Shown here piece by piece: positions 1 through 64,000 of a stretch of DNA of 64,000 nucleotides. This DNA comes from Thermodesulfovibrionales bacterium (lineage in GTDB: Bacteria > Nitrospirota > Thermodesulfovibrionia > Thermodesulfovibrionales > UBA6898). A model generated the notes under the pieces. That model worked only from the letters and a program-made list of their open reading frames with translations, was not told where the DNA came from and did no database searches. The translations under genes were made by a program, and so were the position numbers. Each line of letters opens with the position of its first letter. The stretch's first letter is position 1. The stretch lies in contig JBIOIY010000004.1 of NCBI GenBank assembly GCA_044450345.1, positions 64,001 through 128,000 on the forward strand. The letters are read 5' to 3'.

Positions 1-179
1 AACAGAACCTCTTCTGGGCGTTCGCCTATAACGTGGTCCTCATACCCGTGGCCGCGGGCGCACTCTTCCCTTTTTTCGGAATACTTTTAAATCCGATGCT
101 GGCTGCGGCAGCGATGGGCTTTTCGTCTGTGACGGTCGTTACGAACGCCTTGAGACTCAAAAGATTCAAGGCAGCATAA
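1..179 (+). CDS. copA: C-terminal fragment of a heavy-metal (Cu-type) P1B ATPase, truncated by the window edge
   Basis: Frame from base 3 reads [19 protein letters not shown]...[24 protein letters not shown], with the YN and MxxSS transmembrane motifs of Cu+ ATPases. Confidence 0.85.
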
Positions 180-214
180 ACCTCTTTCGAGGGGCCTCAG
201 CCGCCTGCGTGCAA

Positions 215-1405
215 CTATTTTTTCTTCCTGCTTTCCCTCATCGCCGCCTTTTTTGCTTCGTCGATTACTTGCAATAGCGGGATGCCGCTTTTCTTCGCCA
301 GCGCCTTACAGTCCTCGTACTCCGGCGAACATTTCCAGATATCTCCTAACGAAGAGACTTTTATCCCGACCTTACCGTGTTTTGTCCTCACCTGACGGGA
401 GTATCTCTCCATCGTGACCCTCGACGCCTCGTAATATCTGACGCCGATGCTGGTTGTTTCCCGGAGTATAAGATGGATCAGGTCGTTTCGTACCGCCTCA
501 TTGCATAGCACGCTCAGCTTCACCCCCGGCCTCATTTTCTTCATGACTGTCTGGGTCAAAGATACATCGAGGGCTCCTTTCTCGAAAAGCAGATCAACAA
601 GATGTCCGTATACCTGGGGGTTCATGTCGTCGATATTGGTCTCTATGACCGTCACAGAGTCGTGAGACGCTTCCCCGTTGAAATCACCTATGAATATCCT
701 GAGGACATTAGGTCTGTCTTTAAGGTCTCTGCCGCCGGCGCCTGTCCCTGTCCTCTCGGGCACGAAAAAAGGCATCTCCCCGAAACCCCTGGCTAACGAC
801 CTCAGTATCGCCGCCCCCGTCGGTGTCGTGTACTCAAACGGTCCGCCGGAGGAATAAACAGGAACGCCCTTCAGCATTGAGATGGTTGCAGGCGCAGGCA
901 CAGGCAGCAGGCCGTGGGCCGCAGTCACATGTCCTCCGCCGAGGTTTACAGGTGAAGAGTAAACCGCCCCCACCCCAAAAAAATCGAGACCTATCAATGT
1001 GCCGAAAACATCCACGAGGCAGTCAACCGCCCCCAGCTCGTGGAGATGTACGCCCCTGTATGGTTCGCCATGGACCTTGGCCTCGGCCTTAAAGAGCCTC
1101 TCGAAGATCCCCATACCCTGCTTTTTGATGTTATCGGGGAGAGAAGCTCTCTTAATTGTCCGTTCTATATCTTCCCATTTCTTTTCCCCTGCCTGCGCAT
1201 TGCCTTTGTCCGTCAGCACTACATCAACCTTCGTGCAGGAGAGGGATGCACGTTTCGCTTTTCTTGCAGACAGAGTGTAACCGGTCACAGGCAGCTTCTT
1301 CAGCCCCCGTTCGATTTCTTTTAAAGGCATGCCGGCGTCCACGAGCGCACCCAGACACATATCACCGCTTATACCCGAAAAACAATCAAAATATGCTAAC
1401 TTCAT
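215..1405 (-). CDS. larC: Nickel pincer cofactor nickel insertase LarC family
   Basis: N-terminal YFDCFSGISGDM, HLHELGAVD, PVPAPAT, ETNIDD and MKKMRPG motifs. Confidence 0.92.
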   Translation of the reverse strand: MKLAYFDCFSGISGDMCLGALVDAGMPLKEIERGLKKLPVTGYTLSARKAKRASLSCTKVDVVLTDKGNAQAGEKKWEDIERTIKRASLPDNIKKQGMGIFERLFKAEAKVHGEPYRGVHLHELGAVDCLVDVFGTLIGLDFFGVGAVYSSPVNLGGGHVTAAHGLLPVPAPATISMLKGVPVYSSGGPFEYTTPTGAAILRSLARGFGEMPFFVPERTGTGAGGRDLKDRPNVLRIFIGDFNGEASHDSVTVIETNIDDMNPQVYGHLVDLLFEKGALDVSLTQTVMKKMRPGVKLSVLCNEAVRNDLIHLILRETTSIGVRYYEASRVTMERYSRQVRTKHGKVGIKVSSLGDIWKCSPEYEDCKALAKKSGIPLLQVIDEAKKAAMRESRKKK

Positions 1406-1754
1406 TAATTGCCCCGGCAGTCGCCAATTCGTAGATCATCTCCCATCAAATATATCATACCCCGAATAGTTATTCCTCAAATCGTACAGGGCTTTCTTTA
1501 AAGAGGACCCGGGTCCGCCTTGCACTGGATATCGAATCACAACAGATTGATTCTGTTATAAATTTAAATTGGCATTTCTTTTGTATAATTTTTTGCAGGA
1601 ATATTTAGATGAAATCGATGGTGATGCGACCAGTTCAGAGCTATAATAATTTAGATATTGTAAAAGGCGGGTTTGTATTGCGAAACCGTGGGGCCTGTGG
1701 ATAAGGACCTATAGTTATATTGGATCAAAAACCAAGGATAAAAAGGAGACTACG

Positions 1755-3890
1755 ATGAAGACTTGGAGAACGGTATTTCTGGCTTTGACTTTTTTGTTAT
1801 TGCCTCTATATTCACAGGCGGCAGGTTTAGGGGACATCCGCATAAGTTATATGGAAGGCGATGTCCAGATCAAGACGCCCGACACCGATGACTGGGGTGC
1901 TGCGTCGATAAACGGACCGCTGATGGAAGGTGACCAGGTCTGGGTCCCCGAAGGCGGAAGGGTCGAGCTGCAGCTTAATACCGGGACGTATATAAGGCTC
2001 GACCAGAATTCAGCTCTTCAGATACTTTCGCTGGATAAGGACACTACCCAGTTTAATGTCTCTCAGGGGCATGCATATATTTATTTTAGCGCTCCAAGGG
2101 GGAGGGTCCTCCAGGTCGACACCCCTGACGTGTCGGCCCGCGCCTTCGACAAGGCGGTCTTCAGGGTTGATATGTCCGACCAATACCAGTATACGGATGT
2201 ATCTGTATATAGAGGATATGTCGAAGCTGAAAACGAGGTTGGCAAGACAAGGATTGGTGTTGACCAGATGGTGTCGATAGGGCAGAACACCAATGCAGAG
2301 GGGGCCCCTATTGGCCCGTCGGATGAGTGGGAGCAGTGGAACAAGTCCCGAAACGACCTCATACGCGCAACGAAGGGTACAAGCTCGCGTTACCTTCCTC
2401 CGGAATTGAGCGCTTATTCCAATGAATTCGACACCGGCGGCAGGTGGGTCGATGTCCCGGAATACGGGCATGTCTGGACGCCGACACTATCCGTAAGTGT
2501 GAGTTGGGCCCCTTACAGAGACGGCAGGTGGATATGGAGGGGCGGTGAGTATATATGGGTGTCTTCCGATCCGTGGGGTTGGGCGCCTTATCATTACGGC
2601 AGGTGGGCCTTTGTGGCCGGTGTGGGGTGGTTGTGGGTTCCGCCTGTCAGGGGTGATGTATACTGGGGTCCGGGGTATGTCGGCTGGGTCAACACCGGGG
2701 ATTATGTGGCATGGGTCCCGCTTGCTCCGGGAGAACTCTATTACGGCCGCGGCAATTACGGCCGGCACAGTGTAAATATCACTAACGTAAATATTAACCA
2801 GGTCAACGTCACCAATGTGTATAAGAACGTGAATATCAATAATGGGGTGACGGTGGTAAACCGCAACACTTTCGCCACCGCCTCGCCAAAGATAGTCAAT
2901 GTTAACAAGACCGTCATACAGCAGCAGATTTTCGTAAAGAAAAATATCAGCGTCGGCGCGCCCGCGATAAAACCTACGAAGGAGAGCTATTTCGCGTCGG
3001 CGAAGCATATATCACCTGCCAAGCTTCCGCCCCAGCCCGTCAAAAACATGCAGGTGACGCAACTAAAACAGTCGCGTCCGTTTGTTAAGGATTCCGGGAA
3101 ATCGGTCTTTAACCCGGGTGCTAAACCTAAGTCTCTGCCGCTGAGTAAAGTCACCACACCGAGAACGCCCGGTAAAGTGATACCTCAGGTTAAGACCGTG
3201 CCGGGACTTCAAGGGAAGGCCGGGGTTTCAGGCGGCCTTGCACCGAGGTCGGAAAAAGGCCAGATCAAATCGTTGGAAAAGAAGGTGGTAACGCCCGAGA
3301 GCGGCCCTGCGCCTAAGGGAGAAAAGGGCCAGATTAAGCAGTATGAAAGAAGAGCGATAACGCCTGAGGGCGGCCCTGCACCGAAGGGAGAAAAAGGCCA
3401 GATCAAACCAATGGAGAAGAAAGTGGTGACGCCTGAGGGCAGTCCTGCACCGAAGGGAGAAAAGGGCCAGTTCAACCCTATAGAGAGGAAGGCGGTAACA
3501 CATGCCCCGACCCCTGCGCCTAAGGTGGAGAAGCGTGAGTTCAAACCTGTGGAGAGGAAGGCGGTAACGCCTGAATCGGCCCCTGCGCCTAAGGTGGAGA
3601 AGCGTGAGTTCAAACCTGTAGAGAGGAAGGCGGTAACACCTGCACCGACCCCTGCGCCAAAGGTGGAGAAGCGTGAGTTCAAACCTGTAGAGAGGAAGGC
3701 GGTAACACCTGCACCGACCCCTGCGCCAAAGGTGGAGAAGCGTGAGATCAAACCTGTAGAGAGGAAGGCGGTAACACCGGAAAGTGCCCCCCCACCGAAA
3801 GGCGCTATGCCTAAGGTACAGCCGGCCGAGAAGGTGAAGCCAAAGGTTGAGGAAAAACCTAAGGAAGAGAAGAAACCTGAACAAAAATGA
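1755..3890 (+). CDS. Secreted FecR-like / DUF6600-type protein with Trp-Gly-rich region and Pro/Lys-rich C-terminal repeats
   Basis: Signal peptide, FecR-like beta region, WAPYRDGRW / WGWAPYHYGRW motifs, RBS AGGAG upstream. Confidence 0.75.
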   Translation: MKTWRTVFLALTFLLLPLYSQAAGLGDIRISYMEGDVQIKTPDTDDWGAASINGPLMEGDQVWVPEGGRVELQLNTGTYIRLDQNSALQILSLDKDTTQFNVSQGHAYIYFSAPRGRVLQVDTPDVSARAFDKAVFRVDMSDQYQYTDVSVYRGYVEAENEVGKTRIGVDQMVSIGQNTNAEGAPIGPSDEWEQWNKSRNDLIRATKGTSSRYLPPELSAYSNEFDTGGRWVDVPEYGHVWTPTLSVSVSWAPYRDGRWIWRGGEYIWVSSDPWGWAPYHYGRWAFVAGVGWLWVPPVRGDVYWGPGYVGWVNTGDYVAWVPLAPGELYYGRGNYGRHSVNITNVNINQVNVTNVYKNVNINNGVTVVNRNTFATASPKIVNVNKTVIQQQIFVKKNISVGAPAIKPTKESYFASAKHISPAKLPPQPVKNMQVTQLKQSRPFVKDSGKSVFNPGAKPKSLPLSKVTTPRTPGKVIPQVKTVPGLQGKAGVSGGLAPRSEKGQIKSLEKKVVTPESGPAPKGEKGQIKQYERRAITPEGGPAPKGEKGQIKPMEKKVVTPEGSPAPKGEKGQFNPIERKAVTHAPTPAPKVEKREFKPVERKAVTPESAPAPKVEKREFKPVERKAVTPAPTPAPKVEKREFKPVERKAVTPAPTPAPKVEKREIKPVERKAVTPESAPPPKGAMPKVQPAEKVKPKVEEKPKEEKKPEQK
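3240..3791 (+). repeat. Eight tandem 69-bp (23-aa) coding repeats
   Basis: Unit APK(G/V)EK(GQ/RE)(I/F)KPxERKAVTPxxxP repeats with 69-nt period (e.g. tcaaacctgt at 3541 and 3610). Confidence 0.92.
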
Positions 3891-3988
3891 GGTCCGCTGA
3901 GCAGCAGGAAACAGGACCCGCATGGTGGTGATAATCCGTCGGGGAAGAGAATACATCTCTCCCCCGACGTGCGTGAAAAGGAGCGCCG

Positions 3989-4705
3989 ATGGACATGACG
4001 GCAGAGGCCCTTCGTATCAAATCGCTTGAAGATCTCATAGAAAAAAACAGAGGCAGGACGGTCTTTCTCGAGCATGAAGTCAAAGGTCTTCTGAAAGGCA
4101 TGGGGGTGCCGGTGCCTGAAGGAGTATTCCTGGGCAGAGATGAGATCGCGGCAGGACCTCATGCCGCCCTGTCGTCTCTCAAGACACTGTCATATCCTCT
4201 TTTTGCAAAGGTTTCTTCATCGGAGATAACGTCGAAGACCGATGTCCATGGAGTAAGGGCCGGCATAAATAATGAGTCTGAACTGGCCCGGGCCATACAG
4301 GAACTATCGGGTATTGAACGTGCGGAAGGCGTGCTTGTGGAGGAGATGGCTCCGCAGGGAGTAGAAGTCATTGTCGGAGGGATTATCGACAGACAGTTCG
4401 GCCCGGTGGTGATGTTCGGACTTGGAGGAATATTTGTTGAACTGTTTAAGGACGTTTCGTTCGGTCTTGCCCCCCTCTCGGGGAAGGATGCATTGAGGCT
4501 TATCGGGGAAGTGAAGGGCTACAGGCTCCTGGAGGGCTTTAGGGGAAGACCGCCCGTTGATATTGATGCGTTAGCGGCTGTTATTGTGAAGGCTTCGGAA
4601 TTGACGGCAACCGGCCTGATTGAAGAGATAGACCTCAATCCAGTGGCTGTGTACTCAAAAGGCGCGTTGGTGCTCGATGCCAAGATATCGTTGCGACGAC
4701 AGTGA
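3989..4705 (+). CDS. ADP-forming acyl-CoA synthetase, stand-alone ATP-grasp (beta) subunit
   Basis: KTDVHGV, GVEVIVG..D.QFGPVVMFGLGGIFVE and EIDLNP motifs. Confidence 0.88.
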   Translation: MDMTAEALRIKSLEDLIEKNRGRTVFLEHEVKGLLKGMGVPVPEGVFLGRDEIAAGPHAALSSLKTLSYPLFAKVSSSEITSKTDVHGVRAGINNESELARAIQELSGIERAEGVLVEEMAPQGVEVIVGGIIDRQFGPVVMFGLGGIFVELFKDVSFGLAPLSGKDALRLIGEVKGYRLLEGFRGRPPVDIDALAAVIVKASELTATGLIEEIDLNPVAVYSKGALVLDAKISLRRQ

Positions 4706-4780
4706 AATCGCTTTAGCTGGGGGCGAGAATCTTCCCCCGTCATTGCCCAGCGGGGCTTTGCCCCGGACCCCAGTTAGCTG

Positions 4781-4981
4781 TGGAACCTCCTTCGGAGCTT
4801 CGATACAAGGAATGTTTATCCTTGAATTCGCTCGCCTAAAGCTCGCTATCAATCTCTTAGTGGATAAGAAAGCTAACGTAAAGAAGTCCGCCCCAACGAA
4901 AATGGAACCTCCTGCGGAGCTTCGATGCAAGGAATGTTGACTCTTTACATCTGCTCGCTCTGAACTCGCTATCCATCTCTT
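4781..4981. repeat. Imperfect ~78-bp direct repeat pair (4781-4858 and 4903-4981), MITE-like
   Basis: tggaacctcct.cggagcttcgat.caaggaatgtt...gctcgc...ctcgctatc.atctctt occurs twice. Confidence 0.8.
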
Positions 4982-5075
4982 CACGGTTTCTTCTGTCGGC
5001 CTCGGTAGATTTTAGGAACTCGTCCGCCGTGGCGGACTCAGACAGCCTAAAATCTTTAACCCTCGCCCTCTGTTA

Positions 5076-5176
5076 CAAACCTAAATTTTCGAAGGGGAAT
5101 AAAAGAAGTAAAAAACACGGTGTCATTCCGGCTTGTCCGGAATCCTTCTTCGTCATTCCCGCGCAGGCGGGAATCC
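5076..5176. repeat. Dispersed repeat end plus GTCATTCC-type palindromic REP-like units
   Basis: 27-mer 5076-5102 is the exact reverse complement of 12761-12787; gtcattccggcttgtccggaatcc at 5122 and gtcattcccgcgcaggcgggaatcc at 5152. Confidence 0.75.
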
Positions 5177-5264
5177 AGGTCTTATTCAGTTAGCCGGGCT
5201 TTGCCCCACGCCCCGATTATCCTGCATTGCAGATCAAGTGGAAAAAGTTTATAAATAATGCGGG

Positions 5265-5558
5265 CTAATCCTTCGTCTCTGGCTTTAGTTCTTTATTCCC
5301 GTGATTGTCTCTGCCGCTTCGGTTACCTGTCTCGCCGTGCCGGGGCCGCATAAGGCGTCGGACAAAAAAAACTATGCCGAGAACGGCTGCAATCCAGAAT
5401 ACCGACAGGATTATGGTCATGCCTGTTCCGAGGCCGGGACGTTCGTCAATGACGTGGGCAAAGACATGAGGAGGACCGATAATGGAGACGGCGGCCCCGA
5501 TCAGTGCCACGCCGGCTTTTTCAAGGCGTTTCTTCATTTCACTTACCACCATCTCCAC
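5265..5558 (-). CDS. Small membrane protein, hypothetical
   Basis: Signal-like N-terminus and one TM helix; overlaps the upstream gene end, so likely co-transcribed; true start may be slightly downstream. Confidence 0.55.
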   Translation of the reverse strand: MEMVVSEMKKRLEKAGVALIGAAVSIIGPPHVFAHVIDERPGLGTGMTIILSVFWIAAVLGIVFFVRRLMRPRHGETGNRSGRDNHGNKELKPETKD

Positions 5559-6472
5559 AGTGCGATTACGAAGACGATGAGGAACGTAAAGGCCAGGTTC
5601 ATGTAGGCAAAGAAATAAAAGAGCCTTTCATGAAATGGTCGCGATGCTTTTACCGCGGTAACTGTGAGGGTGCCCGCCACCGGCATAGCAAGCACTTTTT
5701 CTTCTCCATGGGGTGCGGTTTTTAAAAGTTCGGTAAGGTCGTTCCCCGCATTATGTTTTTTTAAATGTGATCCGCCTTTCCAGAGCTTACTGCCCGTAAC
5801 ATCGTACAGGGTGCCGTTGTATGCGACATACGCCGGTCTTCCTTCTCTTCCGTCGAAATGGGACAGCTCCTCTGCCGAGTATTTCCCGTCGGTCTTTCTT
5901 TCGGCGTTCCTCCGCTGCCTCAGGCGCGGGCCGATAAATAGCGTCACGATCACGGCGCTTAATAACATAATCAGGAAGAGCGCTATCTTAACGCTCAGGA
6001 GGATGCCGAATCTCGTTGAATAAAAGGCCCTCCACGAAGGGATCCTTGCAATTGTGAGGAAGACGCCCGTGATCGAAATCAACGCCATAGATATCCAGCC
6101 CAGAAGAAGTTCACCCCTGGGGAGCCCTTTCGACGCGTAGGCCGGTTTGAGGAGTATATGGACGTATAGGATCGTCCCGAACCACATGATCGCGGTCATG
6201 AGGTGCACATATCCTACTATCAGGCGCACTACCTTCTGGACTTCAGTCAGGGGTTTGTAGACGCCTTCGATCTTAAGCTCGTCGCGATACTTCTTCCCTG
6301 CATCGGTCAGAAGGCCTCCTCCGTTCACATCTATATGGCAGTCTCCGCATTGACGTCCTGTTTGACGGGCGTATTCAGTTGTGGCAGAGGAAAACGCAGG
6401 CGAAAGAAGAATGGAGACCGCGAAGATGCCCCGGAGATATCGCTTCATGGACAGACTTTTTAAAAAGGTCAA
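5543..6472 (-). CDS. Membrane protein: CxxCH heme-c motif + CopD-like TM bundle + cytochrome b5-like heme-binding domain
   Basis: Signal peptide, CGDCH, H..TAIMWFG TM segment, C-terminal ELSHFDGREGRPAYVAYNGTLYDVT..W.GG.H...H.AG.DLT..APHG. Confidence 0.8.
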   Translation of the reverse strand: MTFLKSLSMKRYLRGIFAVSILLSPAFSSATTEYARQTGRQCGDCHIDVNGGGLLTDAGKKYRDELKIEGVYKPLTEVQKVVRLIVGYVHLMTAIMWFGTILYVHILLKPAYASKGLPRGELLLGWISMALISITGVFLTIARIPSWRAFYSTRFGILLSVKIALFLIMLLSAVIVTLFIGPRLRQRRNAERKTDGKYSAEELSHFDGREGRPAYVAYNGTLYDVTGSKLWKGGSHLKKHNAGNDLTELLKTAPHGEEKVLAMPVAGTLTVTAVKASRPFHERLFYFFAYMNLAFTFLIVFVIALWRWW

Positions 6473-9087
6473 TTAGCTGCCTCCTTCACGTAACGACTGT
6501 ATACGTGTCTCTTTTCGTCTTCTTCCGTCTTAAGCGACCCCCTCAGTCTTTCGTCGAGAAGGTTCCGCAGTATTATGGAGTAAAGCGGTCCCTGCGTGAT
6601 GCCGAGTTTCTTCAGGTCCCGGCCCTTCAGAAAAGGCTTTGTCTTTCTCAACTCGACAAGGAACTGAGATATCTCCCTCTTCTTTCGCGTATCTTTCGTT
6701 ATTGCCATCGAAAAAAGTATTATCTCGATGTCTTTCGGCGAAAGGAGATGATAGAGACGAACGGGATCGTTCAAGGGGAGCTTCCCGAGTATTTCCGCGG
6801 ATTCGGCGATGCTCTTCCGGATGATCTCCCTCGTCGCCCGGGGCGGGGCCAGCCTCTGGAGGGCTTCTGTCCTTTTCTCATCGTCGAGGTTGGAGAGGAG
6901 GGCGATCAGATAGAGTACCCCTCTGTCGACTTTCTCGTCCAGAAAGAGGAGGGTGTGCCATGCGAGGGTCTCATACATCGAAGAGAGCGTCGCCTCGAGT
7001 TTTTCGTCGAAGGCCAGGTCCTTGTGTATCACCTTCAGGAGCCCGTAGTCGGAAAGCCTCTTAAGCGTCTTTACAGGGTTCGTCTCGCTGAAGGCGATGA
7101 CAAGTTCGTCGAACAGCCTCGATCCCGAGAGCCGCTCGAACAGGTCCATCTGGATTGCGGACTTTATGAGGTTTTCGGTATGCCTGCTGAGTTTAAACCC
7201 GAACCTCTCGGCGAACCGTACCGCACGGAAGGCGCGTGTCGGGTCCTCGACGTAACTGAGGTTGTGAAGGACCCTGATAGTCTTTTCCCTCAGGTCGCGT
7301 TGTCCCCCGAAGAAATCTATCAGCAGGCCGAAGTCCCTGGCGTTCAGTTTTACCGCGAGTGTGTTGATGGTGAAGTCCCTCCGGTAAAGGTCTTTCTTGA
7401 TCGAAGACATCTCCACCTTGGGAAGCGCAGCGGGCGACTCGTAATATTCGGTCCTCGCTGTGGCTATATCCAGCTTGAGGCTGTTAAGTATGATGTTGGC
7501 TGTGCCGAACCGGTGGTGGGACCTCATCTTCGCCTGTAATCTTTCAGCGAGCTCCCTTGCGAAACGGATACCATCTCCCTCTATAACGAGGTCGATGTCC
7601 AGGTTGGCCTGGCCCAGGAGGAGGTCCCTTACCGACCCCCCGACTAGATAGGCGTTCGCCCCCATCTCTTCAGCCACCTTTCCGGCAAGCACGAGGATCC
7701 GGTATACCTCCTCCGGAAAGCGCTCCCTGAGCCAAGTCGAAAGGTTCCTGCCCGTCGTCGGCCTTTCGTGAATGCCTTCCTTGTCGAGGCGCCTTTTTCT
7801 GAGAAAGTCCTCGTAGATCACCCTCAGGAGGTCCGTTCTCGTAATGGCGCCGATGATATTTCCGTCCTCTATCACAGGCATAAACCTCTGGTTCTGCTCG
7901 ATCATGATCGCCTCGATGTCCCTGATCGGGGTCTCTTTTCCGACCGTGAGCGCATCGGCAGTCGAAAACTCTATGCATCTGTTCTTCTTGAAACCGTGGA
8001 ACAGGGCCTTCTCGACGATCTCCCGCGAGATCAGCCCCGCGTATTTTCCGTCTCTGAGAATGGGGAGCACGTTGACGCCGTATCTCGTCATCATATCCGC
8101 CGCCTCCCTGATGGTGCTGTCCCATTTAATAGTTATTACCGGGCTCGTCATGACGTCTAAGGCGACTTTGCCGTGCTTCACGTGGCTGTCGAGCAGCCTC
8201 CGGACCTTGTCCGCGGCCATTTCGAGCGACGCCTCTTTTATTGTGGCCGACGCTGCGGTAGGGTGACCTCCGCCGCCGAAATCCTTCATGAGTTCTGCAA
8301 CGTCCAGTTCCGGGGCCCTTGACCTCGCAACGAGCAGTATCTTGCCCCCCATCTCGAGAAGGATGATCACGGCGTCGATATCTTCCATCTCCATGACCCT
8401 GTGGGCGAGGTGGGCCGCATCGCCGACGTAAGAGTCCCTCGACGCCTTGGCAATAAGGACCCTCAGCCCTCTTAAGACGGTCTCTGTCGACGATGTAACG
8501 AGCTCGTTCAGGAGGTCGAGTTCCTGCCTGTTCAGGCCCATCTTTATGTAGCTTGAGACGATATTCAGGTTTGCGCCCCTTTTTAGAAGATACGCCGCTG
8601 CGAGGATATCCCTTTCAGTCGTCGAAGGGAAAAGGAGGGAGCCCGTCTCCTCATAGATGCCGAGGGCGAGTACCGTCGCCTCTATCGGCGTAGGGTGGAG
8701 CTTTCCGTCCCTGAGAAGTTCAACGAAGATCGTGGCGGTAGCGCCGACCTCTTCGACCATCTCCTGTTCTCCCCTGATGTCGTTTTCCCCGAAAGGGTGG
8801 TGATCGTAGATATGGACCTTGACATCACTGCGTGAGAGCAGAGCAGCCAGTGGGCCGAGCCTGTCGGCGTGTTTTGCATCCACGACGATGAGGTGGGTGA
8901 CCTGCGCAAGGTCTATGTCCCTGAGACGCCGGATGTCCGCAGGGTGAAACACCTCGAGAAAATCCCTTACCTTGCGTTCCTGAGAGCCGGGGAAGACCAT
9001 TGCCGCGTCGGGATATATCTTCTTCGCCGCCATCATGGAGGCAAGGGCATCGAAGTCGGCGTTTATGTGGGAGGTGATAAGTTTCAC
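6469..9087 (-). CDS. DHH/DHHA1-CBS-tRNA nucleotidyltransferase (probably A-adding type)
   Basis: HINADFD, DHH, GGGGH, CBS pair, VGGSVRD..DID, RRDFTIN and EDPTR motifs. Confidence 0.92.
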   Translation of the reverse strand: MKLITSHINADFDALASMMAAKKIYPDAAMVFPGSQERKVRDFLEVFHPADIRRLRDIDLAQVTHLIVVDAKHADRLGPLAALLSRSDVKVHIYDHHPFGENDIRGEQEMVEEVGATATIFVELLRDGKLHPTPIEATVLALGIYEETGSLLFPSTTERDILAAAYLLKRGANLNIVSSYIKMGLNRQELDLLNELVTSSTETVLRGLRVLIAKASRDSYVGDAAHLAHRVMEMEDIDAVIILLEMGGKILLVARSRAPELDVAELMKDFGGGGHPTAASATIKEASLEMAADKVRRLLDSHVKHGKVALDVMTSPVITIKWDSTIREAADMMTRYGVNVLPILRDGKYAGLISREIVEKALFHGFKKNRCIEFSTADALTVGKETPIRDIEAIMIEQNQRFMPVIEDGNIIGAITRTDLLRVIYEDFLRKRRLDKEGIHERPTTGRNLSTWLRERFPEEVYRILVLAGKVAEEMGANAYLVGGSVRDLLLGQANLDIDLVIEGDGIRFARELAERLQAKMRSHHRFGTANIILNSLKLDIATARTEYYESPAALPKVEMSSIKKDLYRRDFTINTLAVKLNARDFGLLIDFFGGQRDLREKTIRVLHNLSYVEDPTRAFRAVRFAERFGFKLSRHTENLIKSAIQMDLFERLSGSRLFDELVIAFSETNPVKTLKRLSDYGLLKVIHKDLAFDEKLEATLSSMYETLAWHTLLFLDEKVDRGVLYLIALLSNLDDEKRTEALQRLAPPRATREIIRKSIAESAEILGKLPLNDPVRLYHLLSPKDIEIILFSMAITKDTRKKREISQFLVELRKTKPFLKGRDLKKLGITQGPLYSIILRNLLDERLRGSLKTEEDEKRHVYSRYVKEAAN

Positions 9088-9118
9088 GGCATCTCCCCGT
9101 ATGTCCCGGACATACAGA

Positions 9119-10516
9119 CTATTCCCCGAAAGTCGCTACCCTGTTTCTGCCCAGGTTTTTTGCATTAAAGAGCGCCTGGTCGGCGCAAGAGATGAGATCA
9201 TCGTGGGTCCCGATCCGGTCGTTGGGAGTTACCGATATGCCGATGCTGACGGTAAGCCCCTCAGTGCTTTTGAGGCTTCTGAACCTATAATTCTCGACTA
9301 TTTCCCTGATCCTCTCAGCCTCTGACAGAGCGCCTTCCAGGGTCGTCTGGGGGAGGAGCAGGATGAACTCCTCTCCGCCGTAGCGGGCCAGCACGTCGCT
9401 CTTGCGCGAATGTTTATTCAGGAGCTGCGCGAATTCCTTGAGGACCGTGTCGCCTGTCCTATGGCCGTACCTGTCGTTGACCTTTTTGAAGTGGTCTATG
9501 TCGAGCATTAGGCAGCTTATGGGTAGCGCATACCTCTGTGAACGACTGAATTCCTCCATGATGCGGTGGTAGAAATATCTGATATTGTAGATGCCCGTCA
9601 GAAAATCCGTCAGGGATAATTTTTCGAGCCTGGATTTTTCGTCCTCGATCTGCTCGTAGAGAAAGGCGTTGTTGAGCGCGTTTGCGGATGTGTTCGCTAT
9701 GGTGTTGAGGAGCCTGATCTCGCTTTTGCTGAAGGCGTGTTCGGCCCTCGATGTCCTGAGGAAGAGCGTCCCTATCACCTTGTCCCTGAAAAATATCGGG
9801 ATGACGAGGATCGAGCGGATGCCGAGCGGCAAGAGGATATGCTTCACGCTTTTCATCAGCGGGTCGGTCCCTATATTTTTTACTATCACAGGCTTTTTTG
9901 ACGTGAGGGACTCGACGATCTCCGGGTATTTTCTGAGGACCAGCTTTATCCCCGACACCTGAGAGTCCTCGAAGCTTGCGACGACGAACGCAGTACGACG
10001 GCTCCAGTCGGCCCTGATTACGGAGCACCGGGTCACCGGCATAATCTCGGCGATCTTAGAGACGATCCTGAACAGGAGTTCTTTCGGATCGAGGGTGGAA
10101 GAGAGGAGTCGGGTGAGGGTCACGACCGTCTCGAGTTCCTTGACCTCCCCGCCGAGGGTCTCGATCATATACCTGTCCGCTATGACCGATTCAAGTTTGT
10201 AGTGAAGGTCTTTTTCGATATACGGCCTGTAGAGGTAACTCCTTACGTTGTGGGCTATAATGTTCTCGATGCCCTTCTTAATATCGCCGGCGACGATCAC
10301 GACGGATGGAAACTTCTTCGTCTTGGCAGCGACCGAATTAAGGAGGGACCCCTCGACTATGAGCACTGCCGGAGGGCTCTTGAGGACGTGGTCCAGAAAG
10401 GCGTCAGGTTCTTCGAAATAACCCGGCCTGTATGTCCTGTATTTCCCGAAATAAGCCTTCAGGAAAGTAAGGACGGCGTTGCTGCGTGCGAGTATCACGG
10501 TCTCTTTGCGTTTCAC
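9119..10516 (-). CDS. Diguanylate cyclase (degenerate REC - GAF - GGDEF)
   Basis: DIDHFKKVND.YGH..GD, RKSD I-site, RYGGEEF. Confidence 0.92.
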   Translation of the reverse strand: MKRKETVILARSNAVLTFLKAYFGKYRTYRPGYFEEPDAFLDHVLKSPPAVLIVEGSLLNSVAAKTKKFPSVVIVAGDIKKGIENIIAHNVRSYLYRPYIEKDLHYKLESVIADRYMIETLGGEVKELETVVTLTRLLSSTLDPKELLFRIVSKIAEIMPVTRCSVIRADWSRRTAFVVASFEDSQVSGIKLVLRKYPEIVESLTSKKPVIVKNIGTDPLMKSVKHILLPLGIRSILVIPIFFRDKVIGTLFLRTSRAEHAFSKSEIRLLNTIANTSANALNNAFLYEQIEDEKSRLEKLSLTDFLTGIYNIRYFYHRIMEEFSRSQRYALPISCLMLDIDHFKKVNDRYGHRTGDTVLKEFAQLLNKHSRKSDVLARYGGEEFILLLPQTTLEGALSEAERIREIVENYRFRSLKSTEGLTVSIGISVTPNDRIGTHDDLISCADQALFNAKNLGRNRVATFGE

Positions 10517-10687
10517 CCTCTGGCTCTCCCTTTGAGGTATTTAGTTTCTAATATTATTGTTATTTCAGGGCTGAGAGTCAATGATAGAGGCGGAGAACAG
10601 TGTCCCCCTGGTGTTTTATCCGGCCAAAATTTTTTTTCCGGACCCCTATAGTTTGACACCGGTCTGCCTATCTCTTATACTTCAATA

Positions 10688-11104
10688 ATGCTACGGATTG
10701 CAGTGATAGACGGCCAGGGGGGCGGCATAGGAAATCTCGTTGTGAAGAGGCTGAGGGAGGAGTTCAAAGACGCGGTCGAGATAATCGCCCTCGGCACAAA
10801 CGCGGCTGCTACCACGGCGATGATGAAGTCCAGGGCGAATAAGGGCGCCACAGGAGAAAACGCGATCGTCTGGAATTCAGACAGGGTGGATGTGATCGTC
10901 GGCCCCCTCAGCATAGCACTGCCCGATGCGATGCTCGGCGAGGTGACGGCCAGGATGGCTTCAGCCGTAGTGTCTTCGAAGGCAAGGACGATCCTTCTTC
11001 CTTTGAACCAGGAGGAGATCGAGATCGCGGGGGTGAACAAAGAGCCGCTCCCGCATTTGATAGAACACGTTATAGCGAGGATAAAGGAGATCGGACATGT
11101 GTGA
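10688..11104 (+). CDS. DUF3842 family protein
   Basis: IAVIDGQGGGIG, ALGTNAAAT.AM and ATGENA motifs. Confidence 0.85.
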   Translation: MLRIAVIDGQGGGIGNLVVKRLREEFKDAVEIIALGTNAAATTAMMKSRANKGATGENAIVWNSDRVDVIVGPLSIALPDAMLGEVTARMASAVVSSKARTILLPLNQEEIEIAGVNKEPLPHLIEHVIARIKEIGHV

Positions 11105-11285
11105 GGCCAACGCGTATATTTACAGGGACGGAAGCGAGGAACTCTATCTCGAAAACGTCGACGTTATGAGACCCGAGGAGGGGAAGATCTTCCTTAAAAA
11201 CCTTTTCGGCGAGCAGAAGGTCTTTGAAGGCGAGATAAAAGAGATCTCGCTTCTGCGGCACAGGATAGTGCTCGAGAAAAAATGA
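11097..11285 (+). CDS. cooT: CooT family nickel-binding protein
   Basis: 62 aa, MCEANAY start with conserved Cys2, LFGEQK, C-terminal HRIVL. Confidence 0.85.
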   Translation: MCEANAYIYRDGSEELYLENVDVMRPEEGKIFLKNLFGEQKVFEGEIKEISLLRHRIVLEKK

Positions 11286-11330
11286 TCCGGGGTGCCGTCC
11301 CCAGGCGGGTGACGGTAAAATGGGGGTAAG

Positions 11331-11873
11331 ATGACTGAGCTTATAAAGTGCATTTTTGATAAAATGCCGGCCGGGGTGATGGTCCTTGACAAGCGCCTGC
11401 AGGTCATCTTGACCAACAAATGGGCGGCCCTTTTTGTAAAGCGTTACCCTCTTCCCGATGAAATAAGGGACCTGAGCCGTCGTATTTTTGATGCGATCAA
11501 GTCGTCCCGGCTGAAGGAGTTGTTCCCGGGCGAGGTCTATTTCTATAAAAAAATAGAAGGTTCCGGGAGCAAGTGGACCTTCAAATTAGACGTATGTGAG
11601 TTTTCAGAGCCTTTGGTAAGCGTCTTTATCACTGAAGAGTCTATCTCCAACAAGATCGATCTGCTCAAGGTGAGGCGTCATTTCAAATTGACGCGGAGGG
11701 AGACGGATGTCCTTAGACGAGTGCTAAATGGATTCAAAAACACGGACATCGCCGAGGACCTCGAGATAACGGAGCAGACGGTGAAGGACCACTTAAGCAA
11801 TATCTACATGAAACTCGGGGTTGAAAACAGGTTTGCGCTGGCCCAATTTCTGCTGAATTTCCCGGAATCCTGA
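11331..11873 (+). CDS. LuxR-family HTH regulator with PAS-like N-terminus
   Basis: LTRRETDVL...GFKNTDIAEDLEITEQTVKDHLSNIYMKLGV. Confidence 0.88.
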   Translation: MTELIKCIFDKMPAGVMVLDKRLQVILTNKWAALFVKRYPLPDEIRDLSRRIFDAIKSSRLKELFPGEVYFYKKIEGSGSKWTFKLDVCEFSEPLVSVFITEESISNKIDLLKVRRHFKLTRRETDVLRRVLNGFKNTDIAEDLEITEQTVKDHLSNIYMKLGVENRFALAQFLLNFPES

Positions 11874-11915
11874 AAAAGCGGTTGAGATGAAAAGGACCGG
11901 CATATCGCCGCAAAG

Positions 11916-12725
11916 GTGCCTAAAACCAAAATGATAGACATCCATTGCCATATCCTCCCTGGCATGGATGACGGCCCCGGGTCCCTCAATGAGGCCCTGG
12001 ATATGTGCTGCACGGCAGTCGCCGACGGCATAAAGACAATAGTCGCCACACCCCATTTCAGGCCCGGGATGTATGAGTTCACGGGCCGCAAGGTCACAGA
12101 TACGGTGAACATCCTTGAGACTGCCGCAAGGGCCGAGGGCCTGGACCTGCGCATACTGCCGGGCGCCGAGGTCGCTGTTTCGCCGGAGACGCCCTCGTAT
12201 CTAAAAAAAGAGCGGTATCTTACCGTGAATAATAACGGGAGATATTTCCTTGCCGAACTTCCGCCGCTGTCCGTCCCTCCCAACTGGGACACGTTTCTGC
12301 TCTCCCTTATCTCTTCAGGTCTTACACCGATACTCGCCCATCCCGAGAGGAACGAGTGGTTTATGAACCATCCCGACGCGCTTGCCTCCGCGGTGGACAG
12401 GGGCCTGTTGGTCCAGATCACGGCGATGAGTATCACGGGCGGCCTGGGCGTCGAGGCAAGGGATTTCAGCGCGTATCTCCTGAGGCATAACCTTGTCCAT
12501 GCGATAGCGTCCGACGCGCACTCCCCGGACTTCAGACGGCCGGTGTTGTCAGAGGCGTACGGCATCGCCGCGGACCTCGTCGGGAGGGAAAGGGCCGGGG
12601 CCCTGGTGAATACCGTCCCTCAGGCGATCATAGAGGGAAGAGACATCCCGGACCTTGGGCCTGCCAAGTATGGGCATCCTGAAAATGCGCAAAAAAGAAC
12701 ATGGTTCACGAGATTATTCAGGTGA
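11916..12725 (+). CDS. PHP-type protein-tyrosine phosphatase (CpsB/CapC/YwqE family)
   Basis: IDIHCHILPG.DDG, ATPH, AHPERN and ASDAH motifs. Confidence 0.92.
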   Translation: MPKTKMIDIHCHILPGMDDGPGSLNEALDMCCTAVADGIKTIVATPHFRPGMYEFTGRKVTDTVNILETAARAEGLDLRILPGAEVAVSPETPSYLKKERYLTVNNNGRYFLAELPPLSVPPNWDTFLLSLISSGLTPILAHPERNEWFMNHPDALASAVDRGLLVQITAMSITGGLGVEARDFSAYLLRHNLVHAIASDAHSPDFRRPVLSEAYGIAADLVGRERAGALVNTVPQAIIEGRDIPDLGPAKYGHPENAQKRTWFTRLFR

Positions 12726-12729
12726 GGAA

Positions 12730-12900
12730 ACTTGAGACGTAAGACGCAAGACGTGAATGGTTATTCCCCTTCGAAAATTTAGGTTTGCGACCGGGTCCGA
12801 GGGTAAAAAATCCGCGAGTGCGGAAAAAGCATGTATATTGTATGTCATTCCCGCTTGTCCGGAATGACGGGGAAAAAAGTAAAACGTGAGACGAAAGACG
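12730..12900. repeat. Repeat mosaic: heptamer-like (a/g)agacg repeats, 27-bp dispersed repeat, GTCATTCC palindrome
   Basis: gagacgt-aagacgc-aagacgt; ttattccccttcgaaaatttaggtttg (12761-12787); gtcattcccgcttgtccggaatgac (12844-12868). Confidence 0.7.
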
Positions 12901-13226
12901 ATATGAAAGATAAGACTAAATTCCTCGACGCAGCCATAGAAAAAGGCGGCTCATTATTAATTATCTACTTTTTTCTGAGATACTTAAGCCCGGACTAAAG
13001 GACCGACCATCCCCCCCTTTCCCGTCCTTTTCATGCCTGCGGCAGCAGTCGTAGCGGGCCAAAAGAATGATGGCAAAAAAGAAGGAGGGCCGTATAAAAT
13101 AAAGGACAAATACCCGGTAAAGGAACGGCGTTAGACGGAAAAGATTTCGGACAAGCAGGAATGACGGCAAGGGATGCGTAAAATCTTTAATGTGGTACCC
13201 CGTTGTATGATTGAGGAATCAAAGAA

Positions 13227-14735
13227 ATGAGAGCAGCGCGGCGCTTCCAAAAAGGCATTGCGATATGCCTCGTCCTTGTAGCTGTCTTTTCCCTTTCCTC
13301 CTCTTTCGCTTTTGCCGCCCAATCCGGGAAGGTCCCGCTTAGGATCATTATTGTGAAGAGCCCTTCCGAGGCCAAAGACATCCTTTCGAGGCTCAAAAAA
13401 GGCGTGCCCTTCACGAGGCTGGCCGCTGAAAGGTCCCTCGACAAAAGCAGGGGCAGAAGCGGCGACCTGGGTACGGTCGATGTCTCGCGCCTGGAACCAC
13501 CGTTGAGAAAGGAGGTGGCGAAGATGCAGGAGGGCGATACCAGCGGTGCGATAAGACTGAGGAAAAACAAATATGCGATAGTCCAGGTGCTGGACTTCTC
13601 CCATTATAGAAAAGGGGCGGCTGCGTTCAGGGCCGGGGACTTCACATCTGCCGAGACAGACCTCCTCGAGCATCTGAGACAGAACCCCGATGCCGTAAAG
13701 GCGAGGATCATGCTGGGCGAGATCCAGGAACAGAGGAAGGACTTTGAGAAGGCAGAGGCCCACTATAAAGCAGTCCTCTCCTATGACATAAAGAGCTGGA
13801 TCGCCTATGTGCGTCTGGGGAAACTCTATATGCAGAATGCCGAGTATCGGAAGGCCAGGGACATATATGCGCAGGGCCTCAGGTATATTCCGAAGGCAGA
13901 AGGTTTCAGGACAGGCATGAAAGATGCCGAAGCGCGCCTTGCCGGGGCCCCGGCTCCCGAAGCAGCGCCCGCGGCAGCATCGCCGGTTAAAGAAGTGGCG
14001 CCCACGCCCCCTGCCGCGGTCGAGCTCGCGCCGCCGCCTCCATCGAAGGCCGTCGCCGGCCGCACTTCTCCAGGCAGGGGCAAAGACTCCAGGAGCATGC
14101 ATCTAAGGATGGTCGTTTTGGGAAGCGAGTCCGAGGCAGGGGAGGTGCTTTCCGACCTGAAGAAAGGGAAATCTTTTGCGGTGATCGCAAAAGACAGGTC
14201 TATCGACGAAAGGACCAGGGGAGCGTTCGGCTATCTCGGAGAGGTGGATATAGGGACCCTTGATACGGCCATACAGGACGCGGTCCGGAATCTGAAGGTG
14301 GGGCAGGTGAGCGAAATAATAAAACTCGGTGAAGGTCGGTACGCAATCATGCAGTCGGCCGATTTTCATTATTTCAAGGAAGGGGAGAAGGCGTTTATTA
14401 AGGAGGACTTCAAAACAGCGGAAAAGAAGCTGCTGAAGCACCTGGAACTCAACGAGGACGATGCCGGGGCCCATCTCATGCTCGGGGCGGTCTACGAAGA
14501 GAGAAAGGATTATAAAAAGGCCGAGGAGATTTTCGAAAAAGGCATTTCATATCATCCGAAGGTGGTCCTGCTCTATCTGAGATTAGGCAAGCTGTATCAG
14601 GCCCAGAGACAATTCCAGAAGTCGAAGGACGTATTCGTCGAGGGCTTCAGAAACGTGCCGTCTTCGGAGCTGCTTGCAAAGGGCATCGAGATGGTGGACA
14701 TACTCCTTTATAACGAAAGCCAGAAAAAGCGGTGA
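13227..14735 (+). CDS. Exported protein with two [parvulin-type PPIase + TPR] modules
   Basis: Signal peptide; F..LA.ERS.D....GDLG twice (second FAVIAKDRSID...GYLG), each followed by TPRs; Pro/Ala linker. Confidence 0.82.
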   Translation: MRAARRFQKGIAICLVLVAVFSLSSSFAFAAQSGKVPLRIIIVKSPSEAKDILSRLKKGVPFTRLAAERSLDKSRGRSGDLGTVDVSRLEPPLRKEVAKMQEGDTSGAIRLRKNKYAIVQVLDFSHYRKGAAAFRAGDFTSAETDLLEHLRQNPDAVKARIMLGEIQEQRKDFEKAEAHYKAVLSYDIKSWIAYVRLGKLYMQNAEYRKARDIYAQGLRYIPKAEGFRTGMKDAEARLAGAPAPEAAPAAASPVKEVAPTPPAAVELAPPPPSKAVAGRTSPGRGKDSRSMHLRMVVLGSESEAGEVLSDLKKGKSFAVIAKDRSIDERTRGAFGYLGEVDIGTLDTAIQDAVRNLKVGQVSEIIKLGEGRYAIMQSADFHYFKEGEKAFIKEDFKTAEKKLLKHLELNEDDAGAHLMLGAVYEERKDYKKAEEIFEKGISYHPKVVLLYLRLGKLYQAQRQFQKSKDVFVEGFRNVPSSELLAKGIEMVDILLYNESQKKR

Positions 14736-14883
14736 GGCGGACTCGGCCCCTCTGCCGCCCGCCGATCTCATCGAAATGTAACACCTCGTCTTTGTGATCC
14801 TGTCGCGGCCCAAATTGCGCATCGGCCGAAAATAAGTTGCGCGGGGAAGAAAAATTAAGTATTATCGAAGTGGTCATCTCAAA

Positions 14884-14981
14884 GGGAGCGCATCGGGTTC
14901 TGGTGTCCCGCCCGGCCTTCAAAGCCGGTGTTTCCTGCCACAAGCGGGAAGGGTGGGTTCGATTCCCACACGCTCCCGCCA
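14884..14981 (+). tRNA. selC: tRNA-Sec (anticodon TCA)
   Basis: GGGAGCG..CGCTCCC acceptor stem, anticodon arm CCGGC-CTTCAAA-GCCGG, long variable arm, GTTCGATTC T-loop, encoded GCCA end. Confidence 0.95.
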
Positions 14982-15141
14982 AAAAAACTAATTAATTCAA
15001 GCAGTTCTATGGGGAGCGGAAATTTTTTCCTTTAAAATCAACTGTCCCCAGCAAACCTGAGAAATGGTGTCTTCTTTTCTGCCTGAGACCGTACGAAAGA
15101 CTGAAGATTTTATCATGCCTTTTTGATTAAAATTAAAAACC

Positions 15142-17556
15142 ATGTCAGATGCAGAGCGACTGAAGGCAGCGCTTGAAGAATGTGCCCACCTGAAAGAGGA
15201 AAACAAGAGGCTCAAATCACTCCTGGGCATCTTGGAAGAAAAGCCTGAAAGTCCCTCGCCTCCTCAGCCTATAGTTGGAACTTTGTCCCTCGACGACAAG
15301 GTCGCTCTTTTTCGAAATCTCTTCCATGGTCGCGACGATATTTACCCTGTAAGGTGGGAAGGGAAGGACGGAAGATCGGGCTATTCGCCTGCCTGTGCAA
15401 ACGAATGGAAACGGCCTCTATGCGTGAAACCGAAGATCAGATGCTCGGAGTGCGAGCATCGCGAGTTCCGCACTGTAACAAACGAATTAATCCAGAACCA
15501 TCTTTTAGGCAAACAGACCATCGGCGTTTATGCTCTTCTTCCGGATGAAACTTGCTATTTCTTAGCCACAGATTTCGATAAGGAGACGTGGAAAGAGGAT
15601 GCCTCGTCGTTTCTAAAAACTTGTCGTGACTTAAGCGTTCCCGCAGTCCTTGAGCGTTCGCGTTCGGGCAATGGGGGACATATCTGGATATTTTTCAATA
15701 TTCCAATTCAGGCGACATTAGCCCGAAAATTCGGTTCTGCAATGCTCACGTATACGATGGAAAGGAATCCTCAATTGGGCCTGGATTCCTATGATCGTTT
15801 TTTCCCGAGCCAGGATACCATGCCAAAAGGAGGATTCGGCAGCCTTATTGCTTTTCCGCTTCAGCGTGGGCCAAGAAACAAAGGCAACTCTGTTTTTCTC
15901 AATGAAGAATTTAATCCTTATCCTGACCAATGGACTTTTCTTTCCGGCGTCAAAAAAATGCACAAAGAAGAAGTCGAAGAAATTGTGCACACAGCTCAGC
16001 GCAAAGGAAAAATTCTCGGCATTAGAATGAGTCTGACTGAAGAAGGCGACGAAGATCCGTGGACTCTGCCCCCCTCCGGTAGAAAGATAGAAAAGACAGT
16101 TGAGGGCCCCTTCCCTGAGAAAGTCGCTATTATTTTGGGAAACATGGTCTATATTGAAAAGAAGGACTTGCCTCCAGCACTGGTCAACAGAATTATTCGA
16201 CTTTCGGCCTTTCAGAACCCGGAGTTTTATAAGGCACAGGCAATGCGACTGTCCACTTATGAGAAGCCCAGGATAATCTCGTGTGCGGAAGATTTTGGGA
16301 AACATTTGGGTCTTCCCCGAGGCTCCTTGGATGAAGTAATTGAACTGTTAGAGGTTCATGGCATCAAGGCAAATATTAGGGATGAGCGGTTTTCGGGAAT
16401 ACCGATAGATGCTGTCTTCAAAGGTGCCCTTCGTCCTCTTCAAAATGAGCCAACCGCTGAGATATTGAAGCATGACATTGGCGTACTAAGTGCACCTACT
16501 GCGTTTGGCAAGACCGCTATCGCCGCTTATCTAATTGCGGAGCGCAAAGTAAATACGCTGGTATTGGTTCATAGGAGGCTTCTTATGGATCAGTGGCACG
16601 TGCGACTGAAAAGCTTTCTAAATACACCATCTATTGGTCGCATAGGAGGAGGTCGCGGCGATAAGACCGGAAAAATCGACATAGGTATGATTCAAAGCCT
16701 GAATCGCAAGGGCATAGTTAAAGATATCGTAGCGGAGTACGGCCAGGTCATAATTGACGAGTGTCACCATGTTTCGGCCTTCAGTTTTGAGCAGGTTCTG
16801 AGGCAGATGAGGGCCAAATATGTCGTAGGACTTACGGCTACACCGATCAGAAAGGATGGGCATCATCCTATTATCGTTATGCAATGCGGCCCGATTCGTT
16901 TTCGGGTGGATGCCAGAAAACAATCCCGAGAAAGGCCGTTTGAGCATGTGGTAGTCCCAAGGCATACAGCATTCAGGACGCGAAGCACCGATGAGAGTAT
17001 TCAGTCGATGTATGCGGCCATGATCCACGATCAAGAACGCAATGACCTTATATTTAACGATCTCCTCAGCGCTCTTGAAGAGGGTTGTTCTCCGCTGCTG
17101 CTTACCGAGCGTACGGAACATGTGGATGAGTTTGCGGAACGGCTGAAGGGCTTTGCCAAAAACGTGATTGTACTCAAAGGTGGAATGGGGAAAAAGCAAC
17201 GAGCCGCATTAACTGCACAGATTGCTTCTATCCCCGACGGAGAAGAGAGGCTACTTATCGCGACTGGCAAATATATAGGCGAGGGTTTTGATGATGCCCG
17301 GTTGGACGCGCTCTTCTTGGCAATGCCGATTTCGTGGCGTGGAACTCTTCAACAATACGCAGGTCGCCTCCATCGCTTACATGATAACAAAAGAATCGTC
17401 AGAGTTTACGATTATGTCGATGTCCATATCCCGATGCTGATGCGCATGTATCAGAAGCGGCTTAATGGCTATAAGGCAATCGGATACTCGGTTCAGCCTA
17501 ATAACGCCGAAACCGGTGACAGCGTCCCAATTACTTCAATAGATACAGTCCTTTAG
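15142..17556 (+). CDS. Archaeo-eukaryotic-primase-like (TOTE-type) domain fused to SF2 DExD/H helicase
   Basis: N-terminal ATDFD, ERSRSGNGGHIW, YDRFFP.QD, LIAFPLQ; helicase APTAFGKT, IIDECHH, GLTAT, GEGFD and QYAGR. Confidence 0.82.
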   Translation: MSDAERLKAALEECAHLKEENKRLKSLLGILEEKPESPSPPQPIVGTLSLDDKVALFRNLFHGRDDIYPVRWEGKDGRSGYSPACANEWKRPLCVKPKIRCSECEHREFRTVTNELIQNHLLGKQTIGVYALLPDETCYFLATDFDKETWKEDASSFLKTCRDLSVPAVLERSRSGNGGHIWIFFNIPIQATLARKFGSAMLTYTMERNPQLGLDSYDRFFPSQDTMPKGGFGSLIAFPLQRGPRNKGNSVFLNEEFNPYPDQWTFLSGVKKMHKEEVEEIVHTAQRKGKILGIRMSLTEEGDEDPWTLPPSGRKIEKTVEGPFPEKVAIILGNMVYIEKKDLPPALVNRIIRLSAFQNPEFYKAQAMRLSTYEKPRIISCAEDFGKHLGLPRGSLDEVIELLEVHGIKANIRDERFSGIPIDAVFKGALRPLQNEPTAEILKHDIGVLSAPTAFGKTAIAAYLIAERKVNTLVLVHRRLLMDQWHVRLKSFLNTPSIGRIGGGRGDKTGKIDIGMIQSLNRKGIVKDIVAEYGQVIIDECHHVSAFSFEQVLRQMRAKYVVGLTATPIRKDGHHPIIVMQCGPIRFRVDARKQSRERPFEHVVVPRHTAFRTRSTDESIQSMYAAMIHDQERNDLIFNDLLSALEEGCSPLLLTERTEHVDEFAERLKGFAKNVIVLKGGMGKKQRAALTAQIASIPDGEERLLIATGKYIGEGFDDARLDALFLAMPISWRGTLQQYAGRLHRLHDNKRIVRVYDYVDVHIPMLMRMYQKRLNGYKAIGYSVQPNNAETGDSVPITSIDTVL

Positions 17557-17591
17557 AATCCTAAATAAACGTGAAAAAGGCAGTTTTAATT

Positions 17592-17613
17592 TATAGCACT
17601 AATGCTATATACT
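17592..17613 (+). promoter_or_regulatory. Palindromic operator overlapping a -10 box of the TA operon
   Basis: TATAGCA-ctaa-TGCTATA (17592-17609); TATACT at 17608-17613, 5 nt before ATG 17619. Confidence 0.6.
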
Positions 17614-17618
17614 AGAGT

Positions 17619-17972
17619 ATGCAGTGGAGTATTGAATACTATTTGACAGCCGAAGGAAAATGTCCTGTAAAAGATTTTGTCGATGGGCTTTCGCCCGAAG
17701 GTTAGGCTAAATATATTTTCATCACCAGATTGCTTCAAGAATATGGCGTGTTGGTGAAAGCGCCCTATGTGAAACAGTTCACCGGCCATAAGAAGCTTTT
17801 TGAGATCCGGATCAAAGACAAAACGGGAATCAGCAGAATCCTATACTTCACTCATACAGGAAAGAAGTTGATACTTTTGCACGGCTTTACAAAAAAAACG
17901 AACAAGACTCCGGAACGGGAGATAGACACAGCTAAAGAAAGGATGAAAGATTACCTTTCTCGGGAGGCGTAA
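17619..17972 (+). pseudogene. RelE/Gp49-like (HigB-type) toxin interrupted by in-frame TAG
   Basis: MQWSIEYYLTAEGKCPVKDFVDGLSPEG*AKY... continues in frame to LFEIRI..RILYF..LILLHGFTKKTNKTP; TAG at 17703-17705. Confidence 0.88.
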
Positions 17973-17973
17973 G

Positions 17974-18261
17974 ATGAAAAAGAATACCTATGAGGAGCAT
18001 GTAAAGGAGCTCCTGAAAAAGAAGAATGTAAGAGAGGAGTACGAAAAGCTTCTCCCCGAGTACGAACTTGCAAGGAGCATTATTGAACAGCGGCTCAAAA
18101 AAAAGATGACTCAAGAGCAGGTTGCAAAGAAGACCGGAATGCCACAATCAACGATCTCACGAATCGAAGGTCTTACACACGGATTGCCGAAGCTGTCGAC
18201 CCTTAAGAAGATCGCCAATGCACTGGACGCAAAGGTCGTCATTAAGCTTGAAGCAAAATAA
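17974..18261 (+). CDS. XRE-family HTH antitoxin (HigA-type)
   Basis: MTQEQVAKKTGMPQSTISRIE; directly downstream of the toxin. Confidence 0.88.
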   Translation: MKKNTYEEHVKELLKKKNVREEYEKLLPEYELARSIIEQRLKKKMTQEQVAKKTGMPQSTISRIEGLTHGLPKLSTLKKIANALDAKVVIKLEAK

Positions 18262-18603
18262 AATTTTGCATACTTTAGTCGAGACTGTGAAACAAAGTGT
18301 CCCCGAATTGTCCCCAGTAATTTCCGGAAAAGGTGAAAGAACTTGATAATAAAGAACTATATAGACGTTTGAAGTGGGTTCGATTCCCACACGCTCCCGC
18401 CATTTCCCCTTGATCATGAAACATTTCCATCCTTACTATGTAAAATAAAACCGTGAACAGAACGCGTTTTTAGGGCTGGCTTTAGAGCTCTGTTTTGTGA
18501 AACTTGCTTCCTGAAACAAACACAGCCGGGACATGATCCAATGGTGTAGAGTAGAAATGGAATTAGGGGTTGCTGGATCAACAAAAGACTGAATGTGATC
18601 CTT

Positions 18604-20472
18604 TTATCTGACGCTCTCGAAAAACCCCCGGCCGTACTCCCTCGTCTCGATCCTCTCGTCGCAGATCACCACCCGTCCCCTGTCGTCCTTCGATCGTATC
18701 AGCCTCCCGAAGCCCTGTTTAAACTTGAGGATGGCCCTCGGCAGCGAGTAGTCACGGAAAGGGTTCCCGCCGGCTTTCTTTATCTCCCCGGTACGCGCTG
18801 CGACAATAGGTTCCGACGGCACTTCGAAAGGCAATTTTGTGATGATGAGGCAGTTGAGGGAATCCCCCTTTACATCCACCCCTTCCCAAAATGAGTCGAG
18901 GCCGAAGATAACACTGTTTGTGCTTTCCCGCATCTCCTGGAGCATCTTTTTGTTCGGGGCCGCCCCCTGCACCATAGGGTTCAGCCCCCCTGCGAGAAGT
19001 TTCCCGGCAGAAATCTCCCATGTCTTTCGCATTACATCTCTCGAAGTGAAGAGCACGAGAGTGCCCCCTTCTTCTTTTGAAGATTCCCTCACTATCACAG
19101 CGGCCAGTTTCTCGATGCCCCTTCCCTGCTGAAGGTCGATGCCCCTCTCGACGGCAATCCTGACCTGTCTGCCCATGTCGAAAGGGGAAGGCACGGCCAG
19201 TGTTTCAGGGCCGTCGAGGCCGAGGATGTTTTTAATGAGACCGAAGTCTCCGGCCACGGACAGAGTCGCGGATGTCAGGATGACCGGCCCGTAATCCGGC
19301 AGCAGATTGTCCCTGACGAAATCCGATGGGTATATGGGCGACATCCTCAGGGCGGTCCTCTTTGCCTCTGTCTCGGCCCACCTGACGAACCCGGCTGTCT
19401 CTTCAGCAAATATCTCCATGCCCTCGCAAAGAGACACCAGCTTGGCGACTGCGGCCTTCAGGTCAAGCTCTTCATCTTCGCTAAAAAGACCTGTAACGGA
19501 GGTCCTGATTTTTTCGAGGAGCGCCCTTATCGAGGCGGACAAGACCGAAAGGGGGCCGCCGAGTTCGAAAGTCCCCTTTATGACCTTCCTTGTTTCAGGG
19601 ATCTCCCTTGCCCTGCTGAAAAAGACCGCCGCCTCAACCTTCACGGCCTCAAGGTCGGGGAAGAGCACCGGCGTTTTTGAAAGGAGCCCTTTGTATATGC
19701 CCCTTTGGTCCACCCTCAGCAGTGTAGTAAGGATCCTTTCGAGTCCCCTGTCCGACAGGTTGAGCCCGATCTGCTCGGAGACGATGCTGTCGAGTGAATG
19801 CCCTTCGTCGATCACCAGTACCCCTGCCCCGGGAAGGATTTTTTTGTCGACGGGCATCATCGCGTTGATTGCGAGCAGGGCGTGGTTGGTCACCACAACC
19901 TGCGCCGATTCCCATTTCCTCCTTGCAGCGAAGTAATGACAGTCTTTAGCATACGCGCACTTTTTCCCGTGGCAGGCATCGGCATCGGCGCATACCCTTT
20001 CCCAGATCATGGGCCTCCCCTGCCCACTGCAGTCTTCTCTGTCGCCCGAAGATGTCGAAGCGGACCAATCGAGGAGACGCTTATGTTCGGCCGATTCTTC
20101 CTCGTTGTCGGGATGGAAGGCATTGATGCGTCTCAGACAGACGTAGTTGCCTCGCCCCTTTGCAATGGCATAGTCGAAATCCTTGAGGGCCGAAAGCAGC
20201 TTCAGGTCCTTTGAGACGAGCTGTTCCTGAAGGGTTATCGTCCTCGTCGAGATGACGGCCTTTTGCCCGGAAAGGATTATCGGGACAAGATAGGCAAAGG
20301 TCTTGCCCGTCCCTGTGCCCGCCTCGGCGATGAGAGTGCCGCCTGACTCTATGATGCGCGCGCAGGCGTCCATCATCTTCAGCTGAGGCTCCCTCAGCTC
20401 ATACCCGTCCAGTGCCGCTGCGACGGCGTGTACGAGGAAGTTCTCTGATTCCTGCTCAAGTCCTGAGATCAC
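18604..20472 (-). CDS. dinG: DinG/YoaA-family ATP-dependent helicase
   Basis: EAGTGTGKT, KGRGNYVC, Fe-S cysteines, IDEGH, SFWEGVD, QGFGRLIR. Confidence 0.92.
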   Translation of the reverse strand: MISGLEQESENFLVHAVAAALDGYELREPQLKMMDACARIIESGGTLIAEAGTGTGKTFAYLVPIILSGQKAVISTRTITLQEQLVSKDLKLLSALKDFDYAIAKGRGNYVCLRRINAFHPDNEEESAEHKRLLDWSASTSSGDREDCSGQGRPMIWERVCADADACHGKKCAYAKDCHYFAARRKWESAQVVVTNHALLAINAMMPVDKKILPGAGVLVIDEGHSLDSIVSEQIGLNLSDRGLERILTTLLRVDQRGIYKGLLSKTPVLFPDLEAVKVEAAVFFSRAREIPETRKVIKGTFELGGPLSVLSASIRALLEKIRTSVTGLFSEDEELDLKAAVAKLVSLCEGMEIFAEETAGFVRWAETEAKRTALRMSPIYPSDFVRDNLLPDYGPVILTSATLSVAGDFGLIKNILGLDGPETLAVPSPFDMGRQVRIAVERGIDLQQGRGIEKLAAVIVRESSKEEGGTLVLFTSRDVMRKTWEISAGKLLAGGLNPMVQGAAPNKKMLQEMRESTNSVIFGLDSFWEGVDVKGDSLNCLIITKLPFEVPSEPIVAARTGEIKKAGGNPFRDYSLPRAILKFKQGFGRLIRSKDDRGRVVICDERIETREYGRGFFESVR

Positions 20473-20594
20473 CGGTGCGCCTTTCTTTCCTCATAGTATA
20501 TTTCGCGGCATTCTTCGAGGTGCATAGCATAGTCTCTTTCATGAGAGCTGTAGTAGGCACATTATCTCCGGACTTTTCCGGCAGGAAATTTTCT

Positions 20595-22373
20595 CTACTG
20601 TCCCGGTTTTATCCTGAAGTAGTCCACGATATCGTCCGGGCCTTCAGCGTTATCGACTACCGGGAAATAGAGGCTGAAGGTAGTTCCTTTTCCGACTTCC
20701 GACTGAAGATCAATTGCCCCGCCGTGGGCCTTAATAATTCCATAAGACATTGCCAACCCGAGTCCGGTGCCCTTTCCCGATTCCTTTGTAGTAAAGAAGG
20801 GGTCGAATATCTTGTCCCGTATCTCTCCGGGTATTCCGGTGCCTGCGTCCTGGATCTTGAGTATCGCATATTCCCCGGGTTCCAGAAGGAGCGGGCTTGC
20901 AATATTTCTCGTAATCTTCCCGGACGACGTTGAGATCGTTATGATTCCCCCGTTCGGCATTGCGTCCGATGCATTCACCAGGAGATTCACCAGTATCTGT
21001 TCTATCTGGTTGATGTCACCCTTGATGAAGGGGAAGTTCTCGGCGGCATGAAACACGACCTGGATGTTCTTTTTTGAGAGCATCCTTTCCAGGAGCTCAA
21101 GCGTGTCGCTTACGGCATGGTTGAGGTTGAGCAGCTTCATCTCAACCGAACCCGTACGGGCGAAGCTCAAAAGCTTTGTAACGATGACATGTGCTTTTAT
21201 CCCGGCCTTCTCGATGATGAGGGCCTTGCTGTGTATGGACGGGTCAACACCTTCTTCGTCGCTGATCAGCTCTGCATAACCCATGATTTGAGTAAGTATG
21301 TTGTTGAAGTCATGCGCAAGTCCTCCTGCGAGGATCCCCAAGGATTCCATCTTCTGGGACTGCAGAAGGTGTTCCTGGAGCCTTTTTTTGTCGGTGATAT
21401 CCCTGTGGAAAGACTGTATGACGATCTGGCGGTCGATTTCAATTGCCTTAGCACTGACTTCAACAAGCAGCTTTTTCCCGTCCTTTTTGAGGTGTTCTGT
21501 CTCAAAGACCAATGCGCTGTCGGCGAGCAGGTTTTTCATCCTCTCCCGAAAGGCGGCGCTGTTTTCTTCCCCTTCCAGGATGTGTATATTGGTACCTAAG
21601 AGGTCGTCCTTTTCGTATCCGTACATAGTGCAGAGGTTGTTGTTCGCATCGAGTATTGTCCCGTTCTCGTCGAGCACGAGGATCCCGTCGTTTGCATTGT
21701 CGAAGAGTTCCTGGAACCTCTTGTTGGAGAGACGCAGTTCTTCTGTCCTTGCCCTCACCATATCATCAAGTGCCTCCGCCTGCTTCTCAAGCTTTTTCTT
21801 TTCTTCGGCAAGGTCAAACTGGAGCTCTACTGCCTGTGCGGTAGCTTTTTCGCTGTGACTTCGTAAGGACAGCGCGATTGCAAACGTGGCAAGCAGGAAC
21901 GCGTTGTTCAGGATAAATGTGGGGATGTCCGTGATCGTGTCGAATACAAGTATCGGCACGAGGTAAATCAGATAGATCAGGGACATGCCGAACATCGCTG
22001 CGGAGAAGCTAAATGGAAAATATCCAAGGACGCAGACTATGAGAAGGATCATGCCTGCGTAGTAGGGTGATTTATGGCCGCCGAGGGCCATGATCATGGC
22101 CTCGATCGTTATGGCAGACAAGGCGGCGGCAACGAAGATGATCACATGCTGGCGTCCGCCGCTCTTCTTCTGATTGAGAATCAGGAGAAAAAGCAAGGCA
22201 ATTGTTATCGAAACCCTGTATATAAGGAACTGCGTGAACAACGTAGGGGTATAGAAGTAGTCAAGGACCCCGAGAAGAAGGAACAGGATCGCCCCGAGCA
22301 CAAGGATCTTGTTTATCCAATGTTGCAGGAGCGACAGAAACTGGTCTTTTATATATTCTTTTTTCTCATCCAT
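20595..22373 (-). CDS. Membrane sensor histidine kinase (5-6 TM, PAS, HisKA, HATPase); no receiver domain
   Basis: Hydrophobic N-terminal ~170 aa; PAS (NANDGI...HLKKDG); H-box AHDFNN; N, G1, F and G2 boxes. Confidence 0.92.
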
Positions 22374-22403
22374 GAAATTGCCCTATGAGAGTTCGCGGGG
22401 AAA

Positions 22404-23678
22404 TCATCTCACTTCCGTTCCACATAACTCCTTGCTCACCATAAAAAATAGGATCACGCCTGATTCTTCACGTGCGGTCGCCACGTTCTTTCTCTCTATC
22501 CCGGCATCCTCCAGTATTTTCCAGCAGTCGCTCTCCTGCCTTTGGTAGAAAGCATCCCAGTCCGAGACCCAGTGATAGTCGAACGTCGAGTATCTCTTGC
22601 AGTCCTTGAATGAGATTATCATAGTGCCGCCGGGATTAAGCAATTGGTAAAGCGCCCTGAACATCCTGACAAGGACAGCGCTCTCCAGGTAATCGTAGAG
22701 CCCGGTGCTGTAAATAATATCCTGCATGCCGAACTCTTTGAGGCTCCTTTCATGGCTTATCATCTTCAGGGCATTATACCTTCTGAAGGTAAAACGGTCC
22801 ATGGATATCCCCGTTGTAGACAGCCTGGAGGCAGAGAATGCAAGGGCATCACCGTCGAGGTCGACGCACGTGACATGGGAATTGTTGGCTTCTATGTCAG
22901 AGGAGATTTCAACGAGCTCCCTGCAGGAGCCACATGCTATGTCCAGTACTTTTGTTTTTTCATGTTTTCGCAGTTCTTTGAGGAGAAGGTCTTTCAAGGC
23001 CTCCTTTCTCCCCCTGACCGCCACTCCAAGCTCGGTGGAGAGGATGTATCTGTCTATGTAGAACCCTATGCCGGTCGATTGAGGCGTGTTCTTGTAGAAC
23101 GCTTCAAGCGTTTTGTAGTCGCCCGGATAGCCCTGGGGCCAGGTGAGTACGCGGCTCCAGAAATAGCTTTTGGCAGAGATCGGATTAGTCCTTCCCCTCA
23201 GTTTTTTCTGAGCTTCTTTTATCTGTTTTTTGTTGTCTCTGTTTTCTTCTTCGAAGAGTTCACAGGCCTTCTTCATATTCATGAAGGTTTGACGGGTCAG
23301 CTTCATGACCTCATCCTGATCGTGGCCAGGGATCAGACACTTTGCCTCGATGGTTTTCATCTCCGCAAGGAACCGGTCAATAGCGGCGGAAAGGGCTTCG
23401 GTCTCGATTGCCTCGAACATTAAGCCCACCCTGAGCATGGAGTCATTGATACGTTTCGTCCACTTTACTACACCGGCGTAGCTTCCTAAGCTGCTTTCCA
23501 TCGTAAGTGTGAGACCCGGCTCCAGCGGGAAATCGGTCTCGATACCTATCCCCGCCTCACTGAAATCATGAATTCTTCCCTTCACGCAAGTCCCTTTCTC
23601 AAGGTGACATTCCACGTCATCCGTAAAGGGTCTTCTGTAAAAACGTCTCATTTCTTCAACGTTAAATGGATCTCCCAT
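22404..23678 (-). CDS. PilZ-domain + class I SAM methyltransferase (PhcB-like)
   Basis: PilZ motifs RRFYR and DFSEAG; WPQGYPGDY; VLDIACGSCRE; YSTGLYDYL. Confidence 0.8.
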   Translation of the reverse strand: MGDPFNVEEMRRFYRRPFTDDVECHLEKGTCVKGRIHDFSEAGIGIETDFPLEPGLTLTMESSLGSYAGVVKWTKRINDSMLRVGLMFEAIETEALSAAIDRFLAEMKTIEAKCLIPGHDQDEVMKLTRQTFMNMKKACELFEEENRDNKKQIKEAQKKLRGRTNPISAKSYFWSRVLTWPQGYPGDYKTLEAFYKNTPQSTGIGFYIDRYILSTELGVAVRGRKEALKDLLLKELRKHEKTKVLDIACGSCRELVEISSDIEANNSHVTCVDLDGDALAFSASRLSTTGISMDRFTFRRYNALKMISHERSLKEFGMQDIIYSTGLYDYLESAVLVRMFRALYQLLNPGGTMIISFKDCKRYSTFDYHWVSDWDAFYQRQESDCWKILEDAGIERKNVATAREESGVILFFMVSKELCGTEVR

Positions 23679-23747
23679 TACTTCCTCCTCAGGGAAATAT
23701 TTTTTGTCGAACCTTCTCAGAACGAAAGGGGCATCACCTCCTCAAAC

Positions 23748-23786
23748 AAAAAAAGCCGCGCTGTATTCTTGCCCTGGCAGCGCGGC
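23748..23786 (-). terminator. Intrinsic terminator in the 5' leader of the methyltransferase gene
   Basis: Minus strand GCCGCGCTG-N14-CAGCGCGGC followed by T7. Confidence 0.8.
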
Positions 23787-23843
23787 CGTCCGTATGCTGG
23801 ATGGCGTTCCATCCCTGTTAATAAGGGGTTGGCTTTATCAGGC
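23771..23843 (-). promoter_or_regulatory. Putative degenerate c-di-GMP-I (GEMM-I)-like riboswitch aptamer
   Basis: Minus strand GCCTGATAAAGCCAACCCC..AGGGATGGAACGCC..GGACGGCCGCGCTGCCAGGGC; P1 pairing; 3' strand overlaps the terminator; lacks the canonical GNRA loop. Confidence 0.5.
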
Positions 23844-23990
23844 ACTTTTTCCCATGCTTCTTCCTAATTAGGGATACTATACCCCCATTTAATCTGGAAT
23901 CGCAAGACCTTCGGCAATATCACGGCGCATTCGCCGACGCCTGAGTTCGTATCCTCTTGTGCGGTGGTAATGTGTTAAAATGAAAGCCTT

Positions 23991-25574
23991 ATGAAAAATG
24001 GAAAAGGAGTAGTGTATCTTGTCGGGGCGGGGCCGGGTGACATCGGCCTGCTGACGGTGAAGGGGCTTAAGTGCCTTCAGAAGGCGGAGGTCGTCATATA
24101 CGATTTCCATCTGAACGCACAGATACTCAACTATATCAGCCACGATGCCGAATTCATATATGCCGGCAAGCGCGGCGGCCACCACACAATGACCCAGGAC
24201 GAGATAAACACGACCATTGTCGCGAAGGCGAAAGAGGGAAAAAACGTCTGCCGTCTCAAGGGCGGCGACCCTTTTGTCTTCGGCAGGGGCGGCGAAGAGG
24301 CCCAGGTCCTTGTGCGGGAGGGAATCAGGTTCGAGGTCGTGCCGGGTGTGAGTTCCTCCATTGCCGCACCCGCGTATGCGGGGATCCCTCTTACCCACAG
24401 GCTTTACTCGTCCTCGTTTGCAGTTATCCCGGGCTACGAAGATACCACAAAAGAGGAGTCCTCCATCGATTGGTCGAAGCTTGCGACAGGGGTGGGCACC
24501 CTCGTTTTTCTCATGGCGGTCAAAAACATTGGGGTGCTTACGCAAAAGCTGATGGAGAACGGCCGGGACCCTGATACGCCTGTTGCCGTGATACGGTGGG
24601 GCACACGGCCGGATCAAAGGACCCTTCAGGGGAGACTGAAAGACATAGCCGATCTCGTTTTCGAAAGGGACATAAAACCACCCGCGGTCATGGTCGTCGG
24701 CGAAGTCGTGAACCTGAGGCAGGAACTGAAATGGTACGAATTGAAGCCGATGTTCGGCCACCGGATACTTGTGACCAGGGAGCATGCGGAGGGGTTCGAG
24801 GACCTGGAGGAACTCGGCGCGGAAGTCGTCCAGTTCTCGACGGTCGAGATCGTCCCTCCTCAGTCCTGGGATGGACTCGACGGCTGCATCGAAGGGATAG
24901 GCTCATACGATTGGGTGATCTTTACGAGTGCCAACGGGGTCAGATATTTCTTCAGCAGGCTTTTTGAGAAAGGTGTCGACATCAGGGATTTGAAAGGCCT
25001 GAAGATCTGCGCGATAGGTACTAAGACCGCCGGTGAGATAAGGAAATTCGGGCTGAAGGTCGACCTGGTCCCCGAGGAATTCAGGGCGGAGGGATTGATA
25101 GAGGCCTTTGTAAAAGAAGTAGGGGCGGGGTCACCCCGCCCCTACGTATTGAAAGGGACCAGGTTCCTTCTTCCCCGTGCAGAGGTCGCGAGGGAGACAT
25201 TTCCGGAAAAGGTCCGTGAACTCGGCGGCGTCATCGATGTGCCTGTGACCTACAGGGCGGTCAAGCCGGAGTATCACGGCAAAAGGATGAGGCGTTTTCT
25301 GAAGGAGGGAAGGATCACCATCGCCACTTTTACGAGCGCTGCCACGTTCAATAACTTCATGGAGATCATGGGGGAGGATTCAGACGAACTCCTCAGGAAT
25401 GTTGCGATAGCCGTCATAGGACCGGTGACTGCAAACGCCGTTAACAAGGCGGGGCTAAAGGTCGGGATAATGCCGGAGGAGGCGACGGTTGAAGCGATGG
25501 TCGAAGAGATAAAGAGATGGGCCGCAGGTAACACCCCTCCCGAAAGTTTTCGGGACGCCCCACTCTTAAGATAA
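23991..25574 (+). CDS. hemD: Uroporphyrinogen-III C-methyltransferase / uroporphyrinogen-III synthase fusion (CobA-HemD)
   Basis: VYLVGAGPGD, RLKGGDPFVFGRGGEE, FTSANGV and FTSAAT motifs. Confidence 0.95.
   Translation: MKNGKGVVYLVGAGPGDIGLLTVKGLKCLQKAEVVIYDFHLNAQILNYISHDAEFIYAGKRGGHHTMTQDEINTTIVAKAKEGKNVCRLKGGDPFVFGRGGEEAQVLVREGIRFEVVPGVSSSIAAPAYAGIPLTHRLYSSSFAVIPGYEDTTKEESSIDWSKLATGVGTLVFLMAVKNIGVLTQKLMENGRDPDTPVAVIRWGTRPDQRTLQGRLKDIADLVFERDIKPPAVMVVGEVVNLRQELKWYELKPMFGHRILVTREHAEGFEDLEELGAEVVQFSTVEIVPPQSWDGLDGCIEGIGSYDWVIFTSANGVRYFFSRLFEKGVDIRDLKGLKICAIGTKTAGEIRKFGLKVDLVPEEFRAEGLIEAFVKEVGAGSPRPYVLKGTRFLLPRAEVARETFPEKVRELGGVIDVPVTYRAVKPEYHGKRMRRFLKEGRITIATFTSAATFNNFMEIMGEDSDELLRNVAIAVIGPVTANAVNKAGLKVGIMPEEATVEAMVEEIKRWAAGNTPPESFRDAPLLR
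25119..25145. repeat. GTAG-type REP palindrome inserted in frame in hemD
   Basis: GTAGGGGCGGGG-TCA-CCCCGCCCCTAC, 27 bp = codons VGAGSPRPY. Confidence 0.85.
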
Positions 25575-25682
25575 CGCCCCCAGGCTCCCTGCCTGCCGGC
25601 AGGCATGGCGCCTCTCCCCCTCTTTCCGCACTCAGGCGGATTCGCCGAGGTGAAAAGATAAGAGGGGGTAAAAGGGGAGTTA
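25529..25682. repeat. Nested palindromic composite element overlapping the hemD stop
   Basis: Terminal IR taacacccct / aggggagtta enclosing tcccgaaa-gt-tttcggga, tgcctgccggcaggca and tccgc-actcag-gcgga. Confidence 0.7.
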
Positions 25683-25746
25683 TGATTTCCGGGGGGGAAG
25701 GAGGAGGTATGATCGTCCCTCCGCTTTTTTGTAGCATCGTATTCTG

Positions 25747-26529
25747 ATGATTGCAGATAATGACACATATGTGACCGACCCTTACAGACCGCGGTCCCTG
25801 TTCTCGAGGGTCTTTCTCAGTCCTAAATTTATGTTCTACCCTCAGTTCTTCTTTATCATATGGCTGAACGGGAGGAGGGCGGAGAAAGGTCTCTATGGAA
25901 GCAGGGAGTGGGCCGAGAGCAGTCTGGATGTGATGCGCGCTCTTGAGAACGTAGGCGTGCGTATCGAGATCACCGGCATGAACAACATAAAGAGATTCGG
26001 GGGCCCAGCGGTCTTTATCGGCAATCACATGAGCACGCTCGAAACGATGGTGCTGCCGTGCATCATCCAGCCGGTGAAGGAAGCCACCTTTATCGTTAAA
26101 AAGAGCCTTCTGACAATGCCTGTCTTCGGACATGTAATGCGGTCGCGTGACCCTGTTGTCGTCGGCCGTGTGAACCCAAGGGAAGACCTCAAGACGGTCC
26201 TTGAAGAAGGTGTAAAGAGGCTCCAGGCCGGAAGGTCCGTCATCGTATTTCCCCAGAGCACGCGGTCAGTGGTCTTTGACCCGGAGGAATTCAACAGCCT
26301 CGGGATCAAGTTGGCGTCGAGGGCCGGTGTGCCTGTTGTTCCTGTGGCGTTAAAGACCGACGCATGGGGTATCGGGAAACACGTAAAAGAGTTCGGGCCT
26401 GTGGACACCGGGAAAAGAGTCCATTTTGCCTTCGGCGAGCCGATGACGGTAGCGGGCCGGGGAGTCGAAGAACACCAGAAGGTGGTCCGATTTATACAAC
26501 AAAAGCTCGATGAGTGGAGCAAAGAGTAA
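25747..26529 (+). CDS. Lysophospholipid (1-acyl-G3P) acyltransferase family
   Basis: NHMSTLE, VKKSL, VFPQSTR and VPVVPVA motifs. Confidence 0.88.
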   Translation: MIADNDTYVTDPYRPRSLFSRVFLSPKFMFYPQFFFIIWLNGRRAEKGLYGSREWAESSLDVMRALENVGVRIEITGMNNIKRFGGPAVFIGNHMSTLETMVLPCIIQPVKEATFIVKKSLLTMPVFGHVMRSRDPVVVGRVNPREDLKTVLEEGVKRLQAGRSVIVFPQSTRSVVFDPEEFNSLGIKLASRAGVPVVPVALKTDAWGIGKHVKEFGPVDTGKRVHFAFGEPMTVAGRGVEEHQKVVRFIQQKLDEWSKE

Positions 26530-26572
26530 AAAGTGAAAAATGAATGGTGAATAGAAAAAAGCAGAGGGTGCA

Positions 26573-26821
26573 ATGGACATAAGCAACGAAGACATTAAAG
26601 AGGTCCTGGTGGAGATACCCGAAGGCCATCGCCACGTTAGGACAAGGATAGTTCTCCAGGACGGCACGGAGTTCGTCTTTCAGGAGGCAGCGGTGGCAAA
26701 CATCGTGCGCGCCTTTATCACTGTGAAGACACACCCCGAGAAGGCCTCGGTCAGGCTGAAGGGAAGGCGTTCCGAAAAAGGGAAACCAGGCTACGCCGAA
26801 TGGCAGTTGGTCGAGGAGTGA
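26573..26821 (+). CDS. Hypothetical protein
   Basis: 82-aa ORF with RBS (gaggg) and plausible composition. Confidence 0.7.
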   Translation: MDISNEDIKEVLVEIPEGHRHVRTRIVLQDGTEFVFQEAAVANIVRAFITVKTHPEKASVRLKGRRSEKGKPGYAEWQLVEE

Positions 26822-26876
26822 GACGGCATGCCTTCTGTTTCTCTTATCCCGCACGGCGTGGTACATTAATAGTGCC

Positions 26877-26993
26877 ATGGCTCAGAAGATACTTGGGGTC
26901 GATGACGATATGACCGGTTATTTCATCGAAGAGCCCTTCAGCATAGAGGCGCTCAGGAAAAAGGGTAAAGAAATATTATATGGGCCTTCCTGA
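26877..26993 (+). pseudogene. Collapsed response-regulator receiver remnant (38 codons)
   Basis: MAQKILGVDDD...YFIEEPFSIEALRKKGKEIL joins REC beta1 and beta5-alpha5 signatures. Confidence 0.55.
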
Positions 26994-29106
26994 AATAGAC
27001 ACTTCCTTATTCCTCCTCATTAACAAAAATCTCCGGAACGGACTCTTCGATGTAGTGATGCCCTTTGTCTCGAACAATTCGAAGGTCATCTTCCTGCCCC
27101 TTCTTCTCTGGATAGTCGTCAGAGAGCGGTCCAAGGCATTGTCTTACGTGGTGATATCAGTCCTTGCGGTCGCCTTCGCAGACGCAGGAGGAGGGGTCCT
27201 GAAGAACCTGATCGCAAGGGTCAGACCGTGTAACGCCCTCGAAGGCGTCAATCTTCTCGTGGGGTGCGGAAAATCTTTCTCTATGCCTTCAAACCACGCA
27301 TCGAACGCCTTTGCATTCGCGATGGCCTTTTGGTCCCTGCGCAGGGATGTCGTGACCTCCTTCTTTGTCTTTGTCGCCGCAGTTATCGGCATATCGAGGG
27401 TGTATGTGGGCGTCCACTACCCCTTCGATGTGGTTGCGGGCACAGCGCTCGGCACCGGATGCGCATATGGGGCGAGGAGGCTCTTTCGATGGGCATCCGA
27501 TGTGTACAGACGGAGGGATTACGGCCAGGCCCTCTTTCTGATGGTCATGGCCTTCAGCCTCTTCCGTATTTATTATATCCTCAGCAGCCCCTTTGACCTT
27601 AGCGCCGACGAGGCGCATTACTGGGAATGGGCGAGGCGGCCCGACTGGAGTTATTATTCGAAAGGCCCGATGATCGCGTACCTGATCTATGCGGGGACAG
27701 CGGTCTTCGGCAACACTGTATTCGGCGTAAGGATATTCGCGGTCGTCCTATCTGCCTTGAGCAGCGTCGTGCTTTTCAAACTGGGAAAAAGGCTCTACGG
27801 CGAGAGGACGGGGCTTCTGGCGGCGCTCCTGGTCCAGGTGGTCCCCCTTTATTCGGTATACGGAGTTCTCCTGACGATAGACTCCCCTTTCATCTTTTTC
27901 TGGATACTTTCGCTCTACCTCTTCTGGAAGGCGATCGAAACTAAGCGTGCCGTTGCACCGGCCAGGGTAGACGGTAAAATAGCAGCTCCCCCTTCATCCC
28001 CCCCCTTGTCGGAGCGACCCTTCGCGGAGACCCGCTTCGGGAGAGGAGGGGATGAAGGGGAGGGCGACCGCATTGGCAACTGGATCTTGCTGGGTATTGC
28101 GATCGGCCTCGGACTTCTGACGAAGTATACCATGGCATTTTTTTATCTTTCCGGTTTGCTCTTCTTTGTCTTTCATAAAGACTCCCGGGAGTTCCTTTAC
28201 GGCAAAGGGCCGTATATCTCTCTTTTAGTAAGTCTTATGGTCTTCAGTCCGGTTATCATCTGGAACGCTGCCCACGGCTGGGTTACCCTGAAGCACACTG
28301 CGGGACAGGCCCACCTTGCAGACGGTCTTATGATCTCGCCAAAAGATTTTTTCGAGTTCCTTGGTTCGCAGGCCGGCGTGATCACCCCCCTTCTTTTCGT
28401 GGGTATGTTAGTCGCGCTCTGGAAGATGCGCAAAGACAGGGCGGGCGCGTTTATATTCTGGTTTTCCGTGCCCGTGGTCCTTTTCTTTGTCCTCAAAAGC
28501 TTGCAGGGAAAGGTGCAGGCGAACTGGGCGCTGCCGGGCTATGCGGCGGGGTTCATAGCATTTTCCGCATACTTTGCCGGAGGCGGGATGCCCTCAAAGG
28601 GACGCTCCAAAATACTTCCGGCGCTCGCGGTCCTGCTGGCTTTTACCCTTACCGCATTCGCTTATTTCCCCTCGGTCCTTCATCTCCCCAGGAAGATGGA
28701 CCCGACGATGAGACTACTCGGCTGGAAGGAACTGGGTCAAGAGACGGGCCGGATTTATGAAGGGCTCTCATCACAGGGGCCGGCATTCGTCTTTTCCGAC
28801 AGCTACCAGATGGCCAGCGAACTCGCCTTTTATATGAAGGGCAACCCGACGACCTACTGTATCAATCTCGGCAGGCGCATGGACCAGTACGACCTCTGGC
28901 CGGGCTTCGAAAATTATATAGGCTGCAACGCGCTCCTGGTGATGGATGATGACCGGGAATTTCCCCAGGAGCTGGCAAAGAGCTTCGGGAGGACCGAGAA
29001 AGTGGCGGTCGTCATAACGGTGAGGGGCGACAAGGTAATGAAATTTACGGTGTTCAAGTGTTATGATTTCAAGGGTATTAAATCCAGGCCCCCGGAGACT
29101 TTTTAA
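26980..29106 (+). CDS. PAP2 phosphatase fused to ArnT/PMT-like (GT-C) glycosyltransferase
   Basis: K...RVRP, SMPSNH, SRVYVGVHY (PAP2); DEAHYWEW, KGPM, GLLTKY (ArnT-like). Confidence 0.88.
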   Translation: MGLPEIDTSLFLLINKNLRNGLFDVVMPFVSNNSKVIFLPLLLWIVVRERSKALSYVVISVLAVAFADAGGGVLKNLIARVRPCNALEGVNLLVGCGKSFSMPSNHASNAFAFAMAFWSLRRDVVTSFFVFVAAVIGISRVYVGVHYPFDVVAGTALGTGCAYGARRLFRWASDVYRRRDYGQALFLMVMAFSLFRIYYILSSPFDLSADEAHYWEWARRPDWSYYSKGPMIAYLIYAGTAVFGNTVFGVRIFAVVLSALSSVVLFKLGKRLYGERTGLLAALLVQVVPLYSVYGVLLTIDSPFIFFWILSLYLFWKAIETKRAVAPARVDGKIAAPPSSPPLSERPFAETRFGRGGDEGEGDRIGNWILLGIAIGLGLLTKYTMAFFYLSGLLFFVFHKDSREFLYGKGPYISLLVSLMVFSPVIIWNAAHGWVTLKHTAGQAHLADGLMISPKDFFEFLGSQAGVITPLLFVGMLVALWKMRKDRAGAFIFWFSVPVVLFFVLKSLQGKVQANWALPGYAAGFIAFSAYFAGGGMPSKGRSKILPALAVLLAFTLTAFAYFPSVLHLPRKMDPTMRLLGWKELGQETGRIYEGLSSQGPAFVFSDSYQMASELAFYMKGNPTTYCINLGRRMDQYDLWPGFENYIGCNALLVMDDDREFPQELAKSFGRTEKVAVVITVRGDKVMKFTVFKCYDFKGIKSRPPETF
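27986..28062. repeat. Palindromic element inserted in frame in the ArnT-like gene
   Basis: CTCCCCCTTCATCCCCCCCCT ... AGGAGGGGATGAAGGGGAG imperfect IR; peptide APPSSPPLSERPFAETRFGRGGDEGE. Confidence 0.75.
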
Positions 29107-30053
29107 TGATGATATCGCTTGTAATACCTCTATACAACGAAGAAGAGAACGTTCCTGAACTCCACCGAAGGGTGAAGTCGGTGATGGAATCTACGCGTAA
29201 GGAATACGAGATCATTTATGTAGACGACGGCAGCACGGACAGGACCCTCCCCTTGCTTGAGGAGATCCGGGCAGGAGACGGAAACGTGGTGGTCATCAGC
29301 TTCAGAAGGAACTTCGGCCAGACCGCCGCATTCGCCGCGGGGTTCGACTACTCGCGGGGAGACGTTATCGTCACCCTCGACGGCGACCTGCAGAACGACC
29401 CCGGTGACATCCCCCGCCTGGTTGAGGCGCTGAAGGACTGCGATATCGTGAGCGGTTGGAGGAAAAACAGAAAAGACCCGTTCCTGTCTAGGCGGTTTCC
29501 GTCGATCATCGCCAACCGGCTCATAAGCTGGGTGACGGGCGTGAAACTCCATGACTACGGATGTTCCCTGAAGGCATATCGCAGGGAGGTGATAAAGAAC
29601 CTGAACCTCTACGGAGAAATGCACAGATTCATCCCTGCGGTCGCAAGCTGGTACGGCGTGAAGATCGCCGAGGTCGAAACAACCCATCATCCCAGACTGA
29701 GGGGAAAATCAAAGTACGGGATCTCGCGGACCGTAAAGGTGGTCCTCGACCTGATCACGGTGAAGTTCCTGCAGAGTTTTTCGACAAAGCCCCTGCAGTT
29801 CTTCGGCCCCGTGGGCCTGGCGAGCGGCGCGGCGGGGTTTCTGATCTCGCTCTATCTGAGTGCCGGGAAGATATTCTTCGGCAAGGACATAGGGGGCAGG
29901 CCGCTCCTCCTCCTCGGTGTGCTTCTGATCATTGTAGGCATCCAGTTCATCGGTATGGGGCTCCTGGGCGAGATGATGGTCAGGGTGTACCACGAGTCCC
30001 AGAAAAAGCCGATATACGTCATCAGGAAAATCCAGGGTCATGAAGATAAATAA
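29106..30053 (+). CDS. GT2 polyprenol-phosphate glycosyltransferase (ArnC/GtrB-like)
   Basis: VIPLYNEEEN, VDDGSTD, RNFGQTAA, DGDLQNDP, two C-terminal TMs. Confidence 0.92.
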   Translation: MMISLVIPLYNEEENVPELHRRVKSVMESTRKEYEIIYVDDGSTDRTLPLLEEIRAGDGNVVVISFRRNFGQTAAFAAGFDYSRGDVIVTLDGDLQNDPGDIPRLVEALKDCDIVSGWRKNRKDPFLSRRFPSIIANRLISWVTGVKLHDYGCSLKAYRREVIKNLNLYGEMHRFIPAVASWYGVKIAEVETTHHPRLRGKSKYGISRTVKVVLDLITVKFLQSFSTKPLQFFGPVGLASGAAGFLISLYLSAGKIFFGKDIGGRPLLLLGVLLIIVGIQFIGMGLLGEMMVRVYHESQKKPIYVIRKIQGHEDK

Positions 30054-30945
30054 GGCCGCTTTTTTTGCGCTTAAATTATTAGTCAGCGCGTTCTCCCTCT
30101 ATTTAGTTTTCTTAAAGGCCGACATCCACCAGATTATTTCGATGCTGCGGAAAATCGGCCCCGCCGCTTTCCTGCTGGCCTCGCTTCTGTATATGGTGTC
30201 GATATGCGGTGCGACGCTGAGATGGAAACTTCTCCTCCCGGATAAGTTCAGGTTCAGGAGGCTTTTTTCGCTCTATATGATAGGTTCCTTCTTCAGCAGT
30301 TTTCTGCCAGGCGTTATCGGCGGAGACGTTGTGAAGGCATATTACCTGAACAAGGACGCAAAGAAATTGAGCCTCACTCTCGCCTCTGTCTTTATGGACA
30401 GGTATCTGGGGTATGTGAGCCTTATGATCATCGGGATGGCGGCCTATCCTTTTGCCTTGCCGTTCTTCGGAGGATCCGGATACAAATGGACCATGCCCGC
30501 AATATTCATTGCCTTTGTAATCGGCAGTGTACTCTTCTTCGGGCTCAAGCTCGGCAGGAGGTTCAAGACGGTCTCGGAGTTTTATGAATACTTTGTCCTG
30601 CTGAAGGCAAAGAAAGACGTAATTGCAAAGGCGGTAGCGATATCCCTTGGCATACAGACGATGGGTTTTATCGCGGTGGCAGTCCTTGCATCGGCAATGG
30701 GAGAAAAGATACCGGTACTTCTGCTGTTCGTTGTCCTTCCCATTATCATTACGATTACATCGCTCCCCATATCGATATCGGGCCTGGGGGTGAGGGAAGG
30801 TTCTTTTGTCGTATTGCTCGGCCTCATCGGCATCCCACCGGCGGTGGCGACATCTCTTTCCCTTGCCTGGTTTTTTTCCACCTTTGTCGGCGGTGCCCCG
30901 GGGCTGATCGCCTATATAAGACAGCCCGGCAGCCGGATTAAATAG
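30040..30945 (+). CDS. Lysylphosphatidylglycerol-synthase TM / flippase-like membrane protein
   Basis: LRW.LL, LPGVIGGD and LPISISGLGVRE motifs. Confidence 0.85.
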   Translation: MKINKAAFFALKLLVSAFSLYLVFLKADIHQIISMLRKIGPAAFLLASLLYMVSICGATLRWKLLLPDKFRFRRLFSLYMIGSFFSSFLPGVIGGDVVKAYYLNKDAKKLSLTLASVFMDRYLGYVSLMIIGMAAYPFALPFFGGSGYKWTMPAIFIAFVIGSVLFFGLKLGRRFKTVSEFYEYFVLLKAKKDVIAKAVAISLGIQTMGFIAVAVLASAMGEKIPVLLLFVVLPIIITITSLPISISGLGVREGSFVVLLGLIGIPPAVATSLSLAWFFSTFVGGAPGLIAYIRQPGSRIK

Positions 30946-30957
30946 GCGGCCGCTCAG

Positions 30958-32364
30958 ATGGACATGCCAGGGGACCTCGAAGACTCAGACAAAAAATATA
31001 TCTGGCACCCCTTTACCCAGATGAAGGAATGGGCGGATGAAAAGCCTGTCATCATCGCCGAAGGGAGGGGCAGTCATCTTATCGGCGTTGACGGCAGGAC
31101 TTATATTGACGGCGTTTCTTCCCTCTGGGTGAACATCCACGGCCACAGGAAAAAAGAGATCGACGGGGCGATCAAGGACCAGATAGACAAGATATCCCAT
31201 TCGACACTCCTCGGGCTGGGCAATGTACCGGCGATTCAACTGGCCGAGAAGCTGGTAAAGGTAATACAGCGGTCTTTCGATGGTAGGGGCGACCCTATGC
31301 GGTCGCCCTCTTGCGGGCAGGCACAGGGGCCTGCCCCTACAAAAGTCTTCTATTCCGACAACGGTTCGACCTCTGTCGAGGTCGCCCTCAAGATGGCGTT
31401 CCAATACTGGAAGCACAAAGGGGTTTCAGGGAGAGACCGTTTCCTTTCGCTCAACAACGCGTATCACGGCGATACGCTCGGAGCAGTGAGCGTCGGGGGC
31501 ATCGACATATTCCACAGCGCCTTCGCTCCTCTTCTTTTCAATACGTACAGGGCGCCCTCTCCCTATTGCTACCGCTGCGAACTCGATATGAAATATCCCG
31601 GCTGCGGCCTCGCATGCCTTTCGAAGATGGAAGATATCCTCTCCGCCCATCACACCGGGATCGCGGCCCTCATCATAGAACCCCTTGTCCAGGCGGCAGG
31701 CGGGATGATCGTTTCGCCCCCCGGGTATCTGAAAGGCGCGAGGGAGCTATGTAAGAAGTATGATGTGCTTTTTATCGCCGACGAGGTCGCCACGGGGTTC
31801 GGGAGGACAGGGAAGATGTTTGCGTGCGAACACGAATCCGTCATCCCCGACCTGATCTGCCTCTCCAAAGGCATCACAGGTGGATATCTCCCCCTGGCGG
31901 TGACTGTAGCATCGGGAGAGATCTATAATGCATTTCTCGGCGAATTCAGCGAACTCAAGACCTTTTTCCACGGCCATTCCTATACAGGCAATCCGCTCGG
32001 CTGCGCCGCTGCGCTCGCATGCCTGGAGATCTTCGAAAAGGAGAGGACGCTCGAACAGCTCCTTCCTAAGATCGAAATCCTCGAAGACCGGCTGAGAGAG
32101 ATATCAGGTATGGACCACGTCGGAGACGTCCGGAACAAAGGTCTTATGGCCGGCGTCGAACTCGTAAAAGACAAGGAGACAAAGTCGGCGTATCCGTGGG
32201 AGGAAAAGCTGGGCTGGCGCGTCTGCCATTATGTGAGAGAGAAGGGAATACTCATCAGGCCGCTCGGAAACGTGATCGTGATCATGCCGCCCCTGAGCAT
32301 TTCCAGTGATGACCTGAGATATATGCTTGACGCAATAGGGGAGGCGATAGGCAAGGTAACATGA
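30958..32364 (+). CDS. bioA: Adenosylmethionine-8-amino-7-oxononanoate aminotransferase
   Basis: WHPFTQ, SSLWVNIHGH, YHGDT, DEVATGFGRTG, SKGITGGY, HGHSYTGN. Confidence 0.95.
   Translation: MDMPGDLEDSDKKYIWHPFTQMKEWADEKPVIIAEGRGSHLIGVDGRTYIDGVSSLWVNIHGHRKKEIDGAIKDQIDKISHSTLLGLGNVPAIQLAEKLVKVIQRSFDGRGDPMRSPSCGQAQGPAPTKVFYSDNGSTSVEVALKMAFQYWKHKGVSGRDRFLSLNNAYHGDTLGAVSVGGIDIFHSAFAPLLFNTYRAPSPYCYRCELDMKYPGCGLACLSKMEDILSAHHTGIAALIIEPLVQAAGGMIVSPPGYLKGARELCKKYDVLFIADEVATGFGRTGKMFACEHESVIPDLICLSKGITGGYLPLAVTVASGEIYNAFLGEFSELKTFFHGHSYTGNPLGCAAALACLEIFEKERTLEQLLPKIEILEDRLREISGMDHVGDVRNKGLMAGVELVKDKETKSAYPWEEKLGWRVCHYVREKGILIRPLGNVIVIMPPLSISSDDLRYMLDAIGEAIGKVT
31283..31340. repeat. Inverted GTAG-REP doublet (REPIN-like) inserted in frame in bioA
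   Basis: GTAG-GGGCGACC-ctatgc-GGTCGCCC-tcttgc-GGGCAGGC-acaggg-GCCTGCCC-CTAC. Confidence 0.88.
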
Positions 32365-32813
32365 GCAAAAGATCGATCATATTGCTGGCGCTCCTGATCC
32401 TCTCTCCTGTGGTCATCTATTTCCTCTGGCCCACCGACGAGGGCCGGATCAAGAAACTCTTCAGAGAGGGAGCAGCTGCCGTCGAGCAGAAGAAACTTGA
32501 CGACGTGATGTCAAAGATATCCTTTAACTATTCAGACGGCAAGGGCCTCAGCTATATCACGATAAAGGAGAGCATGAAGAGGATCTTCAGCGAGATGAAG
32601 GACATAAAGGTCGAATGCGATGTCAGAGCGATAGAGATAAGGGACGACAAGGCAACGGCCGGGGCCGATCTGAGGGTCATTGCGACGAGCGGGAACGACA
32701 CCGGATATTTCATCGGTGATGCCGCGAAACCCGTTTCCATGAAATTCTTCCTCGAAAAAGAGCGGATGAAGTGGCTTATCGTGAGTTCGGAAGGCGGCCC
32801 TGCTTTAGAATAG
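32361..32813 (+). CDS. Membrane-anchored hypothetical protein, possibly NTF2-like fold
   Basis: N-terminal TM; overlaps bioA stop (ATGA); C-terminal F.LEKE..KWLI pattern. Confidence 0.65.
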   Translation: MSKRSIILLALLILSPVVIYFLWPTDEGRIKKLFREGAAAVEQKKLDDVMSKISFNYSDGKGLSYITIKESMKRIFSEMKDIKVECDVRAIEIRDDKATAGADLRVIATSGNDTGYFIGDAAKPVSMKFFLEKERMKWLIVSSEGGPALE

Positions 32814-32958
32814 ACCTTGCAGTTGCAATGAAGCGGCCGTTCAGTATCGCTGCTTTGAAGCGCTTTTGCAAACCTGATATAATAGGGCCGATAATTGTGA
32901 AAGGGGTGACGATTCTCAGTCCCTCAAAGCTTCTTATGGACACGAAAGGAGTCCGGAA

Positions 32959-33576
32959 ATGAAACGGTCATTACAGATCACTACGCTCATTATTCTTGCA
33001 TTGCCGCTCGTCTTCCCGCGGGCGGCGCTGTCCGAGGTGAGGATTTACCTTAATAACGGGAGGGACATTGTTGCAGACGGATGCAGTGACTCGGAGGGAA
33101 AGCTCGTCTGTGAAAAAGAAGGCGGGACTTTTGAAGTCGACAAGAAAGATGTTCTGAAAGTAAAGGGGATAACCATAGAGCGGGCCCCTTCTCAGCAAGC
33201 TTCTGAGGAGAAGTCAGGCGGGAAAGCCGAATCAGGGGAAAAGGGACCTGCTAAACCTCAGGCAGACATGAAGGCCGCAGAAAAACAGCCCGAAGGCGAG
33301 CCGATCAAGGGTCTGAAGCCTGAAGAGGAAGAACGGCTTGACCAGATAAACCGGAAGAAGCAGAAGATGAAAGATGAAAGGGAGAAGCTTATCAAAGAGC
33401 GGGACAAGCTCTATGAAGACGTCAAGAATACCAGTATGACAAGAACCCAGGCCCAGTTCAATGAGATAAAAAACCGCAATAAGGACCTCGAAACGCGGAT
33501 CAATGCATTCAACGACGAAGTAAAGAAGCTGAACGAAGAGGAGAAGGATATTATTGAAGGAAGCAAGAACAAGTAG
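32959..33576 (+). CDS. Exported hypothetical protein with C-terminal coiled coil
   Basis: Signal peptide, IYLNNGR, charged heptad-rich tail. Confidence 0.7.
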   Translation: MKRSLQITTLIILALPLVFPRAALSEVRIYLNNGRDIVADGCSDSEGKLVCEKEGGTFEVDKKDVLKVKGITIERAPSQQASEEKSGGKAESGEKGPAKPQADMKAAEKQPEGEPIKGLKPEEEERLDQINRKKQKMKDEREKLIKERDKLYEDVKNTSMTRTQAQFNEIKNRNKDLETRINAFNDEVKKLNEEEKDIIEGSKNK

Positions 33577-33682
33577 CACCGGGTTGTGTAACTGATTACA
33601 TAGTTAGGAGGCGGGCTACATAGTTTGTTCGGGTCAGTGGATATCTTATCCCTTAAAAACAAGGTGTTACAGATAATACTTT

Positions 33683-33700
33683 TTGGCATTTGCATTGCTT
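33683..33700 (+). promoter_or_regulatory. Sigma54 (-24/-12) promoter upstream of the pilin cluster
   Basis: TTGGCATTTGCATTGCTT: GG-N10-GC with TGGCA and TTGC context. Confidence 0.7.
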
Positions 33701-33733
33701 AATTATGAAAGCATCTGATTATCTTGCTGACAA

Positions 33734-34087
33734 ATGGAGGCGGTCATGAATAGAAGAACTTGTATAATAACGCTGGCAATCGGTTGCCTGCTGGTCCTCT
33801 TTGCATCCAGTGCTGTCTTTGCCGCCGTTAAGGTCAAAGCATCCGGCATAATGACATCTTTAGAAGATGATGGGACAGTCATTATTAAAAAAATAATCAG
33901 TATTAACAAAAGTGGTGAGAAGAGCCAGTCGACCGGCTATCTGCTGTCTCCGTCAGTCGTTGTCCAGGATCAAAATGGGGGAAGCATATCACTGAATGAT
34001 ATTGCACTGCCTTACAATGTGGATTTTGAATACGAATATACGCCAAAGGGCTTTATGATTACCTTGATAAAAAAAGTTGCAGGATAG
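33734..34087 (+). CDS. Small exported protein preceding pilY1
   Basis: Signal peptide; first gene after the sigma54 site; second ATG (MNRR) preceded by GGAGG. Confidence 0.65.
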   Translation: MEAVMNRRTCIITLAIGCLLVLFASSAVFAAVKVKASGIMTSLEDDGTVIIKKIISINKSGEKSQSTGYLLSPSVVVQDQNGGSISLNDIALPYNVDFEYEYTPKGFMITLIKKVAG

Positions 34088-34101
34088 ATGGGGGTGATAC
34101 T

Positions 34102-37100
34102 GTGAAGAGCAGAAAAAATATTCCGGTTGTTGTAATAGGCGTCTTTCTATGTGCAGTTCTGATGTTGTCTGCCCAGGCAGAGGCCAATCCGCCGTCTCAG
34201 AAAGGGTACTGTATCCAGCCGCCTTTTCTTGTGGCCCCCAAGCAGCCGAATGTCCTCATTATACTGGACAACTCGGGCAGCATGAATTGTCTTGCATACC
34301 AAAGCGGATTCGACCCCTCGCAATTCACGAGCGGCACTTACTACGGATATTTCGATCCGACGAAGAATTATAGATACGATACCTCCAGCAGCACTGCAGC
34401 TGCTCCCAACAGATGGATACCGACCAATGCTGCAATGAACACCGGTACCGTGGCAAATCCGATTGCAAGCGGCAACCTGCTTAACTGGATAACCATGTCC
34501 AGGCAAGACATTGCGAAGAAACTCCTGATAGGCGGCAGGGCGGCTACGGGCATATCTTCCGCCGGTGCATACAATGTTGCTGACCGCACCACGAGCCCGG
34601 TGAAGCTGTATGCCGATAGCGACGCGACGTCAGGCCTTACGTGTACTACTAACGTTAAGTCCAATGACGGCACGGACAAGGTTTGCAGCAATAATAATGC
34701 GCAAACCTGTGATGCTGATAGTGACTGTGGCGCCGGCAACACCTGCAACTATCTCATATACCCTTTTGTCGGCGATTATAAATATACCGTTGCAACCGGC
34801 GATACTAACACATTCAGTATAGCGTTCAATGACCCGAGCACATTAAAATTGTATCCAAACAGAAATTACCCCGGCAGTAATCCTGCTTATACTTTTCCTA
34901 ACGCCTGGGTAGTCTCAACAGGGACCCAGGCAAATGCGTATCAGACAGTAGACGAAACAACCGCCAATACTACTGACTATATAACAAACAAAACAACAAC
35001 AGAGCAGGCGTTATTCGATTACGACCGCGCAAACGCCGCCCTGCTGGCGGCCTCCGGTACCATCAGCAGTGTCACTGTTCACGCATATGCCAAGAAGACC
35101 GGTTCCGCCACTCTGTATCTTCAGGCAGTGATGTGGATGAATATTCCTCTTTTGCCGGATTCGGTCCAGCCTTCAGGGCTATCGGCATTGACTACGAGTT
35201 TCGCCGACATCCCGTTTGACTATCCATTGAATCCCATAACAGGCGCACCCTGGGACTGGAGCGACTTAACCGGTACTAACTCTGCGACGGGTCCGAACAG
35301 GCTGAAGGCCTTCGGTGTCCAGACAATGGGGCCATCCAACGCATCACCGACATCTTCTCTCTATGCTACGGTAAGCCAGGTTTACATACAGATAAACGTC
35401 TCCTCCCCGCCGGCCGGGGGGCCGTATAAAATTATCGTGGATCAGGGGACCACGCCGGCAACAGGGATACTGGATGCCATGAGCACTGAAGTCAGGTTCG
35501 GACTGGCCCAATATAATTCCAACGGAGTCGGCGGGAAGATAGCCGATACCAGCGCAACGACCCCCACCTATGTCAATGCCGGCAATGTCCCGAACATTGT
35601 CAAGACGATCAGCAATACAATAGGTGCAAGCACTACCCCTCTGGCAGAGACCCTTTATGAAATGGAGAGGTATTTTCGTCAGGATTCAACATATTACAGC
35701 TCTGCAGACTATACAAAAGGCTGCGCCACTGCCCTAAATGGGACTTCTAACTGTACAGGTCAAAGCGTCAACACCAATGACCCATATTTTTATGGGGGTT
35801 CTATTAATCAATATGTGCCTTGTACCCAGTCATATGTCCTCTTGTTGACTGACGGGGAATCCTATAGCGATACGGCCCTTCCCTCAACTACGCCGGCATC
35901 GCCCTACGCTCCCTGTTCCCTTACGAATATAAAGGGGTGTTCGGGTGCGGGAACTTTGCCCCGTCCCACCAGATTTGGCGGGACCACGATCGGACAGACT
36001 TATACCGGTTCAGGCTCGGATTATCTGATTGATGTGGCATACTGGGGAAGGACAAACGACATGCGTACCGGGGCAACTGATCTGCCGACCAACTGGCAGC
36101 AAGGGCTCCCGAAAACCCAGAACATCTACCTTTACACGGTCTTCCTCTTCGGCAGCGGTTCTACGCTCCTGCAGGACGCTGCAATTTACGGCGGGTTCCA
36201 GGACATTAACGGCAACAATCAGCCTGACTGTACGACAAAGCCCGAGGAATGCTATCGGGACAGCAATGGTGACGGCCATATTTATTCCGTAAGGCATCGT
36301 TTCTGCACAAATGAGGCACCCACCTTTGCCACAACCTGCTTAACTGACGCTAACTGCACTGCGGGCGGGACCTGTCTTGACCCGGATGCTCCCATTACCT
36401 ATTACGAGGGCGATGACGGTTATAAACTGCAGGCGAGCATAACGGCCGCCCTTACCGAAATATTGAAGAGGGCGGCGTCGGGGACCGCGGCCTCGGTTCT
36501 GGCCTCAGGACAGGGTAGCGGAGCCAACCTGCTGCAAGCCATCTTTTACCCCAAGCGGTCCATAAGCGGCCAATCTGATATTATGTGGACCAGCACGCTC
36601 CAGAACCTCTGGTATTATATCAATCCCAGTTCATCATCCGCGAGCACTATCAGGGAGAACACAGCGGATACAGGCTCAATCTATGAACTGAACCTCGATA
36701 AAGACAACATCATCAACTTTTTCTTTGACGATACAACTCAAATGACCAAGGCGAACCTCTTCGCTGATGCAAATGGCGACGGCGTTGCCGACAGTACGAT
36801 CCCTACTGCGGTTGTCGATGGGACAGCTGTCAAGAACCTGTGGGAGGCAGGGTTGATGCTCTGGAACACAAGTGCCGATAGCAGAAAGATCTATACGAAC
36901 GTGACCGACACCTATGCTGCGACAACAACTGCGTTTGCCGGAATGACGGAGTTCAAAACAGCGAATCTCACCGGCACCACTCCCACGCTCCAGAGCCTGT
37001 TGAACACAGACTATACAGTTGGGACCGGGATCGGCCAAAGGACGGCTGCGAATAATACGACAGTCGCACAAAATATAATCAACTATGTCCGGGGTACTGA

Positions 37101-39396
37101 TATCGCTCCTGTCACATTGACGACTCCGACGGAGACCATTTCTTACAGGTCCAGATCAACCGCTATTGACTTGAGCAGCCCGCCAAACGGTACGGTCACC
37201 GATACATATACGATCAACGGGGCAACCTGGAGTGAGGCCAGCAAGGTCTGGAAGCTGGGTGACATCATCGATTCGACCCCGCGCGTGGCATCCTGGATAC
37301 CCCTGAACAAATACGACACATGGTACGGAGACGGCCCCTATTCCACATTTATCGGAACATCGACATACCAAGGCAGGGGCATGGTGTTTACAGGAGCCAA
37401 CGACGGCATGCTCCATGCATTCAAACTCGGCACCCTTGATCCGCTATCGGTGTGCAAGGGCACAACGACTTCCTGTTTTTCTGACGCTGACTGCGTCGGG
37501 GTTGGGGGTGGCGTGTGCATACGGGCCCAGAACATCTCAGGGTTCATCAAGGCAAGGCTCTGCGAGGACGCCAACGGAAACGGCAAATGCGAGCCGTCTG
37601 AGACCACCAAAAGCAACCTGGGCAAAGAACAATGGGCGTTTATACCTAAAAGTGCCCTGCCGTATCTGCAGTATCTTTCCAACCCGGATTATTGCCATCT
37701 CTACTATGTCGATGCCACCTCTTATTTATTTGATGCAAGCATAGAGGCGCCCGGCGTCCATCCAACCGATTACTGGACTCAGACCAAAAAGGTCATGTGC
37801 GGATCAAATCAACCGTGCACCCCCACCAATAATACGCTTGACCTGGCCAATTCAAGCTGGAGATCGATACTGATCGGCGGCATGAGGCTCGGCGGCGCCT
37901 GCAGCGGTCCCAGCTATTGCAAGCTGATCGCCTCACCTTTTACAGTAACGACGACGATATGCAGTGATGATGCCGACTGCGCGACCGGATACAGCTGTGC
38001 AAAAACAGCGAATACGGTCGGAGCGCCTGCAACTAATCTAGGGTATTCGTCATATTTTGCCCTTGATGTCACTGATCCCTCTGCGCCGCAGCTGATGTGG
38101 GAATTTACAAATCCTAACCTCGGCGCTGCATCGAGCGGCGCGGCGGTTGTAAAAATACAAGCCAGGACTTCAACCGGGACTTCGAGCATGACTGATGCTG
38201 GTGCGGACAAGATCAAGAGAAACGGAAAGTGGTTTGCCGTCATTGCATCCGGCCCCACCGGCCCGGTGGGGAATTCACTGTTCAAAGGCTTTTCCAACCA
38301 GAACCTCAGACTCTTTGTCCTTGACCTGAAAACAGGGACCCTGCTCCGTACCATAGATACCGGAATAGCAAATGCTTTTGGCGGTTCCATGACCAATGCA
38401 ACTGTTGATTGGGATCTCGATTACCAGGATGACGCCTTGTACCTTGGCTATACTAAATCGGAAGACGCGACACCTTCGGGCACCACGGCCTGGACCAAGG
38501 GCGGAGTGCTCCGTCTTATCACCAGGGAGGACCTGAGCGGCAATGATGTATCAACTACCGGCAACACTGCGCTGAACCCGGCAAACTGGCTTGTGACCAA
38601 GGTCATTGACAACATCGGTCCGGTGACCTCTGCGATCGGGCATCTTGTCCATTATCCTTTTTCTGCGGCGCCTAATTTTTCGGCGAATAACACGCCTCCT
38701 GACAAGGCGTACATCTACTTCGGCTCGGGTCGTTATTTTTACCCTTTCGATGATACTGCGAACCAGCGGGCGCTATATGGTGTGGTCGAGCCCTGCCTTT
38801 CCAAAAATCGTCCTTCAGGTGGCGACTGGACGGGATTCACTACGACCGATACAACCGTAGCGCCGGTATGTGACGACAATGGCGGGACGCCTGTGACCTG
38901 CCTTACCACGTCGACCCCTCCGGCAAAGGACTTCTTCTCTCCGGCGAGCTGCCTGACGGACGCGACTTTAAGTTCAACTCTGACCAGTGCGCCGAATGGA
39001 TGGTATATAAACCTCGATACCCCGGCAGGAACACTGTACAGTGAACGGGTGATCACCGACCCGCTCGCCGCGAAGAGCGGGGTTGTCTTTTTCACTACCT
39101 TCTCTCCGGATACGGATATCTGCGCCTATGGCGGCAACACTAGTCTATGGGCCGTCCAATTTGACACTGGCGGCGCCGTCGGTGACAAAATTGAGGGTAT
39201 GGGATTGCTGCAGGTGTCGACCGGCGCTATTGCGGAGGTCAACCTGGGCGCCCGTTTCGGCGATAAGACTGACGTAAGTCACAAGTTAGGCCGGAGGACC
39301 ACCTCCATAGAGGGAGTGCCGCCTTCAGGCCAGGGGCTCGCGGTGATACTTGCTCCGCCGCCGGTCGATACATTTGTTCATATAAGAAAAAAATGA
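34102..39396 (+). CDS. pilY1: Type IV pilus tip adhesin PilY1 (vWA-like + beta-propeller)
   Basis: PNVLIILDNSGSM, TPLAETL, LLTDG, KLGDIIDSTP, GANDGMLHAF, EQWAFIP, YFGSGRY, GWYINL. Confidence 0.92.
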   Translation: MKSRKNIPVVVIGVFLCAVLMLSAQAEANPPSQKGYCIQPPFLVAPKQPNVLIILDNSGSMNCLAYQSGFDPSQFTSGTYYGYFDPTKNYRYDTSSSTAAAPNRWIPTNAAMNTGTVANPIASGNLLNWITMSRQDIAKKLLIGGRAATGISSAGAYNVADRTTSPVKLYADSDATSGLTCTTNVKSNDGTDKVCSNNNAQTCDADSDCGAGNTCNYLIYPFVGDYKYTVATGDTNTFSIAFNDPSTLKLYPNRNYPGSNPAYTFPNAWVVSTGTQANAYQTVDETTANTTDYITNKTTTEQALFDYDRANAALLAASGTISSVTVHAYAKKTGSATLYLQAVMWMNIPLLPDSVQPSGLSALTTSFADIPFDYPLNPITGAPWDWSDLTGTNSATGPNRLKAFGVQTMGPSNASPTSSLYATVSQVYIQINVSSPPAGGPYKIIVDQGTTPATGILDAMSTEVRFGLAQYNSNGVGGKIADTSATTPTYVNAGNVPNIVKTISNTIGASTTPLAETLYEMERYFRQDSTYYSSADYTKGCATALNGTSNCTGQSVNTNDPYFYGGSINQYVPCTQSYVLLLTDGESYSDTALPSTTPASPYAPCSLTNIKGCSGAGTLPRPTRFGGTTIGQTYTGSGSDYLIDVAYWGRTNDMRTGATDLPTNWQQGLPKTQNIYLYTVFLFGSGSTLLQDAAIYGGFQDINGNNQPDCTTKPEECYRDSNGDGHIYSVRHRFCTNEAPTFATTCLTDANCTAGGTCLDPDAPITYYEGDDGYKLQASITAALTEILKRAASGTAASVLASGQGSGANLLQAIFYPKRSISGQSDIMWTSTLQNLWYYINPSSSSASTIRENTADTGSIYELNLDKDNIINFFFDDTTQMTKANLFADANGDGVADSTIPTAVVDGTAVKNLWEAGLMLWNTSADSRKIYTNVTDTYAATTTAFAGMTEFKTANLTGTTPTLQSLLNTDYTVGTGIGQRTAANNTTVAQNIINYVRGTDIAPVTLTTPTETISYRSRSTAIDLSSPPNGTVTDTYTINGATWSEASKVWKLGDIIDSTPRVASWIPLNKYDTWYGDGPYSTFIGTSTYQGRGMVFTGANDGMLHAFKLGTLDPLSVCKGTTTSCFSDADCVGVGGGVCIRAQNISGFIKARLCEDANGNGKCEPSETTKSNLGKEQWAFIPKSALPYLQYLSNPDYCHLYYVDATSYLFDASIEAPGVHPTDYWTQTKKVMCGSNQPCTPTNNTLDLANSSWRSILIGGMRLGGACSGPSYCKLIASPFTVTTTICSDDADCATGYSCAKTANTVGAPATNLGYSSYFALDVTDPSAPQLMWEFTNPNLGAASSGAAVVKIQARTSTGTSSMTDAGADKIKRNGKWFAVIASGPTGPVGNSLFKGFSNQNLRLFVLDLKTGTLLRTIDTGIANAFGGSMTNATVDWDLDYQDDALYLGYTKSEDATPSGTTAWTKGGVLRLITREDLSGNDVSTTGNTALNPANWLVTKVIDNIGPVTSAIGHLVHYPFSAAPNFSANNTPPDKAYIYFGSGRYFYPFDDTANQRALYGVVEPCLSKNRPSGGDWTGFTTTDTTVAPVCDDNGGTPVTCLTTSTPPAKDFFSPASCLTDATLSSTLTSAPNGWYINLDTPAGTLYSERVITDPLAAKSGVVFFTTFSPDTDICAYGGNTSLWAVQFDTGGAVGDKIEGMGLLQVSTGAIAEVNLGARFGDKTDVSHKLGRRTTSIEGVPPSGQGLAVILAPPPVDTFVHIRKK

Positions 39397-39953
39397 GGAA
39401 TAACCGGGGTGTCACATTGGTCGAGCTGCTGGTGGTTATTTCTATAATAGCCATACTTGCCGTGGCCCTCGGTTTTACCTACCAGGGATGGCAGGGCAGC
39501 TTCAAGGTCGAAAATGCGGTGAAACAACTCCATGCAGATTTGATGACTGCCAGGACACTGGCAATGTCGACGAAAGTAGCATACATTGTCGATTTTCCTA
39601 CAGCGACTTCATACGAAATCAGGACTTGGAATGATACAAACAGCGACGGCAAAATCGATGCTGCTGAGATCACGGGCCTGCCCGCATTCCCGGTCCCGAA
39701 GACTTTGCAGTATCCAGTGCCGGCCGGCATCGTCGGCGTACTTTACATCTTCGATCAGCAGGGGCTTATATCCTCGGGTAATCTCGGTAATCCGCCGGTC
39801 CTCATCGACCCGGAAAATCCTCCTGTTATCATAAATCCTCCGGTTAAAATATTCCTTACCTCCACGAATACTCCGGATTACGACTGCATTACAATGTCCC
39901 AGTCAAGGATAAATATCGGGCTTATGGCCGCAGGAGTCTGCAATGCAAAATAG
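39393..39953 (+). CDS. fimT: Minor pilin FimT/FimU-like
   Basis: Prepilin motif G|VTLVELLVV. Confidence 0.8.
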   Translation: MRNNRGVTLVELLVVISIIAILAVALGFTYQGWQGSFKVENAVKQLHADLMTARTLAMSTKVAYIVDFPTATSYEIRTWNDTNSDGKIDAAEITGLPAFPVPKTLQYPVPAGIVGVLYIFDQQGLISSGNLGNPPVLIDPENPPVIINPPVKIFLTSTNTPDYDCITMSQSRINIGLMAAGVCNAK

Positions 39954-40419
39954 AGGACTGAATCAGAAAGGGGTCACGCTTGTCGAGGTGCTGATCTCAC
40001 TGGTGATACTTCTGATCGTCTTTATGGGGCTTATCCAGGCGTCTATCTTGAGCATTAACCACAACCTCCGCAATGCGATGAGGGACGAGGCCGTCAGGAT
40101 CGCCTCTGAATATATGTCAATGGCCAGATCGACTGCTAATATTGACAAGATAGCAGGGGCGCAATCTGCCGTTAATTTATGCCCGGCTGTGTTTACTGCT
40201 GCAGCGCCGCTATCCACTACTATAAACAGGGGAATCAGAAATATCAATCAGCAATTTATTGTTACAACGACGGGTTGTTATACAGATGCTACGTATAGTA
40301 TTGCAGAGGCCACAGTAACTGTTAACTATATATACCCGGAACAGCCCACTGCCGACCTTCTCGACCCCAACAAAAGGCAGACAACGAGTGCGAATTCGCG
40401 GGTGAAAAGAAGACTATGA
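39943..40419 (+). CDS. pilV: Minor pilin PilV-like
   Basis: G|VTLVEVLISL prepilin motif; operon position. Confidence 0.8.
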   Translation: MQNRGLNQKGVTLVEVLISLVILLIVFMGLIQASILSINHNLRNAMRDEAVRIASEYMSMARSTANIDKIAGAQSAVNLCPAVFTAAAPLSTTINRGIRNINQQFIVTTTGCYTDATYSIAEATVTVNYIYPEQPTADLLDPNKRQTTSANSRVKRRL

Positions 40420-41648
40420 TGAGTAAAAGACAAAATCGGCCTGTCTGCCGGTCTCAGGGCGGACCCGTCCTCCGTCAGTCCGGAGGATTCACATTGGTTG
40501 AGCTGATGATTACCATGATAATATTTATACTGGCGATCACTGCCGCATCCCAGATATTCGTGGGGCTGCTGACCCAGTTCAAACAGCAGAGCAAGATCGC
40601 CGAGACGAATATTGAGGGTGTCATTGGACTCGAACTGCTGAGGGCCGACATCGAGCAGGCGGGCTTTGGACTGCCCAGGGACATGAACGGGGTTACCTAT
40701 GTCGAAGCGGTTAACGATCAGGCGACATGGTGGAACACGCCGTCTCCTGACGCTCGCACTGGCTATAACGATAATAACAATCCGCCGAGGGCTATAGTAA
40801 TTGGGCCCCAAAACGGAATGAACAACTCTGATATCCTTGTTGTCAAGGCAACGAATGTTGCAACAAGCGATGCTGCGCATAAATCGACTTATGTTGCGGA
40901 TGACGGCAGTATTCAAACCACGGGTTCTGCGAAGGAAGACCTGTTAAATACAGATTGGGTTATTGCCTTGTTCCCGGACCTTACAGGGATGCCGACGGTG
41001 CTTTTAAATGGCGGAGTTCAATTCACATTCAACGGAACACCCCCCGTAACAACTGCCCGGTTAGGGGCCGCTCCCGGTACAATAAACCTTGTATATGGAA
41101 TCAGCCCGGCCGGTCCCCTGCGGATGCCTTTTAACCGGGCCGATTATTACATCAGGCGGCCTACGACGGCCGGAAGTATGCCGGCCAGATGCGCGCCGGG
41201 GACAGGGGTTTTATACAAGGCAACACTTAACCACGCTGACGGCAAGCATTCAGAAATGCCCCTGCTGGACTGTGTAGTGGATATGCAGGTGGTTTTTGGA
41301 TTGGATACGAATGGAGATAAAGTGGCCGATTTTTTTGGAGATATCCCAGTCGGTTATACTGCCCAGCAGATAAGGGACCAGGTCATTGACGTTCGTGTCT
41401 ATATAGTCGCCCAGGAGGGACAAATTGACACGACATATACATATAAAAATTCGGTTCGTGGTCCAGATGCTCTCTGCGATGTTGATAGCGTGGTCTGCAT
41501 TAACTATACCAATAGTAATACTGGTGCTCAGGTTTATTATAAAGCTGTTGACGTTAGTGCGTTGCCGGGAATTGGGACGGGATGGAAGAACTACAGGTGG
41601 AAATTATATACATTGGTGGCGAAGCCGTATTTCAGTCTGCAGCAATGA
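40416..41648 (+). CDS. pilW: Minor pilin PilW-like
   Basis: G|FTLVELMI; DIEQAGFG; DMQVVFGLDTNGD. Confidence 0.82.
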   Translation: MMSKRQNRPVCRSQGGPVLRQSGGFTLVELMITMIIFILAITAASQIFVGLLTQFKQQSKIAETNIEGVIGLELLRADIEQAGFGLPRDMNGVTYVEAVNDQATWWNTPSPDARTGYNDNNNPPRAIVIGPQNGMNNSDILVVKATNVATSDAAHKSTYVADDGSIQTTGSAKEDLLNTDWVIALFPDLTGMPTVLLNGGVQFTFNGTPPVTTARLGAAPGTINLVYGISPAGPLRMPFNRADYYIRRPTTAGSMPARCAPGTGVLYKATLNHADGKHSEMPLLDCVVDMQVVFGLDTNGDKVADFFGDIPVGYTAQQIRDQVIDVRVYIVAQEGQIDTTYTYKNSVRGPDALCDVDSVVCINYTNSNTGAQVYYKAVDVSALPGIGTGWKNYRWKLYTLVAKPYFSLQQ

Positions 41649-41655
41649 GGTGATA

Positions 41656-42276
41656 ATGAAATTAATAAGAAACGAAAAAGGCATAGCGCTTGTGATGGTC
41701 TTGATCTTCTCCCTGATAGGGCTCGCAATTGTATCGGCCATGCTTTTTATGTTGACACAGGGGACCAGGATTTCAGGCTCCCTCAAGATCTACAAATCAG
41801 GAGATGAGGCAGGGCTCGGCGGTACATTGACTTTAGCAGAGATGATCAAGAACAAGGGCCTCGCTCCCGCCTTGACAACGCAGCCCTTTGGTTTGGACGC
41901 ATGTCTTCAGCAAAAGCTGAGCACCTCAAGGGGTGCTGGCACTACTTTGGCCACCACCTTATGGACCATCTGTAAGGCCGATCCTACCAGGCTTTCGCTG
42001 GACCCAACTGTCAGCCCCGATATGACTGTTGACTTCCCCGGTCCGCCCGGAATTACTTTCAGGGCATATACCAAAATTGTTGATACTGTCAAGGGCAACA
42101 CAGATACCAGCGGAATCGTTACGTCGGGACAATTGGGCGGAACAGGTGTTGTCGAAGCTGCAGGCGGTCAGTCTTTTGCGGCCGCCAACCCCTATTTGTA
42201 CAAGCTTGAGATCCAGACCCAGAATCTGACAAACCCGACCGAAAAATCACGATATTCAGCCCTGTACGCGCATTGA
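41656..42276 (+). CDS. pilX: Minor pilin PilX-like (start at MKLIRNEKG)
   Basis: G|IALVMVL lacking Glu5, typical of PilX; RBS GAGGTG. Confidence 0.8.
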   Translation: MKLIRNEKGIALVMVLIFSLIGLAIVSAMLFMLTQGTRISGSLKIYKSGDEAGLGGTLTLAEMIKNKGLAPALTTQPFGLDACLQQKLSTSRGAGTTLATTLWTICKADPTRLSLDPTVSPDMTVDFPGPPGITFRAYTKIVDTVKGNTDTSGIVTSGQLGGTGVVEAAGGQSFAAANPYLYKLEIQTQNLTNPTEKSRYSALYAH

Positions 42277-42420
42277 TAACACGATTCTTAAAGCCGCGGG
42301 TGCGACCTTGCCCCGAACCTCCGCAGTTACGTGCCCTCCCGGGCACGTTTAGCTTGAAAATTACCTTGTCCCGTGTTATTATTTTCTCATGCTGAGAAAG
42401 GGATTTTCTATCCTTTACCC

Positions 42421-42690
42421 ATGACGGAAAAAAAGTTTAAATATTCTCTCATCCTTAGGGCGACTGATGACAAGAGGCTGCAGTATATCACAGCCAGACG
42501 ACTGGGTGAGCTCTGGCCGGACCAGTCGTTTGCCCAGTGGAAGGCAAGAGTGGAGAGAGGCGAAACCATCATCCTTATGCGTACCGACAGCTTGGCAGAG
42601 ATAACCCCGTTCAAGGAGAAACTCGACGAAGCCGGCGCCCTCACGGATATCGTAGAGCAGAAGTCTATCGGCGGAGCCAAAGTTTTCTAA
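42421..42690 (+). CDS. Hypothetical protein (likely start MTEKK)
   Basis: Plausible 89-aa ORF between the pilin operon and dnaE. Confidence 0.55.
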   Translation: MTEKKFKYSLILRATDDKRLQYITARRLGELWPDQSFAQWKARVERGETIILMRTDSLAEITPFKEKLDEAGALTDIVEQKSIGGAKVF

Positions 42691-42895
42691 TAGGCCCGCA
42701 AGAGGCAAATAGTTCCGCGCGGACATTCGCGATCATGTTTTGCCGTCCTGATTTCCCCCCCTGCAATGGAAGCCCTTACCGTAAGTCTGCTTTTCCTGCA
42801 GCAGTTATTGTTTTGCTGTCTGTGCCTCCGTATCTCTGCGGTATTCTTCACGCGCGCAATTGACTTGAATCTTGCCCTAAGGTTAAAATTTCTGT

Positions 42896-45800
42896 ATGCA
42901 TTTGCACTCGGATTTTGTCTCCCTCCACCTGCATACTGAATACAGTCTCCTGGACGGGGCCATACGCATAAAAGAACTGGTCGAAAGGGCGAAGGAATTC
43001 AGGATGCCCGCCCTCGCCATGACCGACCACGGCAACCTCTTCGGCGCTGTCGATTTTTATAAAAAGGTCACGAAGGCCGGCATCAAGCCCATCATCGGCT
43101 GCGAGGTATACGTTGCGCCCGGCAGCAGGTTCGACAGGGGAGGATCGGAAAACGAAGAGGCGTCATTCCACCTTATACTTCTTGCGAGGAACAATGCCGG
43201 ATATAAAAACCTCGTATCGCTTGTCACGAAGGCATATCTTGAGGGTTTCTACTATAAGCCGAGGATAGATATGGGCCTCCTCGAACAATACAGCGGCGGA
43301 CTCATCGGGCTTTCTGCATGTCTGAAAGGCGAGATACCCTACTGCCTTCAGAGGGGCCTTGTCGACCGGGCACGGGAGAGGGCGCTGCAGTTCAAGCATA
43401 TTCTCGGCGCTGAAAATTTTTATATCGAGATCCAGGAAAACGGCATGCCCGAGCAGGCCGGGGCGAACAAGAAGCTTATCGAACTTGCGCGGGAGCTCCA
43501 TATCGGGATAGTGGCGACGAATGACTGTCATTACCTGAAACGCGAAGACGCCAAGGCCCATGAAGTGCTCCTCTGCATCCAGACCGGCAAGACAATGAAG
43601 GACGCCAACAGGATGCGGATGGCCACCGATGAGTTTTATTTTAAGTCGCCGGCCGAGATGAAGGAGGCGTTCAAGGATGTCCCCGAGGCGATCACGAACA
43701 CGATCTCAATCGCTGAACGCTGTAATGTCGAGTTCACTCTGGGTGAAAGTCTCCTGCCTCGCTATAAGGTAGAAACAGGCGAGAACCCCGATGATTATCT
43801 TACGGCCCTCGCGCGTACCGGCCTCGAAAAGAAATTCAGCGGTCCTGTCCCTGAGACATACAGGGAACGGTTGAGCCTCGAGCTCGACGTGATAAAAAAA
43901 ATGGGATATGCGTCGTACTTTCTTATAGTCTGGGATTTCATAAGCTTCGCAAGAAGCAGGGGCATTCCCGTGGGGCCCGGCAGGGGGTCTGCCGCAGGCA
44001 GCCTGGTCTCCTACTCCATAGGTATAACCGAGATAGACCCTCTTAGGTATAATCTCCTCTTCGAGCGGTTCCTGAACCCCGAGAGGATCAGCATGCCGGA
44101 CATCGACGTCGATTTCTGCCAGGACAGGCGGTCGGAGGTGATATCCTACGTCTCGGAAAAATACGGCAAGGACCGCGTGGCCCAGATCATTACCTTCGGG
44201 ACCATGGCGGCAAAGGCGGCGATAAGGGACGTCGGCCGGGCCATGGACATGCCTTACGCAGAGGTAGACAGGATAGCCAAACTCGTGCCGAACACCCTGA
44301 AGATAACGATCGAGGAGGCGATAAGAGCGGAACCCCAGCTTAAGGCGATGTACGATTCGGACGCCGGGGTGAGGGAACTTTTGAGCATCGCCATGCGCCT
44401 TGAAGGTCTGAACCGGCACGCCTCGACTCATGCCGCAGGCGTGATTATCGCACCGGTGCCGCTGACTGAATATACTCCGCTTTATAAGAGCCCTTCCGAT
44501 GAGAGCATTATGACGCAGTTCGATATGGGGTCTGCGGAAGGGATCGGCCTCCTGAAGTTCGATTTCCTCGGGCTCAAGACGCTTACCGTCATCCAAAAGA
44601 CCCTCGACCTTATCAGACAGAGCGGCGGGTATATATCCCTGCCCGAAATCCCGCTCGATGACAAGGAGACCTACGAACTGCTCAGTTCCGGCCAGACGAC
44701 CGGCATATTCCAGCTCGAAAGCGCGGGGATGAAGGACATCCTCGTCAAGATGGGACCGAACAGGTTTGAAGACCTCATCGCGCTTGTGGCCCTCTACAGG
44801 CCGGGACCGATCGGCAGCGGCATGATCGACGATTTCATAAAACGCAAGAAGGGGAAGACGGCGGTGAAGTATGACCTTCCCCAGCTGAAAGAGATACTCG
44901 ATGAGACCTACGGGGTCATACTCTATCAGGAGCAGGTCATGCGGATAGCGAACAAGCTCGCCGACTTCTCGCTCGGACAGGCCGATATCCTCAGGAAGGC
45001 GATGGGGAAGAAGAACTCCGAGGCGATGGCGAAACAGAAAGAGAACTTCGTAAAGGGCGCGATCGCAAACGGCATACCAGAGAAAAAGGCGGCAAAGATC
45101 TTCGATCTTATGGAGCTCTTTGCAGAATACGGTTTCAATAAATCGCACTCCGCTGCATATGCCTATGTCTCCTTCCAGACCGCCTATCTCAAGACCCATT
45201 ACCCGGTCGAGTTCATGGCCGCGACCCTCAGCGCAGACATGTCCGATACCGACAAGATCGTGAAGTCCATAAACGAATGCAGGAAGATGAAGATAGAGAT
45301 GCTGCCCCCCGATATCAACCTCTCCGGAAGGGAATTCAAGGTGATCGGCAACTCGATACGGTTCGGGCTCGAGGCGGTAAAAGGTGTCGGCGGCGCGGCG
45401 ATAGAATCGATTGTCGAGGTGAGGTCGGAGGGGGGACCGTTCAAGTCGATCTCCGACTTTATCGAGAGGGTCGACCCGCGTAAGGTGAACAAGAAGGTGC
45501 TCGAGGGCCTTGTCAAGGCAGGGGCCTTCGATTCTCTGGACGTGACGAGGGCGGCCGCGATGAAGACAGTCGCGGACCTTCTCAACGGCGGCAAGCCTAA
45601 AAACGAAGGCCAGCAGAGCATCTTCGGCGATATGCAGATCGAGACGGAAGAGGATGTTGCGGAGTGGGAGGAGACGGAATTATTGAGCAACGAGAAAGAA
45701 TCGCTCGGTTTTTACATTACCGGACATCCCTTGTCGAAGTTTGAGCCCCTGCTGAAGAGGATAAAGGCAAGGAAGACATCCGAGCTTGAGACTGCCGCCG

Positions 45801-46297
45801 ACAAGGAAGATATCGTCATCGGAGGCGTGTTGCGGGCGATAAAGAAAAAGAACGTGAAATCTACTGGCGACATGATGGCATATGTGGCCCTCGAAGACGA
45901 TGAAGGCAGCGTTGAAGTGATCGTTTTTTCTGAACTCTACAAGAGCGTCAATGCACTTCTGAAAAAGGACGCGCTTGTACTCGTGAAAGGAAATATAGAC
46001 AGGGACGAAAAGGGCGTACGGGTGAGGGCGAGGGAGATCTCGGGTCTGGAGAACGCAGGCAGAAATGGACTGAAACGGCTTGAAATATCCCTCAAGGACC
46101 GGGAGTCGTGCAGGTCCTGTTTGAAAGAGATCAGGGCTCTCGTCTCCCAATACCCGGGGGATTGTCAGCTTTTTCTCAGGATCAGGCTCGATGGGTCGCA
46201 GACGCTTATCGCTACGGGAATCAGTCTGCGCCCCGACAACGCGCTGATCGGCACCCTTGAAGACATGGTTGGGAGAGGAGGCGTTACCGTCTCGTGA
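42896..46297 (+). CDS. dnaE: DNA polymerase III alpha subunit
   Basis: [29 protein letters not shown] and YGFNKSH motifs. Confidence 0.97.
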
Positions 46298-47271
46298 TCA
46301 GTTCATATCTTGAATTTGAAAAGCCGATTGAAGAGCTCGAGATGAAGATAGATGAGCTCAGGCGCATATCGGACGGCAAGGACATCAACCTGGCCGGCGA
46401 GGTAAAAAAACTCGAAAAAAAGGTGAGGGACTTACGGACCGAGATATTTTCGAAGCTGACACCCTGGCAGAAGACGCTCCTGGCGAGGCACCCCGACCGG
46501 CCCCATACGCTCGACTACATGCCGCTTGTTACGGAAGAATTCATCGAGCTGCACGGCGACAGAAGGTTTGCCGACGACAAGGCGATTGTCGGCGGACTGG
46601 CGATGATAAAGGGCAATCCGGTAGTTATCATAGGCCATCAGAAGGGCAGAGGCACAAAGGAGAGGATACGGTGCAACTTCGGCCAGCCGCATCCGGAGGG
46701 ATATAGAAAGGCGCTGAGGCTCATGGAGCTGGCCGAGAAGTTCAAAAGGCCGGTCATTACCTTTGTGGACACACAGGGCGCCTTCCCCGGACAGGGGGCT
46801 GAAGAAAGAGGACAGGCTGAGGCAATCGCCCGCAATCTCATGCAGATGTCGAGGTTGAGGACCCCGATTATCTCGGTCGTCATAGGAGAGGGAGGGAGCG
46901 GCGGCGCCCTTGCCCTGAGTGTTGCCGACAGGCTTTACATGCTTGAGCATGCGGTGTATTCCGTGATATCGCCTGAAGGGTGCGCGGCGATACTCTGGAG
47001 AAAAAATGGAGAATTGAGCACAGAGGATTTCTCCAAGGCAGCCGATGCCCTGAAACTGACCGCCCAGGACCTGCTGAAGTTCAAGATAATAGACGATATT
47101 ATCGCTGAGCCGGTCGGAGGAGCGCACCGGGACATTCTGCAGACCGCGCAGAACATTTCGGACCGCATAGTCGGAACTATCGAGGAGCTTCGCAGCAAGA
47201 CACCGGGTAAGCTTGTGGAAGAAAGGTACAAGAGGCTCAGGAAGATAGGCAGTTTTGCCGGAGAGGCATAG
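46294..47271 (+). CDS. accA: Acetyl-CoA carboxylase carboxyltransferase alpha
   Basis: [32 protein letters not shown]. Confidence 0.96.
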
Positions 47272-47325
47272 TCTTACGCGTGATAAAAAGAGGGGCGCAG
47301 TCAATACAATCATAATGGAGGAGAG

Positions 47326-47850
47326 ATGAAAAAAATTATTGTCGTGGTGTTGATTGTTTTCTTTGCCGCTGCATGCAAACAAAAAGAAGAACCTAAGGGA
47401 CAGTACCAGTTTCCGGCCGGCAACGCCCAGACGCAGGACGACACAAAACTTCTCGAGGATTTTGTGAAAAAAGAACCGGGAAACGTAGACGCCTGGATAA
47501 AGCTGGGCAATGCCCTGATGGATACAAAACGTTTTAACGAGGCGATCGACGCATATCAAAAGGCGCTCGCCATCAATCCCAAAAACGTCGATGTCAGGGT
47601 GGACCTGGGCACCTGTTACAGAAACAGCGGCAGACCGGCCGAGGCGATAAAGGAATACAGGAAGGCCCTTGAGATAGATCCCCGGCATCTGAACGCCCAT
47701 AAAAATCTGGGGGTGGTGTTGGCCGATGACATCCATGGCAAGGCCGAGGCCACAAAAGAGTTCGAAAAGTTTTTGGAACTTGCCCCGAATGACCCTGATG
47801 GTCCGCAGATCCGGCAGATGATCCAGGAGTTGAAGACTGCAAAAAAATAG
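47326..47850 (+). CDS. TPR-repeat lipoprotein
   Basis: Lipobox AAAC; several TPRs. Confidence 0.82.
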   Translation: MKKIIVVVLIVFFAAACKQKEEPKGQYQFPAGNAQTQDDTKLLEDFVKKEPGNVDAWIKLGNALMDTKRFNEAIDAYQKALAINPKNVDVRVDLGTCYRNSGRPAEAIKEYRKALEIDPRHLNAHKNLGVVLADDIHGKAEATKEFEKFLELAPNDPDGPQIRQMIQELKTAKK

Positions 47851-47884
47851 ACCGTGGATCGCGAATTAAGGTGTTGCCGCTGAT

Positions 47885-49657
47885 ATGGAGGAAAAACTAT
47901 CGCGTGTTCCGGCGAAGCCCGGCATTTACCTTTTTAAAGACGAAAAAAACAGGGTCCTCTATGTAGGGAAGGCAAAAAACCTCAAAAACCGCCTCAGGAG
48001 TTATTTCCAGCGATCAGCCGCCCTCGACGAGAGAAAGGCCGCGATGATCCGGAGCGTGGCGGACTTCGAATTTACGGTCACCGGAAACGAACTTGAGGCA
48101 TTCGTACTTGAAGCGAACCTCATAAAGCAGTACAGGGCGCGGTACAACATACTCCTCAGGGACGACAAGAGCTATCCGTATCTGAAACTCACGGTCAACG
48201 AGACATGGCCCCGCCTGGAGGTGGTGAGAAGGATACAAAAGGACGGGGCAAAATACTTCGGTCCTTATGTTCCCGCAGGCGCGATGTGGGAAATCCTCTC
48301 TTTTATCAGGAATCATTTCACGATCAGGACCTGCAGCTATTCGCTCGAAAAGCGAATGAGGCCATGCATTCAGCGTCAGATCAAAAAATGCATCGCCCCC
48401 TGCGGCGGCAAGGTAGACCGCGATGAATATATGGGAATGGTCAATGAGGTGAGACTCCTGCTCGAGGGGAAGAACAAGGGGCTCATCGATATGCTCGAGA
48501 AAAAGATGAAGAGGCTGTCCGAGGAGATGCAGTATGAAGGGGCATCGCTCGTAAGAGACCGGATAAGGGCCATACGCCGGATATCTGAGACGCAGAAGGC
48601 GGTAGCCCCCGAACTCGGAGATATCGACGCGATCGGTATTTTCAGTGAGGAAGACAGGGCGGTCTTCAAAATATTGTTTATAAGAAACGGCATCATGATA
48701 GGGTCGAGGCACTTCTTCGTAAGCAACGTCTCAGGTGAAACGGACGGCTATCTCCTGAAGAACTTCATCAGCCAGTTTTATGGGAGAGAAATCATCCCGC
48801 CGCCCGAGGTGCTCTGCCCGTTGTTGCCTGATGATATGCCTGTCCTTTCGTCCTGGCTTTCTGAAAAACGCGGATCTGCGGTGAAGATCCCGGTGCCCAA
48901 AAGGGGCATCAGACGCGGACTCGTTGAAATGGCGCAGCAGAATGCAGAAGTCCTCTCACGGAGCGAAAAAGAGGCCGGGTGGCAGTCCACGCTGAGAGAG
49001 CTCGCCGCGTTTCTTGGACTCGAAAGGCCGCCCGCAGACATCGGGGCCTTCGATATCTCGAACATCTCCGGAAAGGAGCCGGTCGGGGCCTTTGTCTACT
49101 GGGCCGACGGCCGGTTTCAGAAACACAGATACAGACATATCAAGATGGACGCGGTGAAAGGGCCTGACGACTATTCAATGATGAAGGAGATGATCAGGAG
49201 GACGATCAGGAACCTGGAAGGGGATATGCCGGACCTTCTGATAATCGACGGCGGCAGGGCGCATCTCGACGCGGCCCTGGAGGTGTTTGAGGAAAGCGGC
49301 GCTGCCGGAACCGAGGCTGTGGGGCTTGCCAAGGACCCGGACAGGGTCTTCCTGAAAGAGAGCAAGGTCCCCCTCAGCCTCGAAGACGGCAATGCACATT
49401 CGCTTCTTTTGAAAAGGATAAGAGACGAGGTCCACCGTTTCGCGATAAGCTACCACAAAAAGCTCCGCGCAAAAAGGACCTTTGAATCGCCTCTTGAGAA
49501 GGTCCCGGGTGTTGCAAAAAAGAGGAGGTTTGCCTTGCTCAAGCATTTTGGCAGCATAGAGGCGATCAGAAACGCACCGGTGGAAGAGATCGCAGCATTG
49601 AAGGGGTTTCATAGGAAGATCGCAGAGAAGATCCATGAATCGCTATCGAATAAATGA
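47885..49657 (+). CDS. uvrC: Excinuclease ABC subunit C
   Basis: GIY..YVGKAKNL..R, LRDDKSYP, FDISN, IDGG, RDEVHRFA, HhH tail. Confidence 0.96.
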   Translation: MEEKLSRVPAKPGIYLFKDEKNRVLYVGKAKNLKNRLRSYFQRSAALDERKAAMIRSVADFEFTVTGNELEAFVLEANLIKQYRARYNILLRDDKSYPYLKLTVNETWPRLEVVRRIQKDGAKYFGPYVPAGAMWEILSFIRNHFTIRTCSYSLEKRMRPCIQRQIKKCIAPCGGKVDRDEYMGMVNEVRLLLEGKNKGLIDMLEKKMKRLSEEMQYEGASLVRDRIRAIRRISETQKAVAPELGDIDAIGIFSEEDRAVFKILFIRNGIMIGSRHFFVSNVSGETDGYLLKNFISQFYGREIIPPPEVLCPLLPDDMPVLSSWLSEKRGSAVKIPVPKRGIRRGLVEMAQQNAEVLSRSEKEAGWQSTLRELAAFLGLERPPADIGAFDISNISGKEPVGAFVYWADGRFQKHRYRHIKMDAVKGPDDYSMMKEMIRRTIRNLEGDMPDLLIIDGGRAHLDAALEVFEESGAAGTEAVGLAKDPDRVFLKESKVPLSLEDGNAHSLLLKRIRDEVHRFAISYHKKLRAKRTFESPLEKVPGVAKKRRFALLKHFGSIEAIRNAPVEEIAALKGFHRKIAEKIHESLSNK

Positions 49658-49707
49658 CAAAGGAGATTAATATTTTATAGATAATAAGTGATTAATAATG
49701 TATAATA

Positions 49708-50343
49708 GTGACTATGGAAGACACATTAACAGTAACAGCTGCAGCAAAGCGTCTTGGAGTTACAGTGAAGACTATGCAGCGGTGGGAACGAGAGGAGCGA
49801 CTGGTTCCAGCAGGGCGGACAGCAACTAATCGCCGTGTTTACACAGCGGGACAGCTTTCAAAATATCAAGGTATGCGGCTTGCTGGCGGTCAAGAGGCAA
49901 CAAGGGCAATCGCCTACTGTCGAGTATCGAGCACGACACAGAAACCGGATCTTCGTAATCAGCGACGGGTGCTGGAAGATTTTTGCGTTGCAAAAGGCAT
50001 GGCAAATGTCGAATTCATTGAGGAAGTGGGCGGAGGTCTGAATTTCAAACGCAAGCGATTTCTTCAGTTGATGGACGACATAGGAGCACGACAGGTCAAG
50101 ATTCTGGTGCTTGCGCATCGAGACCGTCTAACCCGATTCGGGTTCGAATGGTTTGAGCATTATGCGCGACATAATGGGTGCGAGGTTCTGGTGCTTAATC
50201 AGGAAAGGCTTTCACCGGAGCAGGAAATGGTGAAGGACCTTATGACCATCATCCATTGTTTTTCTTCAAGGGTGTATGGGTTGAGAAACTACAAAAAAAA
50301 GTTAAAGGAAGCACTGGAGCAGGACAAACAGAATGAGGCGTAA
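49708..50343 (+). CDS. tnpA: IS607 serine-recombinase transposase
   Basis: N-terminal MerR-like HTH, YCRVSS catalytic Ser, DRLTRFGF, FSSRVYGLR. Confidence 0.94.
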   Translation: MTMEDTLTVTAAAKRLGVTVKTMQRWEREERLVPAGRTATNRRVYTAGQLSKYQGMRLAGGQEATRAIAYCRVSSTTQKPDLRNQRRVLEDFCVAKGMANVEFIEEVGGGLNFKRKRFLQLMDDIGARQVKILVLAHRDRLTRFGFEWFEHYARHNGCEVLVLNQERLSPEQEMVKDLMTIIHCFSSRVYGLRNYKKKLKEALEQDKQNEA

Positions 50344-51685
50344 GAAACAGATTCCATTAGGACCGGTTATTCAGTTGAGTCATAAGATTACTCTTATTCC
50401 GGCAGAGGATCAGATATTTTACTTTGGGAAGGCTTGCGGCACAGCGCGCTTTACCTGGAACTGGGCCCTGACCGAATGGAATCGACAGTTTGACTCAGGA
50501 TTAAAGCCTAATGCCTATACACTCAAGAAGGAATTCAACGCCATCAAATACCAGCAGTACCCGTGGCTTGATGAAATCCATAGGGACGCTCACGCCGAAC
50601 CGTTTAATAATCTTGGCAGAGCATGGGCAACGTTCTTCAAATCCTGCCGGGAAGGTCGGGCCGCACATGCCCCTGTCTTCAAAAAGAAAGGTAAATGCAG
50701 AGATTCCTTCTATGTGGCCAATGACAAGTTCAAGGTCAACGGCAAAGTAATAACCTTGCCTATTGTCGGGAATGTCCTGATGCGTGAGGAATTACGCTTT
50801 CAGGGCAAGATAACGGGCGCTACCGTATCTCGCTCAGTTCATCACTGGTTTGTGGCTATCCAAGTGGAGATACCAGAACACTCAGCAAAACGAAAACGTA
50901 ATGCAGACGGTATAGAAGGCGTAGACCTTGGTATAACGTCCGCTGCCACACTCTCCACTGGTGAGAAATTCCATGCGCCAAAACCTCTTGAGGGTCTACT
51001 CCGCAGACTTAAGATAAGGTCTCGAAGTCTATCGCGTAAGCTGGAGGCTGCCAAGATCAAGGCAGGCATCAGGCGCGGTTGCAAAGTAACCAAGGGTACT
51101 CGGCTCCCGGTATCCAGTAATCGCAAAAAGGCATCAGACATATTGGCGAGACTACATTATCGGGTAGCAAATGTGAGAAAAGACTTCCTCCATAAGACGA
51201 CTACTCGGATCTGCCGCGAAAACCAAGCGGTGGGTATCGAGAGCCTGAATGTCGCCGATATGTTGAAGAATGAGAGGCTTGCCCGTGCCATCTCTGATAT
51301 AGGCATGGGGGAGTTTGCACGGCAGATGAAGTACAAGGTAAAACTGTTTGATACAAGACTTACTGAGGCGGATCGATGGTTTCCATCGTCCAAAAAATGC
51401 TGTTTTTGTGGCTTTGTGTATAGAGGATTAAAGCTGTCCGACAGGGTTTGGACCTGTTCGAATTGCGGTATTGCCCACGACAGGGACATAAATGCAGCAG
51501 AAAATCTCAAACAGCTGGCAACTGTCACAACTGCTCTACCCTTGGCGAGCATCCCAGTAATGGGAAGCACGGATGCATCACAAGTATTGTCCGGAGGGAA
51601 AGTTACGCCTGTCAGTTATGATTCTGTCTGCAAGAAGAATCAGGGCAGGAAAAAGAATGTGCACGTTTATGCACATTCGGAATAG
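50333..51685 (+). CDS. tnpB: TnpB RNA-guided RuvC nuclease
   Basis: GTARFTWNW HTH; RuvC GVDLG, IESL, DRDINAA; Zn finger CCFC..CSNC. Confidence 0.94.
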   Translation: MRRKKQIPLGPVIQLSHKITLIPAEDQIFYFGKACGTARFTWNWALTEWNRQFDSGLKPNAYTLKKEFNAIKYQQYPWLDEIHRDAHAEPFNNLGRAWATFFKSCREGRAAHAPVFKKKGKCRDSFYVANDKFKVNGKVITLPIVGNVLMREELRFQGKITGATVSRSVHHWFVAIQVEIPEHSAKRKRNADGIEGVDLGITSAATLSTGEKFHAPKPLEGLLRRLKIRSRSLSRKLEAAKIKAGIRRGCKVTKGTRLPVSSNRKKASDILARLHYRVANVRKDFLHKTTTRICRENQAVGIESLNVADMLKNERLARAISDIGMGEFARQMKYKVKLFDTRLTEADRWFPSSKKCCFCGFVYRGLKLSDRVWTCSNCGIAHDRDINAAENLKQLATVTTALPLASIPVMGSTDASQVLSGGKVTPVSYDSVCKKNQGRKKNVHVYAHSE

Positions 51686-51688
51686 CAG
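51560..51688 (+). ncRNA. Putative omega/re-RNA scaffold of TnpB (5' boundary approximate)
   Basis: Right-end hairpins overlapping the tnpB 3' end, e.g. GAATGTGCA-cgttta-TGCACATTC (51655-51678) and TGATTCT..AGAATCA. Confidence 0.55.
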
Positions 51689-51693
51689 ATTAA

Positions 51694-52626
51694 ATGAACA
51701 TATACATTTCTGGCTCTCTTGCATACGACAGGATCATGGACTTCCCAGGAAGGTTTTCCGACCATATCCTGCCGGATAAGATCCACATTCTAAATGTCTG
51801 TTTCACGGTAAACGGCATGGTCGAAAAGTTCGGCGGCACCGCAGGCAATGTCGCGTATTCACTCAGTCTGCTCGGAGAAAGACCCGTGATAGTGGCAGCT
51901 ATAGGCAAGGACTACGGGACATATTTCGAGTGGCTCCGGAAAAACGGCATACCTCTTGACGGCATCCGTATAGTCGAGGACGAATTCACGGCAGGCGCGT
52001 ATATAACTACGGACAAGGCTGACAACCAGATAACCGGGTTCAATCCCGGCGCTATGAAGTACCAGGCTGAGTTCGACTTCGGTGACCGGGATCCGGAGTA
52101 TTCGATATGCCTTATCGCTCCGGGAAATCTCAGGGACATGATTGAATACTCCGCCGCCTGCAGGGACAAGGGGATAAAATATATCTGTGACCCGGGGCAG
52201 TCGCTTACTCAGTGGGACGGAAAGGCGCTGAGGGACTGGATCGAAGGCTCTACGGTCCTGATCTCGAATGATTACGAACTCGAGCTGATAATGAAGCTGA
52301 CCGGGATGGACAAGAAAAGTCTGCGTGGCCTCACAGGGACGATCATCACGACTATCGGTGAAAAAGGCTCCCTTGTGAGCACCGCCTCTTCAGACGACGA
52401 CATAGGGGTCGCAAGGGTGACCGGCGTTATGGACCCCACCGGAGCCGGAGATGCTTACAGGGCCGGTTTGTTGAAAGGGCTTGCCATGGGAAAGGACATC
52501 CTGACGTCGGCAAAGATGGGTGCGGTCGTAGCCGCATATGCCGTCGAGAAATACGGCACGCAGGAGCACAGGTTTTCCTATGAAGACTTTCTCAAAAGGT
52601 ACAAGGAGAATTTCGGGGTGATGTAG
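51694..52626 (+). CDS. PfkB-family carbohydrate/nucleoside kinase (adenosine kinase-like)
   Basis: GSLAYD, GGTAGN, DPGQ, DPTGAGDAYRAG. Confidence 0.92.
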   Translation: MNIYISGSLAYDRIMDFPGRFSDHILPDKIHILNVCFTVNGMVEKFGGTAGNVAYSLSLLGERPVIVAAIGKDYGTYFEWLRKNGIPLDGIRIVEDEFTAGAYITTDKADNQITGFNPGAMKYQAEFDFGDRDPEYSICLIAPGNLRDMIEYSAACRDKGIKYICDPGQSLTQWDGKALRDWIEGSTVLISNDYELELIMKLTGMDKKSLRGLTGTIITTIGEKGSLVSTASSDDDIGVARVTGVMDPTGAGDAYRAGLLKGLAMGKDILTSAKMGAVVAAYAVEKYGTQEHRFSYEDFLKRYKENFGVM

Positions 52627-52682
52627 AACAGTTCAGTTCCTGCTTGCTATGAATACCGCGGCAGGGACGATATAATGAAAAC

Positions 52683-53723
52683 ATGATCAACGAAGAAGCG
52701 ATAAAGTCTTATCTCTTTAAGAAATTCGATGACATAGTCGGTATTAATATCAGCAAGCTCGGTTCGGGGGTGCAGGGTTCGGGGTTCAATGTAGAGATGA
52801 AGACCGCCCGGGGATTGAGATCATACGTTGTAAAGGGGCTTCTTTCCGAAGGGCTCGGGCATGATTATCCCTCTGACCGCGCGGCGGTATTTCTTCTCGA
52901 CCTTGATGAATACGAAAACCTGCCGCGTCATGTAAAGGCAATCGACGTGTTGGCCGAGATGCGCGACGGAACGGTAAAATCGATCGGCGGCGCAAGGGAA
53001 TATTATCTGCTTATGGAGAAGGCCGTGGGAGCTGATTACTTTTGTGACCTCAGGGACTTTTCGAAGAAAGAGCGCCTGGACGACCGCGATAAAAGAAAGA
53101 TCAGGGCGATGGCGGCATACCTGGCTGAGATCCATTCGGTCAGGAAGGATTCGAAGGCACTCTACTGGCGAAAGCTTAGGGACACCATTGGCCACGGCGA
53201 ATGTCTGATGGGTGTTTTCGATACCTATCCCGACGGCACGCTCAGTTATGGGGAGATGGCGGAGATAGAGAAAAGGTGCGTTGAATGGAGGGCGCGGCTT
53301 AAACCGCTTTCAAAGCGGCTGTCACAGATTCATGGAGATTTTCATCCCGGCAACATATGGTTCAGGGGTGATGAGGATTTCGTCTTGCTCGACAGGTCCA
53401 GGGGGCCATGGGGTGAGCCTGCCGATGACGTTACCGCACTTGCCATAAACTATATTTTTTTTTCTATCAGGAACTACGGAGACGTCAGGGACGCCTATCT
53501 CGAAGGGCTGAAGCTGTTTTTCGATGAATATGTCGGCGCATCCGGAGATAAGGAGCTGAACGGCGTGGTCGCACCTTTTCTTGCCTTCAGGACGGTAGTT
53601 GTTGCAAACCCTGTTTTTTATCCCGGCGTAACTCCGGAAAAGAGAGCGGTACTATTAAGGTTTTGCAGAAATGTGCTTGATCGCAGCATCTTCATGCCCG
53701 GTGAGGTGAATAGTTACCTGTGA
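52683..53723 (+). CDS. Aminoglycoside-phosphotransferase-like kinase
   Basis: HGDFHPGN, LLDRS, GEPADD. Confidence 0.8.
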   Translation: MINEEAIKSYLFKKFDDIVGINISKLGSGVQGSGFNVEMKTARGLRSYVVKGLLSEGLGHDYPSDRAAVFLLDLDEYENLPRHVKAIDVLAEMRDGTVKSIGGAREYYLLMEKAVGADYFCDLRDFSKKERLDDRDKRKIRAMAAYLAEIHSVRKDSKALYWRKLRDTIGHGECLMGVFDTYPDGTLSYGEMAEIEKRCVEWRARLKPLSKRLSQIHGDFHPGNIWFRGDEDFVLLDRSRGPWGEPADDVTALAINYIFFSIRNYGDVRDAYLEGLKLFFDEYVGASGDKELNGVVAPFLAFRTVVVANPVFYPGVTPEKRAVLLRFCRNVLDRSIFMPGEVNSYL

Positions 53724-54394
53724 TTCGAAAACTTAAGATAGGTTTCCCACACCGCAAGAAGTTCTCTTGTGGCCCTCAGATCGCCCGCGCAATATCTGGC
53801 GATATCGACATGCTTTCCTGACTGGAAAAGTTCTTTTACCTGGTGTCCGGTTATGCCGTCTTCTTTGGGACTTTTGATGCCGAAGGTCCTGCACCACATG
53901 TCCAGGCTGAATCTCCGGCGGGACGCACCGAAGAAGGTGAGCTGGTCGAAGAGGTCGATATGGGCGTCTCCGTAACGGTTCGGCATGAGCTCCCTTTTCG
54001 GTCTGATCTTATGGACCGCCGAACGCACCATAATGAAAGGGCAGTCGAAGCCTCTTCCGTTGAACGTGATAAATTGGTCGTAGCTCTTTGCCGCGTCCCA
54101 GAACTTTACGAGGATCTCTTCCTCGGTCGCAGTCTCGTAACGTATGCCTTCTTCATCGAAAGGCAGAAGCGGTTCGCCGGTATTCTGAAAATACACAGCG
54201 CCTTTGCCGCTGTCGGGGTTGAGCATGCCGATGGCGATTATCTCGCCTGTGAGGGGGTAGAGAGAGAGGCTTTCTTCTACTTCCTTCCTTTCTTCGCCGG
54301 ATTCCGCCCACCGCAGTAAATACTCCTGCACGGGTTTTTCAAGGGAGTCGAAATCTCTTCCGGCAGTCTCTATATCGAATATGATACGCGACAT
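53714..54394 (-). CDS. DEDD 3'-5' exonuclease (PolB-exo2/RNase H-like)
   Basis: FDIET, TFNGRGFD and YCAGD motifs. Confidence 0.85.
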   Translation of the reverse strand: MSRIIFDIETAGRDFDSLEKPVQEYLLRWAESGEERKEVEESLSLYPLTGEIIAIGMLNPDSGKGAVYFQNTGEPLLPFDEEGIRYETATEEEILVKFWDAAKSYDQFITFNGRGFDCPFIMVRSAVHKIRPKRELMPNRYGDAHIDLFDQLTFFGASRRRFSLDMWCRTFGIKSPKEDGITGHQVKELFQSGKHVDIARYCAGDLRATRELLAVWETYLKFSNHR

Positions 54395-54461
54395 ATCTTA
54401 AAAAAGTGAGTAGCTAAAAACACCATTTCTTCTCTGCGATTTGGTTACTTCTCTTCGCTTC

Positions 54462-55772
54462 TTACTGTTTTCCGTCTTGCGATTCTTTCGGGACGCCCTT
54501 GAATACGTTCCATGTCTTCAGTATGTCCACCGCACGCTGGAGCTGGATATCGTCTTTTTCATCCACCTCCATCGGCGCCGTCTCAATCTCTTCAGGCTTT
54601 TGGTCCATCTGTTCGTTTTTTAAGTGCCTTTCGAGGTCCTTTTCCCTCAGGACCGGATGTTCTTTGACGCCGTTCTTCGCTTCGAGCTTCAGCACGATGT
54701 CAGGCGTAATGCCTGTGTTCTGGATCGATATGCCCTTCGGGGTATAGTATTTCGCTGTGGTAAGTCTCAGGCCCGCACCGTCGCTGAGTGGGATCACCGT
54801 CTGGACGGACCCCTTGCCGAAGGTCTGTGTGCCGAGGATAACGGCACGGTTCCAGTCCTTCAGCGCTCCCGCCACTATTTCGGAAGCGCTTGCGCTGCCC
54901 TGGTTGACGAGCACGATCATGGGCGGGGTAAAGTTTGTGTCGCCTTCGGTGAAGAACTCGGACTTTTCGCCCGACCTTGTCTTGGTATAAACCACGAGTT
55001 TTCCCTTCGGCAGGAATTTGCTCGTCACATCGATGGCGCTGTTTAAAAGGCCGCCCGGATTGTTTCTGAGATCGAGCACGAGGGAGTTCACTTTTTCTTC
55101 GGTCAGCTTATTAACGGCCGCGGCAAGGTCTGATGCCGTCTGCTCCTGGAACTGGCTGATCTTTATATAACCGACCTTGTCTTCGAGGACCTTTGACTTG
55201 ACGCTCTTTATCTTAATGATCTCCCTTAGCAGGGTAAAATCCTTCGGGCCTTCCAAACCCTCACGGAGGACGCTGATGGTGACCGGCGTCTTGGGGGCGC
55301 CCCGCATCTTCGTAACCGCGTCCTGGAGGGACATGTCTATTGTCGATTCCTTATTGATCTTTACGATCTTGTCGCCGGCCTTGATTCCCGCGCGATAGGC
55401 AGGGGTGTCTTCTATCGGCGCTATTACAGTCAGGAATTTGTCTTTTATGCCTATCTGAATGCCGAGCCCGCCGAACTCTCCTTTTGTCTCAACCTGCATT
55501 TCCTTATATGCATCAGGAGGCATGAAGCTGGAATGCGGGTCGAGAGAACTCAGCATACCCTTTATCGCGCCGTATATGAGGTCCTTGGTCTTTACCTCTT
55601 CGACATAATATTTTCTGACCATCGACATGACCTCGGTAAAGGTCTTGAGCTCCTCGTATCCTTCGCCGGCCGCGCTCACGCTGGTTACGGACAACCTGCC
55701 GATCGAGACGCTGACCGCCGCCACCACGACCACCAGCATCAAGATTAACGCCGTTCTCTTGGCTTTCATCAA
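54462..55772 (-). CDS. ctpA: Carboxyl-terminal processing protease (S41, PDZ)
   Basis: LDPHS, GLGIQI, LDLRNNPGG, SASASE, TFGKG. Confidence 0.95.
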   Translation of the reverse strand: MMKAKRTALILMLVVVVAAVSVSIGRLSVTSVSAAGEGYEELKTFTEVMSMVRKYYVEEVKTKDLIYGAIKGMLSSLDPHSSFMPPDAYKEMQVETKGEFGGLGIQIGIKDKFLTVIAPIEDTPAYRAGIKAGDKIVKINKESTIDMSLQDAVTKMRGAPKTPVTISVLREGLEGPKDFTLLREIIKIKSVKSKVLEDKVGYIKISQFQEQTASDLAAAVNKLTEEKVNSLVLDLRNNPGGLLNSAIDVTSKFLPKGKLVVYTKTRSGEKSEFFTEGDTNFTPPMIVLVNQGSASASEIVAGALKDWNRAVILGTQTFGKGSVQTVIPLSDGAGLRLTTAKYYTPKGISIQNTGITPDIVLKLEAKNGVKEHPVLREKDLERHLKNEQMDQKPEEIETAPMEVDEKDDIQLQRAVDILKTWNVFKGVPKESQDGKQ

Positions 55773-55785
55773 ATAACCTCCTGAA

Positions 55786-56922
55786 TTATCCTCTTCTTCG
55801 TTTCAACCACTGCACCGGATCGAGGGGCTTTCCTTTATACCTGATTTCGAAGTAAAGACCCGGGGCATTCAAGATGCCCGATGTCCCGACTCTTCCTATA
55901 ACCTGACTTTCTTTTATTATATCCCCAACGTGAGAAAAAATCTCCGAAAGATTTCCGTAAAGGGTATGATATCCGTTGCCGTGATTGATAATGACGAGCT
56001 GCCCGAAGCCTTTGAACCACTCGGCGAAGATAACCTTTCCTTCATAGACAGACCTCGCGTCCGAATCCGCAGGGGTCTGTATATGTACGCCGTTCCTGAA
56101 TACCGGAGTGGAGAATTGGGGGTCTTTCTGCGAACCGTACGGGACGGCGATTTTGCCCTCCGCGGGCCATGGGAGTTTTCCCCTGAACCGCGTAAAACCG
56201 GTTCCGGAGCCTGTATAGGTATCTGTTTTCGATGACTTCGTGATCAGGTCAAGAAGCCTTTTCGACGCCTCCTTCAGTTCCGCGATCATTCTCTGGTGCG
56301 ACGCCTTTTCCTTTCGTACTGAAGAAAGGATGACTACCTTTGACTGCCGTTCACCCGCAAGTTCCTTTTCCTTGGTCTTGACCTTGTCGGTGTCCGTTTT
56401 GAGCTCTGCCTTGAGGACCCGAAGTCTCTCATATTTCTCATTGAATCTCTTCAGGTTGTCGCGGTAATCGCCGAGGACCTTGTGCTCGTAGAGCGTGATG
56501 TTTTCGAGGTATTTCCATATCCTCATCATCTGGGAAACATCTTCGGCGCTCATAAGGAGCACGAGCATGTCGCCTGAATAGCCGAATTTCTGCATGACCA
56601 TCAGTTTTCTCTTCAGCCATTCCTTCTGCTTCTCCAGGACGCCTTTTGTTTTTTCGATGTCGGATGTGACGGATGAAATTTCCGCTTCCGTCCGTCTCAG
56701 GTCCTTTCGGTACTTGCTCAGCTCCGTCTCGGTCTTCTCCAGTCGCATATTGACGCCCTCGATCTCGCCGAGTATGGACGATTCCCGTTCCTGGGCCTCC
56801 CTGAGCTTTTCTTTCTGTTCCGACATCTTCTCCTGAAGCTTCCTGTATTCTTCTTCGTGGGTGGCGCCGGCGCTGACTGAGGAAAACAAAAGAACGAAAA
56901 GGAGGGGGAAGACCAGGAACAT
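55786..56922 (-). CDS. envC: Murein hydrolase activator EnvC (coiled coil + M23); start at MFLVF
   Basis: GKLPWP, degenerate M23 (GFGQLVIINHG, LYFEIR); TGATG coupling to ftsX. Confidence 0.88.
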   Translation of the reverse strand: MFLVFPLLFVLLFSSVSAGATHEEEYRKLQEKMSEQKEKLREAQERESSILGEIEGVNMRLEKTETELSKYRKDLRRTEAEISSVTSDIEKTKGVLEKQKEWLKRKLMVMQKFGYSGDMLVLLMSAEDVSQMMRIWKYLENITLYEHKVLGDYRDNLKRFNEKYERLRVLKAELKTDTDKVKTKEKELAGERQSKVVILSSVRKEKASHQRMIAELKEASKRLLDLITKSSKTDTYTGSGTGFTRFRGKLPWPAEGKIAVPYGSQKDPQFSTPVFRNGVHIQTPADSDARSVYEGKVIFAEWFKGFGQLVIINHGNGYHTLYGNLSEIFSHVGDIIKESQVIGRVGTSGILNAPGLYFEIRYKGKPLDPVQWLKRRRG

Positions 56923-57803
56923 CAGTATCTCAGCCTTCCGAGGGCTATGACCGCGCCTGTTATCCCGAGGAACATTCCGATGAAAGGCAGCGGGAGGAAC
57001 AGGTCCGAAGGGAAGAGTATCATCTTGAAGATCGGCATTGCAACGCTGAGCCTCAGGATGACGAGATAATAAAAGGCGAAGACGCCGAGGAGGCTCAGGA
57101 TGCCTCCGGCCGTCCCGATGACGGCGCCTTCTATAAGGAAAGGGGTCCTGATGAACCCCTTTGTAGCTCCGAGCAGCTTGAAGGTTTCGATCTCGTCCTT
57201 TCGTCTGTAAAAGAGTATCTTTACCGTGCTGTAACATACAAAGACGATGCCCGTCGACAGTATTGCGATGAGCATGATCCCTATCGTTTTTAGTCCGACC
57301 TTCAGATAGTTGAGGGTGGCGAGAAACTTTTCCGCATAATCCACCTCTTTCACTCCCTTTATCTTCAGGGCCTCATCGGCGAGTTTCCTGACAGTCTCCG
57401 GTCCCAATGCATCTTTCTTCAGCTTTACCTCGAGGGCATCGGGCAACGGGTTATCATCGAGCCCCTCGAAGACATAGTTCGAATTCTTCAGTACCGCCTT
57501 CATTTCCTTCAAGGCCTCTTCTTTCGGGATGTACTTGACCGCAAGGACTGCGTTCTGCCTTCTGAGGGCGCCGATTGCGGAATCGATTTTGTCTTTCTGG
57601 ATGTCCTTGTCGAGGTAGAGTATCAACGAAAATTTTTCAGGAAGGCTCTTGGTGGCTGCGTCGATGTTGTATACGGAGAACAACGCCAGGCTGATGATGA
57701 GGAGTCCCGAGGCGATGGTAAGGACCGAAAGGATATTTATCCATTTTTCCCTGACCATGCTCTGCAGAGCCAGGGCGAATGCATAAGGCGAAGGGAGCAT
57801 CAT
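56922..57803 (-). CDS. ftsX: Cell division permease FtsX
   Basis: NPLP, RKDEIE..KLLGAT..FIR.PF..EG. Confidence 0.92.
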   Translation of the reverse strand: MMLPSPYAFALALQSMVREKWINILSVLTIASGLLIISLALFSVYNIDAATKSLPEKFSLILYLDKDIQKDKIDSAIGALRRQNAVLAVKYIPKEEALKEMKAVLKNSNYVFEGLDDNPLPDALEVKLKKDALGPETVRKLADEALKIKGVKEVDYAEKFLATLNYLKVGLKTIGIMLIAILSTGIVFVCYSTVKILFYRRKDEIETFKLLGATKGFIRTPFLIEGAVIGTAGGILSLLGVFAFYYLVILRLSVAMPIFKMILFPSDLFLPLPFIGMFLGITGAVIALGRLRY

Positions 57804-58462
57804 CCGATTTCCTCCCCGACAAGCGCACCCATCTCAAGTCTTAAGACCCTTTTGCCGCTGTTCCTGTAGAGCTCGCGGTTGTGGGTGGCTATCATAATTG
57901 TAGTCCCCTTGGCGTGAATGTCCTTGAAGGTCTTCATGACGCCTTCTGCCGTAAGGGAATCGAGGTTCCCCGTCGGTTCGTCGGCGAGGACTACGGTGGG
58001 CTCGGCCACGATCGCCCTCGATATGACCACCCTCTGCTGCTCACCGCCCGAAAGACGTCTGGGGTACACATCGGCCTTGTGCCGGAGGTTGACCGCCTTG
58101 AGCGTCTCGTATACTTTTGTCTTTAACTCTTTTTCACCGACGCCCCTGAGCCTGAGTGCGATTGCGACATTCTCGAAGACATTTCTGTTTTCGAGAAGCC
58201 TGAAATCCTGAAAGACAACGCCTATGTTCCGTCTGAGAAAAGGGATGCTCGATTCTTTCAGTTGTTCCGTGTCCCACCCGTCGACGGATATAGTCCCTTT
58301 GTCCGGTTTTTCGGCATAGTATATCAGCTTCAGTAATGTGGTCTTACCCGAGCCGCTTGGTCCCGTAACGAATACCATCTCCCCTTTTTCTACGGAAAAG
58401 GTCAGGTCCTTCAGGGCGGTGAGGTTGTCGTAGTCTTTTGTGACGCCGGCAAACCGGATCAT
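57800..58462 (-). CDS. ftsE: Cell division ATPase FtsE
   Basis: GPSGSGKT, IGVVFQDFRLL, LSGGEQQR, ADEPTGNLD. Confidence 0.94.
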   Translation of the reverse strand: MIRFAGVTKDYDNLTALKDLTFSVEKGEMVFVTGPSGSGKTTLLKLIYYAEKPDKGTISVDGWDTEQLKESSIPFLRRNIGVVFQDFRLLENRNVFENVAIALRLRGVGEKELKTKVYETLKAVNLRHKADVYPRRLSGGEQQRVVISRAIVAEPTVVLADEPTGNLDSLTAEGVMKTFKDIHAKGTTIMIATHNRELYRNSGKRVLRLEMGALVGEEIG

Positions 58463-58472
58463 TGATGTGATC

Positions 58473-58871
58473 TTATTCCCCTCCCTTGATTATATAATCG
58501 AGAAGCACGTCGTCAAGGCTCTTCGGGATCTGTTGCAGGGGCGGTTCTTTCACTTCCGGCTCCTGTCCCTTCGGTTCGTCTTTTTCAGCAGGGGCTTTTT
58601 CTCCGGCATTTTGATCGAGGTCGCTGGTGTAACTGCCCCGGATCAGCTCTTTCATCATGTTCTTGTGCTGCTCCTTCATGAGCTCCCTTACTCTTTCTTT
58701 ATAATCAGGGCTTGAAGCGAGGGCTGCATAACTGAATTTTTTCGATGCGAGGATAGTCCCTTTGTAATAGAGAAGGGTAATTACGATAGGGTTCTTGAGA
58801 CCGTTATCCTCTGTCTGGATATGGTAGAGTTTACCTTTATAAGGAACGTTCGTATTATAACCGACTAACAT
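58473..58871 (-). CDS. Conserved hypothetical protein
   Basis: GYNTNV.YKG..YHIQTED..., LMKEQHK and SLDDVLLDY pattern. Confidence 0.75.
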   Translation of the reverse strand: MLVGYNTNVPYKGKLYHIQTEDNGLKNPIVITLLYYKGTILASKKFSYAALASSPDYKERVRELMKEQHKNMMKELIRGSYTSDLDQNAGEKAPAEKDEPKGQEPEVKEPPLQQIPKSLDDVLLDYIIKGGE

Positions 58872-59027
58872 GCGTTTAGCTGTTGCGTCCTGATGATCAA
58901 TATTATAATGACTAAAGGGGCAAAAAGTGAAGGGGCCGCCGACTCTGGTGTGAAAAGTGCGAAGTCTGTATCCCTCCGTGTACGGGCCCGAAACGCTGAC
59001 AGATCGGCGAAGGTCTGAAGAGCGAAA

Positions 59028-59363
59028 TTACTCGCCCGAGACTATATCGATAAGTTTTGACCTTTCCTTCATCTGTTCGGTAAGTACTTCGCGCATTAGC
59101 ACGCAGGCCTGGACGACCTTGGGGTTTGCGATGCGGTAGTAGATGTTTACGCCGTCTCTCCGCGATTTCAGTATGCCCTTATGCCTCATCACCGCGAGGT
59201 GCTGTGAAACGTTCGCCTTGGGAACGCCGAGGATATCGACAAGTTCGCCGACGGTCTTTTCACCGTCTTTGAGGGCATTGATTATCTCCAGCCTTTTCGG
59301 GCTCGCTAGGGTCTTGCAGACCTCGGACTGCAGTTCGAACAACGTCTTGTTCTGTTGTTTCAT
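59028..59363 (-). CDS. ArsR/SmtB-family repressor
   Basis: LASPKRLEI, VGEL, VSQHLAVMR, RRDG..IYY. Confidence 0.92.
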   Translation of the reverse strand: MKQQNKTLFELQSEVCKTLASPKRLEIINALKDGEKTVGELVDILGVPKANVSQHLAVMRHKGILKSRRDGVNIYYRIANPKVVQACVLMREVLTEQMKERSKLIDIVSGE

Positions 59364-59521
59364 CGTACCTATTCTATTTTTTCGGGCGTTAAAACGTCAA
59401 GAAAAAAGTTTTACTGTCCGGAATCTTTGTCCCATTAGGTGATGAAGCATCCCGCAGTGTTTACTCACAAGCGATTTTTGTGATAAAATTTATCATCTTC
59501 AAATCTACTTAAATAATCCCG

Positions 59522-60469
59522 GTGAATATGTCAAAACAATTTGCAATAGGTATCGACCTCGGGGGTACCAACCTCCGAGTAGCGCTCGTGTCCGACGAGG
59601 GAGAAATCATCAGAAAGATAAAGAGACCGTCATCGGACCGGATCGTTGCCTCGATTCTGGAATCGATTGATGAAATCGGCCAGGCGGGAGTTCTTGGGAT
59701 CGGGCTCGGGATAGCGGGGCTCGTAGACAGGAAGAACAACAGGGTCTTCGCGTCGCCGAACCTGCGCGCGGCAGAGGGAGTCGATATAGTAGGGGAGATC
59801 AGGAGGAGGTTCGATGTCCCCGTCTATATGGAAAACGACGCTAATGCGGCGGCGCTGGGAGAAAAAATAGGAGGTGCGGGAAGGAGTTTCGATAACTTCG
59901 TCCTGCTTACCCTGGGTATGGGTATCGGCGGCGGGATGGTCTACAGAGGAAAATTGGTCAAGGTATCGGCCGAGATTGGGCACATGAGCATCAATGCGGA
60001 CGCTGAAAAATGTCCTTGCGGAAATATCGGCTGTCTTGAAAACTATGCATCGGCGAGGGCGATGGTATCCAAGGCGGTGACCCTGCTGGAAAAGGGCGCG
60101 GAAAGTCTACTGAAGGAATGCTGCAAGGGGAGCATTTATAAAATAACGCCGGAAGATATATACAGGACCGCCCTGGAAGGCGATATGCTGTCCAGGGAGA
60201 TCCTGAGGGACGCAGGCAAACATCTCGGTGTGGGGCTTGCGAATATCATCAACATCTTCAGCCCCGAGGCGATCATCCTTGCCGGCGGGCTCATAGGCGC
60301 CTGGAACATATATGTGCATGAGGCGATAAAAGAGGCGTCGAGAAGGGCCTATAAGGACCTGTTCGATTCGGTGAAAATCATACCCTCTTCTCTCAGCGAC
60401 AATGCGGGTGTCATCGGTGCCGCGTGCCTGGTCTTTAACGGACTCTCGCGAGAAGTCACGTTATCCTGA
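59522..60469 (+). CDS. ROK-family kinase (glucokinase)
   Basis: IDLGGTN, ENDANAAALGE, EIGH, CPCGNIGCLE. Confidence 0.92.
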   Translation: MNMSKQFAIGIDLGGTNLRVALVSDEGEIIRKIKRPSSDRIVASILESIDEIGQAGVLGIGLGIAGLVDRKNNRVFASPNLRAAEGVDIVGEIRRRFDVPVYMENDANAAALGEKIGGAGRSFDNFVLLTLGMGIGGGMVYRGKLVKVSAEIGHMSINADAEKCPCGNIGCLENYASARAMVSKAVTLLEKGAESLLKECCKGSIYKITPEDIYRTALEGDMLSREILRDAGKHLGVGLANIINIFSPEAIILAGGLIGAWNIYVHEAIKEASRRAYKDLFDSVKIIPSSLSDNAGVIGAACLVFNGLSREVTLS

Positions 60470-60472
60470 TAC

Positions 60473-62260
60473 ATGTCGAAAAACATACGCAACTTCTCGA
60501 TCATTGCCCACATAGACCACGGAAAGTCTACGCTTGCCGACCGGCTGCTCGAATACACGGGCGCCCTTAGCGCAAGGGAGATGACGGCGCAGGTCCTCGA
60601 TTCTATGGACCTCGAAAAAGAGCGGGGAATTACCATCAAGGCGCACGCCGTGAGGCTTGTCTATAAGGCGGATAACGGGGAGGCATACATCCTCAACCTC
60701 ATCGATACGCCCGGACACGTCGATTTCTCTTATGAAGTCTCCAGGAGTCTCGCTTCATGCGAAGGCGCCCTTCTCGTTGTCGATGCGACCCAGGGGGTCG
60801 AGGCGCAGACGCTCGCCAATGCTTACCTTGCCATAGAGCACGACCTGGAGATCATCCCTGTGATCAACAAGATAGACCTCCCGAGCGCGGAGCCGGCGAA
60901 GACTAAAGAGCAGATCGAGGACGCTGTCGGCATCGATTGCGCGGAAGCGGTGCTGGCGAGCGCGAAGGAAGGGATAGGCACCAAGGAGATTCTCGAAGCG
61001 ATCGTAAAAAGGGTCCCTCCGCCCTCGGGGACTGACGTGCGTCCGCTGAAGGCGCTTATTTTCGATTCCTGGTTTGACAACTACCAGGGCGTTATTGTTC
61101 TCGTCAGGGTATTTGACGGAAGGGTCCGGGCGGGGATGAAAATCAAGATGATGGTGATGGGAAGTACGTTCGAGGTGTCGCAGGTTGGCGTGTTTACTCC
61201 CAAGATGGAGGCCGCAGCGGAACTGACTGCGGGCGAAGTCGGATATATTATCGCAGGCATAAAAAGCGTGACGGAGACGAAAATAGGAGATACGATAACG
61301 GATGCGGATAACCCTGTTGACGAGCCGTGTCCCGGCTATAAGGACATAAACCCCTTGGTATTTTGCGGGTTCTATCCGACCTCCACCCATCAATACGAAA
61401 ACCTCAGGGACGCACTGAATAAACTAAGGCTTAACGACGCTTCCTTCAACTACGAACCGGAAACGTCGCTTGCGCTGGGGTTCGGCTTCAGGTGCGGGTT
61501 CCTCGGGCTTCTGCACATGGAGATCATACAGGAGAGGCTTGAGCGGGAATTTGACCTGTCCCTGCTGAGCACCGCCCCCACGGTTGTGTACAGGGTCACG
61601 AAGACCGATGGCGAAGTTATCTTTATAGATAATCCGGCACTGCTTCCCGAAAAGTTTGAAATGATAGAAGAGCCTTTTGTTATTACCACGATATTCGTCC
61701 CCAAGGACTTTATCGGCCCTATTCTGGACCTCTGTCAGGAGAAAAGGGGTGTCCAGAAGAGCTTCGGCTATATCGGCAAGGACCGGATAAGGGTGGAATA
61801 CGAACTGCCTCTGAACGAAATCCTCTGGGACTTTTATGACAGGCTGAAGTCTTTCTCCAAGGGATATGCTTCGATGGATTATGAATTTCTTGGATACCGT
61901 GAGTCTGACCTCGTAAAGCTGAATATCCTCCTGAACGGCGAACCGGTTGACGCCCTTTCCTTGATAGTTCATAAGGACAAGGCGTATTATAAGGGGAGGC
62001 AACTCACTGAAAAGCTGAGAGAGATCATACCGAGACAGATGTATGAGGTCGCGATACAGGCCGCGATCGGCGGTAAAATTATCGCCAGGGAAAGCGTCAG
62101 GGCACTCAGAAAGGATGTTATCGCCAAATGCTACGGCGGCGATATCACCCGAAAGAGGAAACTGCTCGAAAAACAGAAGGAGGGCAAGAAAAGGATGAAG
62201 CAGGTGGGGCGTGTCGAACTCCCTCAAGAGGCCTTCCTCGCTGTCCTAAAACTGAAATGA
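60473..62260 (+). CDS. lepA: Elongation factor 4
   Basis: [34 protein letters not shown]. Confidence 0.97.
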
Positions 62261-62889
62261 AACCACGGAAGAGAAAATCGAATATACGGGAGACCATAGA
62301 GGCGGTTGTTGTCGCTTTTTTGATCGCTCTTGTTATAAGGACTTTTGTCATCCAGGCGTTCAAGATCCCTTCGGGGTCCATGATACCCACCCTTCTCGTG
62401 GGAGACCACATCTTAGTCAATAAGTTCCTGCTCGGGACCCCGGTGGATATCCCTTTTACGAACATCACACTTTTCAGGATGCCGGGACTCAGGAATGCCC
62501 AGAGGGGCGACATCGTTGTCTTCAAGTATCCTGAAGACCCCAAGAGGGATTTCATAAAAAGGGTAATCGGGGTGGGCGGCGATGTCGTCATGGCAAAGGA
62601 CAAAAACGTATATGTGAACGGCCGCAGGCTCGTTGAGCCCTATACGCAGCATGTTGACGAAGAGATCAAGCCCGGTCAGTTCGACAAAAGAGATAACTTC
62701 GGGCCTGTTGTCGTGCCCGCGGGGGCTGTTTTTGTTATGGGAGACAACAGGGACCAGAGTTACGACAGCAGATTCTGGGGGTTTGTCCCTGATTCGGAGA
62801 TCAAGGGAAAGGCCGTCATCATTTACTGGTCCTGGGACAGCGATAAGACATGGGTCCGTTTCAGCAGGATAGGGAGTCTCGTAAAATGA
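62257..62889 (+). CDS. lepB: Signal peptidase I (start at MKPRK)
   Basis: [31 protein letters not shown]. Confidence 0.95.
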
Positions 62890-63233
62890 AAGGGAGAATA
62901 GGCAGACAAGGATTTATAACGACTTTGCTGCTTCTGTTGTTCCTCGGCGCGTTGGGTTTCGTGGGCATATCCTTCGGCAAACCGTATATGCGTTACAACA
63001 CCCTCAGATCACATACGAAAGACATACTTTCATCGGAGATAAATGTATTGCCGGCCATCAAGGAAAAGATCATGGCAGACGCCGCCGAACTGAAGGTCCC
63101 GCTCAAGGAAGAAAATCTTGAATTGACTATGGACAATAAAATCATCAAGGTCAAGGCGACATGGTCGGAGACGGTGAATTTCTGGGACTACTATCAGAAA
63201 CAGCTCGATTTTGTCATGGAGGTTGAATACTGA
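62886..63233 (+). CDS. Membrane-anchored pilin-like protein (DUF4845-like), start at MKGRI
   Basis: QG|FIT hydrophobic N-terminus; position after lepB. Confidence 0.65.
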   Translation: MKGRIGRQGFITTLLLLLFLGALGFVGISFGKPYMRYNTLRSHTKDILSSEINVLPAIKEKIMADAAELKVPLKEENLELTMDNKIIKVKATWSETVNFWDYYQKQLDFVMEVEY

Positions 63234-63869
63234 TTGTTTACCGGTCTCGTCGTAGAAATGGGGGAGATAGTCTCTATTGCGAAGCGGAACAACGGTGTGC
63301 GCCTTTATCTGAATGCCGGCAGCGTCTCTGCAGACGCACAGATCGGCGACAGCATATCGGTAAACGGGACGTGTCTTACTGTGGTGGAAATCAAGGGTAA
63401 GACGCTTGGGTTCGATATGTCCGACGAAACGCTGAGATCGACGAACCTCGGCAGCCTGAGGGCGAAAGACAGGGTGAACCTCGAACCGTCTCTAAGGCTT
63501 GATTCAAGGCTCGGTGGACATTTTGTGACAGGCCATATCGATGGCGTCGGAACAATCAAGTCAAAGTCTGCAGCCGGCGATGCGCATAAAATCGTTATCG
63601 GCGCGGGCAAGGACATAACCCGGTTTCTCGTTGAAAAAGGGTCCGTTGCCGTAGACGGGATAAGCCTTACGGTCGTGGAAGTACTGTCAAATGGTTTTTC
63701 GATCGTAATAATCCCGCATACAGCAGCGTTGACGACGATAGGGTTTAAAGGCCCCGGGGACACGGTGAATATAGAGGTTGATATTTTGGGCAAGTATGTT
63801 TCAAAATTTCTGCATAAAGGGCAGGATTCGGGGCTGGTGAAGGCCCTTTCGGAAGAGGGGTTTATGTGA
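63234..63869 (+). CDS. ribE: Riboflavin synthase alpha chain
   Basis: MFTG start, GTCLTV, RLGGHFVTGH, KGSVAVDGISLT. Confidence 0.95.
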   Translation: MFTGLVVEMGEIVSIAKRNNGVRLYLNAGSVSADAQIGDSISVNGTCLTVVEIKGKTLGFDMSDETLRSTNLGSLRAKDRVNLEPSLRLDSRLGGHFVTGHIDGVGTIKSKSAAGDAHKIVIGAGKDITRFLVEKGSVAVDGISLTVVEVLSNGFSIVIIPHTAALTTIGFKGPGDTVNIEVDILGKYVSKFLHKGQDSGLVKALSEEGFM

Positions 63870-63914
63870 CGCGTTCTTGTGCGGGGCAAAAAGGGTATTT
63901 AAGGAGACTCTACA

Positions 63915-64000
63915 ATGTTTAGGAATAAGTGTAACACGATAGACGAAGCTATCGAAGACATGGCCAAAGGAAAGATGGTCATCCTGGTCGACGACGAGGA
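63915..64000 (+). CDS. ribBA: N-terminus of DHBP synthase / GTP cyclohydrolase II, truncated by the window edge
   Basis: MFRNKCNTIDEAIEDMAKGKMVILVDDE; RBS AAGGAG; follows ribE. Confidence 0.85.
   Translation, partial: MFRNKCNTIDEAIEDMAKGKMVILVDDE

Follow-up and report, generated by a model that had tools for sequence, protein, structure and literature searches.

A lower-GC insertion of about 3.4 kb in the genome of a Thermodesulfovibrionales bacterium carries a methyltransferase gene paired with the gene of a membrane histidine kinase. We read this locus as a self-contained two-gene module of the Phc type, a putative lipid methyl-ester synthase and receptor pair with the synthase gated by c-di-GMP, and we give this reading an even chance of being correct. 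The window referred to throughout is the whole stretch of DNA that was analysed, 64,000 nucleotides in length (contig JBIOIY010000004.1, positions 64,001 to 128,000 of the forward strand). The features on which the argument depends are listed here by their positions in the window.

20500 to 23955, no strand assigned: inserted module with approximate limits, comprising kinase, methyltransferase, and a leader with promoter-like site and hairpin
20595 to 22373, minus strand: membrane sensor histidine kinase gene, an open reading frame of 592 aa
21759 to 22373, minus strand: membrane sensor domain of the kinase (aa 1-205), called MASE8-like from matches of its aligned homologues, and by hhalign homologous to that of a Paraburkholderia kinase
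22374 to 22403, minus strand: intergenic gap of 30 nt in the sequence, from the methyltransferase stop to the kinase start
22404 to 23678, minus strand: methyltransferase gene, an open reading frame of 424 aa with PilZ and class I SAM methyltransferase domains, assigned to a PhcB-like family
22434 to 23150, minus strand: helical cap with an invariant TWPxGxxGDY and Rossmann methyltransferase core (aa ~177-415), from alignment and model
23364 to 23648, minus strand: PilZ domain (aa 11-105; Pfam PF07238) with RxxxR (R11-R15) and DFSEAG (aa 38-43)
23744 to 23787, minus strand: terminator-like hairpin in the 5' leader, predicted by folding, with 10 bp and a 14-nt loop followed by U7GUUU
23876 to 23905, minus strand: sigma-70-like promoter candidate TTGCGA-18 nt-TATAGT, with 9 of 12 matches, from consensus only

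An earlier, sequence-only reading of this DNA had described a two-gene arrangement with a 30-bp gap and no adjacent response regulator. Both observations hold, as the two open reading frames are co-oriented on the minus strand exactly 30 nt apart, and the neighbouring genes are without a receiver domain. The module was found in none of the seven congeners examined, one of which (G004) shows the empty site. In that genome the helicase and cobA/hemD genes are direct neighbours, 139 nt apart, and similarity to the window ends near 20500 and restarts near 23955. The GC content of the module is 49.5-50.0%, compared with 55.9-56.7% in the flanking genes, and no convincing flanking repeats of the insertion were found. 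The same genome gave 20 GGDEF and 23 PilZ matches.

Two motifs had been quoted from the methyltransferase as reminiscent of PhcB, and both are present, PQGYPGDY at aa 181-188 and GLYDYL at aa 326-331. Pfam places a class I SAM methyltransferase at aa ~240-355 of the 424-aa protein (matches to Methyltransf_25, 31, 12, and 20). Residues W180, P181, G183, G186, D187, C249, G250, E254, D273, Y323, G326, D329, and Y330 are invariant in 25 family members, and motif I, LDIACGS, includes the invariant C249 and G250, with the invariant E254 beside them. The AF2 model (pLDDT 87.9) has Rossmann strands and helices at aa 243-415, and the solved folds nearest to it are small-molecule and lipid methyltransferases, including 3ocj, SgvM, and cyclopropane fatty acid synthases. 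A PDB sequence search with the protein returned weak generic methyltransferase matches only, and an NCBIfam scan gave no family above its own cut-off. Modification of a macromolecule, such as the partner kinase or RNA, is very improbable. It might be suggested by a sub-threshold CheR match of the Paraburkholderia enzyme discussed below (18.8 bits vs a cut-off of 27), and one ribosomal RNA methyltransferase (3c0k) does occur among the structural neighbours of the window enzyme, at rank 40. However, the window enzyme has no match above any curated cut-off for CheR, rRNA, or tRNA methyltransferase families, almost all of its highest-ranking structural neighbours have small-molecule or lipid substrates, and an acyl-chain cassette carried by relatives points to an acyl substrate.

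The comparison with the Phc system was made through a proxy for Ralstonia PhcB, a 468-aa methyltransferase encoded on the Paraburkholderia graminis plasmid NZ_CP024936.1. An excerpt of PMC10576176 states that the Ralstonia enzyme produces 3-hydroxy fatty acid methyl esters. Passages of PMC6989110 describe PhcB as making 3-OH MAME/PAME, which are thought to trigger PhcS, and report homologues or orthologues of PhcB and PhcS in Cupriavidus and Paraburkholderia. The proxy is assigned to the PhcB group from its operon order (methyltransferase-kinase-receiver-receiver, the order of phcBSRQ), from the KEGG labels of its relatives, and from these passages of PMC6989110. It is 65-92% identical to proteins of Paraburkholderia, Cupriavidus, Massilia, and Janthinobacterium (68% for Cupriavidus), and in JGI records the proxy and several of those relatives carry the KEGG PhcB label. 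When the mutation sites given in the passages of PMC6989110 are looked up by bare residue number, unaligned, R22 is present in the proxy methyltransferase, position 161 of its kinase is F and not L, and position 154 of the second receiver is V and not R, a comparison from which nothing can be concluded.

The window methyltransferase is significantly similar to this proxy by BLASTP (E 5e-17, 23% identity over aa 124-396, 287 columns) and by hhalign (99.0%, E 8e-18), and the two motifs recur in the proxy as TKPLGYAGDY and GLFDYL, so that the proposed resemblance to the PhcB family is borne out. Of 43 residues invariant in the Nitrospirota alignment of the family, 21 are kept in the proxy, including PxGYxGDY, motif I, and YxxGLxDY. 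The other 22 differ, including the C-terminal FKD, W370, and Y301/N302, and with only 23% identity the substrate may therefore differ from that of the PhcB group. The resemblance extends to the sensor, as the membrane domains of the window kinase and of the Paraburkholderia kinase are homologous (hhalign 97.7%, E 1.3e-12, 170 columns). In both loci a class I SAM methyltransferase with PxGYxGDY and YxxGLxDYL precedes a co-oriented histidine kinase, and the two kinases are alike in having this six-helix membrane domain.

There are also differences from the Phc operon. The PilZ domain, canonical in the window enzyme, has no counterpart by Pfam in the N-terminal 120 aa of the proxy; a hidden PilZ in this part of the proxy was considered and rejected, with an hhalign probability of 0.1% against the PilZ profile of the present family. 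The window kinase has an additional PAS domain that the Paraburkholderia kinase lacks, so the input could be cytoplasmic. Receivers of the PhcR/PhcQ type neither adjoin the window pair nor were found in the genome, and one query for a PhcQ-type output domain in this 91%-complete genome returned only generic receiver-domain matches with the C-terminal part unmatched. Most relatives of the window pair, unlike the Phc operon, encode a hybrid kinase and have an acyl-chain cassette of their own.

The Pfam match of the PilZ domain scores 36.8 bits against a cut-off of 22.5 (E 5.1e-9), and the AF2 model shows a beta-barrel with six strands at aa 16-88 (block pLDDT 75-90). RxxxR is kept in 31 of 32 long-form relatives and [D/N/E]x[S/C]xxG in all 32, with Cys in place of Ser in three; the consulted part of bioRxiv 10.1101/814665 defines the second motif as [D/N]hSxxG. 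By these sequence criteria the domain is canonical, retains both c-di-GMP-binding motifs, and is a predicted receptor. Cellulose synthase BcsA and Alg44 are PilZ c-di-GMP receptors fused to enzymes (named in part after bioRxiv 10.1101/814665), and the window protein likewise joins a canonical PilZ beta-barrel to a catalytic domain, which implies allosteric control of biosynthetic output by c-di-GMP. It differs from BcsA and Alg44 in that its output domain is a predicted small-molecule methyltransferase. No description of a PilZ-methyltransferase fusion was found in literature on PilZ, PhcB, methyltransferases, and c-di-GMP, a search outside which the subscription-only PhcB/PhcS papers lie. Searches combining PilZ with SAM-dependent methyltransferase and c-di-GMP gave nothing, and those pairing PhcB with Nitrospirota gave nothing relevant. 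In the excerpts of papers naming PhcB together with PilZ, pilZ is a pilus gene or a general mention, and the sole methyltransferase passage in the consulted part of bioRxiv 10.1101/814665 concerns MapZ-CheR.

Synteny was surveyed in 80 related loci, mostly of Nitrospirota, which are the best 80 of 172 relatives; none of these 80 is from Burkholderiales. A kinase with the same membrane domain (35-49% identity) lies downstream on the same strand in 43 of the best 80, directly next in 15 and after a KS cassette in 28. The cassette, which follows the methyltransferase in 56 of the same 80 loci, is of acyl-chain type and contains a ketoreductase, a KS, a FabA-like dehydratase, a second KS, and an FAD amine-oxidase-like gene. 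In all 71 loci of this set where the downstream sequence extends to 1.2 kb or more the next feature is the cassette or the kinase, and the nine loci showing neither all have 1176 nt or less downstream. The methyltransferase-kinase pairing is thus strongly conserved in this set. More distant family members on plasmids of Rhizobium and Nitratireductor have no adjoining kinase. The window version is a minimal form of the module, consisting of the two genes without the cassette; elsewhere in its genome the oxidase of the cassette is unmatched and KS genes reach only 36-38% identity.

These neighbourhoods admit a second explanation, in which the product is a membrane lipid that does not diffuse, made or altered by the methyltransferase (in relatives together with the cassette). 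The membrane domain of the kinase would report on this lipid or on the state of the bilayer and adjust expression in return, and c-di-GMP would tie changes of the envelope to lifestyle. Membrane-lipid biology accounts just as well for the acyl cassette and for the NfeD/SPFH genes that are often nearby. The cassette stands between both genes in 28 of the 43 kinase-bearing loci. Genes for NfeD and SPFH, which are linked to membrane microdomains, are found immediately upstream in 30 of the best 80 of 172 loci, and 25 of these 30 belong to the 32 PilZ forms. The solved folds closest to the enzyme include cyclopropane fatty acid synthases. We nevertheless regard this explanation as unlikely, though the most serious of the alternatives, since both proteins are homologous to a Phc-type pair whose product is, in the sources excerpted above, a released signal, and this genome carries the pair without any cassette. 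The NfeD/SPFH linkage, moreover, may be lineage synteny only.

The kinase consists of a six-helix membrane domain (aa 1 to ~180), a coiled linker, a PAS domain (219-328), HisKA (348-407), and HATPase_c (452-572), and Pfam finds no receiver domain within its 592 aa. The AF2 model of the membrane domain has six helices at pLDDT 91.4, and the polar or small residues D38, R53, G98-G99, S102, and Y104 are invariant within them. Pfam MASE8 is matched at E<=0.01 by 19 of 28 aligned homologues of the membrane domain, with 2.4e-7 as the best value, and weakly by the Paraburkholderia kinase (E 0.0044); the window domain itself has no match at E<=0.01, nor at E<=10. A PDB sequence search with the membrane domain returned nothing. 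Structurally, the model matches best with ImcA (8wcn; TM 0.58-0.64) and membrane adenylyl cyclases (TM 0.64-0.66), and as in the anchors of membrane nucleotide cyclases a long helix leads from the six-helix bundle to the cytoplasmic module. These matches are weak, however (best E 0.018), and are without a sequence relationship. Sensors of lipophilic autoinducers of the CqsS type presumably share the six-helix bundle and long helix of the window kinase.

It is improbable, more so than the lipid explanation, that the kinase senses an unrelated input, such as redox or a metabolite, through its PAS domain or membrane domain and is merely co-transcribed with an enzyme that it helps to regulate. A PAS domain was found by Pfam in the window kinase and in all eight relatives' kinases scanned, and 22 of 26 complete relatives' kinases are ~704-721 aa long with a receiver domain in all three of these scanned, which points to a longer phosphorelay. 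In a Mantel test with 25 pairs, methyltransferase distances correlated better with the cytoplasmic part of the kinase (r 0.69) than with the membrane part (r 0.49), and thus gave no special signal of co-variation between enzyme and sensor. Against co-transcription alone, the part held in common with the Paraburkholderia kinase is the membrane domain and not PAS, the invariant polar residues lie inside the membrane helices, and the linkage outlasts both a 5-kb cassette insertion and horizontal transfer.

Under the Phc-type reading, the methyltransferase would O-methylate a fatty-acid-derived carboxylate, supplied in this genome probably by housekeeping fatty-acid synthesis. The hydrophobic methyl ester would partition into membranes and be sensed there by the membrane domain of the kinase, which may hand its phosphate to an unlinked receiver. 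Binding of c-di-GMP to PilZ would raise or lower signal synthesis, so that output follows the c-di-GMP state of the cell.

The sequence-only reading had further proposed a riboswitch-like leader with a terminator, and hence control by cyclic dinucleotide in transcription as well as in the enzyme. The terminator part stands, as the leader contains a strong hairpin with a U-run, G+C-rich and of -18.9 kcal/mol, 65 nt before the methyltransferase start codon; a pattern scan limited to 8-nt loops bypassed it, its loop being 14 nt. The riboswitch part does not stand, and with it transcriptional control by cyclic dinucleotide is left unsupported. That the leader is a cyclic-dinucleotide riboswitch, with c-di-GMP acting both at transcription termination and through PilZ, is accordingly far-fetched, even though the layout is that of an attenuator, with hairpin and U-run ~90 nt downstream of the likely start and after a promoter-like site. 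Rfam at gathering score gave no match in the whole window, and in 12 related loci no riboswitch but only a tRNA. At E<=10 positions 23500-24100 gave no riboswitch match, only a lncRNA model and anti-hemB, the latter on the opposite strand at 18.9 bits vs 49.5. Folding energies of the leader are ordinary compared with shuffles (z -1.42 and -0.84), the genome contains no further copy beyond a 16-nt chance match, and a comparison with the 320 nt that precede the gene in 75 other loci showed no similarity to the leader. Only three of these 75 loci have a comparable hairpin.

A similar leader was found in a single relative, 85% identical (L107), where the terminator-like hairpin is shortened to 7 bp with U6 and one small hairpin that precedes it in the window is missing. 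With this sole relative, 91.6-93% identical in the leader, there is no covariation signal. The 93% at first seemed high and was then set aside as evidence; at 91.6%, the leader identity lies within the range of the neighbouring genes (89.2-94.5%) and so shows no extra constraint. The c-di-GMP-I and c-di-GMP-II riboswitches, which we take to be RF01051 and RF01786 in Rfam, resemble the window leader in position only, as a terminator-like hairpin before a signalling operon; the leader differs in having no covariance-model match at E<=10 and no conserved aptamer-like structure. The simplest view of the hairpin is that of a terminator, ordinary or leaky, or of an attenuator, and not of a c-di-GMP riboswitch.

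The family of the enzyme is very large by profile search, and the Burkholderiales PhcB group, as assigned from sequence, falls within it. A search of 1.84 billion representatives gave 491 clusters at E<=1e-30 and 3217 at E<=1e-10. Of the 335 homologues of the methyltransferase found, 17 among the 120 matches listed are annotated in JGI as 'extracellular factor (EF) 3-hydroxypalmitic acid methyl ester biosynthesis protein'. PilZ was present in 23 of 27 hand-picked long representatives scanned, some of them with REC-PilZ or tandem PilZ. It is possible, and we propose it tentatively as somewhat short of probable, that Phc-type signalling is a widespread, horizontally mobile module and not a Burkholderiales speciality, with the synthase gated by a fused PilZ in Nitrospirota and many other phyla, or by receiver or cNMP-binding domains. 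If so, a single polypeptide would connect intracellular c-di-GMP with extracellular autoinducers, the two main systems by which bacteria take decisions, and the intracellular second-messenger state would set the cell-to-cell signal output. Lineages with their own acyl cassette would then make chemically distinct, private signals, and the quorum-sensing chemistry of plant-pathogenic Ralstonia would extend to uncultivated environmental lineages. The window version, being minimal with two genes and no cassette, is a convenient construct for expression and assay.

The module consists of two minus-strand genes, and the two-gene unit described in the sequence-only reading (a SAM methyltransferase and a multi-TM kinase with a 30-bp gap) was recovered in full: both reading frames, the gap and the domains were found by ORF, Pfam and AlphaFold analysis. 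The genes and leader elements are:

starts 23991, plus strand: cobA/hemD fusion gene, divergent from the module
23905-23876, minus strand: promoter-like TTGCGA-18-TATAGT (consensus match)
23787-23744, minus strand: hairpin with a G+C-rich 10-bp stem and a 14-nt loop (-18.9 kcal/mol), then U7GUUU
22404-23678, minus strand: PilZ-methyltransferase ORF, 424 aa (ORF and Pfam)
20595-22373, minus strand: histidine kinase ORF, 592 aa, 30 nt downstream of the methyltransferase (ORF and Pfam)
20472-18604, minus strand: DinG-like helicase gene, after the kinase

Pfam detected no receiver domain in any neighbouring gene, in agreement with the earlier statement that no cognate response regulator is adjacent. 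The PilZ domain claimed for the methyltransferase lies at residues 11-105 (Pfam, 36.8 bits against a cut-off of 22.5), with both c-di-GMP motifs intact. A preprint text has refined the motifs of c-di-GMP-binding PilZ domains to RxxxR and [D/N]hSxxG (bioRxiv 10.1101/814665), and the window domain carries R11-x-x-x-R15 and D38-F-S-E-A-G43. Among long-form relatives the second motif is kept in 32 of 32, with Cys replacing Ser in three, and RxxxR in 31 of 32, the single exception being probably an artefact of start-codon choice. Judged by these residues, the domain looks functional. Since the genome has 20 GGDEF and 23 PilZ matches, c-di-GMP signalling is in use in this organism.

The AlphaFold model of the enzyme (pLDDT 87.9) begins with a beta-barrel (residues 16-88), continues through an extended stretch of helices (93-236) and ends in a Rossmann domain (243-415). 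Class I methyltransferase models of Pfam match residues ~240-355, Methyltransf_20 matches more weakly, and NCBIfam has no specific model for the 424-aa protein. Among solved structures, the enzyme's fold is closest to 3ocj (an uncharacterised protein from Bordetella) and to small-molecule methyltransferases such as the keto-acid C-methyltransferase SgvM and cyclopropane fatty acid synthases. A word-indexed search returned 335 homologues, some of them long (~426 aa) and others short (~350 aa) and without the PilZ part; organisms named among those listed are Nitrospirota, Thermodesulfovibrionales and Nitrospinae. KEGG's wording for PhcB, 'extracellular factor (EF) 3-hydroxypalmitic acid methyl ester biosynthesis protein', appears as the JGI name of 17 of the 120 listed among these 335. 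In an alignment of 25 members (A1), 43 positions are invariant; they include TWPxGxxGDY, motif I and YSxGLxDY. When 1.84 billion cluster representatives were searched with a profile, 5265 proteins passed E<=1e-3; tightening the limit to 1e-10 left 3217, and to 1e-30 left 491. In 27 long representatives, picked by length for a domain scan, PilZ was matched at E<=1e-3 in 23, two of them slightly below the gathering score. The same methyltransferase core is preceded by a receiver domain in two of the 27 (P0227, receiver plus PilZ; P0268, receiver with no PilZ match) and by tandem PilZ domains in two others (P0247 and P0256). As leads only, the nearest ESM Atlas clusters of 470-520 aa with PilZ belong to Pseudomonadota, Myxococcota and Bdellovibrionota, and one ESM Atlas structural neighbour has a cNMP-binding domain where PilZ would be.

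The PQGYPGDY and GLYDYL motifs had been said to resemble PhcB-family proteins, and a profile comparison with PhcB, the signal methyltransferase of Ralstonia, had been proposed. It was made here against a Paraburkholderia graminis protein standing in for Ralstonia PhcB, drawn from a tblastn of a plasmid collection in which 131 records matched, all at <60% identity. Plasmid NZ_CP024936.1 encodes, in the order of phcB-phcS-phcR-phcQ, a 468-aa methyltransferase, a histidine kinase of 445 aa and two receiver proteins. The proxy shares 65-92% identity with proteins from Paraburkholderia, Cupriavidus, Massilia, Pseudoduganella and Janthinobacterium; several of these bear the KEGG PhcB wording, and one is called 'Regulatory protein', the name given to RSc2735, the PhcB of Ralstonia, in Table 1 of PMC6989110. 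Passages of the same article report PhcB homologues in Cupriavidus and Paraburkholderia, and phcB and phcS orthologues in C. taiwanensis (PMC6989110). Both motifs are common to the two proteins (proxy TKPLGYAGDY and GLFDYL, window TWPQGYPGDY and GLYDYL), and the match is significant by BLASTP (E 5e-17, 23% identity, aa 124-396) and with the family profile (hhalign 99.0%, E 8e-18). The proxy keeps 21 of the 43 family-invariant positions and differs at the C-terminal FKD, W370 and Y301/N302, so the relation to the PhcB group is real but distant, and the same substrate cannot be assumed. Unlike the window enzyme, the proxy shows no PilZ in its N-terminal 120 residues (Pfam; hhalign against the family PilZ profile, probability 0.1%). 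That article describes an adaptive PhcB change, R22C, which falls outside the methyltransferase domain and affects an amino acid that is conserved in Cupriavidus and Paraburkholderia (PMC6989110). Because this change hits a conserved residue, and position 22 of the Paraburkholderia protein (L112:5497-6903) is likewise R, the first ~170 aa of PhcB-group proteins seem functionally important, though not detectably PilZ.

The 592-aa kinase contains PAS (219-328), HisKA (348-407) and HATPase_c (452-572) domains by Pfam, which found no match in the ~200 N-terminal residues. The N-terminus was modelled by AlphaFold (pLDDT 91.4) as six helices, the last extending into a long linker helix. Pfam MASE8 is matched by 19 of 28 aligned membrane domains (best 2.4e-7) and not by the window's own. 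The sensor-domain comparison suggested earlier was made with the kinase of the Paraburkholderia phc-order operon, to whose membrane domain the profile of these domains is homologous (hhalign 97.7%, E 1.3e-12, 170 columns). Polar residues D38, R53, G98, G99, S102 and Y104 are invariant inside the membrane helices. A structure search with the modelled membrane domain gave weak matches only (ImcA, E 0.018; membrane adenylyl cyclases, TM 0.64-0.66). For 26 relatives' kinases the stop codon lies within the locus: 22 of these proteins measure 704-721 aa, two resemble the window protein (592-596 aa) and two are short, probably broken copies. Three of the long ones were scanned with Pfam, and each has a receiver domain at its C-terminus.

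The module is an insertion in this genome. The methyltransferase was found in none of the other seven genomes of the genus and in two of the other 36 of the family; across the whole sample it was found in 14 of 61, the window genome included. In the congener G004 the helicase and cobA/hemD genes stand back to back, 139 nt apart, and similarity to the window stops near 20500 and restarts near 23955. The module genes have 49.5% and 50.0% GC, against 56.7% and 55.9% in the flanking genes; no terminal repeats were seen. The metagenome contig L107 has the same arrangement, with a methyltransferase 85% identical in protein and DNA identity of 89-94.5% across the region.

A synteny survey, also proposed in the sequence-only reading, covered the best 80 of 172 related loci and found the kinase linkage conserved. 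In 43 loci the methyltransferase is followed on its own strand by a counterpart of kinase residues 1-205 (35-49% identity), and there is one weaker match besides; the counterpart is within 1.5 kb in 15 of the 43 and beyond an acyl-chain cassette in 28. The cassette encodes a FabA-like dehydratase between two KS proteins, usually followed by an FAD amine-oxidase-like protein, with a ketoreductase ahead in some (for example L024:8192-12825; equivalents in 56 of the 80). Thirty of the 37 loci without a visible kinase end <7 kb past the methyltransferase, and the other seven have the cassette and end at 7 kb. Where 1.2 kb or more of sequence is available downstream (71 loci), cassette or kinase always comes next; the nine with neither have at most 1176 nt. 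The linkage is near-obligate. The cassette was not found with the queries used in the window genome (91% complete), where the oxidase query had no match and KS matches, all elsewhere, reached only 32-38% identity. In a Mantel comparison of 25 pairs, methyltransferase distances correlated with those of the cytoplasmic part of the kinase at r 0.69 and of the membrane part at r 0.49 (partial r 0.34); the two genes are co-inherited, and special enzyme-sensor co-variation was not seen in these pairs. More distant members on Rhizobium etli and Nitratireductor plasmids (~26% identity) are divergent from EAL-domain genes with no kinase beside them, a possible further tie of the wider family to c-di-GMP, and a Pseudanabaena plasmid copy adjoins a convergent HAMP kinase and receiver.

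The domains, the intact PilZ motifs, the homology of both proteins to the PhcB-group/kinase pair, the near-obligate linkage, the relatives' cassette and the insertion suggest a Phc-like synthase/receptor pair with the synthase under c-di-GMP control, a reading that has about an even chance of being correct. The methyltransferase would act as a Phc-like signal synthase, the partner kinase would be the receptor for its product, and c-di-GMP would act on the synthase. The main alternative, a membrane-lipid modification system with a homeostatic sensor, is distinctly less probable. It draws on the NfeD and SPFH/Band-7 genes directly upstream of the methyltransferase in 30 of the best 80 loci (for example L024:4652-6797), mostly with PilZ-bearing forms (25 of 32), which may reflect either a functional link or lineage synteny. 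The openly accessible literature searched describes neither a PilZ-methyltransferase fusion of this type nor a Phc-like system from Nitrospirota.

The divergent intergenic region is 312 nt long. A riboswitch-like leader with a terminator had been proposed, and part of this observation stands because a credible intrinsic terminator, the hairpin with its U-run, lies inside the 5' leader; L107 keeps it with seven pairs and U6. Nothing found supports the riboswitch itself. Rfam gave no riboswitch match in the window at gathering score, on the leader at E<=10 or in 12 related loci; fold energies were ordinary; and no second copy was found in the genome. No similarity was seen between the leader and the 320 nt preceding the gene at 75 other loci, of which only three have a comparable hairpin. 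The leader is no more similar to L107 (91.6% identity) than the surrounding genes are, and a small hairpin upstream of the terminator is absent from L107. A five-codon mini-ORF, MGKSA (MGKSS in L107), lies at 23845-23865 on the minus strand behind AGGAAG, upstream of the hairpin, and a second, 3' of it, is not conserved in L107; both may be chance.

Other genes of the window were also recorded. A GGDEF-domain gene (473-aa frame, ~9140-9613, minus strand; G000:C4:73140-73613) lies ~11 kb from the module. After cobA/hemD, at 25747-29106 on the plus strand, a PlsC-type acyltransferase gene is followed by a 708-aa PAP2 and PMT_2 (glycosyltransferase-39-like) fusion; these lipid/envelope genes are outside the inserted module. 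At 14884-18261 a tRNA-Sec (Rfam, 70.5 bits) is directly followed by an 804-aa protein that combines a TOTE-conflict-system archaeo-eukaryotic primase domain (E 2.7e-99) with a ResIII/DEAD helicase; an XRE-type HTH gene comes next. GC is 42-50% across 16000-18600, and the stretch adjoining the tRNA looks like a small defence or mobile island.
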